Shown one piece after another: positions 1-64,000 of a DNA stretch of 64,000 bases (the stretch's first letter is position 1; every line of letters begins with the position of its first letter). Below the pieces are notes generated by a model. It ran no database searches, had not been told where the DNA came from, and was given only the letters and a program-made list of their open reading frames with translations. The stretch is from NCBI GenBank assembly GCA_904063045.1, contig CAJFCJ010000002.1, positions 186,001 through 250,000 of the forward strand, written 5' to 3'. The position numbers were made by a program, and so were the translations under genes. This DNA comes from Dimorphilus gyrociliatus. Lineage: Eukaryota; Animalia; Annelida.

Positions 1-100
1 AGAAAAATATATATATATAAGTATAATCAAATATCTTATATAATATAAACTATATATATTAGTATATATATTGAATTATTGATATTTGTTTTCTTAATCG

Positions 101-931
101 TTAAAGTTTTGATGGGGACATGTGTTTTTTCAAGAAATTAACAGTTGTATAACAAAACCAATCGTTGACATGTTTAAGATTATGGCGGCTTACTTCTATT
201 ACAGGTCCAAATTTAACATATTTTTTTCTTTGATAAATAGCTATTGCCGATATAAGTCCAATATGTCCAACTGCACCAGATATTTTATACAATTTATTCT
301 TATGTGTCCATTTGAAATTATGATAAAAAACTTTCTGATCATAAAAGTAATCTACCTCAGTTATTGAATGACTACTATCTAGTTGATCTACGAATTCGTA
401 CAGCGGAATATAGAAATAATCTTCAACTTCTTCGTTTATTACGGGAGTAAAGTTATCCGGAACTAAACCAAATATTGACCAGGAAAGATAAAAATGCGTC
501 TGCTTGTTTGTGCTAAATATCATTGGGAGAGGCTTAGCTCCACCAATAATATCAAAGTCTTCCATTGGCAAACCGATCTCTTCGTAGGCTTCTCTCTTTG
601 CTGCCTCAATCTCGGTTTCGCCATCATCAATCATTCCACCAGCAGGTACAACCCAACCCTTTGACAAGGTTACACTCGATGAACGAATTGTACATAACAT
701 ATGAGGATGGCCTTCAATCATCTTTATTAAAATTGCGTAACAGGAAGAGTTGGCCAAACCTCTTAGAGCTTTGCCTTTCTCGCCAGCTAAAGTAAACTCC
801 TCACATTGGAAGTTATCTCTTAGAACTCTTCGTATATAATCTTTTGTAACAGTTGGGTGAAAATATCTCTTTTGAGTTACGAAAGTAGACATTATTCTTC
901 TAGGTAATAACAGTGAGCGAGATCGAAACAT
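101..931 (-). CDS. Nudix hydrolase, CoA-diphosphatase (NUDT7/NUDT8) type, intronless, 276 aa
   Basis: Complete Nudix box GMIDDGETEIEAAKREAYEEIGL, preceded by a degenerate NUDT7/8 motif (LCTIRSS...KGWVVPAGG). Arg-rich, acid-free N-terminus and C-terminal SKL. Confidence 0.85.
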   Translation of the reverse strand: MFRSRSLLLPRRIMSTFVTQKRYFHPTVTKDYIRRVLRDNFQCEEFTLAGEKGKALRGLANSSCYAILIKMIEGHPHMLCTIRSSSVTLSKGWVVPAGGMIDDGETEIEAAKREAYEEIGLPMEDFDIIGGAKPLPMIFSTNKQTHFYLSWSIFGLVPDNFTPVINEEVEDYFYIPLYEFVDQLDSSHSITEVDYFYDQKVFYHNFKWTHKNKLYKISGAVGHIGLISAIAIYQRKKYVKFGPVIEVSRHNLKHVNDWFCYTTVNFLKKHMSPSKL

Positions 932-976
932 GCCCTATAAAATACTCTCTCCTAGCAGACGAAAATAATTAACAAA

Positions 977-991
977 CACCAGGTGGCGCTG
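977..991 (+). promoter_or_regulatory. CTCF-like motif in a head-to-head promoter (Nudix/Mos start codons 164 bp apart)
   Basis: CACCAGGTGGCGCTG closely matches the CTCF core CCASYAGRKGGCRS and lies between two divergent ATGs. Confidence 0.55.
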
Positions 992-1095
992 TCATTTTGA
1001 AAAGTACTCTTAGTTCAAAAAGTGAGTTAATGTTCATAAACAAATTTTTAAATAAATTAACAACTGAAAAGGAAGCGTTTATAGATTTTTAAAGA

Positions 1096-2148
1096 ATGTT
1101 ATTTAGTCCTCTTTCACCAAACATCAGTAAAAGTGCTTTAACATCGATAAGAAGACGACTATCAAATGCTTCCCCGCGTATTTGTCCAACACCTCCTAGA
1201 CGGAGCTCTTTGGCTATTAATTCAATTATATATCAAAATAGGGGGCCGTCTGCTAATTTAACAACACCTACTTCTCCTGCTGTATTTAATTTCAACGAAT
1301 TGCCTAGAAAGTCAGTTACAGAGATTACCAATAGTCCTTTAAGTGCAATAAAAAATAGGCGACCTTCTATTAGATTAGAGAAACTCATTGGTGCAGGAGG
1401 ATTTGGAAAAGTGTACGCAGGAAGATGGAATGGACGGAAAGTAGCCATTAAGAAATTAAAGAAGAAGACAGCTAGAGATGAATGTATAACATCGGAAGAG
1501 TACGCTCTAAATTTTTCACACCCAAATATTGTTCGTGTATTTTGGGTAGATACAATTGATAGCTGTGAAGCAGAAACTATAATTGTTATGGAATATGCAG
1601 GAAGAAAGAATTTGCAACATATAATTGACAATTACGACGAAGTATTACCTATGAATACAAGAATAAGATATCTGACTGACTTACTGAAAGCTCTTGAATA
1701 CATGCATTCTAAAGACTTTGTTCATTTAGATGTTAAACCAGCCAATATTATTATTGATTCAGTAACAGATACTTGTAAATTGGGAGATTTTGGTTGTGTA
1801 CAAAAGCTGGGAGATTCTCACTCAGTGGAGAGTAATGTTGTTGGTACTTATGCCTACAGGGCACCAGAACTTTTTAGAGGTCAATATCCTTCTGATAAGT
1901 CTGATATATACTCTACGGGCATAAGCATGTGGCAAATGAAAGAGAGGAGAGTACCTTACGAAAATGTACATCATCATATAATAGCATTTAAAGTTGTATC
2001 TCAAAATCGAAGACCATCTATTCGACTGTTAGACTCCTCCGAAGAAGAATCCATATACAAAGACATTTTTACACAATGTTGGCAAGGAGACCCAAAAAGT
2101 AGACCGTCTGCTAAAGGTTTATTAGATGTTTTATCCCATATAAATTAG
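1096..2148 (+). CDS. MOS: Mos serine/threonine kinase, intronless, 350 aa
   Basis: LIGAGGFGKVY, VAIK, HPNIVRV, IVMEY, HLDVKPANI, KLGDFGC, GTYAYRAPEL and DIYSTGISMWQM follow Mos-specific wording. Mos genes are typically intronless. Confidence 0.85.
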   Translation: MLFSPLSPNISKSALTSIRRRLSNASPRICPTPPRRSSLAINSIIYQNRGPSANLTTPTSPAVFNFNELPRKSVTEITNSPLSAIKNRRPSIRLEKLIGAGGFGKVYAGRWNGRKVAIKKLKKKTARDECITSEEYALNFSHPNIVRVFWVDTIDSCEAETIIVMEYAGRKNLQHIIDNYDEVLPMNTRIRYLTDLLKALEYMHSKDFVHLDVKPANIIIDSVTDTCKLGDFGCVQKLGDSHSVESNVVGTYAYRAPELFRGQYPSDKSDIYSTGISMWQMKERRVPYENVHHHIIAFKVVSQNRRPSIRLLDSSEEESIYKDIFTQCWQGDPKSRPSAKGLLDVLSHIN

Positions 2149-2430
2149 TGACGTTTTGTAGATTTTTCCTAGTTGTGCCATGTTGATATTATTTGTTTTA
2201 TTGAAAGGTTTTAGATTTTTACAATTTCAAGGAAAAAATATAACATTTTTATAGATTGCTCTTTATCAATTCAATTTTTATCGCCAGAGAAAGAGAATTA
2301 AGCATTTTACCATTGATATTCCACCTTTAATGCAAATCCATACTCTGATTTTTTATAAGAATATTTAAAAATATAGGCTTACCAAGAATCAATTAATCCG
2401 CATAGCAACAGCAAACAATTAGAATCAAAA

Positions 2431-4756
2431 ATGTCATCGAAGTTCTTACCTCCGGTTGCTTTTCGGTTTTATGATAGTAGTAGATGGACCAAATCAAGTT
2501 TGGATAATTGGTCAGATATTCAACTGCAAAATTTACTAAAATTGAAAATAAATCGAGTTGCTATTGTTCAACAATTGAAAGTAGAGCACATTTTAGATTA
2601 TTTACATGACGAGGGTGTGCTAACGAGGAGAGAATGTGATTTTATTATTGGCTGCGAAAACCCAACGGACAGGGCACGGATTCTTGTTGATATTTTACCC
2701 ACAAAAACAGGTCAATGTGATTGGTACAAATTATTTAAGAAGTCTTTAATGAATCCGGATACCGATTCAGAGGATATAAAGAAGCAATACAGGATGCTAA
2801 TTGATTTTATGGAGAATACTCTATTACCTGAGCAATTACAAGTCGAAACGGAAAGACGAGGAAGTGATGCTGGAAGATTACCTTACTACAGGCCTATACC
2901 AGGTATAAGTAAATTCTGGACTGGGACGAAAGAAGCTCCTCGAACTTCAGAGACGGATGAAGAGAATGGCCGCAGTGGACGAAGAAAGAAAAAATGTTCT
3001 TTTACATTAGTAGATTTAGACGAAGCAAATGTGATATTTCCGGCCTGGTACCAATCAAAATTAACTGAGTCGGATAGACTCTTCAATCAACTGTCTCAGT
3101 CAAAAAAAGAGGAAGATAAAAAGCAGTTAAGTAGAGAAGAAACTGCATTGGAAACTATGAAAAAACTGGAATTTCTTTTTACGCTACAAAATGATGATCT
3201 ATTAACAGATGAATTTGAATTATGTTTATCCAACTTTTTCCATAAATTTGTTACGGATACTCATTACATTCCTGCATATTTAAAATATTTACACTCTCTT
3301 AAAGATTCAAATTCCATTGATATTATTGATGAAGTCTCTTCAAGAATGATAGAAATATTGAATGAACCTAAAACGAAGACTGAACGAGATTTGATCAAAA
3401 TTTTTGAAATTGTACTTGGTCTAGCAGATATCTTACTAGAAATGGGTAATGAAAACAAAGCCGAAAATCTCTTAAGAGCAGCTAAGAATCTAACAAATCC
3501 GGATGTAGTTTGGTATTATAGATTGGACGCTGTACTCATAAAAATCCACATAGACAGGGCTGAATTTAATGAAGCTAGGGCTTTAATTCAAGAATCTCCA
3601 AAGTTTGAGAAGAGCGCAATTTATGTACAAACAGCGAGGTTGAACAGAGAAGAAGGTAACCTAGAGGCCGCATTGGAATACAGTAAAAAAGCGTTAGAAG
3701 AAGCTGCTGGTGAAGAAACGTTTAAAACAGAAGATTCTATAAATGCAAAAATTGAGATGTCATTGACGGAAGCCTTAATGTGGAGGTTGAAAGACGCAGA
3801 AGAAACATCTCAAAATGCTTTTTTGGTTGCAGAAGCTAATTATGGAAAACGTCATCCAATCTTTTATAGAGCATGTTTGAACTATTTTGAAATTTTGAAG
3901 CAATTTAACAACGATATTGAATTATATAAACTCACAAAAAGACTTTTATACAGTGTTGAAACGTGTTATGATTCAGGTCTTTCTTTATTAGTAGCTGATG
4001 TTAACCGATTAATGGCAAGCATCATGATTGCCCTACAACAGGATCAATCCAAGTGAGTAAATTGTAAAGTATTATACAAGAGCAAACTTTTTATTCTTCA
4101 CTAGATGGTACAATTGTGCAACGAAAGCTGTAGAAACGGCTCAGGAACTTTATCCACCAAATCATCCTAAAATAGCATACTTTCGTGCTACACTTGCTCA
4201 ATGTCTTTACTGTGTGGGCCGTTTAGAAAACAAAAAGGAAGAACTTACATGGGCCGAAAAAGAAGCGTCTACGGTTCTGGAAATGTACCGGCTACATTGG
4301 GGTGAAGAGAGCATTAAAACAGCTTTAGCAACAGCCCTCCTAGCTCAAATTCAAACGAAATTAGGAAAGTAAGTGTGAACTATAAAGAGTTCATAATTTG
4401 CATCTAAACATGCTTAATTCCTTAGGACTGATGAAGCAAGAGCTGCTCTCGAAGTTATTGAACAACGTCACTCAAGTACATATTTACAAGTATTAATTGG
4501 TTCATTCTACAACGAAATATCCGCTCCAGTTGAAGCTATTAATATACTCAGAAAAGCTTTGCAACCTCCGCCATACACTCAAAAAGTTTTCTTGAAATGG
4601 ATTAGTAAAGCATTTGAATTGCTTAACGCACTTTTACACGCTTGTGGTAATATACAAGGAGCCTACGAAATCGAGTCAGAGTATTCAGACTGGGCAGTGG
4701 CTAACAATGAATTAAACGTTGAATGGGCAACGGTGTTTATCATTTGCGGAAAATAA
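2431..4756 (+). CDS. N-terminal CARD fused to an APPBP2-like TPR solenoid; 3 exons (2431-4052, 4105-4368, 4426-4756)
   Basis: CARD pattern LKINRVAIVQQLKVEHILDYLHDEGVLTRRE...DRARILVDILPTK. GT-AG introns of 52 and 57 nt join the frames. TPR repeats with GKRHP, PPNHPKIA and GEESIKTA signatures are collinear with APPBP2 as recalled. Confidence 0.75.
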
Positions 4757-5142
4757 TTTGTAAACCAGATAGAATGGCTTTTTTTTTTAAGAATAAAATT
4801 AACAAGCAAATAAGAATATCAATTTATTCACGTTAATATTTTGATATTACATACGTTTGATAACTGTAAAAATGACATAAAGTTTATTGATCTATATGCT
4901 ATAGGTCTAAAAATAGCGAATAAACTGCTCGTTAAATGAAAGTTGATATTGAAATAATAGTAATAGATTAATATATTAATCTACTACTCTACTTTTATGT
5001 ATTCTTTCTAAAAACAATCATCTGGATTATATGTCTCAATATACAACTAAATAATCAATGTTTTCTCATCAAGTAGATAGCAATGACGATGTGTACAAGT
5101 AGAGTTTATCTTTGTAAATAGTGATATAAGCTTAAAATGTAG

Positions 5143-8100
5143 TTAATTGCCATGTCCCGCCTTAATTTTGTTATAAATAGAAAGTAGGAGTTTTGCAAGC
5201 ATGCTGAAAACAAGTCCTACTCCAAGCAATAAAGGTAGAGCAGCTATAATTATGAGTTCTATGGTATCGAAAATAAGGACTCTGGTGTTGTTAGGTCCAG
5301 AGGGTTGAACGCCAGAAGCAATAAAAGTTGCTTCAACCATATGCATTATGCCTATTATCAACAAACCAGAAAGTCCGGCCGTTTCTAAATTCTGTGCAGA
5401 CTTTGCAGCAAAGGGTCGAAAGTGAAGATGCCATAGCAAAAATGCAAGGGAGGCGAGGGTCTGACATGTAGTGCAAGATAAGGGATCCTGTATAAAAGCT
5501 CTCATAAGTATCACAACAAGACGGCGAAAGACCAAAACACCTTCCCAATACTTGTGTGACTTATCTAAGTCTTCATAACCCTTCTTCAAAAATGGTTCTT
5601 CAACAACAAAGAGACATAGAGCTCTCAATCGTTCTGTTTCATCTAACTCTTCCAGCAAATCTGGTCTGTCTCTAGCTGTTATTGAGATATGGGAGTTTGT
5701 TCGTTGCAAAATATGTTTAAACTCCTTGAAACTGGCATGCTTTATTCCGAAATAAATTAGCATTGGTAACGGGAATAGATACGATAGCATAAACTGCTTT
5801 GGAGTAATAACATCTCTATCAAGTAACATTCTGGAGATTATAACTTGAAGAAAGAATGGTATAACATAAGCGAATGCCATAATTCCAACAAAATATTGCC
5901 ACCACTCTCCACAATTGACATTACCGTCGAAATATAAAACTGCGTTTTCTTGACCAACGTTTGTGCAAGAAAGAAGAGAGAAAATAAGAGTTGACACATT
6001 AACGTAGTTATAAATAATTATATTTAAAGCAGCAATTATCATCCTGATTTTAAAACTTGGCTCTGGGCATAAATCAGGATTGTGATTTTCTTCCAACAAT
6101 AGGTCATTCTCAGCTAATTCCTGAGTGCGTCTTCTTCTCTTTTTCCACAGCACTCTTAGCTTGACAAAAATATATCGCAATAAAACAAATAAAAGTAAGG
6201 CGACTAGAGAGAGAGTTAGCTTGCTATTTGTATATATTAATTTGCCAATACTAGTTAAACCTAAAAAAGGGCAGACTCGTACAAACGCAGCAATCGGTGC
6301 AAAACTCATTATGGTAACAATAACTGGTTGAATATGAGTGCTGATGACAGATTCGGCTCTATTTCTCCAAACAACAACCAAGGGTACTGTCTGATAGAAA
6401 TAGAATATAGATTTTATGTAACCAGCCATTGCTGCATCGTCTGAATGTGTTATTGGAACCCACAGTAGTCTTTGCATTATAAATAGTGTAATTTCCATTT
6501 GATAAGCAAAGAATAAGAAGGAGATAAAAATCGAAATAATTTCAATTATAATGAACCAACTATCAGTACATTTTTCATTTTCTCTGCAATCGGGTGAAAA
6601 TAATACCTCGGACATATCAGCTCTGCATTCTCCACACAATGGACCTACTCTGTTTGGGGCACATTCGTTGTAGCTATCGCATCTTTTTTTAGTGCAACAA
6701 TACGAATCCTGACAATTAATGAACTTAATCTCATTTTTATTCTTTTTCTTAAATCCCCAAAAGTTTTCATTAGCACCCACTTTACCTCGAGAACAAGAAC
6801 CACCATAAGGGCAACTGATGCAATCAGTTGGTGTAATAGTCAAATTTTTACTAGATAGACTTCCAAAAAGAGTTCCTCCGTCTAAACTATATGTTTGATC
6901 TGGACAAGGATCGCAAAAGAGCAAAAAATCCTTATAAACTATAGAAAGTGTTTCGCTTATGAATATTTCAGGTAAGGTATCAGTTCTCAGTTTGGATCCA
7001 ACTGGACAGGAAACTTTTATATCCTGCTCCCCTGTTAGATAGCTATCTCCAGGACTGCTATACCAGATAATTGCAAGATTGTTTGCCGTAGATTTAACTC
7101 TGAAAGTTATATTGGAGAGGATGCAATTACCGCTTAAAAAGAGTATATCTCCTGATGTAGCGTGTTCAAAAGAGTCACCATTTTCAAATTCACTATCTTT
7201 GATTGTTAATTCTCCCTCACCAGCTATTGAACCTCCGAACCAAGTTGCCGTATTGTTAATGAAAATACAATTAGTTATTTTCACTCGACTAGTTATATGA
7301 GCATATATAGCTCCACCAGCTCCCTGTCTCTGTGTTGGGGTAGGGAATGATCCTCTATGTATTAAACCTTTTGAATTCAATCTAACATGATTATTTAAGA
7401 ATTTCGTTTGATCTATTTCAATCTGTGCTCCGTAAACATAAATAGCAGCCGCACTCTCTTGATTAGTATTGTTAATGAATGTCGTTGATTTCACACGAAT
7501 AATAGATTTATCCGATAAATTTAGAGAATCTATTTGCACAACGCTACCAGCTACCACAGCCTTATTCCTTCTAAATATACATTCTTCCAAAAGTAGAATA
7601 AATCTACCTTTTTCCTTATTCTGGATATGTATAATTCCACCCAAACTGCTAGTACTATTTTCAAAGATACTGTTCGTTATACTGATAAAAGCTTGAGAAA
7701 AATCATTATTAAACACCCGAATAACGTTTAAAAGTGCCATAGCCTTCTTTATAACAGTACTTGAAATATTTAAGGAAAGGTGATTATAATTAGCAAAGTC
7801 TAAGAAATTTTGCGTATTTTCAATAGTTGTGTTAATAAAAGAAACGTGGACACTTTTAATAGTATTTTTCGTTTTTATAACAGTTCCAGCTTCAATCATA
7901 GCTGTATCCAGTAATGTTAAGGCTATAGAATTATGCGAACAATTTTCCGAACTATTCCAAAAACAATCGGGTCCTAAGATTACTCGAGAATTCACTAAAA
8001 GACTTTGACGAAGAGTTAATGATGACTTATTCTCATGCGAAAAAATTAATATTGATGAATTAATGAATTTAAGATTATTAGCTTCCAAATGAAAGTCTTT

Positions 8101-8389
8101 TATACATATTCTACAATCCTCAAAAGTGGTTCCAAAATGAGACGTATTTGTATATTGATCGCTTATTATTAAATGGCAAATATCAGGGGCTGAAGGGCAT
8201 TTAATGTTGTTATTTGAAGAGAAACTGCCCGATGACATTTCCAGAAAAGGCGTATATCCATTGTTCTCGAAATTTAAACACTCGACTCCGTAATATAAAA
8301 GGCTCGCTAAATTAAAAATTTACATTTTTACAAAGTAATAAAAGAATAAAAGTTTACAAACCTAGAATTTGTATTATTATAAACTGCAT
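5143..8389 (-). CDS. Signal peptide + PMP-like (FxxN/GGAI) beta-helix repeats + Cys-rich module + ~9-10 TM membrane protein; exons 8389-8362 and 8307-5143
   Basis: A 28-nt first exon and a 54-nt GT-AG intron extend the 1031-aa ORF to give the signal peptide MQFIIIQILASLLYYGVEC. Repeats include FINNT...AAAIYV, FLNN...GAGGAIYA and FINNTATWFGGSI. Cys module CDPCP / CISCPYGGSC / CCxxxxC / NRVGPLCGEC. TM block contains YWEGVLVFRR and RPF...NLE. Confidence 0.8.
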
Positions 8390-8861
8390 ATTAAATATAA
8401 CTAATCCTCGATATCATAAAAAATGTTTGCTATCAGCTATTTTGCTATCATTTTAAAATTGTGTCCTGGATTTTTATCATGTAATAAAGAGAAAATATTA
8501 ACAATCGTAAAAAAATAAATATTTAAACTAGTATATTTCTTACCGGTTTGTAACTATTTTCTTGAAACACTGTATAAAGATGAAGCAGTTTGATTGGATT
8601 AGCAAAGAAAAGCAAAGAAAGTCACATGTGTTTGATACATCAACTGCCCTACTATTCTAGAGTTTGGACATCGTACAAAATAAGAAACAATTTTGATTCA
8701 AGTTTCATGTTTTCACTTTTGTAATGATGCATAGAATCTGATATAGTAAAAATACCAAAGTAGAAAGATAAAGTTTGAAAAAATTAAAATATGCTGCAGT
8801 AGTTTTTTCATGTATCGTTTAAATATAAAAGTCATATTAATACCAGTTTATGAATCGAGTA

Positions 8862-9796
8862 TTACTTTTTTTTCATTGCTCCCAAGTTAGCTAGTCGGTC
8901 AGCTTCTTCATTTCCTTCAATGTTTGAATGCCCCTTAACATGCTCAAAATTTAAATCAATATTTTTAGAAACTTCAAGAAGTCGTATGAAATCATCCTTA
9001 TTCTTTACAGTTGTTCCATCAGCTAGTTTCCAACCATTTACCTGCCAGTTTGCTATCTAAAAATGTAATTTCCTTTTAGTTAATGAATGTAAAGTTTATT
9101 ATTCTACAAACCCATCTATGGAAGGAATTCTTTAGAAAGTTACTGTCGGTACGAATGGTAAGTTTAGATATTCCTTGATAATTTGCCTGTTCTACTGCTC
9201 TAATTGCTGCATGGATTTCTGCTCTATTATTCGTTTGCCTTCCTTCCAGAGGTTCAGAAAGGTTAAACTTGCTCTCCTTTCCCCAATAGACGCCAATACC
9301 CGCTTTAGCCGATTTTGATCCGTTATTAAAGCACGCACCATCTGTGTATACTACGAATCGATCATTATTACCAAAGCAAGCCCTTTTTGAATCTTCGACA
9401 TTTATTTTTGTATCATCAACAGCTGCTGCTGATTCGTCAAGCAACGGGGGCATTGGACAGGATTCGCTAAATTTTCTTTTTAACCTTCGATTTGTGAATG
9501 AACTATTTCTCGGTCTATTTGTATTCGTGGATGGATTGCTTATAAACTGCGTTGCTAATTCTCTTGTTGGAAACTTCTTAAATTGAGCTCTAGAATAGCC
9601 ATTTACTTGTTTCGAACACTCGTCCCTAATGTAGTTTAAATTCACATCAAAGGCAAAAATATAAAATTAGAACAAACCATGTATCATAGATGCCAGGAAC
9701 TCGTCCTAAACGAACCGCATAAAAAGGCATTCTTTGGATATTTACCAAGCCAAAGAGTTGTTGAAACAGGGCTGAACTCTTACGACACAACCACAT
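8862..9796 (-). CDS. RNASEH1: Ribonuclease H1; exons 9796-9678, 9625-9112, 9056-8862
   Basis: Hybrid-binding domain PFYAVRLGRVPGIYDTW|DECSKQVNGYSRAQFKKF. Catalytic motifs VYTDGAC, TNNRAEI, IRTDS, HVKGH and GNEEADRLA. Introns of 52 and 55 nt. Confidence 0.93.
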
Positions 9797-9872
9797 GGAT
9801 TGTGGGAAAAAGGCAAAAGTGTGCGATTGAGCAAATTGGAGAAACTGGTAAAAAACAATAGATGAGCAGCAT
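9780..9872 (-). other. Upstream ORF (30 codons) overlapping the first RNase H1 AUG out of frame
   Basis: ATG at 9872 to TAA at 9782-9780. It spans M1 (9796) and ends before M23 (9730). It only matters if the transcription start is upstream of 9872. Confidence 0.4.
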
Positions 9873-10267
9873 GTGTAAAAACAGAGGAAGTAATCTTATT
9901 AAAAACATCTCTTTGTCTAAGTATAGTCTAGATATATTTTTAAAGATACTTATACAATTTGATAACTGAAATTATGAATTAAAATTTTTTCAAAAACAGT
10001 AAACAAAATAGGTTAAGATCAAGGGTAAAGTTAAAATGTCAATGCCTGTACCTATGTAGACTATAATCGACATGGTTCATTGAAAAAAAGGGACAAATAT
10101 GTATTTGACTTATTTGTTGTTGGTAACTCCTAGCGGTATCCGCCTACTGGTATGATAGTGGGTCAATTCGAAAGTAACCAATAAGCGATAACCGACTACG
10201 CCATATTGCAAGGCGTAACCATATATGGAGATTTTCCCCTCAAATTCTGAATGAGGAGAATCCCAGA

Positions 10268-10275
10268 TGACGTCA
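10268..10275. promoter_or_regulatory. Palindromic CRE (TGACGTCA) in the divergent RNASEH1/Spinster promoter
   Basis: Exact TGACGTCA match about 135 bp upstream of the Spinster ORF. Confidence 0.45.
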
Positions 10276-10409
10276 CATCGGCTGATCTTTTGCTCATGAA
10301 TATTAACAACGCTATCTGAAACGACCGACGTGTGCCATTTAAACGAATTCTCTGCCGCCGGTGAGAACTATCTACACAAGGTCGGACAAACAATAATTAT
10401 TACGTAAGG

Positions 10410-12923
10410 ATGACAGCCGGATCCTTCAAGAACTGTGATAGCCTGATTCCAAAGCAGGAGTTGATAGTTGAGAGACCGAAAGGGAGGTCTAGACACAGGT
10501 CTTCGCCCTCCGAAGCTCGAAGTGGAAATTTTGAGAAAGATAGACGAACTAACAGCCTTACATCTCTACATTTACCTTGTATAGCAGCAGTGACGACCTC
10601 AAGCAGTTTAGAAAATCTAATGGAGGAAAGACGTTCTCAACAATCTCAAGACTCGCAAGAAATAAAGGAAGTAACACCCAGTGAAAGCTGTCAGGGTCTC
10701 CTTGGTGAAAAAGACAACTGGAGATCAACCGTTTTCCAGCCAACTACATTCCAAAAAGTATTGGTTGTATTTGTACTGACCCTTGCCAACATTCTGAACT
10801 ATATGGATAGATATACAGTTGCAGGTAAATTGAACATTACTTTCCCGTATAATGTATACATAATTCTATGCAGACGGTATGTATTGATAAAAAATATCAG
10901 CTATCTCATAGTACTATAATGAGTTTAATAACTGATAAAAATACAAAGAACTAATAGGATTTATAATCAAAATAAATAGATAAAACTTATCATTTTTCTT
11001 TGAACAATATAGTAAAATTATATAATAGACTCGTGGAGACATGTTGATAAATAAAGTATATTTTTAAATTGTTAAGCAGCGGGTAATCAGCTAAAAATAC
11101 TTTTTAAAGAATAAACGAAATAATGTCTTGTTATTGTACGAAACCAGATACCGTGATTTTCATCCAGTCTTCTAGGTTCAAAAGTTGAATATATAAAGTA
11201 ACTTGTTTTATTTCAAAGGAGGGGGAGGATGTACCAGAATGATAGACAGAGGAGAGGAAGTTTACAAAAAAACAAACATACAATAAATTTACGATTTTAC
11301 CATTCTGCTGTAGTTTGCATTATTGACTTTTTTCTATATTTAAGCAAAACACGTTCTTACATTGATGGAATATATATATATATATATATATTTTAACAGG
11401 CGTTCTGAAACTGATTGAGATTGAATTCTTCGGGGAAGAAGGAAACAACCGTAGCCAATTAGGTTTATTACAAACAGCTTTTGTTATATCTTACATGATA
11501 TTCTCACCTATATTTGGATTTTTGGGTGATCGCTATAATAGGAAAGCTCTTATGATTGTTGGTATAGGTTTTTGGTCTGTTATAACGTTGGTTAGCTCAT
11601 TTGTTACTAAAGTAAGTTGAACTTTTCGAGTTTTTAGGTCGTATTTTCGTATTTAATAGTTGAATTTTATCATAAATTAGAATTATTGGACTTTTTTACT
11701 GATGAGAGCTCTTGTTGGTATTGGAGAAGCTAGTTATTCAACTATAGCTCCAACGATTATAGCCGATTACTTTATTGATGGTATGAGGAGTAAAATGCTC
11801 GCTGTATTCTATTTTGCTATTCCAGTTGGGTCTGGTTTAGGTTATATAATGTCGTCAGGTGTTGCTAAAGCCGCCTCTGGCGAATGGGCTTGGTCGTTTA
11901 GAGTCACGCCCATATTAGGTGTATTTTGTATATTTGGCTTATTTTTCATCCGTATCCCAGCTAGAGGAGCTTCTGAAGGGGCAGTTCACCTTAAGAACAC
12001 TTCTCTCAAAAAAGACATAAAGTATTTGCTGGCCAATGGCAGCTTTATGTTCTCAACATTAGGCTTTACTTGTGTATCTTTCGTGGCTGGTGCACTGGCG
12101 CTTTGGACGCCTTATTATATAAGTGATTCTCTTAAAGTTAATTTTGAGGAGAGAGGAATACTTCAACCAATGTCAAAAGAAACTATTAATATAACTTTTG
12201 GAGTATGCACATGCATAACAGGTTTATTAGGTGTGGCAATTGGTGCTACAAGCGCAAGATTCCTCAGAAGATGGACTCAAAAGTCTGATCCAATTGTCTG
12301 TGGAATTGGCTTGGCTGTTGCTGCACCAACAATTTTTATAGCAATTGCGTTATCTTGTATTAATCTCAAAGCGACGTGGGCTTTCATATTTATTTCCGAG
12401 CTGTTTCTTTCCTTAAATTGGTCAATTGTCGCCGATATTCTTATGTGCGTTGTAATTCCTACAAGAAGGTCAATGGCCGAAGCTATTCAAATTCTAATAT
12501 CACATGCCTTCGGGGACGCGGGAAGCCCATTCTTAGTAGGACAGGTAAACAATACCATTGCCAAAGGTTTAACCTTCAACTAATCCTCTGAATAATTTGT
12601 AAACAGATTGCTGACGGAATAGGAAAAAGTATGACAAATTCGACGGAGATATACAGATCTTATAAATCTCTTCAGTATTCTATGTATATAAATTCAGTTG
12701 TTTGCTCATTGGGTGCAATTTGTTTCTTTGCCACTGCGCACTTTATCTCAAAAGACCGAAAAGCAGTTAATGATGTCGTTCATAAGGGTAGGCTTAAAAA
12801 ATAATTTAATACCCATAATCAGAAATCTAATCTAATGTTATTTTAATTATAGGTGAAATTGAAATGGAGTCCTCAAATACTAATTGCTCAGTTATTGGAC
12901 AAGAAAAACCACCTATAGCTTAG
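10410..12923 (+). CDS. SPNS1: Spinster MFS lysosomal transporter; exons 10410-10824, 11400-11611, 11681-12544, 12607-12787, 12853-12923 (start may instead be 10620)
   Basis: [15 protein letters not shown]|[43 protein letters not shown] and [14 protein letters not shown]. Canonical splice sites keep the frame. Confidence 0.92.
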
Positions 12924-14083
12924 AGGAAAATTATCATCCTTTCTTTAAGTTTATTCAAGCTTAAAGGAATTGACTATTTTTTCTTTTATCAGGACGCTTT
13001 TTGAAAGTCTTTCATTTGAGTCTCAGTTATTGAGCTCATAAAAACTCAAATTTATCCATTATTTATTTTCCTAGGATTTGGATATTTTAAAAGATTTCTT
13101 TTCTCAGTTTTCAAGCAAATCTATTACGTGTATATAAATATATATATATATATATATTAAAAAAATTGTGCTGTGTAGCATGCTATATATAAATAAACAA
13201 ATAAAAACAAGAAAAATATAAATACAAATATACACGTGCAACATATATACTGTGCAGTATTAGAAAAATAATTTTCTTATTTATTTAATCTAAAGGTAGT
13301 CCGATTTTTATCGACACTTGTCTAAATTCAAATGCAAAAGTATTATATTTATCAGTATTTTTTATCTATTACCGGACTCTTCTTTTTAGTACAAACAGTT
13401 TTAAAATGGTTTTCAGTTGGTATTAAGTAACGTCTATTTTTTATCTTGGTAAACATGCCGATAGTAAAAAGAAAAATAAAAGTTGAAATCAGTACAAATT
13501 AGATAAAAACAGTTTTTATACTCCGCTTTATAAAATATTAAAATTATTTCTTTCAATTCATTTCTTATACGAAAGCTTAAAGGTTTTTACAATTTAATCC
13601 AAAACCTCCATGAATATTTTATAGGTATAAGAAAGCTACAGAAAGCTAAAAACAAGTTATCAAAGATTTTATTCTTCTATACTCTCATTTAGTATTATAA
13701 TGAACTGATTTTTTGCAATGTAAAATCTTCAGGTGAACTGGAATAAAGAAACTGAAAATAAACAAACGAAATAAAAAAAAGACAGCAACAATAACAAAAA
13801 CAAAAGAGAGATATCTGATTCATTAGGATATCAATTAGATTTATCTAACAAAGCAATGTTGGAAAATATTTTATAGATTTCTTACTTGGAAATTCAACTA
13901 GTTTTTGTTTTTCGTCTTAAAAGCTGGTCAACAACGTTTTCGATATCTATTACATTCTAGTCCTAAATATGTTTTTAATGCTTATAGATAATATTTCGTT
14001 TTGTTAGTCAAACGTAGTTTTCACAAATACATTCTACTTATAATGTAGAAAAAAAGGGTGTCTTTTTCAGTGTTTGTACAACG

Positions 14084-14108
14084 ACAACAACAACAACAAC
14101 AACAACAA
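14084..14108. repeat. (ACA)n microsatellite
   Basis: About 8 direct ACA units. Confidence 0.85.
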
Positions 14109-16023
14109 GAAACCGTTTATGAAGAATGGTGATTACGCAACACTGATAAACTAGTATTAGGCAAATATTTTATTTCGTTGTTTATTTTAATGTTTTTGTT
14201 GATAAAGCCAAAAAGTAATACATTATTGGAAAAAGAAATTATATAGGAAACCTTGAAGTTTTGGAATTTGGAAGTCGTTTTCACTCTCTAAAACATAAAA
14301 AATAGAGAGAACAATAAGAAATTTTAAAAATTTATTACGGTTAAATATATAGACATTAACCATTCTTCTCTTTCTTTTTTTTTACTATATCTATTGTATT
14401 CATACAAACGCATGTATAAGATATACGATTGTAAATTGTTTGTGAAAGGTGACTAATAGGCTTATGAATATTTACTAAGATAAGAAAAGTTAGTCACTTC
14501 ACTGTCTGATTATTCAGACGAATTAGTAATTGCGAACTCTGCAATATAAAAACAGATGGCGTTAGCGGTTTATCATCCCTATGCAATCATTGGCGGCTTT
14601 AATGCTTAGTTAATAATTTATCATCATTGACTCTGGTTGAGTCGTTTAGTAATTTTGATTGATCAGTGAAAATAGATACCAAATAAAATGATATAAATCA
14701 TGCATAAACTAGCTTTCTTTCTTAGTAAAGTAGGTAGAATGAGCAGATAAAAAGTTCAATCAGTACCATATCTTTATGAATAATGTAACTGTATTTTTGC
14801 TGTTGATTATTCATCTGATCGAAAACTACATTGATATTATTATTATTATTATTATTATGAGGAAATTAATTCAAACGATAGAGAGATGTATATCAACTGC
14901 AATATCATTGTCGAAGACAGATAGTCCTCTGGGTTATAAGATATGCAATTTAGAGGAACATTATCTGCTAAGACATTCGATTGGTTAGCTTAGGAGACAG
15001 TTTTAGATTAAGGGAAAGAATCTATTTGCATACGAAAATAAGAATGAATATTTAATTTAAGGCTATAACATCAACATCATTTTCCCTTTTAGAAATTCCC
15101 GCGAATGTTATGAAATATTTATGAAATAAATACTTTTAATAGTAGAAAATATATTATTTAATAATCAATTAATAATTATATAAACGTTTCATATCTGCCG
15201 ATAAAATTACCTGATCCTTTAATATATTTTTATAAAATGATAATAATCCACTCATAGCAGATTAGATAGATAATATTAACTCATCATTATCTATAACTAT
15301 CACAATAATACGATGATTGTTTTCAACATAGCCTTAAGACTAATAAGGCTAATAACTTATTTTAAAAGGTTATAGTTCAATAGATTACTAAACATTTTAT
15401 GTAGTTTTGTTTTGTTTTTTAAGATTAACAATCAATAACTAACTTGATTGTTAATCTTCTAATTTCACTTTCTACATAGTCATGTTCGTTTAACGGTCAT
15501 CACAAACTTTCAATACTAATTCAAAACAAACATGCTTGTAAGTTTTATTTATATTTTTTTTTTAAAAAAAAAACCTGACATTTTTTTTATTATCTAATTA
15601 GAAATAATAGAAATCCCGTCAATTATTTCAAATCTTCTTTAAAAGAATATAATATATAAATTTATATATATATATCTGAAATACTATTTAGAATACTATA
15701 ACAGTATACAAGTCAATTATTCAAAAAAGTTACAGTATTAAGCAGTTTTGAGTACTAATAAATAACGAATATTAACTGGTAAACTTTAATCTTCGTATAA
15801 ACTTGAAATAAATACCATTTAACTAAAAGTATAATAAATTTAGTAAAACGTAAGTAAAGATGTTTTATTTCTTTCGAGTTAATATAAACATTAAAATTTG
15901 TTATATAAACAAGAGAAAAAACCTCTCAAGGGAAAATGGTAGTTATCTTGAAAATTTCATATTTTTAAGTGTCATGTTTGAATTTCATCTTTCGACGTTA
16001 CGACGGATATTTCAAACGTAACT

Positions 16024-17709
16024 TTAACTGAGATTATCTTCAGTTGTATAATTATTTCCAGCTGTAGCCAAATGATTAAGAATAATGGACAGGTATATTA
16101 CTAAAACAACTGACATCAATATTGCCCAAAATCTATCTAGAATTCTGGCCGCTTTATTCCACTCCTTTCGACTTTTATCTAAACTATCTTGCTCGGTATC
16201 GTCAGCTATTTTCTTCCTAATGAATTCTTTTACTTCATTAGATAAATTTACAGTTGTATAAAATTCATTAATGTTTTCATTAAAAGCATTTTTTTTCTCC
16301 AATCCCATCTTATCATCACATTTACAGTCAATCTGTGAAAGATGCAAACAATTTATAAATAAGTTAAATTATAAAGCGAAATATTACTTTCTTTCGACAA
16401 ACGCATATTTTACAAAACACTAGATTGGCCACGTAGTCGAAAAGAAAAGTTTTTAACCATGAAGGCATTGGCTTCTCCGGTGAATGATGATGAATATTTA
16501 TGATAATTACCGTTATAAGAAGACAAAACGCCGTAAATGTCATATTCATGAGAACAATTATCACTATAAAAGTTTTCTGGAGTGATTACACTGGGATGCT
16601 TATTAAGAATTATACAGCTAAACTTACTTAGCAATGGAGCAGTCTCTGAATTCCGTGGTAAAATATCCGATATTAAAAGTAATAATACAGAATACGATAA
16701 GAGGACGCTAATACCTAAAGAAACCTTCTCTCCGCTCTCACAAGGTAAAAGGAACATATAGAATGTTAGAATTGTTGTTAGGCATAGAGGAAACGTCAGC
16801 GTCATTGTGTAATATAGAGGCTTTCTCTTTAAAACTATGGTTGCATAAAACAAATCTAAACCCCCTTTGTTTGCAACGATGACGGGTTTTACTCCACTCT
16901 TTGTCTCCAGTATTGTCCATTCGTGATTTTGTACAAACAATTGCAAGTTTACATCGGTGGTTGAGTTCCTATACTCCATTTGATCGTTGAATGTCATCCA
17001 TTTCACAAATTCCAAATGACAAACTTGCACATCAAAAGGAAAATAAGTTAATTGAACTTTACAACTTGTTAGGAAGTTTGCTCCGGGTACATATACTACA
17101 TTTCCATTATGTTGAACTTTTATTTTATACTTAAGCTTCACAGTTAGATCATTGCTCTCAGTAATACTATTCTTTAAACAGAGCTCAGGTAACCAAACTT
17201 TGTCGTAAGGAACAATTATATAGTCTACTTTTTCTTCCGTTTTATTCCATTTTAGAAACTCATCAAACCAGCTCTAAAAGTTTTTGAAAATAGCGTAACG
17301 AACTTTTATCATTAAAAATACATTCCTTACCAATCCTAACCATCCGTAAGACATAAGGTATTGCTCTTTTTCATTCTAAGAAAAAGTATTTACGTAGACT
17401 TAATATAAGTTTCTTATTTAATAAAAATAAAATGAATGTTATATACCAGTTGATCAATTTTACCCAAGTAAAATGCAATATCGACATATATAGCTTTTGT
17501 AGGATCCTTTTTAGGTCTAACATCTTTATTATAATCTTTAAAAAGTCGCTTCACGAGCCGATATTCGACGCTCTCTAATTTATTCATAATATGAAAATTA
17601 ATACTAATTAGCGATTATTATTTTACTTATTTAATTTACCTTGACAGGTAGTCCTGTAAAATAAGAAACTAATAACTAAAAGATAGATAACACACCAAGA
17701 AAAGTTCAT
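16024..17709 (-). CDS. Cys-loop ligand-gated ion channel subunit, nAChR-like non-alpha (paralogue A), 6 exons
   Basis: Signal peptide MNFSWCVIYLL..., YRLVKRLFKDYNKDVRP, WLPE, Cys-loop CKVQLTYFPFDVQVC, RKPLYY-M1, LPCESGEKVSLGISVLLS (M2), and M4 ARILDRF. No vicinal Cys pair in loop C. Confidence 0.9.
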
Positions 17710-18761
17710 TATGTCTTGGCATTCATCAACTGACTCATGCAAACCTTTCAGTCACATGTATACTTCAATTATCTATAAATGTTTTAACAGACTAATGCTT
17801 TTCTATCTGACAAACAATGCAATCATCAAACATGTATTATAAAATACTTATAAATCAATAAGCTTCTTTTTGTCAATCAATTAGAGGAAACTTATATTTT
17901 TAGGCAATAGTAAAAGTTTATTTAAATTAATAGGCTTTATCAAATATTCTATTTATAATATTGCTAATTACCCTTGAATAGCAACTAATTTTACTATATC
18001 TGCAACCAGATATTGCTAGCTAAATTATAAATTAGCCTTTTAGTTTCTATCTAAAAATCTACAATTTTGATATTTATAGCTCTTATTACTTTGATTTTAA
18101 AACTTGAAAATCTCTAAGCGAATGCAATTACAAGCAAACAAGCTACATACTTTTATATATGACGCAATAGTTAAAACTAAGTGGAAAAAGTTCTTTTTTT
18201 TTTGTTACATTGTTTAAACTTTTCTATGAGTTTCTATCTTATTGATATTCTGTAGTATAGGAATGTTAAATGAAAATCGAATAACTAATGCACCTATTGG
18301 GACAATTAGTCACAATAACATAACGCTCTCTCCTCTTAATTATTCAAAAAGCTATATTGAGAGCATTTTGAGCCCAAATCAAGAATACCCTGTATGTACC
18401 TCGATACTCTATATGACTTCTGTTACACTTAGCCGATCAACTCTTTAATTAAACATATACTTCGTTAAGTAGTATCTCCACTGAATAGGGTTAATTTATT
18501 TGTAAAAGTTTTGAATTCCAATCTAGGGGGCATTCGCTTGAAAGTTGCTATATACCTAAAATGTATAAAATGTTTGTAAACTTTTGCCTCGAATAAAGTC
18601 GATCAAGTTGAATGGTTGAATGGGCGAAAGTAGATGAATTAAAAAAAAAAAACAACAAACTAAAAATAGAATTTTCTTTTTGTGACTAAATAAAGAATCT
18701 TGATAGTTTTTTCTTGATAAGCAAGTACGATTAGGTCAATGAATTCAAAACGGGTACTTTA

Positions 18762-18771
18762 GCGCATGCGT
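18762..18771 (+). promoter_or_regulatory. NRF1-like site (GCGCATGCGT) upstream of the SOCS-box gene
   Basis: Near-palindromic GCGCATGCG about 75 bp upstream of ATG 18845, in otherwise AT-rich DNA. Confidence 0.45.
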
Positions 18772-18844
18772 GGAGTGTAAAATACACCAGAAGAAAGTTC
18801 AAAACAATTCAATCGTTTCCCACGGACTAAACTAGCAAGTTAAA

Positions 18845-19661
18845 ATGTCATTTCCTTGTGTTTTTCCTCAAAATTACTTTATCGATCTATTAAGAAGAGG
18901 ATCAGTTGAGGAGGCTAGGAAAAATCTAGCCCTTTATTTTGCGAAAAATGAGGATCCTGATCAATTACAGTAAGGATTATCTAAAATGTTATTTTTGATG
19001 AAAAAGCATGGTCAATTAAATGAGATAGTTTCAATGGTATTTTTCTATTCCATCTTTCAGATCAGATATACTTGGGTGTCTAAACGATGTTTCACTGGTT
19101 CTACAATCGTCATACTACTCAATAAGTTTCAAAGCAGATGCCCTGGCTGCATGCACAGATTTTCTCACAAGTTTTAATCTCTACTACTTCATTGTAGCTA
19201 TGTACCGTGTGAAAGACAACGGTTTACAAGATCCAGAATTTCTCTGCCAACTCGTTCAAAGAGGAGTTTTTCTCGATAACGTTTTCTTTGGAATAATATC
19301 TCGATTAATTCTAAGGGATATTTATAGAGCTCATAAAGTAATTGAAATATGGCAGGGTGAACTTGACGAAGAACAATGGTCAAATTACGGAATAGAAACG
19401 GAACTTGAATCAAAGATCACATGCCTCCAAATGATATTCAGATCAAGCAACGAATTTGGGAACATATATTGTTTAGAGAAGGTCTTAAGTTTCATGCCAA
19501 TTTTAGAAGAATTTAGATGGTTCTGCCGATTCTCGCTGAAAAAATCTTGCCGATTAGTGATAATGAAACACCTACTTAGCGCAGGTAACTATCCAAATGG
19601 TGTTTATCGATTACAATTACCAAAGATAATGGAAAGATTTATTCTATGTGAAATTGATTAA
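18845..19661 (+). CDS. Orphan SOCS-box protein, ~240 aa; exons 18845-18969 and 19061-19661
   Basis: CA|gtaagg...tttcag|A splicing joins exon 1 to an open frame that runs into the 19200 ORF. The C-terminus has a BC-box (FSLKKSCRLVI) and a Cul5-box-like LQLPKIMERFI. Confidence 0.7.
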
Positions 19662-19880
19662 TATTGTTAAATTTATTTGTTAAAACAAACAAACAACAAA
19701 AATAACTTGTACATAAACATTTTCCAAACAATGTAAAAAGCAACTTGGTGTGAATAATTCCGAATTATAGATGTATTTCAATTAGGTTGTTATGTTCGTA
19801 CATTTTACGGAAAAAATAATGAATCTGTATTATTCTTCTTGAACAAATTATTTATTTTTAACATAACTAATAGTTTAGCC

Positions 19881-21628
19881 TTATATTTTACCCAAATTTC
19901 GCTTAATGTCATAAGATTCTACTGATGCATAGTTATATAAAAAGAAGAATAATAAAAATACAGAAAACAATACAATACTTAATATTAAAAAAAATGTATT
20001 ACACACCCGGGACGCTTGACGCCAGCATTCCTTGTTGTACTCTAGTAAAACATCTTTATTTCGCTTTTCGAGTTTTTCTTCAAAGTAGTGTTCAATTAGG
20101 GAATGAGTAGAATTTTTTGACTTTGTATTCAACCTTCCTCGTATATTGATCTGTAAAAATTAAAAAAACAAACTCTCTTATTAGAATATATAGGTTCTCT
20201 TTCGATTTTTTTTCACCTTTGGTGTATTATCATAATTTTCTGGCAATCTGCAATGTATATAGCGTCCAATTACTCGAAAAATTATGAATTTTACACTTTT
20301 CGGCATTGGGGTTGGTCGGTTGAATAAGTTCAAAACAACAACGTTGAACAGAAGGCATAAAGCGGTAAATATCATATTTACAAAGACTGATATCACTAAA
20401 AGAACAAAAAAATATGAAAATATTATTGTTATTGTTTAATAAATAGGTCATTAATAACTACTTAGCATTGGTGGTTTCTCTGAATTTTTCGGTAGAACTT
20501 CAGACATCATCAATGTTAGAACGGAATAAGATAGCAAAACGCTGATTCCAAGTGAAATCTTTTCACCGCTTTCGCAAGGTAATAAAAATGTACAAAATGA
20601 TACCAAAGTTATTAGGAATAGTGGTCCAGTTAGTATTAAATTATAATATAAAGATTTCCTCTGTAAAACCAGTGATACGTAGCTCAATGTTAAATTTGCC
20701 ATTTCGGGCGTTATTGAAGTTTTAGACCCAATTTTTGAATTTATTACTATCCACTCGGAATTTGACGTTGAGAAATCCGACTTAATTGATTGATTGAGAG
20801 GTTCGTATGATACGTCACCAATGTTACTAGAAATTGTTACAAATTCTATGTGACATACCTTTAAGTATACGTATAAATAAGTATACATCGTCAAAACACA
20901 TTTCAAAGTTTACCTGAATGTCGTGTGGAAATCTCTGAATATTGACTAAGCACGAAGTCTTTACTTGTAAATTAGTTATAAATATCACGGCTCCTGAAAA
21001 GAATATTCTTATCCTATTCTTTCCTCTGAATGACAAATCTCCAATAGCCTCCATGCCGTTTCTTAGCGACATTTCAGGCATCCAAATTTTATCCGATGTT
21101 GTTACTATAGATGTTACATTCTCTTTTCTAAAGTCCCATGAAAGAAATTCATCTTTCCAGGACTAATGCATTAAATTATTAATTAGACATTTAAAGATTA
21201 ATTAACAAAATTCTAGATGAAAAGCAATTGATCCCCTTACATAATGCAACCAGCCAAGTGATTTAAGATATTGTTCTTTCTCATTCTGCATAAATAAATA
21301 TTAATAAGAAATATAATGCATCCATTTAGGTTTTTATGGCTGATTAGCAAAGAGTTAAAGTCTACTCACCAAGCTTTCAATGAATCCTAAAGAGTAGCTA
21401 AAAGCAACTTTAGTTATAGTTCTAACATCTTTAACTGGTCTAACAGTTGGGTCATAATTTTTAAATAGCTTTTGTTTTAATTTATACTCTTGATTTTCAG
21501 AATCTAAAGTATAATTTTTTATATTAAAGTTGGTCTATTAAGTCTTGAATACGGAAGAACTTACATACTAAAGAAGTATAATATGAAATACCATATAAAA
21601 GTAGACCGTGGCGAAGTAAATTCATCAT
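19881..21628 (-). CDS. Cys-loop ligand-gated ion channel subunit, nAChR-like non-alpha (paralogue B), ~7 exons
   Basis: MMNLLRHGLLLYG signal, YKLKQKLFKNYDPTVRP, NEKEQYLKSLGWL, WMPE, Cys-loop CLVNIQRFPHDIQ|VC (55-nt intron inside), RKSLYY, LPCESGEKISLGISVLLS, and M4 ASRVCNTF. Confidence 0.88.
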
Positions 21629-22123
21629 ATTCCGACCTCTTCGAAGAATTATACATTATTATTATTAATATTAATATAAAGATTCTATAAAACATATAAA
21701 ATTTAATATGATAAATTCATAAGATAATATTTATATATTTTAAATGACTGTAGTAAATCAGATAACAGAAAATGTATTGGGTAAATATGAAAAGAAGATA
21801 ATTATTTACCTGGAGAAAATTGAAGTTAGTTATATGAAGTTGTCTCCTTCCTAAGTAATAAATAGAAAACAATTTAAGAACGACAGGTGGCACTAAGTTA
21901 ATGATCTCCTGCATAATGGGTTGTCGACCTTTTTTTCTTAGGCTTGTATAAGATATCTTAAAAGACACCTGTCTTTTTTATTATGGTATAACAAGCTTTT
22001 TGTACATATGTACTAATATATAAATGTAAGTTTATTTATCAATCATCAGTCAGTCAGTAATTCAAAAAAAATATAAAGCGACTATTCAACTAGAACGTTA
22101 CTTTTATGTCAAAATTTCGATAA

Positions 22124-22750
22124 TTAAGGATTAGGATAAGGGCTTGGATAGTGCTGTTGATTATTTGGATAGGGACTCTGTCCTTGTTGGTTTCCCGGAG
22201 GTGCGGTAGGATAGGTATTAGAGTTCGATCCCGAAAAATTTGGATAAGGGGACTGCGAAGCCTGCGAGGATGGTGCCATAAAGCCTCCTCCAGGATAGGG
22301 AGCTTGAGCTGGATTTGCTCCAGGTGCCATAGGACCGCCTCCAGGGTATGGTACTTGGTTGGATGGTCCTCCCGAAGGATAAGGTGCTTGTCCAGAATTG
22401 AAATTTGGCGCTGATGGGGCTGTCCCAGGATAAGGACTAGGTGCAGAGCTTGGTTGAGATGACGGCGGTGCTCCTGGAAGAGGAGCCGAACCAGGATAAG
22501 GACTATATCCGGAATTTTGTTGGGAAGCTGGCGGTGCTCCAGGTATAGGTGCTGATCCAGGATAAGGATTCTGCCCTGGATAAGGTGCTTGTCCAGCATT
22601 ATTATATGGAGCCGATGGTGCCCCAGGCGCAGGATAAGCATTTTGCCCAGGATACGGTAATTGTCCAGCATTCTGGCTGGGTCCAGAGGGGGCGCCAGGT
22701 GTAGGATAAACAGGGTTAGCAGGAGGTGGACCTTGAGGTTCTGGACCGCC
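22124..22750 (-). repeat. Coding low-complexity repeat (GQAPYPG-like units) in the copine tail
   Basis: 15 YP dipeptides, 11 of them as PYP. Nucleotide echoes such as ggataaggtgcttgtccag occur near 22377 and 22578. Confidence 0.85.
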
Positions 22751-25628
22751 TGGCTGGCCGCGAAAAGATTTTCTAGCGCTAGGTTTAATATTTTTAAATT
22801 TCATATAACCAATAACTTGTTGAGGTACTTCAGCAAGAACGCATTTTGCCAATTCTGCTTTAGCGGCATCAATATTATTTCCGTACCTATCCAAAATACT
22901 CTGAAATGGTACAAATTGAACAATATCTCGACACGCTGTTCTCCCACCGGAAGAAAGATTTCTTTTATCAGCATCTAGATGATCCATTGCTAAATTTGTT
23001 AAGAGAAATGAGTATCATCAATATATAATCCCTATAAGTTTGAAATTTATCAATTTTCAAACCTGAAAAATCTGCTCGACCAACACCGACTATAATAATT
23101 GAAAGCGGCAAGAAAGATGCCTGTAAAATAGAAAACTTGTAAACCTTAAAAGAATGGATCAATAACTTTTTTCTACTTACATCAATAATAGCTCTGATTG
23201 TTTCATGCATATCTGTTATAATACCATCAGTTATAATTAACAGGATCGTATACTTGTCAGGTGATGAGCTCTGTCTCACACGGCTAATTTTTGTAAAAAA
23301 AAAGCGTAAACTATTGATAGAATATAATGTTTATTAATCTTACTTGGCTGTATAATTAATACATGGAGAAAAATTGGTTGGTCCATATAGATTCACAGTT
23401 TGCAAGGAAGAATAATAAGCTTGCATTATTCCTGGAATTCCCAAACAATCAGGATCTGATGAACTACCATTCTAAATAAAATAATAAAAATATCCAGTTG
23501 TGGCTATTTATAGAATTTTTATTAAAATGGTTACCAGAAAAAAACAATGCGATACTTGTTGATTTGGCAATAAACCTCCAAATCCAAGAGCAGGAAACCT
23601 CTTTTTGCTGATAAAGAAAGAGAACTTTAAATTCAATAGTTTTTAAGTTTACAAATTATTTTACTGGTCATAATCTTGTAAAATTTCTCCAACAGAATAC
23701 AATGCTAATCCATATTGACTATGCTTATTTTGGGTATAGTAATGTAAAGAATCTCGGGATTGTGGATGGCCATTTGATTGAGTAAAATCGATGGATATTA
23801 TAAGATTTATTTCCAAACTGAAAAATATGTAGGCATGTTACATATATTTAAATAAGAACGCCATGTTTCAACTTACCCTCCTTGAATGAAATCTAGGAAA
23901 GAGGGCTCTTGAACGTATTGATACTGGGTTAAACTGATAGTCCCAGAATTCTTATAAGATTTCTTACTTTTCTTTTTCGGATTAATAACCTAATTTTTAA
24001 TGAAAAAAGCTAAAAAAAATGAAACTTTTATATAGAAAACAAACCTCATAGGTATTATGTTGTCCTGGTCCTGCTTTTAGCTTAGTAAATGAGGTAGAGC
24101 ATATTCCAATTAAATCATCGCTACTTATTAAATATACCGATTGAAATTGAATTTTCGTCAACGTTATTATAAAAACTTACGAGGAGTTTTTATCCCAATC
24201 ATAGATCTCTATCTTCAAGTCTGCATCACCACTTTTCAAAGCTATCGACTGTACTGGAAGTTGAAAAGCTCTCCATTTCGGATTCAATGTATTTTGAATA
24301 ACTTCCGTTTTGTGAATAACTGTAAACCTGTTAATAGAAAGACAATTTCAAAATGTTCGCTAAATAAAAAAGACTCTTATAATCTTAACTAACGTTCTAT
24401 CCATATTTTCTCTATATAAAACAACATAAGGATCCGATTTTCCCAAAAAATCTTTTTTATCCAAATTATTGGCATGGAATTGCAATAAAACCTTATCCTT
24501 AAAAAAATAACGTGCGACTTAAAAGAAAATTCACAAAGTATGAGCTTGAACAATCGACTTACATTGGAATGAGCAACTTCTTGACTTCGAACTTGAAAAT
24601 AAAACAAACATGACATTATTTTTGGGAAAATATTTCAACTTGACAGATAATTTACTTGAAATGGAACTTTTCTTAAAGGATCCAGACGACTTTAAGGTAG
24701 ACACAAGCGTACCTTTGCCAACTATCTCAGACAATCTGCATTGAGCTTCCCCTAAGAATTCCTAAATGTAGATAATACACTTTATAAGTTATTTGAAATA
24801 TATCTTGTTCAAATATATTACGTGATTTTTGAGATTACTACTCTTTGAATCGGAATCGTACCTGTTAAAAAAAAATAGAGAAAGGAGTGTTATTGCTATT
24901 TGATCTATAAGTGATAAAAGATGAGTATATCATCTGTTCTTATTCAGCAGATACATACACTTGAAATTTCAATTCTTGAACTTCTTCAAACATATAATCA
25001 ATAACAAATTTATGTTTAAATGTAGGATTTAATGAATCTTTGACGACTTCCGTTCTATCATGCTATAAAATGAAATAATATTGCGTAATGACTGAACTAT
25101 TTATTTTTTTAAGCCAATATACCTCAACGAATCCAGTTGCTCTTGGTGGTTTAACAAAAAGAACGCACAATGGATCAGATTTCGAAAATACATCTTTGTC
25201 TGCTAGATTTCTAAAAGAAAGGCAATTATGAAAATATAAATATAACAACGAAAATGAAAGAACGAATTATGAATATTTTAAAAAAGCTTTTACTATAATA
25301 CTAACTTTTAATTAGAGATTTGTCTTTAAATATATGATAATTATGTTATCTAAATTATTTTTTTTTGCAAGTTTATATGGATAAGATTCATAGTGGAATA
25401 TTTGAATCATTGAAAGTTATGACATAATGAGCTTAACAGAAGAGAAAATTTTTAAAAAGATAAATAGCCTCAATACTATCCAAAATCATGATGATAATTT
25501 GGGATCATTATACTACTATTAACTTACGCCTTTATACTTAGTACTCACTTGCAAGATATTGTTAACTCAATTCGACTTTTTGGAGTAAACACCTTTCCAG
25601 GTCCGGCTGTGACTTCGCTGTACGCCAT
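22124..25628 (-). CDS. CPNE: Copine (C2-C2-vWA) with a ~200-aa Pro/Gly/Tyr/Gln C-terminal tail; multi-exon
   Basis: First exon [26 protein letters not shown]|, then [57 protein letters not shown] and RDIVQFVPF. Confidence 0.92.
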
Positions 25629-26243
25629 TTTGTATTTTTAGCTAAAAGCTTTGAATATAGATGGCGGTATAAATACTTATTGTCACAGGCCAAATACCTA
25701 GAATGCTTTATCAGGGCATATTTAAAGACCTAGATGTAAATGTATTGTACAATATTGGCAATGTAATTTTTACATAGGTTTAATGAACCATACCATAACT
25801 ATGCATATAACATATAAAAGTTATATTGTTGTTACCCTATCTTTTAAACTAAAAATAACATGCGTTTTTTTCCTTTTGCAGCACAATAAATAGTTTATTC
25901 ATGAGATCTAAGTTCTTTATTATACTTTGTTATCATTTGCAGTAGGCACAAATTTATATTATCATGCTTTCTATAATTAAACGTTTTCTTCTTTCATGTA
26001 CCTAAAACCACAACATTAATATACAACAGAACTTAATTAATTAATTTATTTAAATTCATATTTAATTAATAAATATTTAATTATTGATTATCTTAAATGA
26101 TAATTTGAAGAAGAAGCATTCCTCTCCTTTTTTCCCCCTCAATTTGGCAATTTTTTTCCTTATTTTTTCATTTTTTTTGTTTTCTTTCAATCCATTGCTT
26201 TGTTATTCATGGCACCAAATTACCCATTTTTAAGTGAATTTTA

Positions 26244-29200
26244 TCAAGGACATTGCTTTTCTGCTGTAGAATCATACTGAGGTGGGGAAGATACGAATTT
26301 ACTGCGTTCTGTTTCTAAGGTGCTATCCTTAATCGGACTAGCTTCTGGGGATTCTTCAGTATATTGAACATATTTTACATTACTACTATCGCCCATAACT
26401 AAACACTGTAGAAAATACAAAAGTTGAATATTGATAATTCTGTGATAGCAAATGTAAAGGCGGAAATTTACCTGTTTCTCAACCTGTAATACCGGAGGGT
26501 TCCGCAGGAAAATCATCAAGGGAGCATAGAGGAAATTGATAATTGCTATAACAAACAGCATCCACGAGAATCCGATGGCCTTTACCATGGAGCCACTAAG
26601 GGCTGGTCCAATGGCATATCCTAAGCAGAATGCAACGTCGGCAATAGCATAAACACTTCCGTATACTGCGACATGTCTAATATCTACCAGATAACCCATA
26701 ATAGGCATCATGGAAGAATCAACCATTCCTAAACACCATTAACAATGATTCTTAACAATACTATTTATCAAAAAGTTATCTTTTACTGACTTTAAGAGTA
26801 GAAAGGGGAATTGGAGGAAAAGAAAAAAGAAAAAATAAGGAATTACCTATGGCAAAGCCCATGAAAAAATTAGGTGCAAGTAGATGATAAATATTAGTAG
26901 AAAATGGAATCTGGAAAGATACTAATGCAGTTCTCACATGCTATATAGGTAAACACGTATGATAAAAATAGAGAATTCTCTGTGTAAAAAATATATAAAA
27001 TCTTGTTTTTCCTCTAAATAAATCATACTTAAATGACAAATTATTGAATTTAACGAATGAATTATTCAAAAAGGAAAGTTATGAAAAGATATCCTTTATT
27101 TTAAAGAGTTTAGTTTCTTTCAGACATGCTGTTAGTCAATAAGATAGAACAGTTCTTTACTATTTTTATAGTTTTTGTTCATGTGCAAAAGAGTACAAAA
27201 ACAAAAAAAAATTAAAGGAATAAATAGAATTCAAAACAAATGAAAAAAAAAACAAAAAAAGGGATAAAAGTTGAATTTTTAACTCTTTTTTGTTATAAAA
27301 GAGAATAAAAAGAAACAAAAGAGAAAAAGAGGAATTGTTTCCAATTCTCACCAATCGAAAAGCCTAAGCCAAAATTAGGAACAATTAAATGACCTATATT
27401 CTTGGCAAACGGAATCTGTAAGAATTGGTTAATAATATTTATTTTCCAATAATTTGCTTAGTAAGTTTCAATATTTTATCCCACGAGGTAAAAAGTCAAC
27501 CAAGATGATATTTAAAGTATTTTTTCCCGCCAAAAATTATCATTGAAAAATTAATTACAGTACGAAAGTAATAAATTCATTTAATAAGTTAAAAAACTAA
27601 AGAATCGTATGAATATAGTTAAAGAAATAAAGTGGATTTTCACTTACAGCTACTAATGATGCTCCAATAATTAACATTCCCAATAGGGCGCTTAACCATC
27701 TATAAAAGAAATTTTTAATATTTTTAACTTATTGTTAGACGATTTTGTTCGTCTTTTTAATAAAATTACAAACCTGCCCATTTTATGCGCCAATGGCCCA
27801 AAAATGTTTGTTCCAATTAAATAAGAAATACTTGCTGGTAAGAAGGCTGCCCCTTGCTTCCATTTTTTAGCTTTCATTGTATCTAACATCCAAAGGGGTA
27901 ACGATGGTTCCAGCATAGCAATACCCATATTCGCAAATGTTATTGAACCTAGATATAAATGGTATTTAACAAGAGAATTAAAATTCTTTTTTTTGTGTAA
28001 AAAAGCGACATCTACCGGCTGCTAATAGAATGTAAGGGTCCTTTAAAAGATTTTTTAAAGGTGCCCCTTTCTGGGTTTCTGGAATAACTTTCAGATCAAA
28101 TATTGTTAGCTGCAATACTGAAAAACAGAAATGTTCCATCAGTTTAGGCTCTTTTATTAAACAACATAAACCTCTTATATAAACAGTAATAGAACTTACA
28201 TCCGTCTAGCATAACCAAGACAGCTAGAATGATGAATGGAGCGGCTTTTCCTACAAATTCATATAGAATTCCTCCGAATGGAGGACCAACTAAAAGCGCC
28301 AAACAATTCATTTTAAAATATTACGAAATTACTATGATTATTAATAACCTAAAACCCCTAAAGCTAATCCACCCAAAGCAATAGCCATAGCGTTTCCTCT
28401 TTCTCTGTCATCTGGATATCTGTCAGCCAACATACCCATACCTTAAAAGATAATAAAAAACACAATTTAATCTCTTTCCGAAAGGGTTTCAGATGTTAGC
28501 AAATAAAACAAACCGGAAACGCTGGAACATGCTGATCCAATACCCTGGACAGCTCTTGCTACAAAAAGTACACCGTAACTTTGAGCGAACGCGAAAACTG
28601 TAATGAAAAAAATAAAGGGAGAATTTTTTTAATCTATAATTTAAAAATAGTACAATATATAGAATATATATAAAAGAAACGTGCACTTATTGAATATAAA
28701 CAATTGGAGAAATGGGAAAAAGTTAATCGTAAAGGTCAGTCATAGGTAAAATTCTTTGAAGTCGTTACAGTTGTTTAAATTGCCCTATAGCGTGATCATT
28801 CAACAAAGAAGTATCGAATAAAAGATTCAAGTTTACGAAAAATTTCATCACCGACAAACAAAACGCTTTATATCGTGTGCAATTATTGAAAATATCTCAA
28901 TAACAATCGATAATGTTTTTTCCCTCATCCTTTTCTATTTTACCTTTTCCTTCTTTTAATTTTCCTTATTAAAAGTATGTTGATAAAAGTCTTGTTGTTT
29001 GTTTTATATCCTTTTTTTGTTTATTACAAATTCTTGTTTTCCATATTTATTTATCAAATTTAATTGGCCTTGACCAATTTACCTTCATTTCAATGATTCT
29101 TTTATTACCAATCGACTGGTTTTAAATTGTTTATACGCTTAATTTTTAATAATAAAATTAACTAAAGAAAGTTTTATTAGATTACACTTACCCAAAGTAG

Positions 29201-29985
29201 ATATGAACATGATAACAAAACCAGAAAACATTGGGATGTTGTATCCAATTCTAGAATAGTCATGAAAAAAAAAGAAAAATAAGGATAAAGAAATCTCAAA
29301 TTGCAAAACCGTGTCAAACTACGAAGCGGATCATTACAAACGTTCGGGTATCGATTATCAATAGTAGGCCTACCGATTCGTCAACGGTCCAATAATTGGA
29401 TTCGTAATCAGTTGCATAATCGCCTTGCTGGCAAACATTAAGCCAACTGCAACATTTTCGTTAACAATATCCGAATGTAATTTCTTTTCGAGTTTGGCTT
29501 CACCGGACTCGGCGCTTTCAGTTGTTAAGAGGAAGCCTTCTGCGTAAACTCCTGTTTGTACTTTATTTGGTTCAAAGACAGTTTGATTATAATTAAGTAT
29601 AGCACTGGTGTTTGAATTCGTGTTCTCTTTATTAAAGACTTCAGGATGCTCCATTTGGAAGAGAAAATTCGGTATAATCGGTACTAAATAGAGAGAGAGG
29701 GAGAGAGAAAAAAACAGAAAAAACTAATTAGAATTTATTACATTATATATAAACCTTCGCTAACAGAACATGGTGAAAATTTATCACTACTAAATCCTAA
29801 AAAATACTTGTTACAGTATGACTTTATATAACATTTCTATTGCTAAAAATTATAAAATACATATTAGATTAAGTATTAAGAGATTATTTATAAAACAAAA
29901 TAACTTAAAATAGATTCTTATGTATTGTTCATTGTTTATTGTATAAATTTACATATTTATCATGAAACTAAGGCTATTCACATAA

Positions 29986-30030
<45 letters not shown>

Positions 30031-31376
30031 TATATGACAAAATTTCTGATAGTTGCCAGTCTAATTCTAGTAGAATCGTTAATAATATACTCTATATATA
30101 GTTATAGGTTTCTATAAAATGGAAAAAAAGTATCGTATAAAAGGTATATTGAACTGATTGAAAAGTTGTTCTTTCTTAAGATAAAAAAGCATATCAATAA
30201 ATGAAATAACTTTTCATTCAAATATATTTTTAACATTGTGTTTTCTCAATATCTGTGGAAAAAAATTAGTCTGGCTCTTAGTTTGTCCTCTTACAATTCT
30301 TTTAATTATTTCATAAGAAAAAATCTATTTTTAGGTATAGTCATTACTTGACTTTAAGACAAATAATACAAACTAATAACAAATGATATTATATTACGGT
30401 TTTATTACGTAACTGCAAACTTTCCCATGTTTTGTAACAGTTTGTAATTGCCCAGTGAGATTTTTTATGAAATATGTCTACAAATTTCGTTTTTTTCATA
30501 TGTTATCATGATCTATAGAATGTGTTCTAACGTATAATCCTTTTCTTCCCTTTAAAATAGATGGCGCTCTTAAGATTAGATTTGCTTAATTTGATTTTCT
30601 TATCATTTTTTTTTCTACTGTTGAAAAACTTTTATACAAAATTACTAATTTCCCCTTTTTTGATAGACAAAAAGTTAAAAAAATGTATAAAGAGAAAGAG
30701 AGAGAGAGAGAGGGGGGAAAGAGAGATAAAGGAGGAAAGAGAAAGGGCAAGAGAACAGTTTTTCAATTTTTAAATACCGGTATTTTTTTTCATATATTTG
30801 AATTGTTTTCAAAGCGTTTTGTAACTATTGAACAGAATTGACGGAAAACGCATTAGATAAAGTAAATATATTTATATAAGGAATGGTTTTATTTGAAAAT
30901 ATATTGATAGTTCAGGTTTCTAAGATAAAAGAGAATGTAAAGTTTAAAATATTTGAAAAAAAATAAAAATCTGTCACCGTTTGACAAACGGAAACTAACA
31001 ATCATTACAATGCTTTTAAATATAGCTAATTAATTATAAAACTTATTAAAATTCGACATTGAGTTAAAAGTTGGTAGAAATAAAAAAGAAAGTACTTTTC
31101 ATATATAATTAGAATGCATTAGTTGACTTTTTGTTTGATATTGAAAAAAGTTTTAATAGGTTATAGAAAAATTCGTTACCAACAAAGAAAAGTATCGGGT
31201 AAAAAAGAGGAAATTTCTTGATTTACGGTATTACAGTACTCACCGACTGTAGTCAGCAGCATATTATCGAGAAAAAGCGCAATAAATACAATAACTAAAA
31301 GTGGTTTTCTCGAAGTTCTCCATCTTTCCAATAATTCTCTCCGTCTATCTCCAGATAAATCCAAAAGAAAATGCAT
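26244..31376 (-). CDS. VMAT: Vesicular monoamine transporter (SLC18A1/2 type), multi-exon
   Basis: [25 protein letters not shown]|[58 protein letters not shown] and YAIADVAFC. The conserved TM Asp residues are present. It is intron-rich and the TM1 wording is VMAT-like rather than VAChT-like. Confidence 0.93.
29990..30027. repeat. (TA)n microsatellite in VMAT intron 1
   Basis: About 19 TA units. Confidence 0.9.
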
Positions 31377-31524
31377 CTTTGAACCTGCGGAATTACGAAA
31401 GGTCTAAAAGAAAATGGTGACAAATTTTCTCCTAAGCAAGAAATTCGATGAAAATTTCATGATAGGAGTCAACTGATCGAAACGAATTAGTGGGCAAAAG
31501 TAGAGGGAAGCGAGATTAGTAATT

Positions 31525-31832
31525 ATTATGCATAAGCGCTCATTAATATGCAAATTAGAATATTACCTTGTAGTAAACAGAAGCCGTACGATCAGAGTCG
31601 TCGCATTCGTTTAGCGGCCGACTGCAAAAGCGATCTGCAAAAAATCAACGGTCATGAATATGCATATTTGCGGTAAATTAGATCAATGATCAGTTAAAGC
31701 TTTTGCATATTTATAAGGAGGCCGAATTCCGGCTTAGACCGTGATTAAGCATTCATAAATTGCAAGTCAGCCGTATTTTTTATTGTCGGCAAACATCTGC
31801 CGTGTGATTTTTTTCCAGTTTTCGTGACGTCA
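31525..31832. promoter_or_regulatory. VMAT proximal regulatory module: clustered POU sites plus a full CRE
   Basis: ATTATGCATAA (31525), GCTCATTAAT (31538), octamer ATGCAAAT (31548), MORE-like ATGAATATGCAT (31654), TTTTGCAT (31701) and TGACGTCA (31825). Confidence 0.6.
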
Positions 31833-34800
31833 CTAATCATCATGGTATCGGCGGGCGTCTAAAATGAGACGCTATTATTTCTGATACTCGCCACCAATAT
31901 ACGGAGCTTCATAATTTTAAATAACAGAAAAAGTTACTCTAAAAAAACATTTTTAAACAATAAGAGGATAGTTTGAAAGAGCCAATTATCCTAAAGGATA
32001 GTTGATGATATTCAAGTGTCCTCTAAAGGTTACAATACTATTAAAAAAACTATTCTTCCATACAATCTTCATTAATATATCATATAAATATAATCACAAG
32101 TGTACAAAAACCTAACTATTCTCCCACCTTTTCATCCATTTATAGAACTAAAGGAAAAAGACGGTAATTTATTTATATAGGCTCACAAATTCGGACGCCA
32201 ATCGCCATATAAAATATCTTACTAAAAAGTGGAATAAAAAGGAAAATATATATAAAAAAAAAAAAGGAAAACGTTCTCTGACTTTTGAGAAAGGAGAGAA
32301 AGAAAAAAAAAGGAACTTTTAGCTATTGTTATTTATCCCTATTGAACTTTTAACTAATTAGATTAGATCGAAAAAATTACTTGATCGATGAAATAACTAC
32401 GTGGCGTTAAAAATACTCTTAGTGACAAAACTAATTTAAAGAAATTTACTCAAAGATTTTCTTTGCCCCTTCCCCTCCCCCTTTTTTTTTGCCCTAAATA
32501 TATTACTTTTACATAAATTACTATATGAATTTTGATAGTAAAAATTGGTTATATAATCAATAATTCTAAAGATATTTTTGAATTAATTAAAGAAGGAATT
32601 TCTCTTTTGTTTCTCTCTATTTTTATCATCTAATAAAATCATTTCCTCTTTCTTATGGAAATTTTAAACAAATAAGGTAAATCAAGTACCCTATCCACCC
32701 ACCCATTTCCTATTTCTCCTAAACTAACAATCTCTTCCATTTTTTTCTTCTACTATAAATTGTATAGAAATCACAAAGTTTGTCTTAAACTTTTACTTTA
32801 CGGTTTACTTATGGTTCTTGCCATGGCCTCTTTTTTATTATTTTTCAACCGTCTAAATATAGATACGACATTGCAAATATTTGACTAGAACATTCATAGT
32901 CAATTGATGCATTTGTAGATCTTTTCGGAAATATTTGCAGTTAAACCTTATTACCATCCTGCAATACTTCAGCTCTTTTCCCTAAATAAACAAATCTTTG
33001 TGTATAAAGAAAAAAGATAACTATTCACTTATAAGAAAAACGTACACCTAATTTACCATTTTTAATAATTCGATTATTGTAAGTAACGTTTATGGTAGTA
33101 TTATTGTTATAATATCTGCATGTTCAATCATTGCGGGTAATTGGATCTACTTGATGACGTCAAAATAATAGTTAATCAATTGAATACGTTTAAGAGCTTG
33201 AAATTAAAAGTTTATAATAAACAACTTTCAAATGAAAACACGAAATTTATTGAAGAGGGCGTCTCTTTCGTACTGATAGAGGAACAAATATATACAGTAG
33301 ATACATATATATTTCTTTTTTATGTCGTTTTCATATGTATGAGAATAGAAGAATGAATAATTTTCATGCATGTCTTTAGGATAAACATTCAATTTGTAAA
33401 GCTGTTTGTAAAGTATGCAATCTTTTTCGTTCTCAACGACATCAGCAATCAGAGTCACCCCAACATTCCAATAGACGTCAAAGCCAGCCGTTAGAAAATA
33501 GACGCCTTTTTTACTGATGTTCAATTAGAACGTTCCAAGCATAGCTTTTATAGCCACCGGCTTTTTGTAGGCCTAAAAATTCAACTATAGGCTCATAAGC
33601 ATAGCGGAAATAACTTACCTTCCGTCATTTGCCTGCGTTGAAATAAATGCGAATTGATTTTCGGCGTTATAAATGTTTGTTCGTCACGGTTTACAGACTA
33701 TTTTTAGTATTTGAGACAGAAAATTTTTCAGAGCATAAAACAGGGAGGATGTATCAGTTTCTAAATAAATCCTAAGATTCTACGTACAAAAATGTCCGTA
33801 TGAACAATTTTTCAATTATTAATATATTATAATACTTAACAATTGTATTATTATTATAAAAATTGAACTCGATATTAAGCGATTATATTTCTTTAGCATT
33901 TCGTATCCATTATAAATTTTTTTTTGGAAGAAACCTGAAATTCTCCTCCGTAGAGTACCATTCATCAACGCCATCTTTCGGATAATGTCTGTTTGTTTCA
34001 GATAAATCTAAAGAAATAGAATAGTTTCTCGGTTGTTCGCTTTTACTTTCGTTTTAAGCACGACTGAAAGGATTGCGAACGTTGACCTTGGAATGAATAA
34101 TAAATTGCAATTATTATAAAATATGTAGAAGCTGTCTCTTGATGATCTTGTGGAACCATGATAGACGAAATTGTTTACTAAAAGAAAAAAAGTGCAACTT
34201 TAACTGTTAAACTTTAGACTAACCGATCAACTAAGTGAAAGAGAGAATATATAATGAAAAAAGATGAGGTGAGATAGTGAGAGGGAAAGAAAAACAGTGA
34301 GAAAAACACTGAGTTGAGTGTAATCATTGCATCCGTTAAACAGATCATGGCATGAAACGATCAAGATCTACTACAGCAGTAACACTTATTTACCTAATAC
34401 TTTCAGCAATCAAAGTCAAAGTTTGGCTTTGGAGTAGGGAACCTCCGGTATATATATGTTTTCTCCGACTGATGCATAATGAAAGTGTAGTGCATTATGC
34501 ATAAGTGCTATTCGACCTTTAGCAGAACAATAGTTGATTTACAAAATGACCTCCTAATAGATAGAAGCAAACCATTAAAAGTACTATTCTATTTGCCAAA
34601 TAATGTAAAATTGAAATGGGAAAATAAAAGAACTAAGGAAGGCCTGAAATAAAGCATGGGTGATACTCCCGATAGATGGCAACGTTTAAAGAGAAAAAGA
34701 GTAAAATTAGGCGAGAGGGGACAGCACTAGAAATCTAATATACGGACTATAAATAACAGCGTTGAATATCCTCCTCCGCCTCACAGAAAGACGTCAAACT

Positions 34801-35562
34801 AACAGCTTCTAATGACAGGGTGAAAATAGGAACAGCGCAGTACATCGATTATAAATTATGTATTCGTTATCAGAACGATTATGAAATTCTACCATTTAGA
34901 GTAAAGCTATATAAATGACACATGCATGTATTATGAATAAGACGCTTCAGAGCACATTTAATGATGCTATAAATGTAAAACATATGTAAATATAAAATAT
35001 TTTATAGTTGGCTCGAATGAGAATACACATAGGTATAGTAATGTATTATAATAATTTATACTAAAATTATGAAGCATTCAATATAATTTAGGAAAGATAC
35101 AACATATGTATGTATATATAAATATAAATACATATATATATATATAGATATATATATATGTACAGCATATATTGTAAAATACTGTATACCGATTTTGTAC
35201 GTATATATGTAACGTATGTAATTATATATACTTTATATACAAAAAAGTGTGCATGTGCAATTGTTTGATTATTTAAAATTAACAGTCTTGTCATATAATA
35301 CAATCAGAAAAGCGTTTCTCTTCATATATTCCCTGCACCATTCCTCCCTACCCATTCCTTCTCTTTCCTCCTCGCCCTTCCCCACACCCCATCTCCTCCC
35401 ACCACCCTTTCTGCTTTCTTTCTCTTTACACCCTTTTTTCACACTCTCGCTTTAACCATCTTTTTCCAGTTGGTAACTTCTCATCAGTAGACTTTATTTT
35501 GGAGAGTCTTGATTTACTTCTTACATCCCCCTTTTTTCTGTTTTTTGTTTAAAATTTTAAAG

Positions 35563-37143
35563 TTAAATTGTTGATTTATTCTGCAAACGAGAATAAAAAT
35601 TTGCAGCTGCCGCCATTAAATTATCTGAAGCCGTAGTACTGTATGGCTGTGACCAGAACGTCAAGGGCGAAAGGAAGGAAGTGGAAGGTAAGTGCTGGTA
35701 ATGGTGGAAGAGTGAGGCGGCATATTCGTATTCCATAGTGTAGCGAGGCCATTGACCGACACCTTTGTAGAGGGCGTTGTAATCGTAAACCGGACGGTCG
35801 TCCGACTTTGAAGACGCCTCGGAAACGGGCGACGCCTTCACCGGCGTTCTCTTCCGCTTATTGATAAATTGCTCTAGCCTTGATAAGTCGGTTCTAATAC
35901 AACTATCCCCTTCGTCATTTGTTGGTTCCGGTTCGGTTTCTTCTGTCTCTCTAGCCTCCACCGCCTCCGCTTCTACAACTTTCTGTTCGATATCCTTTTG
36001 TAGTTTCTGAACAACGCTTTCCAGGTCGGATTTTTTTCGACCCGCGCCCTCTACCGGTTTCGGATGTTTTTCACTCGTCGGTGTTTTATCGTCGGATCGA
36101 TCGACTGGCTGTGGCGGTGGTGGTGGTGGTGGTGGTGGTGGTGGTGGCGGTTTATCGACTTTGGCAACTTTGATGTAGACGACCTCGTCCTCTTCGTCAT
36201 CAGAAACGCTTCTCTTTCGGCGCTAAATGAGCAAAGAACATATAATTTCATTAGTTGGGAGGTCAACAAATTTTCGAACGGTGTCGGATTTTATTTCGGT
36301 CGTTACAATTAAGCCTACTGAATAAACGTGTACTCGTACTTAAAATAGTATTATTACACACGTCATGCATGTAATATACATAATGTAGATCGCATATAAC
36401 TGGAGTATATCACGTGACATCGTGTAATACCTCTATAGCGGCGACAAAGGCAGTTTGGGCGGCTAGCCAACGGCGCCTTTCATCAATTGATCGTCGCAGC
36501 TGCCAGCCGTATAGTTGGCTTTAATGAGTGAGAGCGTACGCCGCTCTTTTAAAGCACCTGCTCGTCGTAAGGGGCGGACATTTCCCCAACGTTCTCTTCC
36601 ATATATTTAAAAATACTACCCTTTTTCGTCAAGCTTGTTGCAAACGCCTTATTGCTCCTCTTATGCTCTTACGCAATAATTACAAACGTATTATAATTTA
36701 TTACACGGTTTCTTATCGATACAACCGCCATAGGAACTTTTTAATCCTATAATTATTGTCGCAGACTCTAGTTTATAAAAGAACAGCAAAACAGACGAAT
36801 GAAGGCGTAATATACAAACCTGACTTTGGGGAGCACAAACTCGGCATCGGCAAGTAGCGTCATGAACCCGAAGAACTCCTCTGGCGACTAGAAGCTTTAA
36901 CGATTTACCGCGGTGACGTATCGACCGTTTCCAATCCTTTGCGGTTTGCCGTCCGCTAACGCGTTGCAGTTCGTTAGGCGTTAGCCAACAACCGTCATAG
37001 TATATACACTTTCCCTTACTACCTTGGCATAGCCTGTCGACGTACATAACAGCATGTTTTTGTCCACATTCGACTTCCAACACAACTTCGCCTTCTTTTC
37101 TTTCTAACTTTAACCACTCCATTTCGGTGTCGTCGTCGTTCAT
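35563..37143 (-). CDS. SAND-domain transcription factor, ~327 aa; exons 37143-36820 and 36222-35563
   Basis: LEVECG...LCQGSKGKCIYYDGCWLTPNELQRVSGRQTAKDWKRSIRH (KDWK motif) followed by HDATCRCRVC. A phase-0 splice joins exon 2 (RRKRS NLS-like motif, poly-Pro, acidic tract) in frame with the 35563-35961 ORF. Confidence 0.85.
36111..36149 (-). repeat. (CCA/CCG)n coding repeat giving a poly-proline run in the SAND gene
   Basis: A tggtggtgg... tract. In the spliced frame it reads KPPPPPPPPPPPQP; the poly-His and poly-Trp readings are alternative frames. Confidence 0.8.
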
Positions 37144-38616
37144 CCTCCACCTAGGAATTGCGGCGGCAGAGTGCGCTAACCGTTCGCTGCCGGCGGTGTG
37201 GCGCGGACGTTTTAAAACGGCGTTCGGCTAAGTTGAAGGTTCTCTTAGGTAGCGCTTAATCTCGTCTGGCGTGGTTTCGCTGATAATGACGCGCGGCAGA
37301 ACGACCTAACCTAACAGCTCTTACGCCGCCGCGATCGCCGTCGTCGACTCGACGCTACCGTATAATTTCTTCACGCTTTTTCGCTCTCCATTTTCTTTTA
37401 TTTAAACCGTCTACGTTGATTTATTGTCCAAACCCATTCCGTCAAAGTCTAGGTAAGATGCATAAAAAGCAAATGGTGTGACAAAGAAAAATGGCTAACT
37501 CGACGAAAGACTCAGCTTATCGCATAATCAACTAGACGGTGTGCAGGTGGTGTGGACTTGGTGATTAGCGGCAGTCGCCGGTGCTCGTTTTCTCGCTCCT
37601 TCTCTCCATCACGTGACTATAGGGGGAAGGGCGTGTGGGAGCACGGTGGAAGCTGCCACCACCGCCACTCCTTCAACCTCGTCTCGCCCGCCGTTTCCCA
37701 ACGTTCTAGATCAAAAGCAACTCGACCGCGAGAAGCGTGACCGATAAGCGCGGTCTACATCTGTCGTTGGAACGCCCCTATAACAGTGTATACATAGGCT
37801 TAGGTACTTCCGGTCAATTGCCCTCCTCCTCTCCATTCTCTCTCCCCCCCCACCCCGCACACACACACACACACGCACTTTGCCCCCCGCCGGCGTAGTT
37901 CTCAAAAAATGTTCGCCACCTGTACTTTTCTATATTCACTAGTATTTGGTTTCGCTATCCACATGTCCATTCTTACCTTAATCGTGATTTATTTTTAATT
38001 AATTAGTGACGGTAGTAGGCTGTTTTACTAGTCGCCATAATATCATTAGATTAAGTTGCGGTAGTTCATTACTTTACGAAACACAAATTTTAACAGTTTG
38101 CCTAAGCTAATTACTAGTTGAAAAAAGCGCTACTAATGATTATACTAATCTCACACGTTGTTCTGCGGTTGTGAAACGAGAAAAAACGTCAAAAAAACAT
38201 TTGAAAATGGTCAAACAACATTCCAAACACCTTCATTTCTTTCCTGAAATTACAATAGAATTTACAGATGTGGAAGACGCTAGAGAATCAAGCACGGGAG
38301 GAGAGCATATTATTAAGAAAGAATGGTTACGTATTCCGTTATTATTCCTTTTTGCATAGTAAGATTTTGAGAATAGCACGCCAGTCTTGCAGTGTATATG
38401 TTTTAGGCTCTAATTACTATTGGCGATGAATTAGCAAATTTCTCTCTCTTTTAAACAAGAGTAACGTGTAATAAGATATATTTTAGGGTACTGAAACACT
38501 CTTCTCATTGTTTCTTTGTATTTAGTAAGCCTAGAGGTAAACGTGGAAGAGGAACCAGAACTGGTTCATTTGGAAAACATCGCGGAAAATGTTGCAGTAA
38601 TAGCAAAACGGCACTA

Positions 38617-40080
38617 ATGACGAACACATTCCCACCGGATAAAGTCAACATTGGGACTCGCCTTCCGTCGCTGACCTCTTCAACGAACCTTACTACTGCC
38701 CATAAGTTTGTTAGAATTGGAAGAGAGATTTTGTTGATAAATCATTGCAGGAAGATTTTGGAGGATAGAAGTAAAAAATTTGGGAAAATAATCTCAGAGG
38801 CTGAGGGAAAGATGAGGGACGAGGAGAACCGTTTCAAGACTAAGAGTAAGCGCCTGAAGGGCGAATTAATTGAATCGAGAGCGCAGGCGCTGAAGGCGGA
38901 GGAGATGAGCCACGAATACGGCAAGAAGCGATTGGATTTAGAGAAGGAATTACAGAAGGAAAGGGGGAAAGTACAGAGCTTGAAGGGCGAATTGATGGAG
39001 ATTCGCTACAATCTATCGAGACTGAAAATGTTGCGTCATTTCCTATTCAGAGCTGCACCCGATTGGTGGCAGAAAAGAGTCTTCAGGGAAAGTGGGATTC
39101 GGGTGAAAATCGCCAAGTTTAAGACGGTAAACGATATATCTATACCTTCTAGGTCAAATAGGAAAAGTATTATCAAAGAAAGGGAAACGCCCTCATGGTT
39201 AAGGCGACATGTCGACTTTCAGCTGAATAGTGAAAAGTCGGAATCGAAGGACGAGCTGTCGTTAAGCGCTTTTGATAATTCGATAGCGGCTACTCAAACG
39301 GAACAACTGTGCGAGTGGGACGTCGATGACTTGTACGAATTAGAGACGTATTTTAACAGTCCGATCGAGTTTTTAGATATTCTTCGTGACGAAGAGGATT
39401 CTATTCTAAAACTATTAAATAAATCGGCGAAAGATGACTACAACTTCAACGTAAAGATTACAGATGATTTTGACATTTTTGAAACGAAAAAACAGCATGA
39501 AAGCGTCTTCCAGCAGTTCGAAGGCAAGAATTCCCAACTGGATCATTTACAAAGGGAAAAGGCTAGACACTTTGTACTTTACCACCTGGAAATAGCCAAG
39601 AACGAAATAGAAGGGCCCTATAGGGAATTGAGGTATAGTGGCGATGTCACGTGACCGGGTAGGTATAATTTCGTGATCCGTACAAAATACCTCAATTCCA
39701 GGAAGATTAGAGAAAAACTGGAGAGGATGTACATAGCCTGTTTTCCACGATTTGAACAAACTTGTATAAGAAAATACAGTGAAATAGAGCTATTAGAAAA
39801 GATAGAAGGTACGCTCTTCAGATTGATAGATACCGTTGAAACTCTTCCAAAGAAGCGATTGGAAGAGAAGCTAAAAGCATTAAGATGGAGTAGGAAATTA
39901 AAGACAGCTGCCGACATCGGAAAGAGGCCGGAGGTAACTCATCGGAAGACTACAGCTACCAGAGTTGGCAGGAGGATTGTTGTAAGGTCAAACCCGAATT
40001 GGAAAAAGCAGCAAATCAAAGAAATTCGTGTTGGAAAATTTACCTCTACCGATGATGACTACTACTTTAGTAATTGTTAA
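38617..40080 (+). CDS. CFAP100: CFAP100/CCDC37-CCDC38-like (DUF4200) coiled-coil ciliary protein, divergent; exons 38617-39632 and 39702-40080, 5' end unresolved
   Basis: A 69-nt GT-AG intron joins the two ORFs in frame. Family-like motifs: REILL, FLFRAAPDWW, YFNSPIEFLDIL, LERMYIACF, LLEKIEGTL...ETLP, GRRIVVRSNP and DYYFS. Confidence 0.65.
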
Positions 40081-42316
40081 ATATAGCGAAGATTTAGCCA
40101 AATTATACTTCGTCATCCATTCCCCCAGCGGGACTTGGTCAGGTTAATTCGGTCCCCGCCATTTCACCCTTCTCACTGATCTTCCGCACAGATATCGTTT
40201 CTTTTCGCCGCTAGGCCTATATGAGATTAATTGAGAAGCGTTCGCCGTACGTTGTCGGTCTGTCTGGCCTAATAGGCTCGAACCCGACGTTCCGCGGGCG
40301 TTTAGTGAATTCCGCTGCAATTTCCTCCAAGATTCTTTCAGTTCCTTCCGCCAAAAAGACCCACCAACCCTTTTCCTATCTGTTTTCCTCTTTCCCTTTC
40401 TGGATATTTGTGTTTTTGCATTTAGGGAGCATTCCTCTTTATTCCATACCTTTGCTCATCTTTCCCCTATGGGAATGAGGAGGCTAGAGAAGAAAAAAAA
40501 ACAGACGTGTTCCATAATTGTCTCCTTGTTTTCCTGTTTCTTTTCTTCGTTGTTAAAGAAATATTACCGTAAGGGAAGGGAAAGGGCATCGATTTCATAG
40601 ACGAGAGCAAATAAGAGAACTAGAGGCAAGAGGGTCGTGGGGGGTAGGTAAAAAATGCAACCTTTGCGAAAGAATAGCAAACCATAAACCTAACAGGATC
40701 GTAATTATCAACCGGTACAAAAAGGTAAACAACAACTAACCAAACACCAGCTTGAACAGATAGAAAGGTTATTGATATGTCTTACGTCATCATGAATCGA
40801 AAAATAAGTCGAATATTAATGCTTCAACTAACAGATGCAGTATATTATTAACATCGATTTTATACAAAAAAAAGAGAAAGAAAAGAGGAAAAAAGAACCA
40901 GTGACGCTCCCTAACTTCCCTCAAGCGTTACACTACAAAAAATCTACCCCTCGAGTTGATATATTCTGCGTTTACCTTAAATAGATGTACCTTTACAAAT
41001 AGAAATATTACAAGCTTTTATTCAAAGAATGTATCTGGTTCACAGATATGTTGACAACAGATGGCGCGATTTGTATAACAGAGAGTACTGTTATAAGATT
41101 AATAGATGACTGAAAAAGTAGAGAAAATGGAAAGAGAGGAGGTTTACTGAGGGAATATATAGAGGAATAGGCATCAAATGCCTCGGTCAATTATCATACG
41201 CAGCTGTTTATACTCCTGTTCAGCCTCAAGAAGAGGAAGCGTGGTTCCCGCCAAATGTTCTAAGCATCACACCCCTCAATTGGCAGACTGCGCTTGATAA
41301 GATACGATAACGGCTGAAAGAAACAAAAAAGGAATTTGGCTGAAAGTGGTGAATAAAACCATAATTAGTTGTATTCTTTACCGGCTTAAAAACCGACATA
41401 TCTTTGTCATAAAACATGCAATTAATAGTTTCACTAGGTGTTTGCCGATGATATCACCCTTTGGAAATTTTCTGTTTTTTTACAACAATATTATATGCTA
41501 TTTCATATATCTGATAAAACCGCGTTTATTCACTAGTGAAATAATTAATACTATTGAACATGTTCTCTCGATAATCAACGTCCATACGCCATTCATTAGT
41601 TCCGTCCTGCTTTCCTATATCCGGTGTATAAACATAAAATTCGTTTGTCTTTCCGTTCTGGATTTTCGAGATTCTATGTGTTTGCCTCTTACAGACCATA
41701 GAAAAGCCGACTAGGCAACCCAGAAACTTGATTACTACGATTCGAGTCAGTTTCGACATCCTCTTCTTCGATGATTGATGGTGAAGATTGATGACGCGGG
41801 CGGCGACTACTGTACATAAAGTAGCGAACCTCTACTATACTATACTATTGTGAAGATAACGAAAAAGTTACTTAGAGTTTCTTGAAAACATTTTAATATT
41901 GTAATTCTTTTTTTCCAGTTCAAAGAGAATTTCCTGATAAACTGAAAATTAATATAAGGTTAAAGATATCATATTAAGAAAAAAACTATAATAGTAATTT
42001 GGTAGATTTTATAAAGTTCCGATCGCTCTCCGTTATAATTAGGTATAAAACGTGATAGGAAAAAAAATCATGATAGTTTTTGTTCTTGAAAAACTGAGTC
42101 GAACATGAAATTACGATCGCTTATTTCTTTCTATTATTTTCATTGAAAACAAATTGATCTATCTACAAAAAGAAATACCAATAAGAAGAGTTCAATGGAC
42201 TCTTTGCCTTAGAATTTTTAAGGTGTGATATCATTTTCAATAATTATCGAAATTTTAATTTGGACAAAAATATTTCAATAGAAATCAATTTTCAACAGTA
42301 CATTGGGTTGTACGAC

Positions 42317-42342
42317 CTCTCTCTCTCTCTCTCTCTCTCTCT
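42317..42342. repeat. (CT)n microsatellite
   Basis: About 13 CT units. Confidence 0.9.
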
Positions 42343-42977
42343 GTGGTTCTCGTCTAGTGATTCAGGGTCAAACAACCATAATACCACACCCAAATTGATA
42401 ACGGAAAAGATTAACTTATTCGAAAGAAAATAATTCTCATTCTATACCAGTAAATAGCCCTTCAAAAATTTGATTTTATAACTCAGTATTATTCGACGCG
42501 GAAAATTTTCAAAGTGCATTTAACCCTTTATTTTTTTACATTAAAATACATAAGCTATTTATAAATAGTTATGATTTTCCACTGCTTCTTTTGCTAATAC
42601 GGTTACCTCTTGAGATCTCAAAAACCATAAAGCAATTGTTATGAAACTAGACAGCTTCTGGTCAGTTAAACTTGGATTAATGATAGATAATTTTGAGGTA
42701 AAATTTTCCTTCAATTTATCTTTTTGTTGATCATTAATCGTAAACTTTTGCGTAGTTGTTGAAAATTTACAGACAAAATAACTATTTATCTTAGTCCAGA
42801 CTTTATTAGCAGTGTTAAATAGGATAGACTCTTATGTCAATACATTAATTTAACGAATCTAACGAATGTATTTCTCAATCTATAATATATAAAACACGAA
42901 CATCGACGCCTATGGAAATTATGATAACATTTTCCTCAGTTAACAAGTTTTAATGAGTCAATAACGTCTTTATGATC

Positions 42978-43968
42978 TTACTCTCGATGGCAAAGAACAA
43001 ACAAACCTAAAACTCCTAAAACCAAGTACTGAAAAAAAATTAAAGTGTTTAGGATTTTAGAGATTTGAAAATTGAAGAAATACCTTGAATTTAGGATAAT
43101 CATTCATTAATATAGTGACCATTCCAATGTAAGGCACAAATCTATCAATTTAATTTATAAATTAGCGTAAGAGTAAATTACTAAAGTTGTCTTACCCTTT
43201 TGCTCTTCCAACAACATCTTTGTTTTCTAGCCATGATTGTCCTTTAGCATATAATCCTCTATCATCTACCTCATTATTGTCTCCCTTCGTGAGAAATTTA
43301 ATGGTTCCATTCTCTCTGAAGTAATGTCTTTGATTAGAAAAAAAGCCTTTTTTTAATTGTGTATAGTTACCTTTCATGAACTTTCAAACAACGATGGACT
43401 ATAGGAATTTCTCGTCCTTCGATTTTGAACACAACGATGTCTCCTACTCTGATCGGGTCTTGTTTATTGTTTGTTAAGACTAGTAAGTCTCCTCTGTGAA
43501 AAGCAGGTTCCATGCTACCACTAAATAAAATTTTATTAGATTTATCCATGATAAATTCTAAATTAATTAAATTTTATTTTATACCTCAAAACAACAACAA
43601 TTGGGCTTTCACTCCCAGTAACAACCATGAGACCCTTCCATATCATAAGAGCTGAACTAACAATCATTCCAAAGTTTAATACTTGATAATAAAGCTGAAA
43701 TAGAACATTTTAACTATTATTAAAATATACTCTGTATTTAATGTGTAATTATAGCAATTTGTTAAGATTTTAAAAAACAAATTTGAACGAAATAAAAGAT
43801 CGCGACGAAAAAAGTGTCCGGTTCAATATGTTTCAATTGCTTTACTTGTTCTGTAGTTCACTTTTCAATTCTAAAATGACATTTCGATTTCACTTTTAAA
43901 TTTATTACCTGTCGCTTATTCATACGCCGAACATCATCAAGAAAACTGAACTTATCTAGAAACTCCAT
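42978..43968 (-). CDS. SEC11: Signal peptidase complex catalytic subunit SEC11, ~6 exons
   Basis: [72 protein letters not shown] and LCHRE-stop. Confidence 0.96.
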
Positions 43969-44343
43969 TTTGCTAGAGAAACCGGAAGCTGAGCTGTCCC
44001 TATAAAATGGTGGTATTGTAATGTTTTTTTTTGTCAAGAAACAGAGAAATCCTAGAGAATGTTTGCAGAGATCCACAAACTTTTAAACTATAATTGATTT
44101 ATGTAGGTTAAAATATTAAAATAATGATAGAAATTTTATGATATTTAGATGATAAAATATTTTTGAATGGAGAACATTAAATAGTGTAAAATCAGCTTTT
44201 CTTTAAGAGTATACTTATCAAAGTATTCGCTGAAATCTAAAAGGAGAAAATGAAACCTTAAATTACCGCAAATAAGTCTCGATTTAATTTGTTTATTCCA
44301 ATTGCGTGGGCATATGGTAAGCAATTGTAAATCGTTTCTCAAA

Positions 44344-44700
44344 ATGTTCACGAAACGATCAGCACTAAGTGTTGCTCTTATTCTAAGTTCCCTAATCACA
44401 ACTCTCTCCTTCCAACTTGAGAGTTCTACACGATTTTGTCATCTTCAGTCTTACAGAATGAGTATAACGGACTCAACTTGTGAAAATAGTCGAATTATTT
44501 CATCATCTAAATGTGCTGGTGGCTGCTACTCTACTACAGATATTCTTAGCGAAAATCCGAGAGAATTATTCGAAGAATGTTCCTGCTGCGTGCCTTCTAA
44601 ACTATCTCATCAAATGGTTGAACTAGATTGTTATCCTCCTTATAAGAAAATGTTCAACATAACCATTATTGAAAAATGTTCATGCAGACACTGTGATTAA
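44344..44700 (+). CDS. Stand-alone secreted cystine-knot (CTCK) protein with 11 Cys, 118 aa, intronless
   Basis: Signal peptide MFTKRSALSVALILSSLITTLS. Cys pattern C-x13-C-x10-CAGGC-x17-CSCC-x13-C-x15-CSCRHC. Confidence 0.85.
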   Translation: MFTKRSALSVALILSSLITTLSFQLESSTRFCHLQSYRMSITDSTCENSRIISSSKCAGGCYSTTDILSENPRELFEECSCCVPSKLSHQMVELDCYPPYKKMFNITIIEKCSCRHCD

Positions 44701-44956
44701 TAGTATTTTAAGCATAAATTTCCAATAAAAAATTTTGAATTTAGCGCCACTTTTTGGCAAAACATCCTGTATTTATTTTTTATAATAGTTTGCTTGCTCG
44801 TTCATTTATTTGACTTCGAAATATTAAATCTTTATGAAAAATTATGTTTTAATAACGTTATATTATAAATTTTAACACTTTTCTCAATCTACCAAAGAAA
44901 AAGCGATACATTTCTCTTCTAGTTGTTAGCTTTAGAGTATTCACTGTATTATCGTA

Positions 44957-46213
44957 ATGAGGCCTTTGAGGATAAGATTACGAAATGTGATAATAGGTGG
45001 AGGAGCAATTCTGTTTGTAATAGCTGTATACTATTTTTCACATCGAAAGTCTCATCAGATTGAAATACCATCAGCAAAAGGCAGCAAAGATGGAATGACA
45101 AGTGCAATGATGTCAACTATTGTTAACCAGCCTTCGTTTCCCAATTACAATGTTCACATATTCTATTATCCCTGGTACGGCACCCCAGGAGTTGATAAAA
45201 AGTGGCTGCATTGGAATCATCCGTATTTAGAGCATTGGAACAAAATTGAGCAAAAAAAATGGCCAACAGGAAGACATTCTCCACCTGACGACCTGGGATC
45301 TACTTTTTATCCAAAGTTGGGGCCATATAGTTCGAAAAACGAAACAATAATTAACAATCATATGGAGCAAATCAAGAAAGCAGGAGTAGGCGTTCTTGTC
45401 CTTACTTGGTATCCCCCAGGCTCGTCTGATGAGAATGGTGCTCCTTTGGATCCTGTTACAATTCTAGTTTTAGATTCAGCTCACAAGCATGAACTAAAAG
45501 TCTGTTTTCATATAGAGCCATATCAAGGACGTAATGCTCAAAGCATGAACGTTAATATAAAATATATTATTGATAAATATGGAAAGCATCCTGCATTTTA
45601 TAGAAGGGTTGCAAAAGATGGTCGAGAATTACCAGTATATTATATTTATGACAGCTATAATATCCCTGCAGCGTCTTGGTCTCAATTATTGCGCCCTAAC
45701 TCTGGACTATCCTTAAGAGGAGGAAAATATGACGGTATATTTATAGGTTTGCTTGTAGAAGAAAAGCACAAAATAGACTTGATAGGAGCTGGTTTTGACG
45801 GGTTTTATACTTACTTTGCGTCTGATAAGTTCTCTTTTGGCTCTACGCTTTACAATTGGAAGAGCTTAGCTGAATATGCTCAAAGAAAAAATGTTCTGTT
45901 TATTCCTAGTGTGGGTCCAGGCTACAATGATCGCAAAGTTCGACCGTGGAATTATGTAAATAACAGAAATAGAGACAATGGCAAATATTACGAAAGATCT
46001 TTAAAAATGGCCTTTGAAATCAAGCCGTCAATTTTAAGTATTACATCCTTTAACGAATGGCATGAGGGTACCCAAATCGAGGAAGCTGTTCCTCATCTTG
46101 CCACTGGAGACGGAGGCTCTTATGATGATTATTCCCCAAATATGCCGGATTTTTATTTAACTCTTACCAGAACATGGCTTAGTTTGTCACCGGATTCGCT
46201 AAATCGACACTAG
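44957..46213 (+). CDS. MANEA: Glycoprotein endo-alpha-1,2-mannosidase (GH99), intronless
   Basis: Type II membrane anchor, HIFYYPWYG, WLHWNH, FYPKLGPYSS, VCFHIEPY, GFDGFYTYFAS, FIPSVGPGY and SITSFNEWHEGTQIE. Confidence 0.95.
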   Translation: MRPLRIRLRNVIIGGGAILFVIAVYYFSHRKSHQIEIPSAKGSKDGMTSAMMSTIVNQPSFPNYNVHIFYYPWYGTPGVDKKWLHWNHPYLEHWNKIEQKKWPTGRHSPPDDLGSTFYPKLGPYSSKNETIINNHMEQIKKAGVGVLVLTWYPPGSSDENGAPLDPVTILVLDSAHKHELKVCFHIEPYQGRNAQSMNVNIKYIIDKYGKHPAFYRRVAKDGRELPVYYIYDSYNIPAASWSQLLRPNSGLSLRGGKYDGIFIGLLVEEKHKIDLIGAGFDGFYTYFASDKFSFGSTLYNWKSLAEYAQRKNVLFIPSVGPGYNDRKVRPWNYVNNRNRDNGKYYERSLKMAFEIKPSILSITSFNEWHEGTQIEEAVPHLATGDGGSYDDYSPNMPDFYLTLTRTWLSLSPDSLNRH

Positions 46214-46572
46214 CGCAATCTGGTGGATTATGTTTACGATGTTGATGTAGGCCTATCTTGCACGTGACACGCATTGCTCGGTCTGTGTGCTTTTTTTGTT
46301 TTGTACAACAAAGTCAGGTATATGCTGTGTGACTGAACTTTTATTGTATCTATTTCTAAATTATTGCTTTATTCGTTATGTGAAAGTAAAAATCATCACA
46401 TTTAAGAAATAAAACTTGTACTATCAATTTGTATTAACTTTTTCTCTTCTCATACTAGACGCTTTTTATACTAAGATCGGGGTCAAACGGTCAAGCTTGG
46501 CTTTTTTATCTCGGATGTACAACTTGGAATATTTACACAATCGAATGAAAACTGTTAAGCTTAGAGACCAGT

Positions 46573-46965
46573 ATGCACCGTCAATGTTCTGTTGAGGATC
46601 GCATACCATCTCCTCCTCTATGCCTACAAAATGGAACTCAGAGAATGGACAGTCCCAAATTAGATGAACCGATATCTAAGCTTGTTAAGTTAAAAACGGA
46701 CATGGTGAGTAATTCACAAGAGAATGTATTCATTCATGAATGATTTAACTCTTATCAGATGTTTTTCTTTATTTTAAATATTAATCAGATGCAACTTCGA
46801 CTGTTGGACAAGGAGATTCTCGGACGGTTGATGCAAGCATACAATATTATATTACAACTTAAATCAAATTCCGTGGGAAATAAGTCGATCGAAGAAGTTG
46901 ACGAAGAGGCCTATTTGCAGCCTTTAAAATGTGTTCATCAGAATCATGTTTATGCAAACATTTAG
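46573..46965 (+). CDS. Small LURAP/FAM89-like coiled-coil adaptor, ~102 aa; exons 46573-46704 and 46789-46965
   Basis: ATG|gtgagt...aatcag|ATG splice. The joined peptide contains LVKLKTDMMQLRLLDKEILGRLMQAYNIILQLK, matching the LURAP heptad core (cf. LKMELAYLRAIDVKILQQL). Confidence 0.68.
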
Positions 46966-47063
46966 TTAACGGTTAAGTTTCAATACTAATCTCGTATTAA
47001 TTAGATATATTAAGTAATCTGTTTCGATATATACATTAACAATCATAAGCTGAAAATATATTG

Positions 47064-47820
47064 TTACAGCCCCCCCGAAAAGATAGATTTCATCAACTCG
47101 GTATTCTCTGAAGCAGCAAGACTATCCTTTTTCTTTTTTGTTCTTTTATGCTTTTCAGAGGATAGAATTTCTGTTTCTGTTTCTTTTTGACTAAATGTCC
47201 ACTCTCTTTCTTCAAGATTAGTTTTAACTTTTTTCCGCTTCAACATTTTACTTTTTTCTACATTATCCTTGAAGAAACTAGCAACTTTTTTAGCTTGAGA
47301 GACTTCTGTGCGCATTCTTTGCTGGTGAACAGCTTTCTCATATGCCAACCTTTCATTTAAATGTGTCCACTTAAATTTCGGCAAGTATTTTAAATTCCAA
47401 ATTTCATCACGCCATTTTAAGTGACGTTTACCACCGATTATTTGATTATTTAGGGAGACTGCAACTCGTTTGGCTAATTTTTTATCTGCAAATTCTATCC
47501 AGCCTTCATTGAATCGTTTACTTTTTCTTTGTGAAATCCTTCGTTCTGAAAGAGTTGGTCAGTTATATTACTATGTTGTTTAGGGAAAAGAGAATTAAAC
47601 TTTTCTTACCATCTGCTTGAAGAAATATTCTTCCAATTTCTCCGTAGGATGAGAATAAGTCTCTTATAACTTTTACTGTCATATTTGAGGGTACTCTACT
47701 CATATATAAAATCCCTGCATTTGAGTCATCAACCAATTTCAATTTTTTTCTCTTCGATTTTGGCGGTTCTAATTCCAACTCTTCACTTTCTTCGCTACTT
47801 TTCACATCATTATCGCTCAT
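47064..47820 (-). CDS. ABT1: Activator of basal transcription 1 / Esf2 (RRM), 2 exons
   Basis: GILYMSRVP, YGEIGRIFLQ, EGWIEFADKKLAKRVA, WNLKYLPKFKWTHLNERLAYE and RMRTEVSQAKK. Confidence 0.93.
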
Positions 47821-48214
47821 TGTAGAATTTCTTTGAAAATTTTCAAACAGATTAGATAAGCTATAATCACACAATTTTATATTATGCTACTTATAACAAA
47901 ATAAAAGTTTAATTAAATTATAACTTACAAGTTATGGTCACTTTTCCAATGATATTTCTTAATTTGAACTAAAGACAACGAGAACAACTGGATACTGCGA
48001 ATCGAATCGAACAGTTTTCAATAATCGTCATATGTAAACACTTCCGTTTCCTGTCATTCTGCGATAGCGAAAAAACTCGCTGCCGATTGTGCTACAGGAT
48101 AATAGCTATTTTGAAAAACGCTGTACATCTTTATTTTTCTAGAGTGTATTATATATTAGTTGATTAATTAAATTATTATTCGTTTGTTAAAGAGCCTTTT
48201 CAACATTAAACAAT

Positions 48215-50179
48215 ATGTCGAGACGTTCAGTCAGACTGAAAGCGAAAATGGAGGAGAGATTGTCACCTCGACCAAAAAGTCCAAAGAACTGTTCAATTTG
48301 TCTAGGAGAGACAGAAAATAAATGTTTTACAGACGAGTGCTCTCATGAGTTTTGCTTTGTCTGTCTTATGGAATGGAGCAAAGTCAAAGCAGAGTGTCCT
48401 CTGTGCAAAAGAAAATTTAAGAAAATAATGTATAATATTCGCTCCTATTCTGATTGTGACGAGTATATAGTGCCTGTGATTGATAGATCTGATCCTATAG
48501 GAATAGAACCGACCTTAAGTTCGATCAATCCTCTCACTTATTTCGGGGCGTTTCGCCATAGACATGCCCGTTTACCAAACAGGGAAACACTAACTCCAGG
48601 ATTCCGAGAACCAGTTATAGATTCACATCTTAGCAGGCTACATGAGTCGTTTATGGTTGGATCTCTTCGTTTTAAGAGGCACATGAATAGTAGATGGAGG
48701 AACTCTGAGTCATTTAGAGAGAGTTCGACATCATCCAGAGAGTTAAGCGAATGGGTACGACGAGAGTTACTTAATATTTTTACGAGTTCTGGTAGATATA
48801 GCTCCCTTCATTCAAGTTTTGAGGAGATAGTTTCACAGGTCCTTGATGCAATAGATAGACATCCAGTAGATTCCATTCCATTGAGGAATATGCTCCAAGT
48901 TCATTTGGGCAATGGAACGGACGAATTTATTTTCAAATTAAGATACCATGCACCTCGTGGTCACTCAAGCCGTAACTGTTTCAGTAACCTAAATAACGGA
49001 GACGATGATGTTGTTGTTCTTAATGATAATTCTTTGACCGTAAATACTGAATCAAACAGCCGCCGTAGAAAACGACCTGCACAAAAACGAACATCTCGAG
49101 CAGTGAATTTACCATCATTCTCTCTGGATTCAAGTTCTGACAACGAAATTAATCCTCATTTTCAACGTTCCACAAAAAGTAATCGAGCTTCTTCATCCTC
49201 AATAGAATGCCTAGGATCTTCAGACGACAGTGGAATTATGGATGATAGAACACCTGCTGCAGTATTTCAGGGAAGATCCAGACCAAAGCGTCGAACCAGT
49301 TACATAAACAGGATGTTATCTAGAACATCAGCGAATCCACCTTCTAGATGGTTTCCTCATTATTCTATTGGTTTACGAAGAAGCTCACCTGTTATAAGTT
49401 TACGTTCTACTTCATTAGGAGATGTAGAGGCCGCTGATGATGAAGTACAGATTATCTCGTCAAAAGCAGCTGAAGTAGAATGTATTAATTTGGTTGATGA
49501 GACATCTAATTTTTCAAATGAACAAAACGGTGAATCAAATGAAATCAGTGTTGGAATTGAAAGAAGAAAAAGAAAAAGATCCCAGTCGTTCAGACGTAAA
49601 GATTTTAGTAATAAAAAGTTTAATGCAAAAGAACCTTCCTCCAGTAATAGTAGAGATAATGAAAATATGGAATTTGAAAGTTGGCTCTCAGCTGTTGAAA
49701 GGGTTGATCGAACTTCTAGACAAAATAGTCGAAGGAATAGTGCTGAAGATATTCGAAACCAAGATGAATCTGTATCAGAAAATAGGAAAGAATCACCAGC
49801 AAAGAGGAAAAAAGGGAGTTTGAGAAAAGATTCAGCTCGATTAAATAGGACAGTTTTCAACGATGATATCAACATGATGGAATGGAAGAAGGATTACGAA
49901 AAGCGGAGGAAAAATGACACATATTTTCCGTTTGAAAAGAATATGAAAATATTTGCTGACGATACGAGTGACGATGATGATGAGAATTTCGTAAGTTTTT
50001 CACTTGAATTCATTTATTAGCTGCTAACTTTCGTTATCATACAGGAACGAGCACGTGCTATGTCAATGGTGTATAACAGGCCTAAAGAAAAGAAGTCTCC
50101 CTCTGATCAAGAAGAAGATGCCAGTACAAGTGGCAGTAGTTGCGGGGGAACAAGTAGTAGCTCAACTAATGACAGCTGA
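48215..50179 (+). CDS. TOPORS: Topors-like RING E3 ubiquitin/SUMO ligase; exons 48215-49990 and 50045-50179
   Basis: C3HC4 RING CSICL...CSHEFCFVCLMEWSKVKAECPLCK, Topors-like ELSEWVRREL, SIM-like DDVVVL / EVQII / ECINL motifs, and Ser/Arg-rich tail. Confidence 0.8.
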
Positions 50180-50516
50180 TTAATTTCACAAAACTTTGGA
50201 CTTAATTGTCTAAGTTGTCTAGCTTGTAGGAGAAAGTACATTAATGTTTTGAATAGTTATATTTAAGACGATTACAAAAAATATTCAGATTCGTTGAATT
50301 TTTTTATCAAGAAATTTTTCATACAAATTTTCGTATGATGGTGATGCAATTGGAAAATGATTTTGTGTTAATGTAATGTTAAGAACAAAATTTGCTGTCT
50401 GCTAAAGGAATATAGATGGCGTTGTATGTATATTTCATGCCAACTTTTGGAATAAAATAATAATTATGTATAAAAGTTTTCAAGAGTACAAACATTCTCA
50501 ATACCAAAAAAAAAAC

Positions 50517-51074
50517 ATGTCATCGAAGCCTATTACACTCGTTACGGGAAATGCTAATAAATTGAAGGAAATCATTAAAATATTAGGTTCAGATTTTCCT
50601 AGACAGATTATTAGTAAGGACATAGATCTTTTGGAAATTCAAGGGTCACCAGATGAAGTCGCCACTGCAAAGTGCAAAGAGGCGGCTAAAGTAATTAACG
50701 GGCCTGTATTGGTTGAAGATACAGCCCTATGTATGAAATCTTTGAACGATTTGCCAGGCGTGTATATAAAATGGTTTTTAAAGGCTCTCACTGCAGAAAA
50801 TTTACATAAACTGTTAGCTGGCTTTGAAGATAAGTCAACTTACGCCTTATGTACATTCGCCTATTGCGAGAAAGATGGTGAAGAAGTGAAAATTTTTAGA
50901 GGAAAGACACCTGGAATGATCGTTGAGGCGAGAGGACCAAGACAATTCGGCTGGGATCCCTGCTTTCTACCTGATGGCTTTGATAAGACTTACGCTGAAC
51001 TAGATTCTGATGTAAAAAATTCAATATCACATAGAAGAAGGGCTTTAGAAGAATTAAAAGCTTATTTTTCCTAA
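50517..51074 (+). CDS. ITPA: Inosine triphosphate pyrophosphatase (HAM1), intronless; an in-frame upstream ATG exists at 50466
   Basis: VTGNANKLKE, EIQG, VLVEDTAL, LPGVYIKWF, FGWDPCF and ISHR motifs. Confidence 0.96.
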   Translation: MSSKPITLVTGNANKLKEIIKILGSDFPRQIISKDIDLLEIQGSPDEVATAKCKEAAKVINGPVLVEDTALCMKSLNDLPGVYIKWFLKALTAENLHKLLAGFEDKSTYALCTFAYCEKDGEEVKIFRGKTPGMIVEARGPRQFGWDPCFLPDGFDKTYAELDSDVKNSISHRRRALEELKAYFS

Positions 51075-52104
51075 GCAAAAAATAACTAAAGTATGCAAAT
51101 TTCATTTAAAATAGAATACAATAACTTCATACAGATAAAATTTAACATAGACAGTATTTATATGTAAATGTACAATATTACATACACAAATACATACAAG
51201 ACATATGTAATAATTAGTATAATAATTCATTTTTTAGTGTGTTTTATAATTTACATACGACAAAAATTTAATACTTGTTTGTTTTTATAACTAGAATAAA
51301 AAAAAGAAACAGAAAACAAAATAACAAACCATTTAAAGCTTCACTAAGAAAAAAAAGAAAATAATACCATTAGTAATTTGATTGAGTAGAGTTAATACTA
51401 ATCATAATAATCATACGAAAAACATCATCTTTCAATATGATTCTTTAGATAAAAAATAAAGATTTATATTAAAATTGTAGCCAAGCATATTTTCACAACC
51501 TTTTTGAGGTAAAAGTTCATTTGATTTTAATAAAATAACAAGTTTTTCTTTTTGGTTTTCGGGAAGATCTTGTTTTTTTTAAATGCGTTAGTTAAACAGA
51601 AAGAGTGAGGAGAGATTAGAGTCTATTATGATCTTTCGGGTATAGGTAACGGAAGGTTGAAAATTATAGGAGGGATTATTGATATTTACTAGCGATTATG
51701 ATACTTTCATTGCATCGGTCGGTTATTTAATAGACAAGTATTATACTTTGTACTTGATCCTTTTAGCACGGGGCGTATAATTATAAATAAAACGATAGTA
51801 TTTTAGGTAAAGCTATGACCGTATCGTTTTGTAAATGCATCTTTTATCAGCATACGATGTTTAACTGACCAGCGATAACTTTTTAGTTAGAGTTAGAATT
51901 TGAAATTGAAATTACAATTACACAAACCAATAGTATAATACCAACAATTTTACAGCTGGAAAATGAAAATTTTCCAGTAAATATTAATAATCCCTGTAAC
52001 GTTCCTTTGTTACCTTCCGAGTTTCAATGACTGTAAAATCTTTCCCCGTCAATATAAAAAAAGTAAAAAACAATATTCAACATATTATGTCTTGTTTTTT
52101 TTAA

Positions 52105-55100
52105 TTAATCAGAGCCCAGCAGTAATTCCTTTCCTTCAGATTCCTTCATGTCTCCCATACTTGGAGTTAATTGTGCACCGTATAAAGGATTTGCAAAACT
52201 ATTTGTCTGGAATTTTGAAAAATAGTAAAAATGTTATATTGTCTAAAAGTCTTTAAAAATATATATATTAGTATATAATTTATATTTACTGGATCGTCTG
52301 CTTTGTCTTGAAAAGGTGCTCCTTCGTCGAATGTTGGCTCATCCAGTTCATCTCTTCTAAACATTGGATTCGTTATTTCAATAGGTCCATCGTGTTGACA
52401 GTATTTATTGTTGTAATTTCTGAAAAATGAATGATTAATAATTATATCCCTTAAACAATTGTAAGAAGGTATACTTTTTGCATCTTTTCAAAAATATTCC
52501 AATAGCTATAATACAAATACCCAGAACAACTACAACGGGAACAATGATGATCGTAGCGGAAACACCTGAAAAGATAAGACACAGTGTGAAATAAAAAGTT
52601 TATTGGTTGTTTGCTAATCAGACAACTTACGTTTAGTATCACCCTTGATTTGTTTATTACAGTTGTTTCCTGTTCCATTTTTGCACGTAATAGTAGATTT
52701 ATTAATTTCGCATTGGCTACCTGTGAAATTTTTCGTGCACATGCACCAAGTTGAGGTCTCATTTGATTTACAAACTCCTTCATTTAAGCAAGAGCATTTA
52801 GAAATATTTTTGCCTATTTCGCAATATTCTCCCGAGTAGCCAGGCAAACAATTGCATTGAATTTTATCTTTTATAAAATCGAAATTTAAAGTTTTAGCTC
52901 CAGCAGTACAATTACATCGATTATCAATCGAACAAATTATTCCCGATTTTGAACAATTGCATAGTTTAGTATCTATTGAGCAAACGCCCACTGAGCATAT
53001 AGATTTCTTATTATATGTGCATAAAGGAACGCAACCGAACTCTTTATGAGAGTAATGCTCTCCGCATTTGCAAGTTGTTCCTCCTTCAAATTTTTCGCAT
53101 TCATTCTCACATTTATGAGATGAACATTTAGTTCTACAATTCGTCGATGGATCAAAACCTTTAGGACATTTGCAACGAGTAACATTATTAGAATCAAGGT
53201 AACACTGTCCACCATTGGCGCATCGGTAGCATGCAGCATAATCACATTTTTCTCCTTCCCAACCAATATCGCATTTGCATTTATTATTCTGACATTTTCC
53301 ATTTTTACAATAGATATTTTCGCATTTTTCACTTTTTAACCTACAATAAGGACCCTCAAAACCAGGTAGGCATCTAAATTTCAATATCTAATTAGATTCA
53401 AGTTTATATTATAAATATATCTGACAACTTACTTGCATTTACATTTACTATTTCCAATTTTATCGCAAGTTCCTCCATTTTCGCATTCGGCTGTCTCGTC
53501 GAAATGGTCATCGCAACTTTGACCTTTTTCTTTTTATTAAAAGTATAATTAAAGATTGAAGGGAGAGTATATTCTTTAAGCTTACCTATTCTTCTGATTT
53601 TATGACCGGGACATAGGCAAGATGTTTTATTATGACTTATAACGCACATACTGTTCAGTCCCAATCCACAGAAGCAAGCTAAAACAAAACCATTACTTAA
53701 AATTCTTTATGATAAAAAATTCATCATTTTATCTTACGTTGTTTAAACTTATATAATCCCTCCAACGTACTCAGAACACTAACAGATGCTACTTGAGAGA
53801 GCTTATTATTTGAATAAATTGGTGGGGGAAACACTCCATTCTCTACGGTTGAGAGTGTGTCATCAATCATATCAATAGGATGGTCATAGGCAACTTTCTT
53901 TAATGCAAACACCTTTCCTTGAAGATGAGCGATTAGGAAAATTGCTGTCTCATAAATCTCTATTTTATAAGGTGATAAATTAGAATGATGGTTAAACTTC
54001 CATGCAATATAATGCTCAATTTTATCCTTTGAAATACTGTCAACATTTATAAATTCGATAGTTTTCCTTCTCATATCAACCCAGTATATCCTATTAGACC
54101 ACATGTCATATTTAACGTCAGTAGGGGTTCCCATGTCAGTCCAAATTGTCTTTTCATTTGTTCCATCTAAATAAGCCATAGCTAATCTAGGTTTGTCTGC
54201 TTCTATCCAATAAATGTGCCTGTAACTTGACTTTGTATTTAGCGAAATAGCTACAGGACGATTTCTTAAGTATAATATGGTAGTTATATTTGAACCAAAA
54301 AATGTGCAAAATCTTATTGAATGCCCTTTTAGAGAAGACGTAAAATAGATACGTCTCTGAGAGAAATCCAGAGCAAAGTGATCAATTTCTTGAAATTGCT
54401 GATAAAAGAAACAATAGTTAAAACAATAATCAAGATAAATAACAACTAAAAGGTTTACATTAACTATCGTATGAAATCCCGTTGTAAGGTTAATTCTGTC
54501 AAAAGAGCTTGTTCGAAAGTCTTTTCGTAGGATGACAGAACCATTTTTAGTTTCAGCACTAGCAAACAATATTGCCAACATTGAATGTTCATAATAGATT
54601 TGAATTGAGCGAAAGTTGATGGTTAATTGGGTCTAAAAGTAAATTAATACAAAAAATATTATCCTTTCATTTATCATTTTAAGTTTCTTATCCCTTACTT
54701 TAAATTTATTAGGACTCTTATCAAAATCTTCGATAACATGAACTTCATTCTTTATACCCAAGAGTAGACGAGTCTTTTGATGAGTTTTAGCCTTACATGA
54801 ATGCTGTTTTCTTTCGTAAAGTGAATTAGAAATACAGGAACAACTATGAGTGCGCTTTGAAGGATTATCAATACATAAATGATCGCATAAAGTTGGATTT
54901 TTAGCACATCCTAAAAAATATTTTGTTGGTTTCATGAACGACATTTCGACTTTTTATAAAATTGAATAGTTACCGCAATATTGACTGTTATTGGCGCTGC
55001 ATACATGATTTTCTTGACAAGATGGATCCATGCTTAGGCATTTCCCATTCATACATACAGGGAAATCTGCTCCGCAAGTTTTAGTTTCAGCACAAAATAT

Positions 55101-58100
55101 TTCATCCGAACCGTCGAGGCAATCTCTAACACCGTCGCAAAGATTACGAAAGTGGAGACATTTTGTTTTATCACAACGATGGTGACCAGGCAGACAGATA
55201 TATTTAATACACGTGGAATTAAATTCATCAGATCCATCTAAACAATCAGCATGTCCATCACAAAATTGCTCAAGAGGCAGACATTCTCCACTTAAACACT
55301 TTTTTCTTTTTGATGAGCAACCAGTACAATTAACTTCATCCTCTGCTTTTGAACAATCCACTTGCCCATCGCATCTTAGACTTTTGTGAATGCATTTATT
55401 ATCTAGCTGGCAAAGGAAGAAATCCTCTCCGCAATTTAGTGGACCTATTTTTCAATTTTTTATTATTAGTCATCGTTAATTATCAAAAATAACTAATTTT
55501 TGTACCGTTGTTGCAAATTGTTTCGTCACTACCATCTGAACAATGGTTGATTCCATCGCAAATTTGGTAGGGAGGTATACACATTTGATTCACTTGACAT
55601 TTAAGTTCTTTCTCAGAACAATTTCTCGCAACTTGAAAAAATAAAATATGATATTAAAAAACTATTTAATGAATTCACAAGCCTTTAAGAGTACTTACTG
55701 CAGCCCTGTTCGTCGCTGCCATCAAGACAATCACTCTCATAGTCGCATTTCCATCTAATTTAAAATATATTTAATAGATCTTTGGTTAAAACAAATATTA
55801 CGCAATGTTTACCTTCCAGGTATACATCGTTGTTTATCATGACACTGGAAGTATGTAATTTCGCAAGTTTTATTTGAGCAATCCTTTTCATCAGAATGAT
55901 CTAAAAATTGGATAGAAATCGTAGAAATTAAAAGTTTAATAATGTAACTGGTCATATAATACCCGGACAATCATTATCTCCATCGCACAACCAAGCTTTT
56001 GGTATACATTTACCAGACTTTGGACACTTAACATGACCTTCTTTACAAGTGACATTTTTACAATTCGATTCATCGGATTTGTCATTGCAATCTAAGGAAA
56101 TGTAAAATAAAGAAAATTCAATGTTATAACAGTAAAATGTTTATACAAACCGTTGTCATTGTCGCATTTCCATACGTATCTAATATAAAGCAAACGATAA
56201 TATATGACTAATTTAAATAACGAATATTAAAACACTTACAAAATACAGGATTTATCGTCACATTGAAATTGGTTCTCTTCGCATTTTTTTATGCCACAGT
56301 CTTTCTCATCTGTATAATCACCACAATCAGGTCTTCCATCGCACATTTTCGATCGTGGAATACATTTCGGTGGACTTGCGCACTTAAATTGCGATCTTAA
56401 GCATGTATGATTTGCGCAATTACTCTCGTCTGAATGATCCATACAATGAGGATATCCATCACAAACTGAAGCTGGTGATACGCAACCCTCTGAACTGTTG
56501 GCGTTGGCACACTGAAAATATCCTGGTTTTCGGCAGTGGTACTTTCGACAGGGACCTTTTTCGTCACTCCCATCCCCACAGTCATCTTCTCCATTACATA
56601 CGGCTAAATTAGGAATACATTTGAAAGTATTAAAACAGGTAAATTCGGAAGAAGTGCAGTTTGGTAGGCAAATTGATTTGTCGGGTGACATAAAATATTT
56701 TTCGGGACAAACGCATTGTCGAGTTATGCCTCCTGGTCTAATCAGGCACAAAGCTCCTTGTCCACACTTTTCTCGAACACATGGATTATCTTCATCAGGA
56801 ACCTTAGGCTGTCTTGCTGGATGAAACACATGCAAATCCATTGGCTTATGGGTGAATGCCCTAACTTTTTGTCTATCTTTGCCATTCGCCCTTGCTTTTT
56901 CAACATGAGACATTTCCCAGTCTGACCAGTAGAGATAACCTTCAAAGAAGGTAAGAGCGAAGATATGTTGAAGATTATGTTGAATAATGCGTCTTTTACC
57001 AGATCCATCTAGATTACACTGGCCAATAAAATCATTTTTTGCATCACCCCAATAAAGTTTATCCATTGTATAATCAATTGTTAAAGCATTTAGCCATTCA
57101 ATATCTTCCGTTACGATCCTTTTAACATGGAATCCATCCATTCCTGTTCGAACAATTTCATGTTTTCCCCAATCCGAATAAAACAAAAAGCCTCTTTTTG
57201 GATGTAGAACTATCGCTCTAGGTTTACCAAGATTTCTCAATAATACTTTTCTGTATCTTCCTTCCAAATCCGATACTTCAATCGTTTTTGATTGTTTATC
57301 TGCCCAATAAAGATTTTTCCCCACCCAATCAACTGCAATGCCATCTGGATTTTTTACAGAAGTATGAAGAACTTTACTAGTTCCATTTTCACGGAAAAAC
57401 TTGACTATTTTAGAACCTTCAGAAGAAACATCAGTGATATATATAGTTTGAGTTGGCCAGTGAAAATCTAAAGCGACGGCATTTATCAATTTGAGCTTAG
57501 TTGGATTACTTAGTTGTTTTCCATCTAGAGAGTAGAGTCGGAAATCATATTTATAGACAACTATTAGTTGTTTTTCGATCTTTGACGTTGAGAGGCATAT
57601 TTGACTACTAATATTTAAGTAGTAGCCTTTTACACATCCACATCTATATGACCCAATTTTACCTATTCTATTTATGCATTTTTGACTGCAGGGTTTTAAT
57701 GATGAGCAAATGTCAAAAGGTTCACAAGACGTTCCATTTAGTTTATACCCCTGACGACAGCTGCATTTGTATCCTTTCATAATACTGCCGTTAGAGTATT
57801 TTCCAACGGTACATATATGATGGCATGGTTTTCGTAAAGTGCATAAATCAACTCCACAGTCATTTTCATCTGAATTGTCTCCACAATCGTCGAAAGTATT
57901 ACACAATTTAGAAGCATCTATAATGTTACCATTATTGCATTGATATTTATTATCGGGTAATGTTGTAGGGCAGAGTAGTTCATCTATGCCATCCGGACAT
58001 TCAACCTTTCCATTGCATCTTGGAACACATCTGCGTTTCCCACGTGTGCATAATGCTTCATTATCTTTACATTCATAATGACAATTCTCTGTTTCGTCAG

Positions 58101-61100
58101 CTCTGGTTCTACAGTCCACTATATTATCACAACGGTAAATGTTGGGAATACACGTCCCATTTCCACAGTCAAATTCATCAGCATGACAGATAGAATTTGA
58201 ATTTTTGCAATCTTGATTTGGATATTCATCAGCGCCATCGTCGCAGTTACTTTCTTTATCGCAAACTAATTTCTTTGAAATGCATCTTGTTATGTTTTTC
58301 TGTTTACATTGAAACTGCGTCTCACTGCAGTTAGTGGTAGCACAATTTCTCTCATCTGCTCCGTTTGAGCAGTCTTTTATATTGTCGCATACATAATCCT
58401 TTGGTATGCAATGCAAGTGACTACACTCAAAGGTGTCAGGAGGGCATGTATAACCAATCTCATCCTCTCCATTAGGACAATCAATTTGACCGTCAACTGA
58501 CCATTGTTTCATATGACAGAAACCTGTACTATTAGTGCATGGTATCCAGCCTTCAGGACATATCTGTCTCTCAGGTATTCGAGGACAATCTATCTCATCC
58601 TCATTATTCCAACAATCGTTAACTCCATCGCATTTCCATTCCGGTAGTATACAAGCTGTTGTTCCATTACATTTTATCATTCTTTTAGAGTCTTTCACAC
58701 AATGCGTAATGAAAGGACAATTTGTTTCGTCGGATGCATCCGTGCAATCTCTTTCAGAATCGCAGACATGTTTTTTTAAGATACATTTTCCGTCGCTTGC
58801 GCACGCAAATTTATCTTGTCCACAAGCTGTTTCATTAAAAACTGGGCATATCGACTCGTCCGATCCATCTTTACAGTTCTTTACACCATTGCAGACAAGA
58901 GTTGATTTGATACATTGTGTATTATTGCAGAGGAAATATCCGTATGGACAGCGTCGATTGTGGCAATAATCATATAATTCATCAGTTCCATTTGAACAGT
59001 GTTTTTCCCCATCACAGGTTGCCTCAAAGGCAATACATTTTTTATCCTCCAGACAACGAAATTGACTCTTATTGTCACAAGTTATTGATGAACGGTCGAT
59101 ATAGGAGCAAGTTTTGTTATCCTTATTTAATTTGTAATTTGGAAAACAAGAGCATTGTACTTCACCAGTAGCAAGTGTATTACAATTTTGCTCGCAATCT
59201 CCGTTGTGTTTATAGCAAGGGTGATCCTTACAGGTTGGTATATCTTCAGAAATGGCAACTATTCCAAGAGGAGCGTGAAACATATCTCTTTTTATAACTT
59301 TCATTTCACCGCCTGTATATTTGTTAGCCCGTACGATAGCCTTCTTTTGAATGTCTGTCCAATACAGATAATCTCCCAGTGTAGTAAGTCCAAATGGATG
59401 ATATATGCCACTAGCAACAATAACAACCCTATTAAGACCATCATAGTCACATCTTTCAATTTTATCAAGTTTTGCATCTGCCCAGTAGAGTTTCTGGGCT
59501 TTTTGATCTATGGCTAGACCATTAGGGGCTATAATTTTAGTTGAAATAATTGCTTTTCTATTCCATCCAATAAGAGAAGAAGATTGAATACTTGGCGATT
59601 CTCTTCTAAGACTTGTCCAGAATAACTTTCTCACGCAAGGGTCGACAACTATTGCTCTTGGTCTATCTCCTCTACCAAGTCTAATGAGCATCGTGTAATC
59701 TTCTCCCTTTTGTAAATCGTATGTAAATATACTGGATTGTGAGTTACTTGTAAAATACAAAAACTTATTAAGTTCGTCAAAGGCAATTCCATCGGAGTAG
59801 CTACTGAATGACATTAGCTTTTTTGGGTTTGATCCATTAAAATTAATAGAAAATATGGAGGCAAAAACGCTGTCAGTATAGTAAAATACTTCATTTTTTA
59901 CATCAGCCGTCAAACCAACAATTGCCTTCATAACTGTATCATTAGATATTTTTTTGTCGTCTGCGTGTTGACTACTATGTTCAGAAATGTGGGTATGAGC
60001 TATTTTTATGTATTTGTCACTGGCATAGGCTAAATAAGAATCGGGTTCGTTGCATTCCGTTCCATTGGATATACCAAATGAGCATATACATTTTTTTTTC
60101 GTTTTACTTAGAGGTACACATGTTCCTTGACACTTTTCAGTAGATTTCGAACAAGAGCTCTGTCCTGATTGCTTGGATTTATCAAAAATCACCAGTTGTG
60201 GCATTAAATTCGATTTAATATCCGAAAATTTCTTTAAGACTGTATTTTCCTTTGTTTTTATATTTATTTTGCTTAGGCTTTTATCTGATGAATTAAAGAT
60301 ATATAAGTTATCATTCATGACATCAAATTCATTGCAAAATTCAGAAGGATTCTCAACAATAGTTGTTGTAATATTTGAATTTAGATCCATCATAACAATT
60401 GATTTTCCATTATTTTCGCAAAAGAAAAGCCGATTATTATCGTAAGCCAAGGAAAACTGTGATTTATCATTTTTAGTTTCACTCCTTAAGACTACTTTAT
60501 TCGTTCCATCCAAAGTATATCGGCTGATACTATTTCGCCTATTGACACTTCTCTGATTAATATACATGAATCCGTTGATAGGATCTAAGGCAAAACTCAA
60601 ATGAAAGTTCATTTGAGAGAAGATGACAAATCTTTTGAGTTCTGTTAAATTTTTTGAAATGTGAATTAATTCAATAACATCGTATCCTCTATCATAAAAG
60701 TATAGATTATCGGTAGTCCAATCGTACTTCATATTTACTACGTAGCCAAGGCCATCTGAGATCACAACCTCTTCCTTTGACATATCCGTTTTGTACCGTT
60801 TAATTGATCTTGTTATTTGATCAAAGATATATATCCAATTATTTTTAACGTCATACGCAGCACATTGAATGGAATGAGATGAGCTGTATATGGGCATAGA
60901 ACTTTTCAAATCTCTTCCCAAACTCAAACTCATTATTCCTGTCGTTGTTACAGTCATAAGAAAACTTTTTATAAATGTACACTTGCCATCTACGAGTTCG
61001 TAACCTTCACTGCACCTACAGACATAGGTTTTTTCAGTCTGCACTGGAATACAAATATGGCTGCATGGATTGCTTTTACATGGACTAGGTGGTAATTTCA

Positions 61101-64000
61101 TTTCTTTATGATAAAAAAGGCTGATTAATGTGCTAGTAGCATTTTCAAAGCTAGCTTTTTTATTTTCAACGTATTTATAAATATTTTGTCCTGCCGCCGT
61201 AAAGACAACGTCTTCTTGAACTGTAAAAGAACTAAGCGGTACCTTCAAAACTTTAGCCTTGAAATTTTCTCCTTTTTCATCACAGGAACATAAGTAGGAA
61301 ACTTTATTATCGTTCGTATGCCACCATAACCTTTGAGTAAATTTGTCAAAAGCTATTTGGATTGGATTCCCTAAACAAGTATTATTCTTAACACGAATAG
61401 ATGTGTAGTCTGTTCCGTCAAGGTTTGAAGAATGAATATCAGCTGAATTCTGCTCAATCCAATATAGTTTTCTAGAAACGGGAGCAATAGCCAAACTTTC
61501 TGGTATAAAGGTTTGAGATTCTTCATTTGCATGATTAACTATCGCAGTTGAATAATTCCGATCGAGATTTATAATTCGGATGCTTCCTTCTCCAGCCCGT
61601 TCGCTATAAATAAATAAATTTTTATCGAATCAAAACGGGAAATATATTGCGTACTTGTAAGTTATAAAATAGAGATTTCTGGATTCGATGTCAATATCTA
61701 GGTCGTTTACTTTATAACTTCCAGATTCGAATATTGTTGAACTGGTGTTTGTTTTTATATCGAATAATCTCAAAAGAAATAATCGACCGGGAAATCCTAT
61801 ATCCGCCCAAAAGATTTTGTATTGTTTGTAGTCATAAACCAATGATTTGGGTCTAAAAAATAATAATAAAAAAATGTAAACAGTAATTTTAAATATTGCT
61901 GTATAAACATTTACGTTACTACGAAGAATCCAGGAATTGAAGGGAAGACGTTTGATGATGCTTTTTTAGAACTAACACCCCTTATGTTCATTTGTCCTCC
62001 CATTAGTAAAAACTCAGTCATACCTATAGAAGTAATATATTAAAGATAAAATCGTAAATCAAACCTAATAAAGAAATCTTACGAGTGCATTTTTTAGAAC
62101 TTTCAGAGAATTCGTAGAGGTTTAGACACTTGCAGCTTTTTTGGCTAAGGCCAGTTTTATTGTTATGTTTCAGCAGACAAATGGCATTTTCATCGCAACC
62201 CCCATTATCTTTACAGGGATTTTCGCCAGGTTCTTGAACGAGGGGATGAAAGATTTTTAAACCGTACGGACGGCGTTTAATACGATGGACAACATAGACG
62301 TCAGAACCATCAAACTTATTCGCTCTCAAGATAGAACTGGTACCCCAATCAATCCAGAAGACAAAAGAACCAAAAACGTGTATAGAGAAGGGGTGGGTCA
62401 AAAGAGGATGATTAGTAAGGATTGGAATAACATTCTTCCCATCCATGTCTGATGTATAAATCGAATGGGAGTGTGCGTCCGCCCAATAGATCCTATCATT
62501 TGTATTATCAATTGTTAATCCATTCGGCCAGCTACCACCCATGTCTTTCAAGTTGGTAAGAAAAATCCTGTCAGAACCATCCATAGAGCATCTTTCAATT
62601 CTTGGAGAATGTCTGTTCCAGTCAGTCCAAAATAAATAGCCTTTTTTGGGTGAGACAGCTATTGATCTCGGATTTCCAATGGTACCTGACACTAGAACCA
62701 TTTGAAAATCTCCATTAAAATTTGAAACTTGAATTTGATCTAAGGCAGCATCCGTCCAATATATTTTTTCATTTATCCAATCAACAGCAATTCCTTCTGC
62801 TGTCGTTAAACCATAGCTTATGATAGGTTTAATTTCAACTCTGACATTGTCTTTATAAATACTTCTGAAGATTGAATTCTCTCCAATATCGGTGAAAAAA
62901 AGTTGCATCGATCCGTCTGTCTTATTATCGTAATAATCTAAACCAACTATCGACTGTAAACCGTCGGTTAACTCAAAACGAGTTGAATTTCCTGACGCAA
63001 CAATTGTTTTTCTACGATTTAAAACATCTCCATTGTACAAAAATATACTGTGCCCTGCACTGTAAATGACATTAGCGGTGTCTTCGCTAGATGGTATACA
63101 TGTGAAGTTGTCGAATGGGTCCAGAGTGTAATTATCGAGGCAGCTACATTGTCTTTTCTTAGTACATATCTGAGAACATGTACCATAATCTGAGCAACTG
63201 CGGTTATCCACACACCTGGAATCCGAGCCGTCTAGTAACGCCATGCCAGGCGGGCAAACGCATTGGAATCCCTTAGGTGAGTTAAAACAAGCCCCTTCAC
63301 ACTTTATTCTGTTATACAAGCACATTTTAAATTTGCATAAACCCCCTTCATCGTCACCTAAAGGACAGTCACTTCGTCGGTCGCAAGTTTTCGTATATTT
63401 AATGCATTTTGTACTGTTTAGGCATTTATAGTTCGGTTTCTCACAAACTGTTTGATTGCAGTTACTTTCATCGGATTTATCTGGACAATCGTAACGACCG
63501 TTACATCTGTTAGATGGCTTATTACAGTCATCATCATCTTTAGGACATCCTTTTTCGTCTTCTCCGTCGATGCAATTTTTAATACCATTACATTTCAGTG
63601 AAAGAGGAATACAATACTGTCTATCTTTTCCACAAGTAAAGAATTCAGCAGGGCAAGTTTTATTGTTCTTCACAGCTGGACAATTTAACAAATTTTCATC
63701 TTGAGAAAAAGGGCAATGGCTGATCTCGTCACATACCAGAGTCCAATTTATACACAAGATATTAGTTGGAAAACACGAGAACTCATCAGCAGAGCACGTT
63801 TTCTTGACACCACAAACCGCTTCATCTTGTCCATCTCTACAATGAAAGACTCCATCGCAAACCTGTTCATGCTTTAAACAGGTTGTGTGACCATCGCATG
63901 CAAATTGGCATTTTTTATCATTCAATTTTGTACAATTAGCTCTTTCATCCTCTCCATCTGAACAATCAGAGTACCAATCGCAAACCGAGCTATGAGGGAT
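52105..64000 (-). CDS. LRP1: LDL receptor-related protein 1-like; the 5' part lies beyond the window
   Basis: Three clusters of LDLa repeats, multiple YWTD propellers, EGF repeats, a TM segment, and a cytoplasmic tail with EITNPMF and FANPLY...EGKELL matching the LRP1 tail layout. Stop at 52107-52105. Confidence 0.85.

What the first reader, a model, noticed from the sequence alone, without database searches (positions are those of the whole stretch)
2431..4756. CARD death-fold fused to an almost complete APPBP2-like TPR solenoid, with no NTPase domain
Seen: a clear CARD at about aa 30-125, no P-loop anywhere, then TPRs that align block by block with APPBP2 as I recall it. Examples: LGLADILLEMGNENKAENLL vs LGGFLSDAGWYSDAEKVF; KSAIYVQTARL vs KAALYGELCAL; ANYGKRHPIF vs DHFGSKHPKY; LYPPNHPKIA vs ILPEDHLLLA; HWGEESIKTA vs AFGEFNVQTA. 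Known: APPBP2 is a CRL2 substrate receptor whose TPRs read C-terminal degrons through an N-terminal BC-box. CARDs recruit caspases or NF-kB adaptors and are normally paired with NACHT/NB-ARC or helicase sensors. Inference: the BC-box region appears replaced by a CARD. That would make a sensor that reports exposed C-termini (for example protease products) to caspases, or an adaptor that brings CARD proteins to a ligase. Either would be an unusual innate-immune or cell-death module.
Basis: partly seen in the sequence, partly recalled or inferred. Interest (0 to 1): 0.78.

Follow-up and report, generated by a model that had tools for sequence, protein, structure and literature searches.

The report
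CARD joined to APPBP2-type repeat protein
This small marine worm makes a protein that joins a cell-death recruiting module (CARD) to a true relative of the APPBP2 repeat coil. The same undescribed design is conserved in molluscs, annelids, brachiopods, ribbon worms and a flatworm, so it is a candidate new link in their cell-death or immune signalling.

Summary
Window 2431-4756 (+) is a transcribed three-exon gene (2431-4052, 4105-4368, 4426-4756) for a 738-aa protein. A spliced public contig shows both GT..AG joints and puts the CARD and the repeats on one transcript.

- **CARD:** aa 38-113 pass Pfam CARD (E 8e-12) and model as a confident helix bundle.
- **No NTPase:** there is no P-loop and no NTPase domain.
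- **A real family:** the gene belongs to a family of about 800-aa proteins in annelids, molluscs, a brachiopod, a nemertean and a flatworm.
- **APPBP2 homology:** the family profile hits human APPBP2 at E 1e-43 over APPBP2 residues 40-574. The next TPR protein, KLC1, scores 7e-6. A full-length relative's model superposes on APPBP2 at Z 42.7 (next best 23).

The function is less clear:

- APPBP2's N-terminal VHL box has no counterpart.
- The zinc-dimer Cys54 aligns with Pro in relatives and Thr here.
- Of eight residues shown by mutagenesis to bind the RxxG degron, only Ser479 is kept here.

I read it as an NTPase-free CARD adaptor whose coil binds a different, unknown ligand. That function is inferred, not shown. 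I found no paper describing it. I could not test whether spiralians also keep a canonical APPBP2.

The parts
2360..2560 (+). Conserved 5' region: about 70 nt upstream of the ATG plus the first ~45 codons, unusually conserved at DNA level
   Evidence: About 93% identical to the ortholog locus L001. The first 27 codons have dS 0.30, while dS is above 1.9 or saturated elsewhere. No Rfam match. The transcript contig starts at 2413.
2431..4052 (+). Exon 1 (aa 1-540 plus 2 nt): CARD, linker, pre-repeat helices and about the first seven repeat pairs
   Evidence: Open frame; donor GTGAGT at 4053; spliced contig; 71% identical ortholog P0001.
2512..2814 (+). CARD death-fold domain (aa 28-128; Pfam core aa 38-113) with an extra C-terminal helix
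   Evidence: Pfam CARD E 8.2e-12. Helices 29-128 with block-mean pLDDT 90-97 from residue 31 to 130. The family profile hits only CARDs among death folds: RAIDD, ICEBERG, cIAP1, Apaf-1, NLRC4, NOD1. dN 0.145 against saturated dS.
2815..3000 (+). Disordered linker (aa 129-190) holding the conserved short motif LPYYRPIPGI (aa 150-159, nt 2878-2907)
   Evidence: Block-mean pLDDT below 60 for residues 131-190; long stretches below 50 at 136-150 and 163-185. The motif phi-P-x-Y-x-P-L-P-x-I is conserved across phyla.
3001..3165 (+). Pre-repeat helical segment (aa 191-245), specific to the family
   Evidence: Helices 193-198, 215-223 and the start of 227-254. Conserved in the family. Lies upstream of where sequence similarity to APPBP2 begins.
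3166..4052 (+). APPBP2-homologous solenoid, N-terminal part (aa 246-540)
   Evidence: The four best Foldseek matches are APPBP2, E 1e-5. VIA Z 19.7, rmsd 3.6 A over 298 residues, model 188-540 to chain 23-348. Family profile to APPBP2 40-574.
4053..4104 (+). Intron 1 (52 nt, GT..AG, phase 2)
   Evidence: Joint 4052>4105 in the spliced contig; same position in L001.
4105..4368 (+). Exon 2: solenoid repeats at the positions of APPBP2's Arg-binding region
   Evidence: hhalign to family profile 560-649, E 1.2e-11. Residues at APPBP2 R380, E387, E388, K430, R437 are A, Y, C, L, Q.
4369..4425 (+). Intron 2 (57 nt, GT..AG, phase 2)
   Evidence: Joint 4368>4426 in the spliced contig; same position in L001.
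4426..4756 (+). Exon 3: last repeats and stop codon. The protein ends about 45 residues before the end of the family profile.
   Evidence: hhalign to family profile 667-754 of 802, E 2.8e-7. 78% identical in the ortholog. AATAAA lies about 35 nt after the stop.

Best explanation
Shown: this is an expressed, strongly constrained gene of a conserved spiralian family. Each member has an N-terminal CARD, a disordered linker with a conserved phi-P-x-Y-x-P-L-P-x-I motif, and a repeat coil that is a true homolog of the whole APPBP2 solenoid. No member has an NTPase.

The coil has lost what makes APPBP2 a CRL2 degron receptor. The VHL-box segment, the zinc-dimer Cys54 and nearly all residues that read the RxxG degron are absent.

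Inferred: the protein works as an NTPase-free CARD adaptor. The remodelled groove of the coil binds an extended peptide or protein terminus of a different, unknown specificity. The acidic pair of APPBP2 is Gln-Trp in most relatives and Tyr-Cys here. The CARD couples that binding to other CARD proteins by homotypic contact. Candidate partners are CARD caspases, CRADD, or one of the many other CARD proteins noted in this genome. Whether it activates or restrains them cannot be told from sequence.
For: - Transcript and splicing.
- CARD.
- Family of about 800-aa CARD plus TPR proteins in Owenia, Lingula, Tubulanus, Lottia, Patella, Babylonia, Physella, Bulinus, Plakobranchus, Tegillarca, Magallana and Macrostomum. 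In many species the CARD and the first repeats sit in one open frame.
- The family tree keeps known groups together and suggests one gene per species apart from a recent tandem pair in Tegillarca; deeper forks are weakly supported.
- APPBP2 homology: E 1.1e-43, one stretch, APPBP2 40-574. Lingula alone scores 2.5e-20. Foldseek gives 7.5e-18 against 3.3e-6 for the next match. VIA gives Z 42.7, rmsd 3.2 A over 524 residues, against 23.2. In the ESM Atlas the nearest structure is the arthropod APPBP2 cluster, TM 0.77.
- Purifying selection in every part: dN 0.13-0.28 with saturated dS.
- Loss of APPBP2's functional residues (with PMC10614623 read).
- Context: molluscs, annelids and brachiopods are reported to lack Apaf-1 yet keep CARD caspases (PMC11463336).
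Against: - No binding partner of either domain is known, and nothing here tests CARD-CARD contact or ligand binding.
- The residue mapping rests on an alignment at about 20% identity and could be off locally.
- The nearest non-family CARDs sit in varied multi-CARD, Roc-COR and TRIM-like proteins, so no partner is indicated.
- Macrostomum, from a phylum reported to keep Apaf-1, also has a member, so the family's range does not simply complement Apaf-1 loss.
- The window protein is a fast-evolving, shortened member on a long branch (2.54).
Confidence: 0.5

Rival explanations
1. It is a restraining or decoy CARD protein. The large coil anchors or sequesters the CARD, so that it holds CARD caspases or adaptors inactive, in the manner of CARD-only inhibitors, rather than assembling an activating platform.
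For: ICEBERG, a CARD inhibitor, is among the CARDs the family profile matches. No oligomerising NTPase is present, and APPBP2's zinc-dimer ligand Cys54 is lost, so nothing obvious drives the induced proximity that activation needs.
Against: Conservation of the complete 11-repeat coil under strong constraint suggests that a ligand is read, not mere bulk. ICEBERG is only one of many similarly weak CARD matches.
Confidence: 0.2
2. It is still a cullin-RING substrate receptor. A cryptic Elongin-binding element lies in the conserved segment just before the coil (TLVxGxxHxW hairpin and following helices), and the CARD brings CARD proteins to the ligase for ubiquitination.
For: One structural alignment reaches back to APPBP2 residue 23 (8jaq_A). 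The pre-repeat segment is conserved in the family. NCBI names the Lingula and Plakobranchus proteins APPBP2.
Against: No sequence alignment to APPBP2 residues 1-39 in either profile search. The conserved hairpin motif does not fit the BC-box pattern as I know it (own knowledge), and it is degenerate in the window protein. Degron-reading residues are lost as well.
Confidence: 0.12
3. It is a transport or scaffold protein unrelated to cell death. APPBP2/PAT1 has also been described as a kinesin-linked cargo adaptor, and here the CARD might serve only for self-association or cargo choice.
For: KLC-type repeats are the next-best sequence match after APPBP2. The PAT1-kinesin link is from my own knowledge and was not tested here.
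Against: The KLC similarity is very weak compared with APPBP2 (27.8 against 152.8 bits). CARDs are, as far as known, used in death and immune signalling.
Confidence: 0.08
4. It is an artefact: two neighbouring genes read as one, a pseudogene, or chance TPR similarity.
For: Exon 1 alone gives no APPBP2 hit by sequence, and only weak generic TPR Pfam hits.
Against: The CARD and the first repeats share one 540-codon open frame. The spliced transcript spans all exons. The ortholog has the same structure and gene neighbours. dN is far below dS. Family-level homology is overwhelming.
Confidence: 0.01

Closest known systems
APPBP2 (PAT1), substrate receptor of the CRL2 ubiquitin ligase that reads RxxG C-degrons (PDB 8JAL, 8JAQ; PMC10614623)
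   Same: The whole repeat coil is homologous and in the same order: APPBP2 residues 40-574 by sequence and 36-579 by structure, at about 20% identity, Z 42.7.
   Different: - No VHL box; about 245 residues of CARD, linker and family-specific helices stand in its place.
- Zinc-dimer Cys54 aligns with Pro (Thr in the window).
- Arg-binding Glu387/Glu388 align with Gln-Trp (Tyr-Cys in the window).
- Arg380, Lys430, Arg437 and His476 are not kept; Tyr345 falls in an APPBP2-only insertion.
Apaf-1 / CED-4 / NLR-type CARD sensors (CARD + STAND NTPase + repeats)
   Same: N-terminal CARD followed by a large repeat domain that could read a ligand. The CARD matches the Apaf-1 CARD weakly.
   Different: No NB-ARC or NACHT domain and no P-loop, so there is no nucleotide-driven oligomerisation. 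The repeats are APPBP2-type TPRs, not WD40 or LRR.
CRADD/RAIDD and other small CARD adaptors
   Same: A CARD used as an adaptor without an enzyme domain. RAIDD is the best single CARD match.
   Different: The second module is a 500-residue solenoid instead of a death domain.
Kinesin light chain TPR domain
   Same: TPR_12-type repeats; second-best sequence match.
   Different: 27.8 bits over about 170 residues, against 152.8 bits over about 530 for APPBP2. Not the family.

Membership tests
APPBP2 (CRL2 substrate receptor) | Repeat coil homologous to APPBP2 TPR1-11 over its whole length | tested here: met
   Family profile E 1.1e-43, APPBP2 40-574. Owenia model Z 42.7, rmsd 3.2 A over 524 residues. 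Window exon 1 model: best Foldseek and VIA match is APPBP2. Exons 2 and 3 align in order with the family.
APPBP2 (CRL2 substrate receptor) | N-terminal VHL box (helices 1-3) that binds Elongin B/C and Cul2 | tested here: not met
   HMMER alignments start at APPBP2 residue 40 (envelope 34) in both profile searches. Structural alignments start at residue 23 or 36. CARD and linker occupy the N-terminus. Binding itself was not testable.
APPBP2 (CRL2 substrate receptor) | Residues shown by mutagenesis to bind the RxxG degron: Y345, R380, E387, E388, K430, R437, H476, S479 | tested here: not met
   The window has A, Y, C, L, Q, L, S at R380, E387, E388, K430, R437, H476, S479, so only S479 is kept. 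Y345 lies in an APPBP2-only insertion. The eight mollusc, brachiopod and Owenia members shown have Q at E387, W or C at E388 and Q at K430, and all but one have T at S479 (residues from PMC10614623).
APPBP2 (CRL2 substrate receptor) | Zinc-mediated dimer through Cys54 and His89 | tested here: not met
   Cys54 aligns with Pro in all 11 full-length relatives and with Thr in the window. His89 aligns with variable residues (PMC10614623).
CARD (death-fold superfamily) | Sequence match to the CARD profile above the curated cut-off | tested here: met
   PF00619 E 8.2e-12, 45.4 bits against 23.9. Seven of the eight relatives scanned also pass it.
CARD (death-fold superfamily) | Compact six-helix bundle | tested here: met
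   Model helices 29-40, 42-48, 55-60, 66-74, 78-92, 98-107, plus an extra helix 114-128, with block-mean pLDDT 90-97 from residue 31 to 130. The same is seen in Owenia. No fold search of the domain alone was run.
CARD (death-fold superfamily) | Homotypic binding to another CARD | not testable with these tools
   Needs binding assays or complex prediction.
STAND / NLR / Apaf-1-like sensors | Central NB-ARC or NACHT P-loop NTPase | tested here: not met
   No such Pfam family in the window pieces or in eight relatives. No Walker A pattern. The models show only CARD, disordered linker and helical coil.
Kinesin light chain | Best repeat similarity to the KLC TPR domain | tested here: not met
   KLC1 E 7.3e-6, 27.8 bits, against 152.8 bits for APPBP2. 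Z 19.9 against 42.7.

The most novel reading that the evidence does not exclude
This family is the Apaf-1-independent platform, or a key regulator, for CARD caspases in molluscs, annelids and brachiopods, which are reported to have lost Apaf-1. A remodelled APPBP2-type groove would sense a protein terminus or cleavage product, and the CARD would pass the signal to caspase-2 or caspase-Y without any NTPase.
Probability: 0.12. Interest if true: 0.9.

Novelty: new variant of a known kind. Interest (0 to 1): 0.65.

Why it matters
CARDs are normally attached to NTPase sensors, kinases, caspases or other death folds. A CARD joined to a degron-reader-type coil, conserved across at least five spiralian phyla, is an architecture I could not find in any paper. 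The proteins themselves sit in public databases under automatic names.

It shows how a ubiquitin-ligase receptor fold was re-used: the ligase-docking end is gone and a death-fold module stands at the N-terminus.

It also gives a concrete candidate for an open question raised for these animals, namely how CARD caspases are controlled where Apaf-1 is missing (PMC11463336). Both ends are easy to test by pull-down and peptide binding.

Tried and rejected
- **Word-index searches** returned only one and four true relatives. They missed known family members and fetched no canonical APPBP2, so they say nothing about one.
- **Exon 1 alone against PDB sequences** gave no APPBP2 hit. The link needs the family profile or structure.
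- **ESM Atlas feature searches** and the Atlas shape search with the 843-residue model gave only generic TPR clusters. Only the Atlas's own Lingula model pointed to APPBP2.
- **A possible surviving Cul2 box.** I considered that the family motif P-[ED]-N-[FYW] before the coil might be one. I rejected it because it lies about 40 residues upstream of the first aligned helix, whereas in APPBP2 (N-terminus recalled from memory, so unreliable) the similar motif directly abuts that helix. HMMER does not align it either.
- **Neighbour link.** The upstream TAK1/MLK-like kinase is a separate transcript. Adjacency in a compact genome is no evidence of a shared pathway.
- **Rfam** on the conserved 5' region gave nothing.
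- **The third word-index search** was not spent. At about 20% identity it could not be expected to retrieve canonical APPBP2.

Full report
**What is in the window**

The region 2431-4756 on the + strand holds one gene of three exons: 2431-4052, 4105-4368 and 4426-4756. Both introns are GT..AG and in phase 2, and the stop is TAA. The product is 738 aa.

A contig of public run X3 begins at 2413 and carries exactly the joints 4052>4105 and 4368>4426. It runs on past the stop. Because both introns are cut out, it must derive from spliced RNA. This puts the CARD and the repeats on one transcript.

The upstream kinase gene (1096-2148) lies on a separate contig, and nothing covers 2178-2412. Each was searched by reference.

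**Domains of the window protein**

- *CARD.* Pfam finds a CARD at aa 38-113 (E 8.2e-12, 45.4 bits against a cut-off of 23.9). The TPR hits are weak and generic.
- *No NTPase.* There is no NTPase family and no Walker A pattern in any exon.
- *Model of exon 1.* AlphaFold2 with a 32-row alignment gave mean pLDDT 84.7. It shows a helix bundle at 29-128, a disordered stretch at about 131-190, and a continuous helical coil from about 190 to 540.

**Relatives**

The word-index search found a single relative, P0001. It is 71% identical and lies on a Logan contig with the same three exons and the same neighbours: the kinase upstream and a roughly 1,040-aa membrane protein downstream on the opposite strand.

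The exhaustive HMM search with the two sequences found 105 proteins at E <= 0.001, 20 of them at E <= 1e-30. The full-length ones are 790-860 aa and have the same layout. By their source names they come from these species:

| Group | Species |
|---|---|
| Annelid | Owenia fusiformis |
| Brachiopod | Lingula anatina |
| Nemertean | Tubulanus polymorphus |
| Gastropods | Lottia, Patella (two species), Babylonia, Physella, Bulinus, Plakobranchus |
| Bivalves | Tegillarca, Magallana gigas |
| Flatworm | Macrostomum lignano |

NCBI already calls the Lingula and Plakobranchus proteins "amyloid protein-binding protein 2". The others are "uncharacterized" or "CARD domain-containing".

Many shorter hits are single open frames holding the CARD, the linker and the first repeats. 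The fusion is therefore not an annotation artefact. A maximum-likelihood tree keeps known groups together, though the deeper forks are weakly supported. It puts the two dinophilid sequences on a very long branch.

Exons 2 and 3 of the window align in order with the family's C-terminal repeats (E 1.2e-11 and 2.8e-7). The window protein ends about 45 residues before the end of the family profile.

**Is the coil APPBP2-like?**

Yes, at family level, and by a wide margin.

| Test | APPBP2 | Next best |
|---|---|---|
| Family profile against PDB sequences | E 1.1e-43, 152.8 bits, one stretch, profile 246-776 to APPBP2 40-574 of 585 | KLC1, E 7.3e-6, 27.8 bits |
| Lingula protein alone | E 2.5e-20 | CARDs only (Apaf-1, E 1.9e-3); no other TPR protein at E <= 1 |
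| Owenia model (pLDDT 84.2, pTM 0.72), Foldseek | E 7.5e-18, TM 0.80 by target | E 3.3e-6 |
| Owenia model, VIA-align | Z 42.7, rmsd 3.2 A, 524 residues, 20% identity | Z 23.2 |
| ESM Atlas, its own Lingula model | arthropod APPBP2 cluster, TM 0.77 | TM 0.69 |
| Window exon 1 model, Foldseek | four best matches, E about 1e-5 | E 1.9e-4 |
| Window exon 1 model, VIA-align | Z 19.7 | Z 18.8 (within the tool's tie margin) |

For the window protein alone the structural evidence is only suggestive. Sequence alone shows nothing. Its APPBP2 kinship rests on its firm membership of the family.

**What of APPBP2's function is kept?**

According to PMC10614623, APPBP2 has these functional parts:

- an N-terminal VHL box (helices 1-3) for Elongin B/C and Cul2;
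- a zinc-mediated dimer through Cys54 and His89;
- a deep pocket in TPR6-11, where mutation of Y345, R380, E387, E388, K430, R437, H476 or S479 weakens or abolishes RxxG binding.

Both profile searches align APPBP2 only from residue 40, and the structural alignments start at residue 23 or 36. The VHL-box segment therefore has no counterpart. In its place stand the CARD, the linker and about 55 residues of family-specific structure.

I mapped the profile positions onto each sequence:

| APPBP2 residue | Most relatives | Window protein |
|---|---|---|
| Cys54 | Pro (all 11 full-length relatives) | Thr |
| Glu387 / Glu388 | Gln / Trp | Tyr / Cys |
| Arg380 | mostly His | Ala |
| Lys430 | Gln | Leu |
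| Arg437 | Gln | Gln |
| His476 | Thr | Leu |
| Ser479 | Thr | Ser |
| Tyr345 | in an APPBP2-only insertion | in an APPBP2-only insertion |

The fold is kept, but the ligase docking site, the dimer site and the degron-reading chemistry are not. The positions that replace them are themselves conserved within the family (for example Leu-Gln-Trp-Lys). This suggests a groove that binds something else.

**Constraint**

Between the window and its ortholog, synonymous sites are saturated (pS 0.69-0.95 outside the first 27 codons). Over the same parts dN is 0.13-0.28, in the CARD, linker, pre-repeat segment and repeats alike. The protein is under purifying selection along its whole length.

**Most likely working**

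*Shown:* a transcribed, constrained member of a spiralian family with a CARD, a linker and an APPBP2-type coil, without an NTPase.

*Inferred:* it is a CARD adaptor. Its coil binds an extended peptide or protein end of unknown kind, and its CARD couples this to other CARD proteins. The direction of the effect, activation or restraint, is open.

Two pieces of context make the idea worth testing:

- Molluscs, annelids and brachiopods are reported to lack Apaf-1 while keeping CARD caspases, including a clade-specific one. That paper does not mention this family (PMC11463336).
- Earlier notes of this scan list several other CARD genes in this genome. These notes are unchecked leads.

Against a simple "Apaf-1 substitute" reading, a flatworm also has a member, and flatworms are reported to keep Apaf-1.

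The rivals are a decoy or inhibitor role, a surviving ligase receptor with a cryptic docking site, and a transport scaffold. They are scored separately. An artefact is excluded.

**Novelty**

In the held library I found no paper that links a CARD with APPBP2 or with TPRs in this way. The sequences are public but carry only automatic names. I rate it a new variant of a known kind: a death-fold adaptor with a new partner module, or equally an APPBP2 homolog with a swapped N-terminus.

**Limits**

- I could not establish whether spiralians also have a canonical APPBP2, because no reference sequence was available and the word index did not retrieve one. Paralog and rebuilt ortholog both remain open.
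- The joined 738-aa protein was not searched or folded. Full-length structure comes from the Owenia relative.
- The species name Dimorphilus gyrociliatus comes from earlier scan notes and was not checked here.

Noticed in passing
window 2360-2560; L001 about 7930-8130: About 70 nt upstream of the start codon and the first ~45 codons are about 93% identical at DNA level between the two species, while synonymous sites in the rest of the gene are saturated (first 27 codons dS 0.30). No Rfam match. This may be a promoter, 5'UTR or translation-control element.
   Followed up: partly
window 1096-2148 (+): Single-exon gene for a 350-aa TKL/MAP3K-like kinase (best solved relatives TAK1, ZAK, DLK at about 1e-31 to 1e-28). 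It has its own transcript and lies in the same position in the related species.
   Followed up: partly
window 2878-2907 (aa 150-159); all family members: A short linker motif, phi-P-x-Y-x-P-L-P-x-I, is conserved from flat disordered surroundings across the aligned members from four phyla (annelids, molluscs, brachiopod, nemertean). It looks like a docking site for an unknown partner; in some members it reads LPxY, like a WW-domain ligand.
   Followed up: no
P0035 (Macrostomum lignano, 1063 aa): The flatworm member carries a Ras/Roc-type GTPase domain after the APPBP2-like repeats. Whether this is a real fusion or two merged gene models was not checked.
   Followed up: no
P0003 residues 241-253 (Owenia model): A conserved beta-hairpin motif (TLVxGxxHxWxPxPxNF) precedes the coil in most members. 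It is degenerate in the window protein.
   Followed up: no
window 1245-2071 and 3641-3836, run X1: A coral-sample metatranscriptome holds contigs over 99% identical to the kinase and to part of this gene, so this worm or a near-identical strain was present in that sample. A marine metatranscriptome (X2) holds 90-95% identical pieces of a related strain or species.
   Followed up: no
P0114 and P0122 (Tegillarca granosa): Two loci a few genes apart encode proteins that fall in one 90%-identity cluster, one of them without the CARD. This is a recent tandem duplicate or a truncated model.
   Followed up: no
window 5143-8238 (-): The downstream convergent gene encodes a 1,031-aa multi-pass membrane protein with only a weak Chlamydia-PMP repeat hit. 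Its transcript overlaps or abuts the 3' end of this gene in the assembled contig. Another note of the scan already covers it.
   Followed up: no
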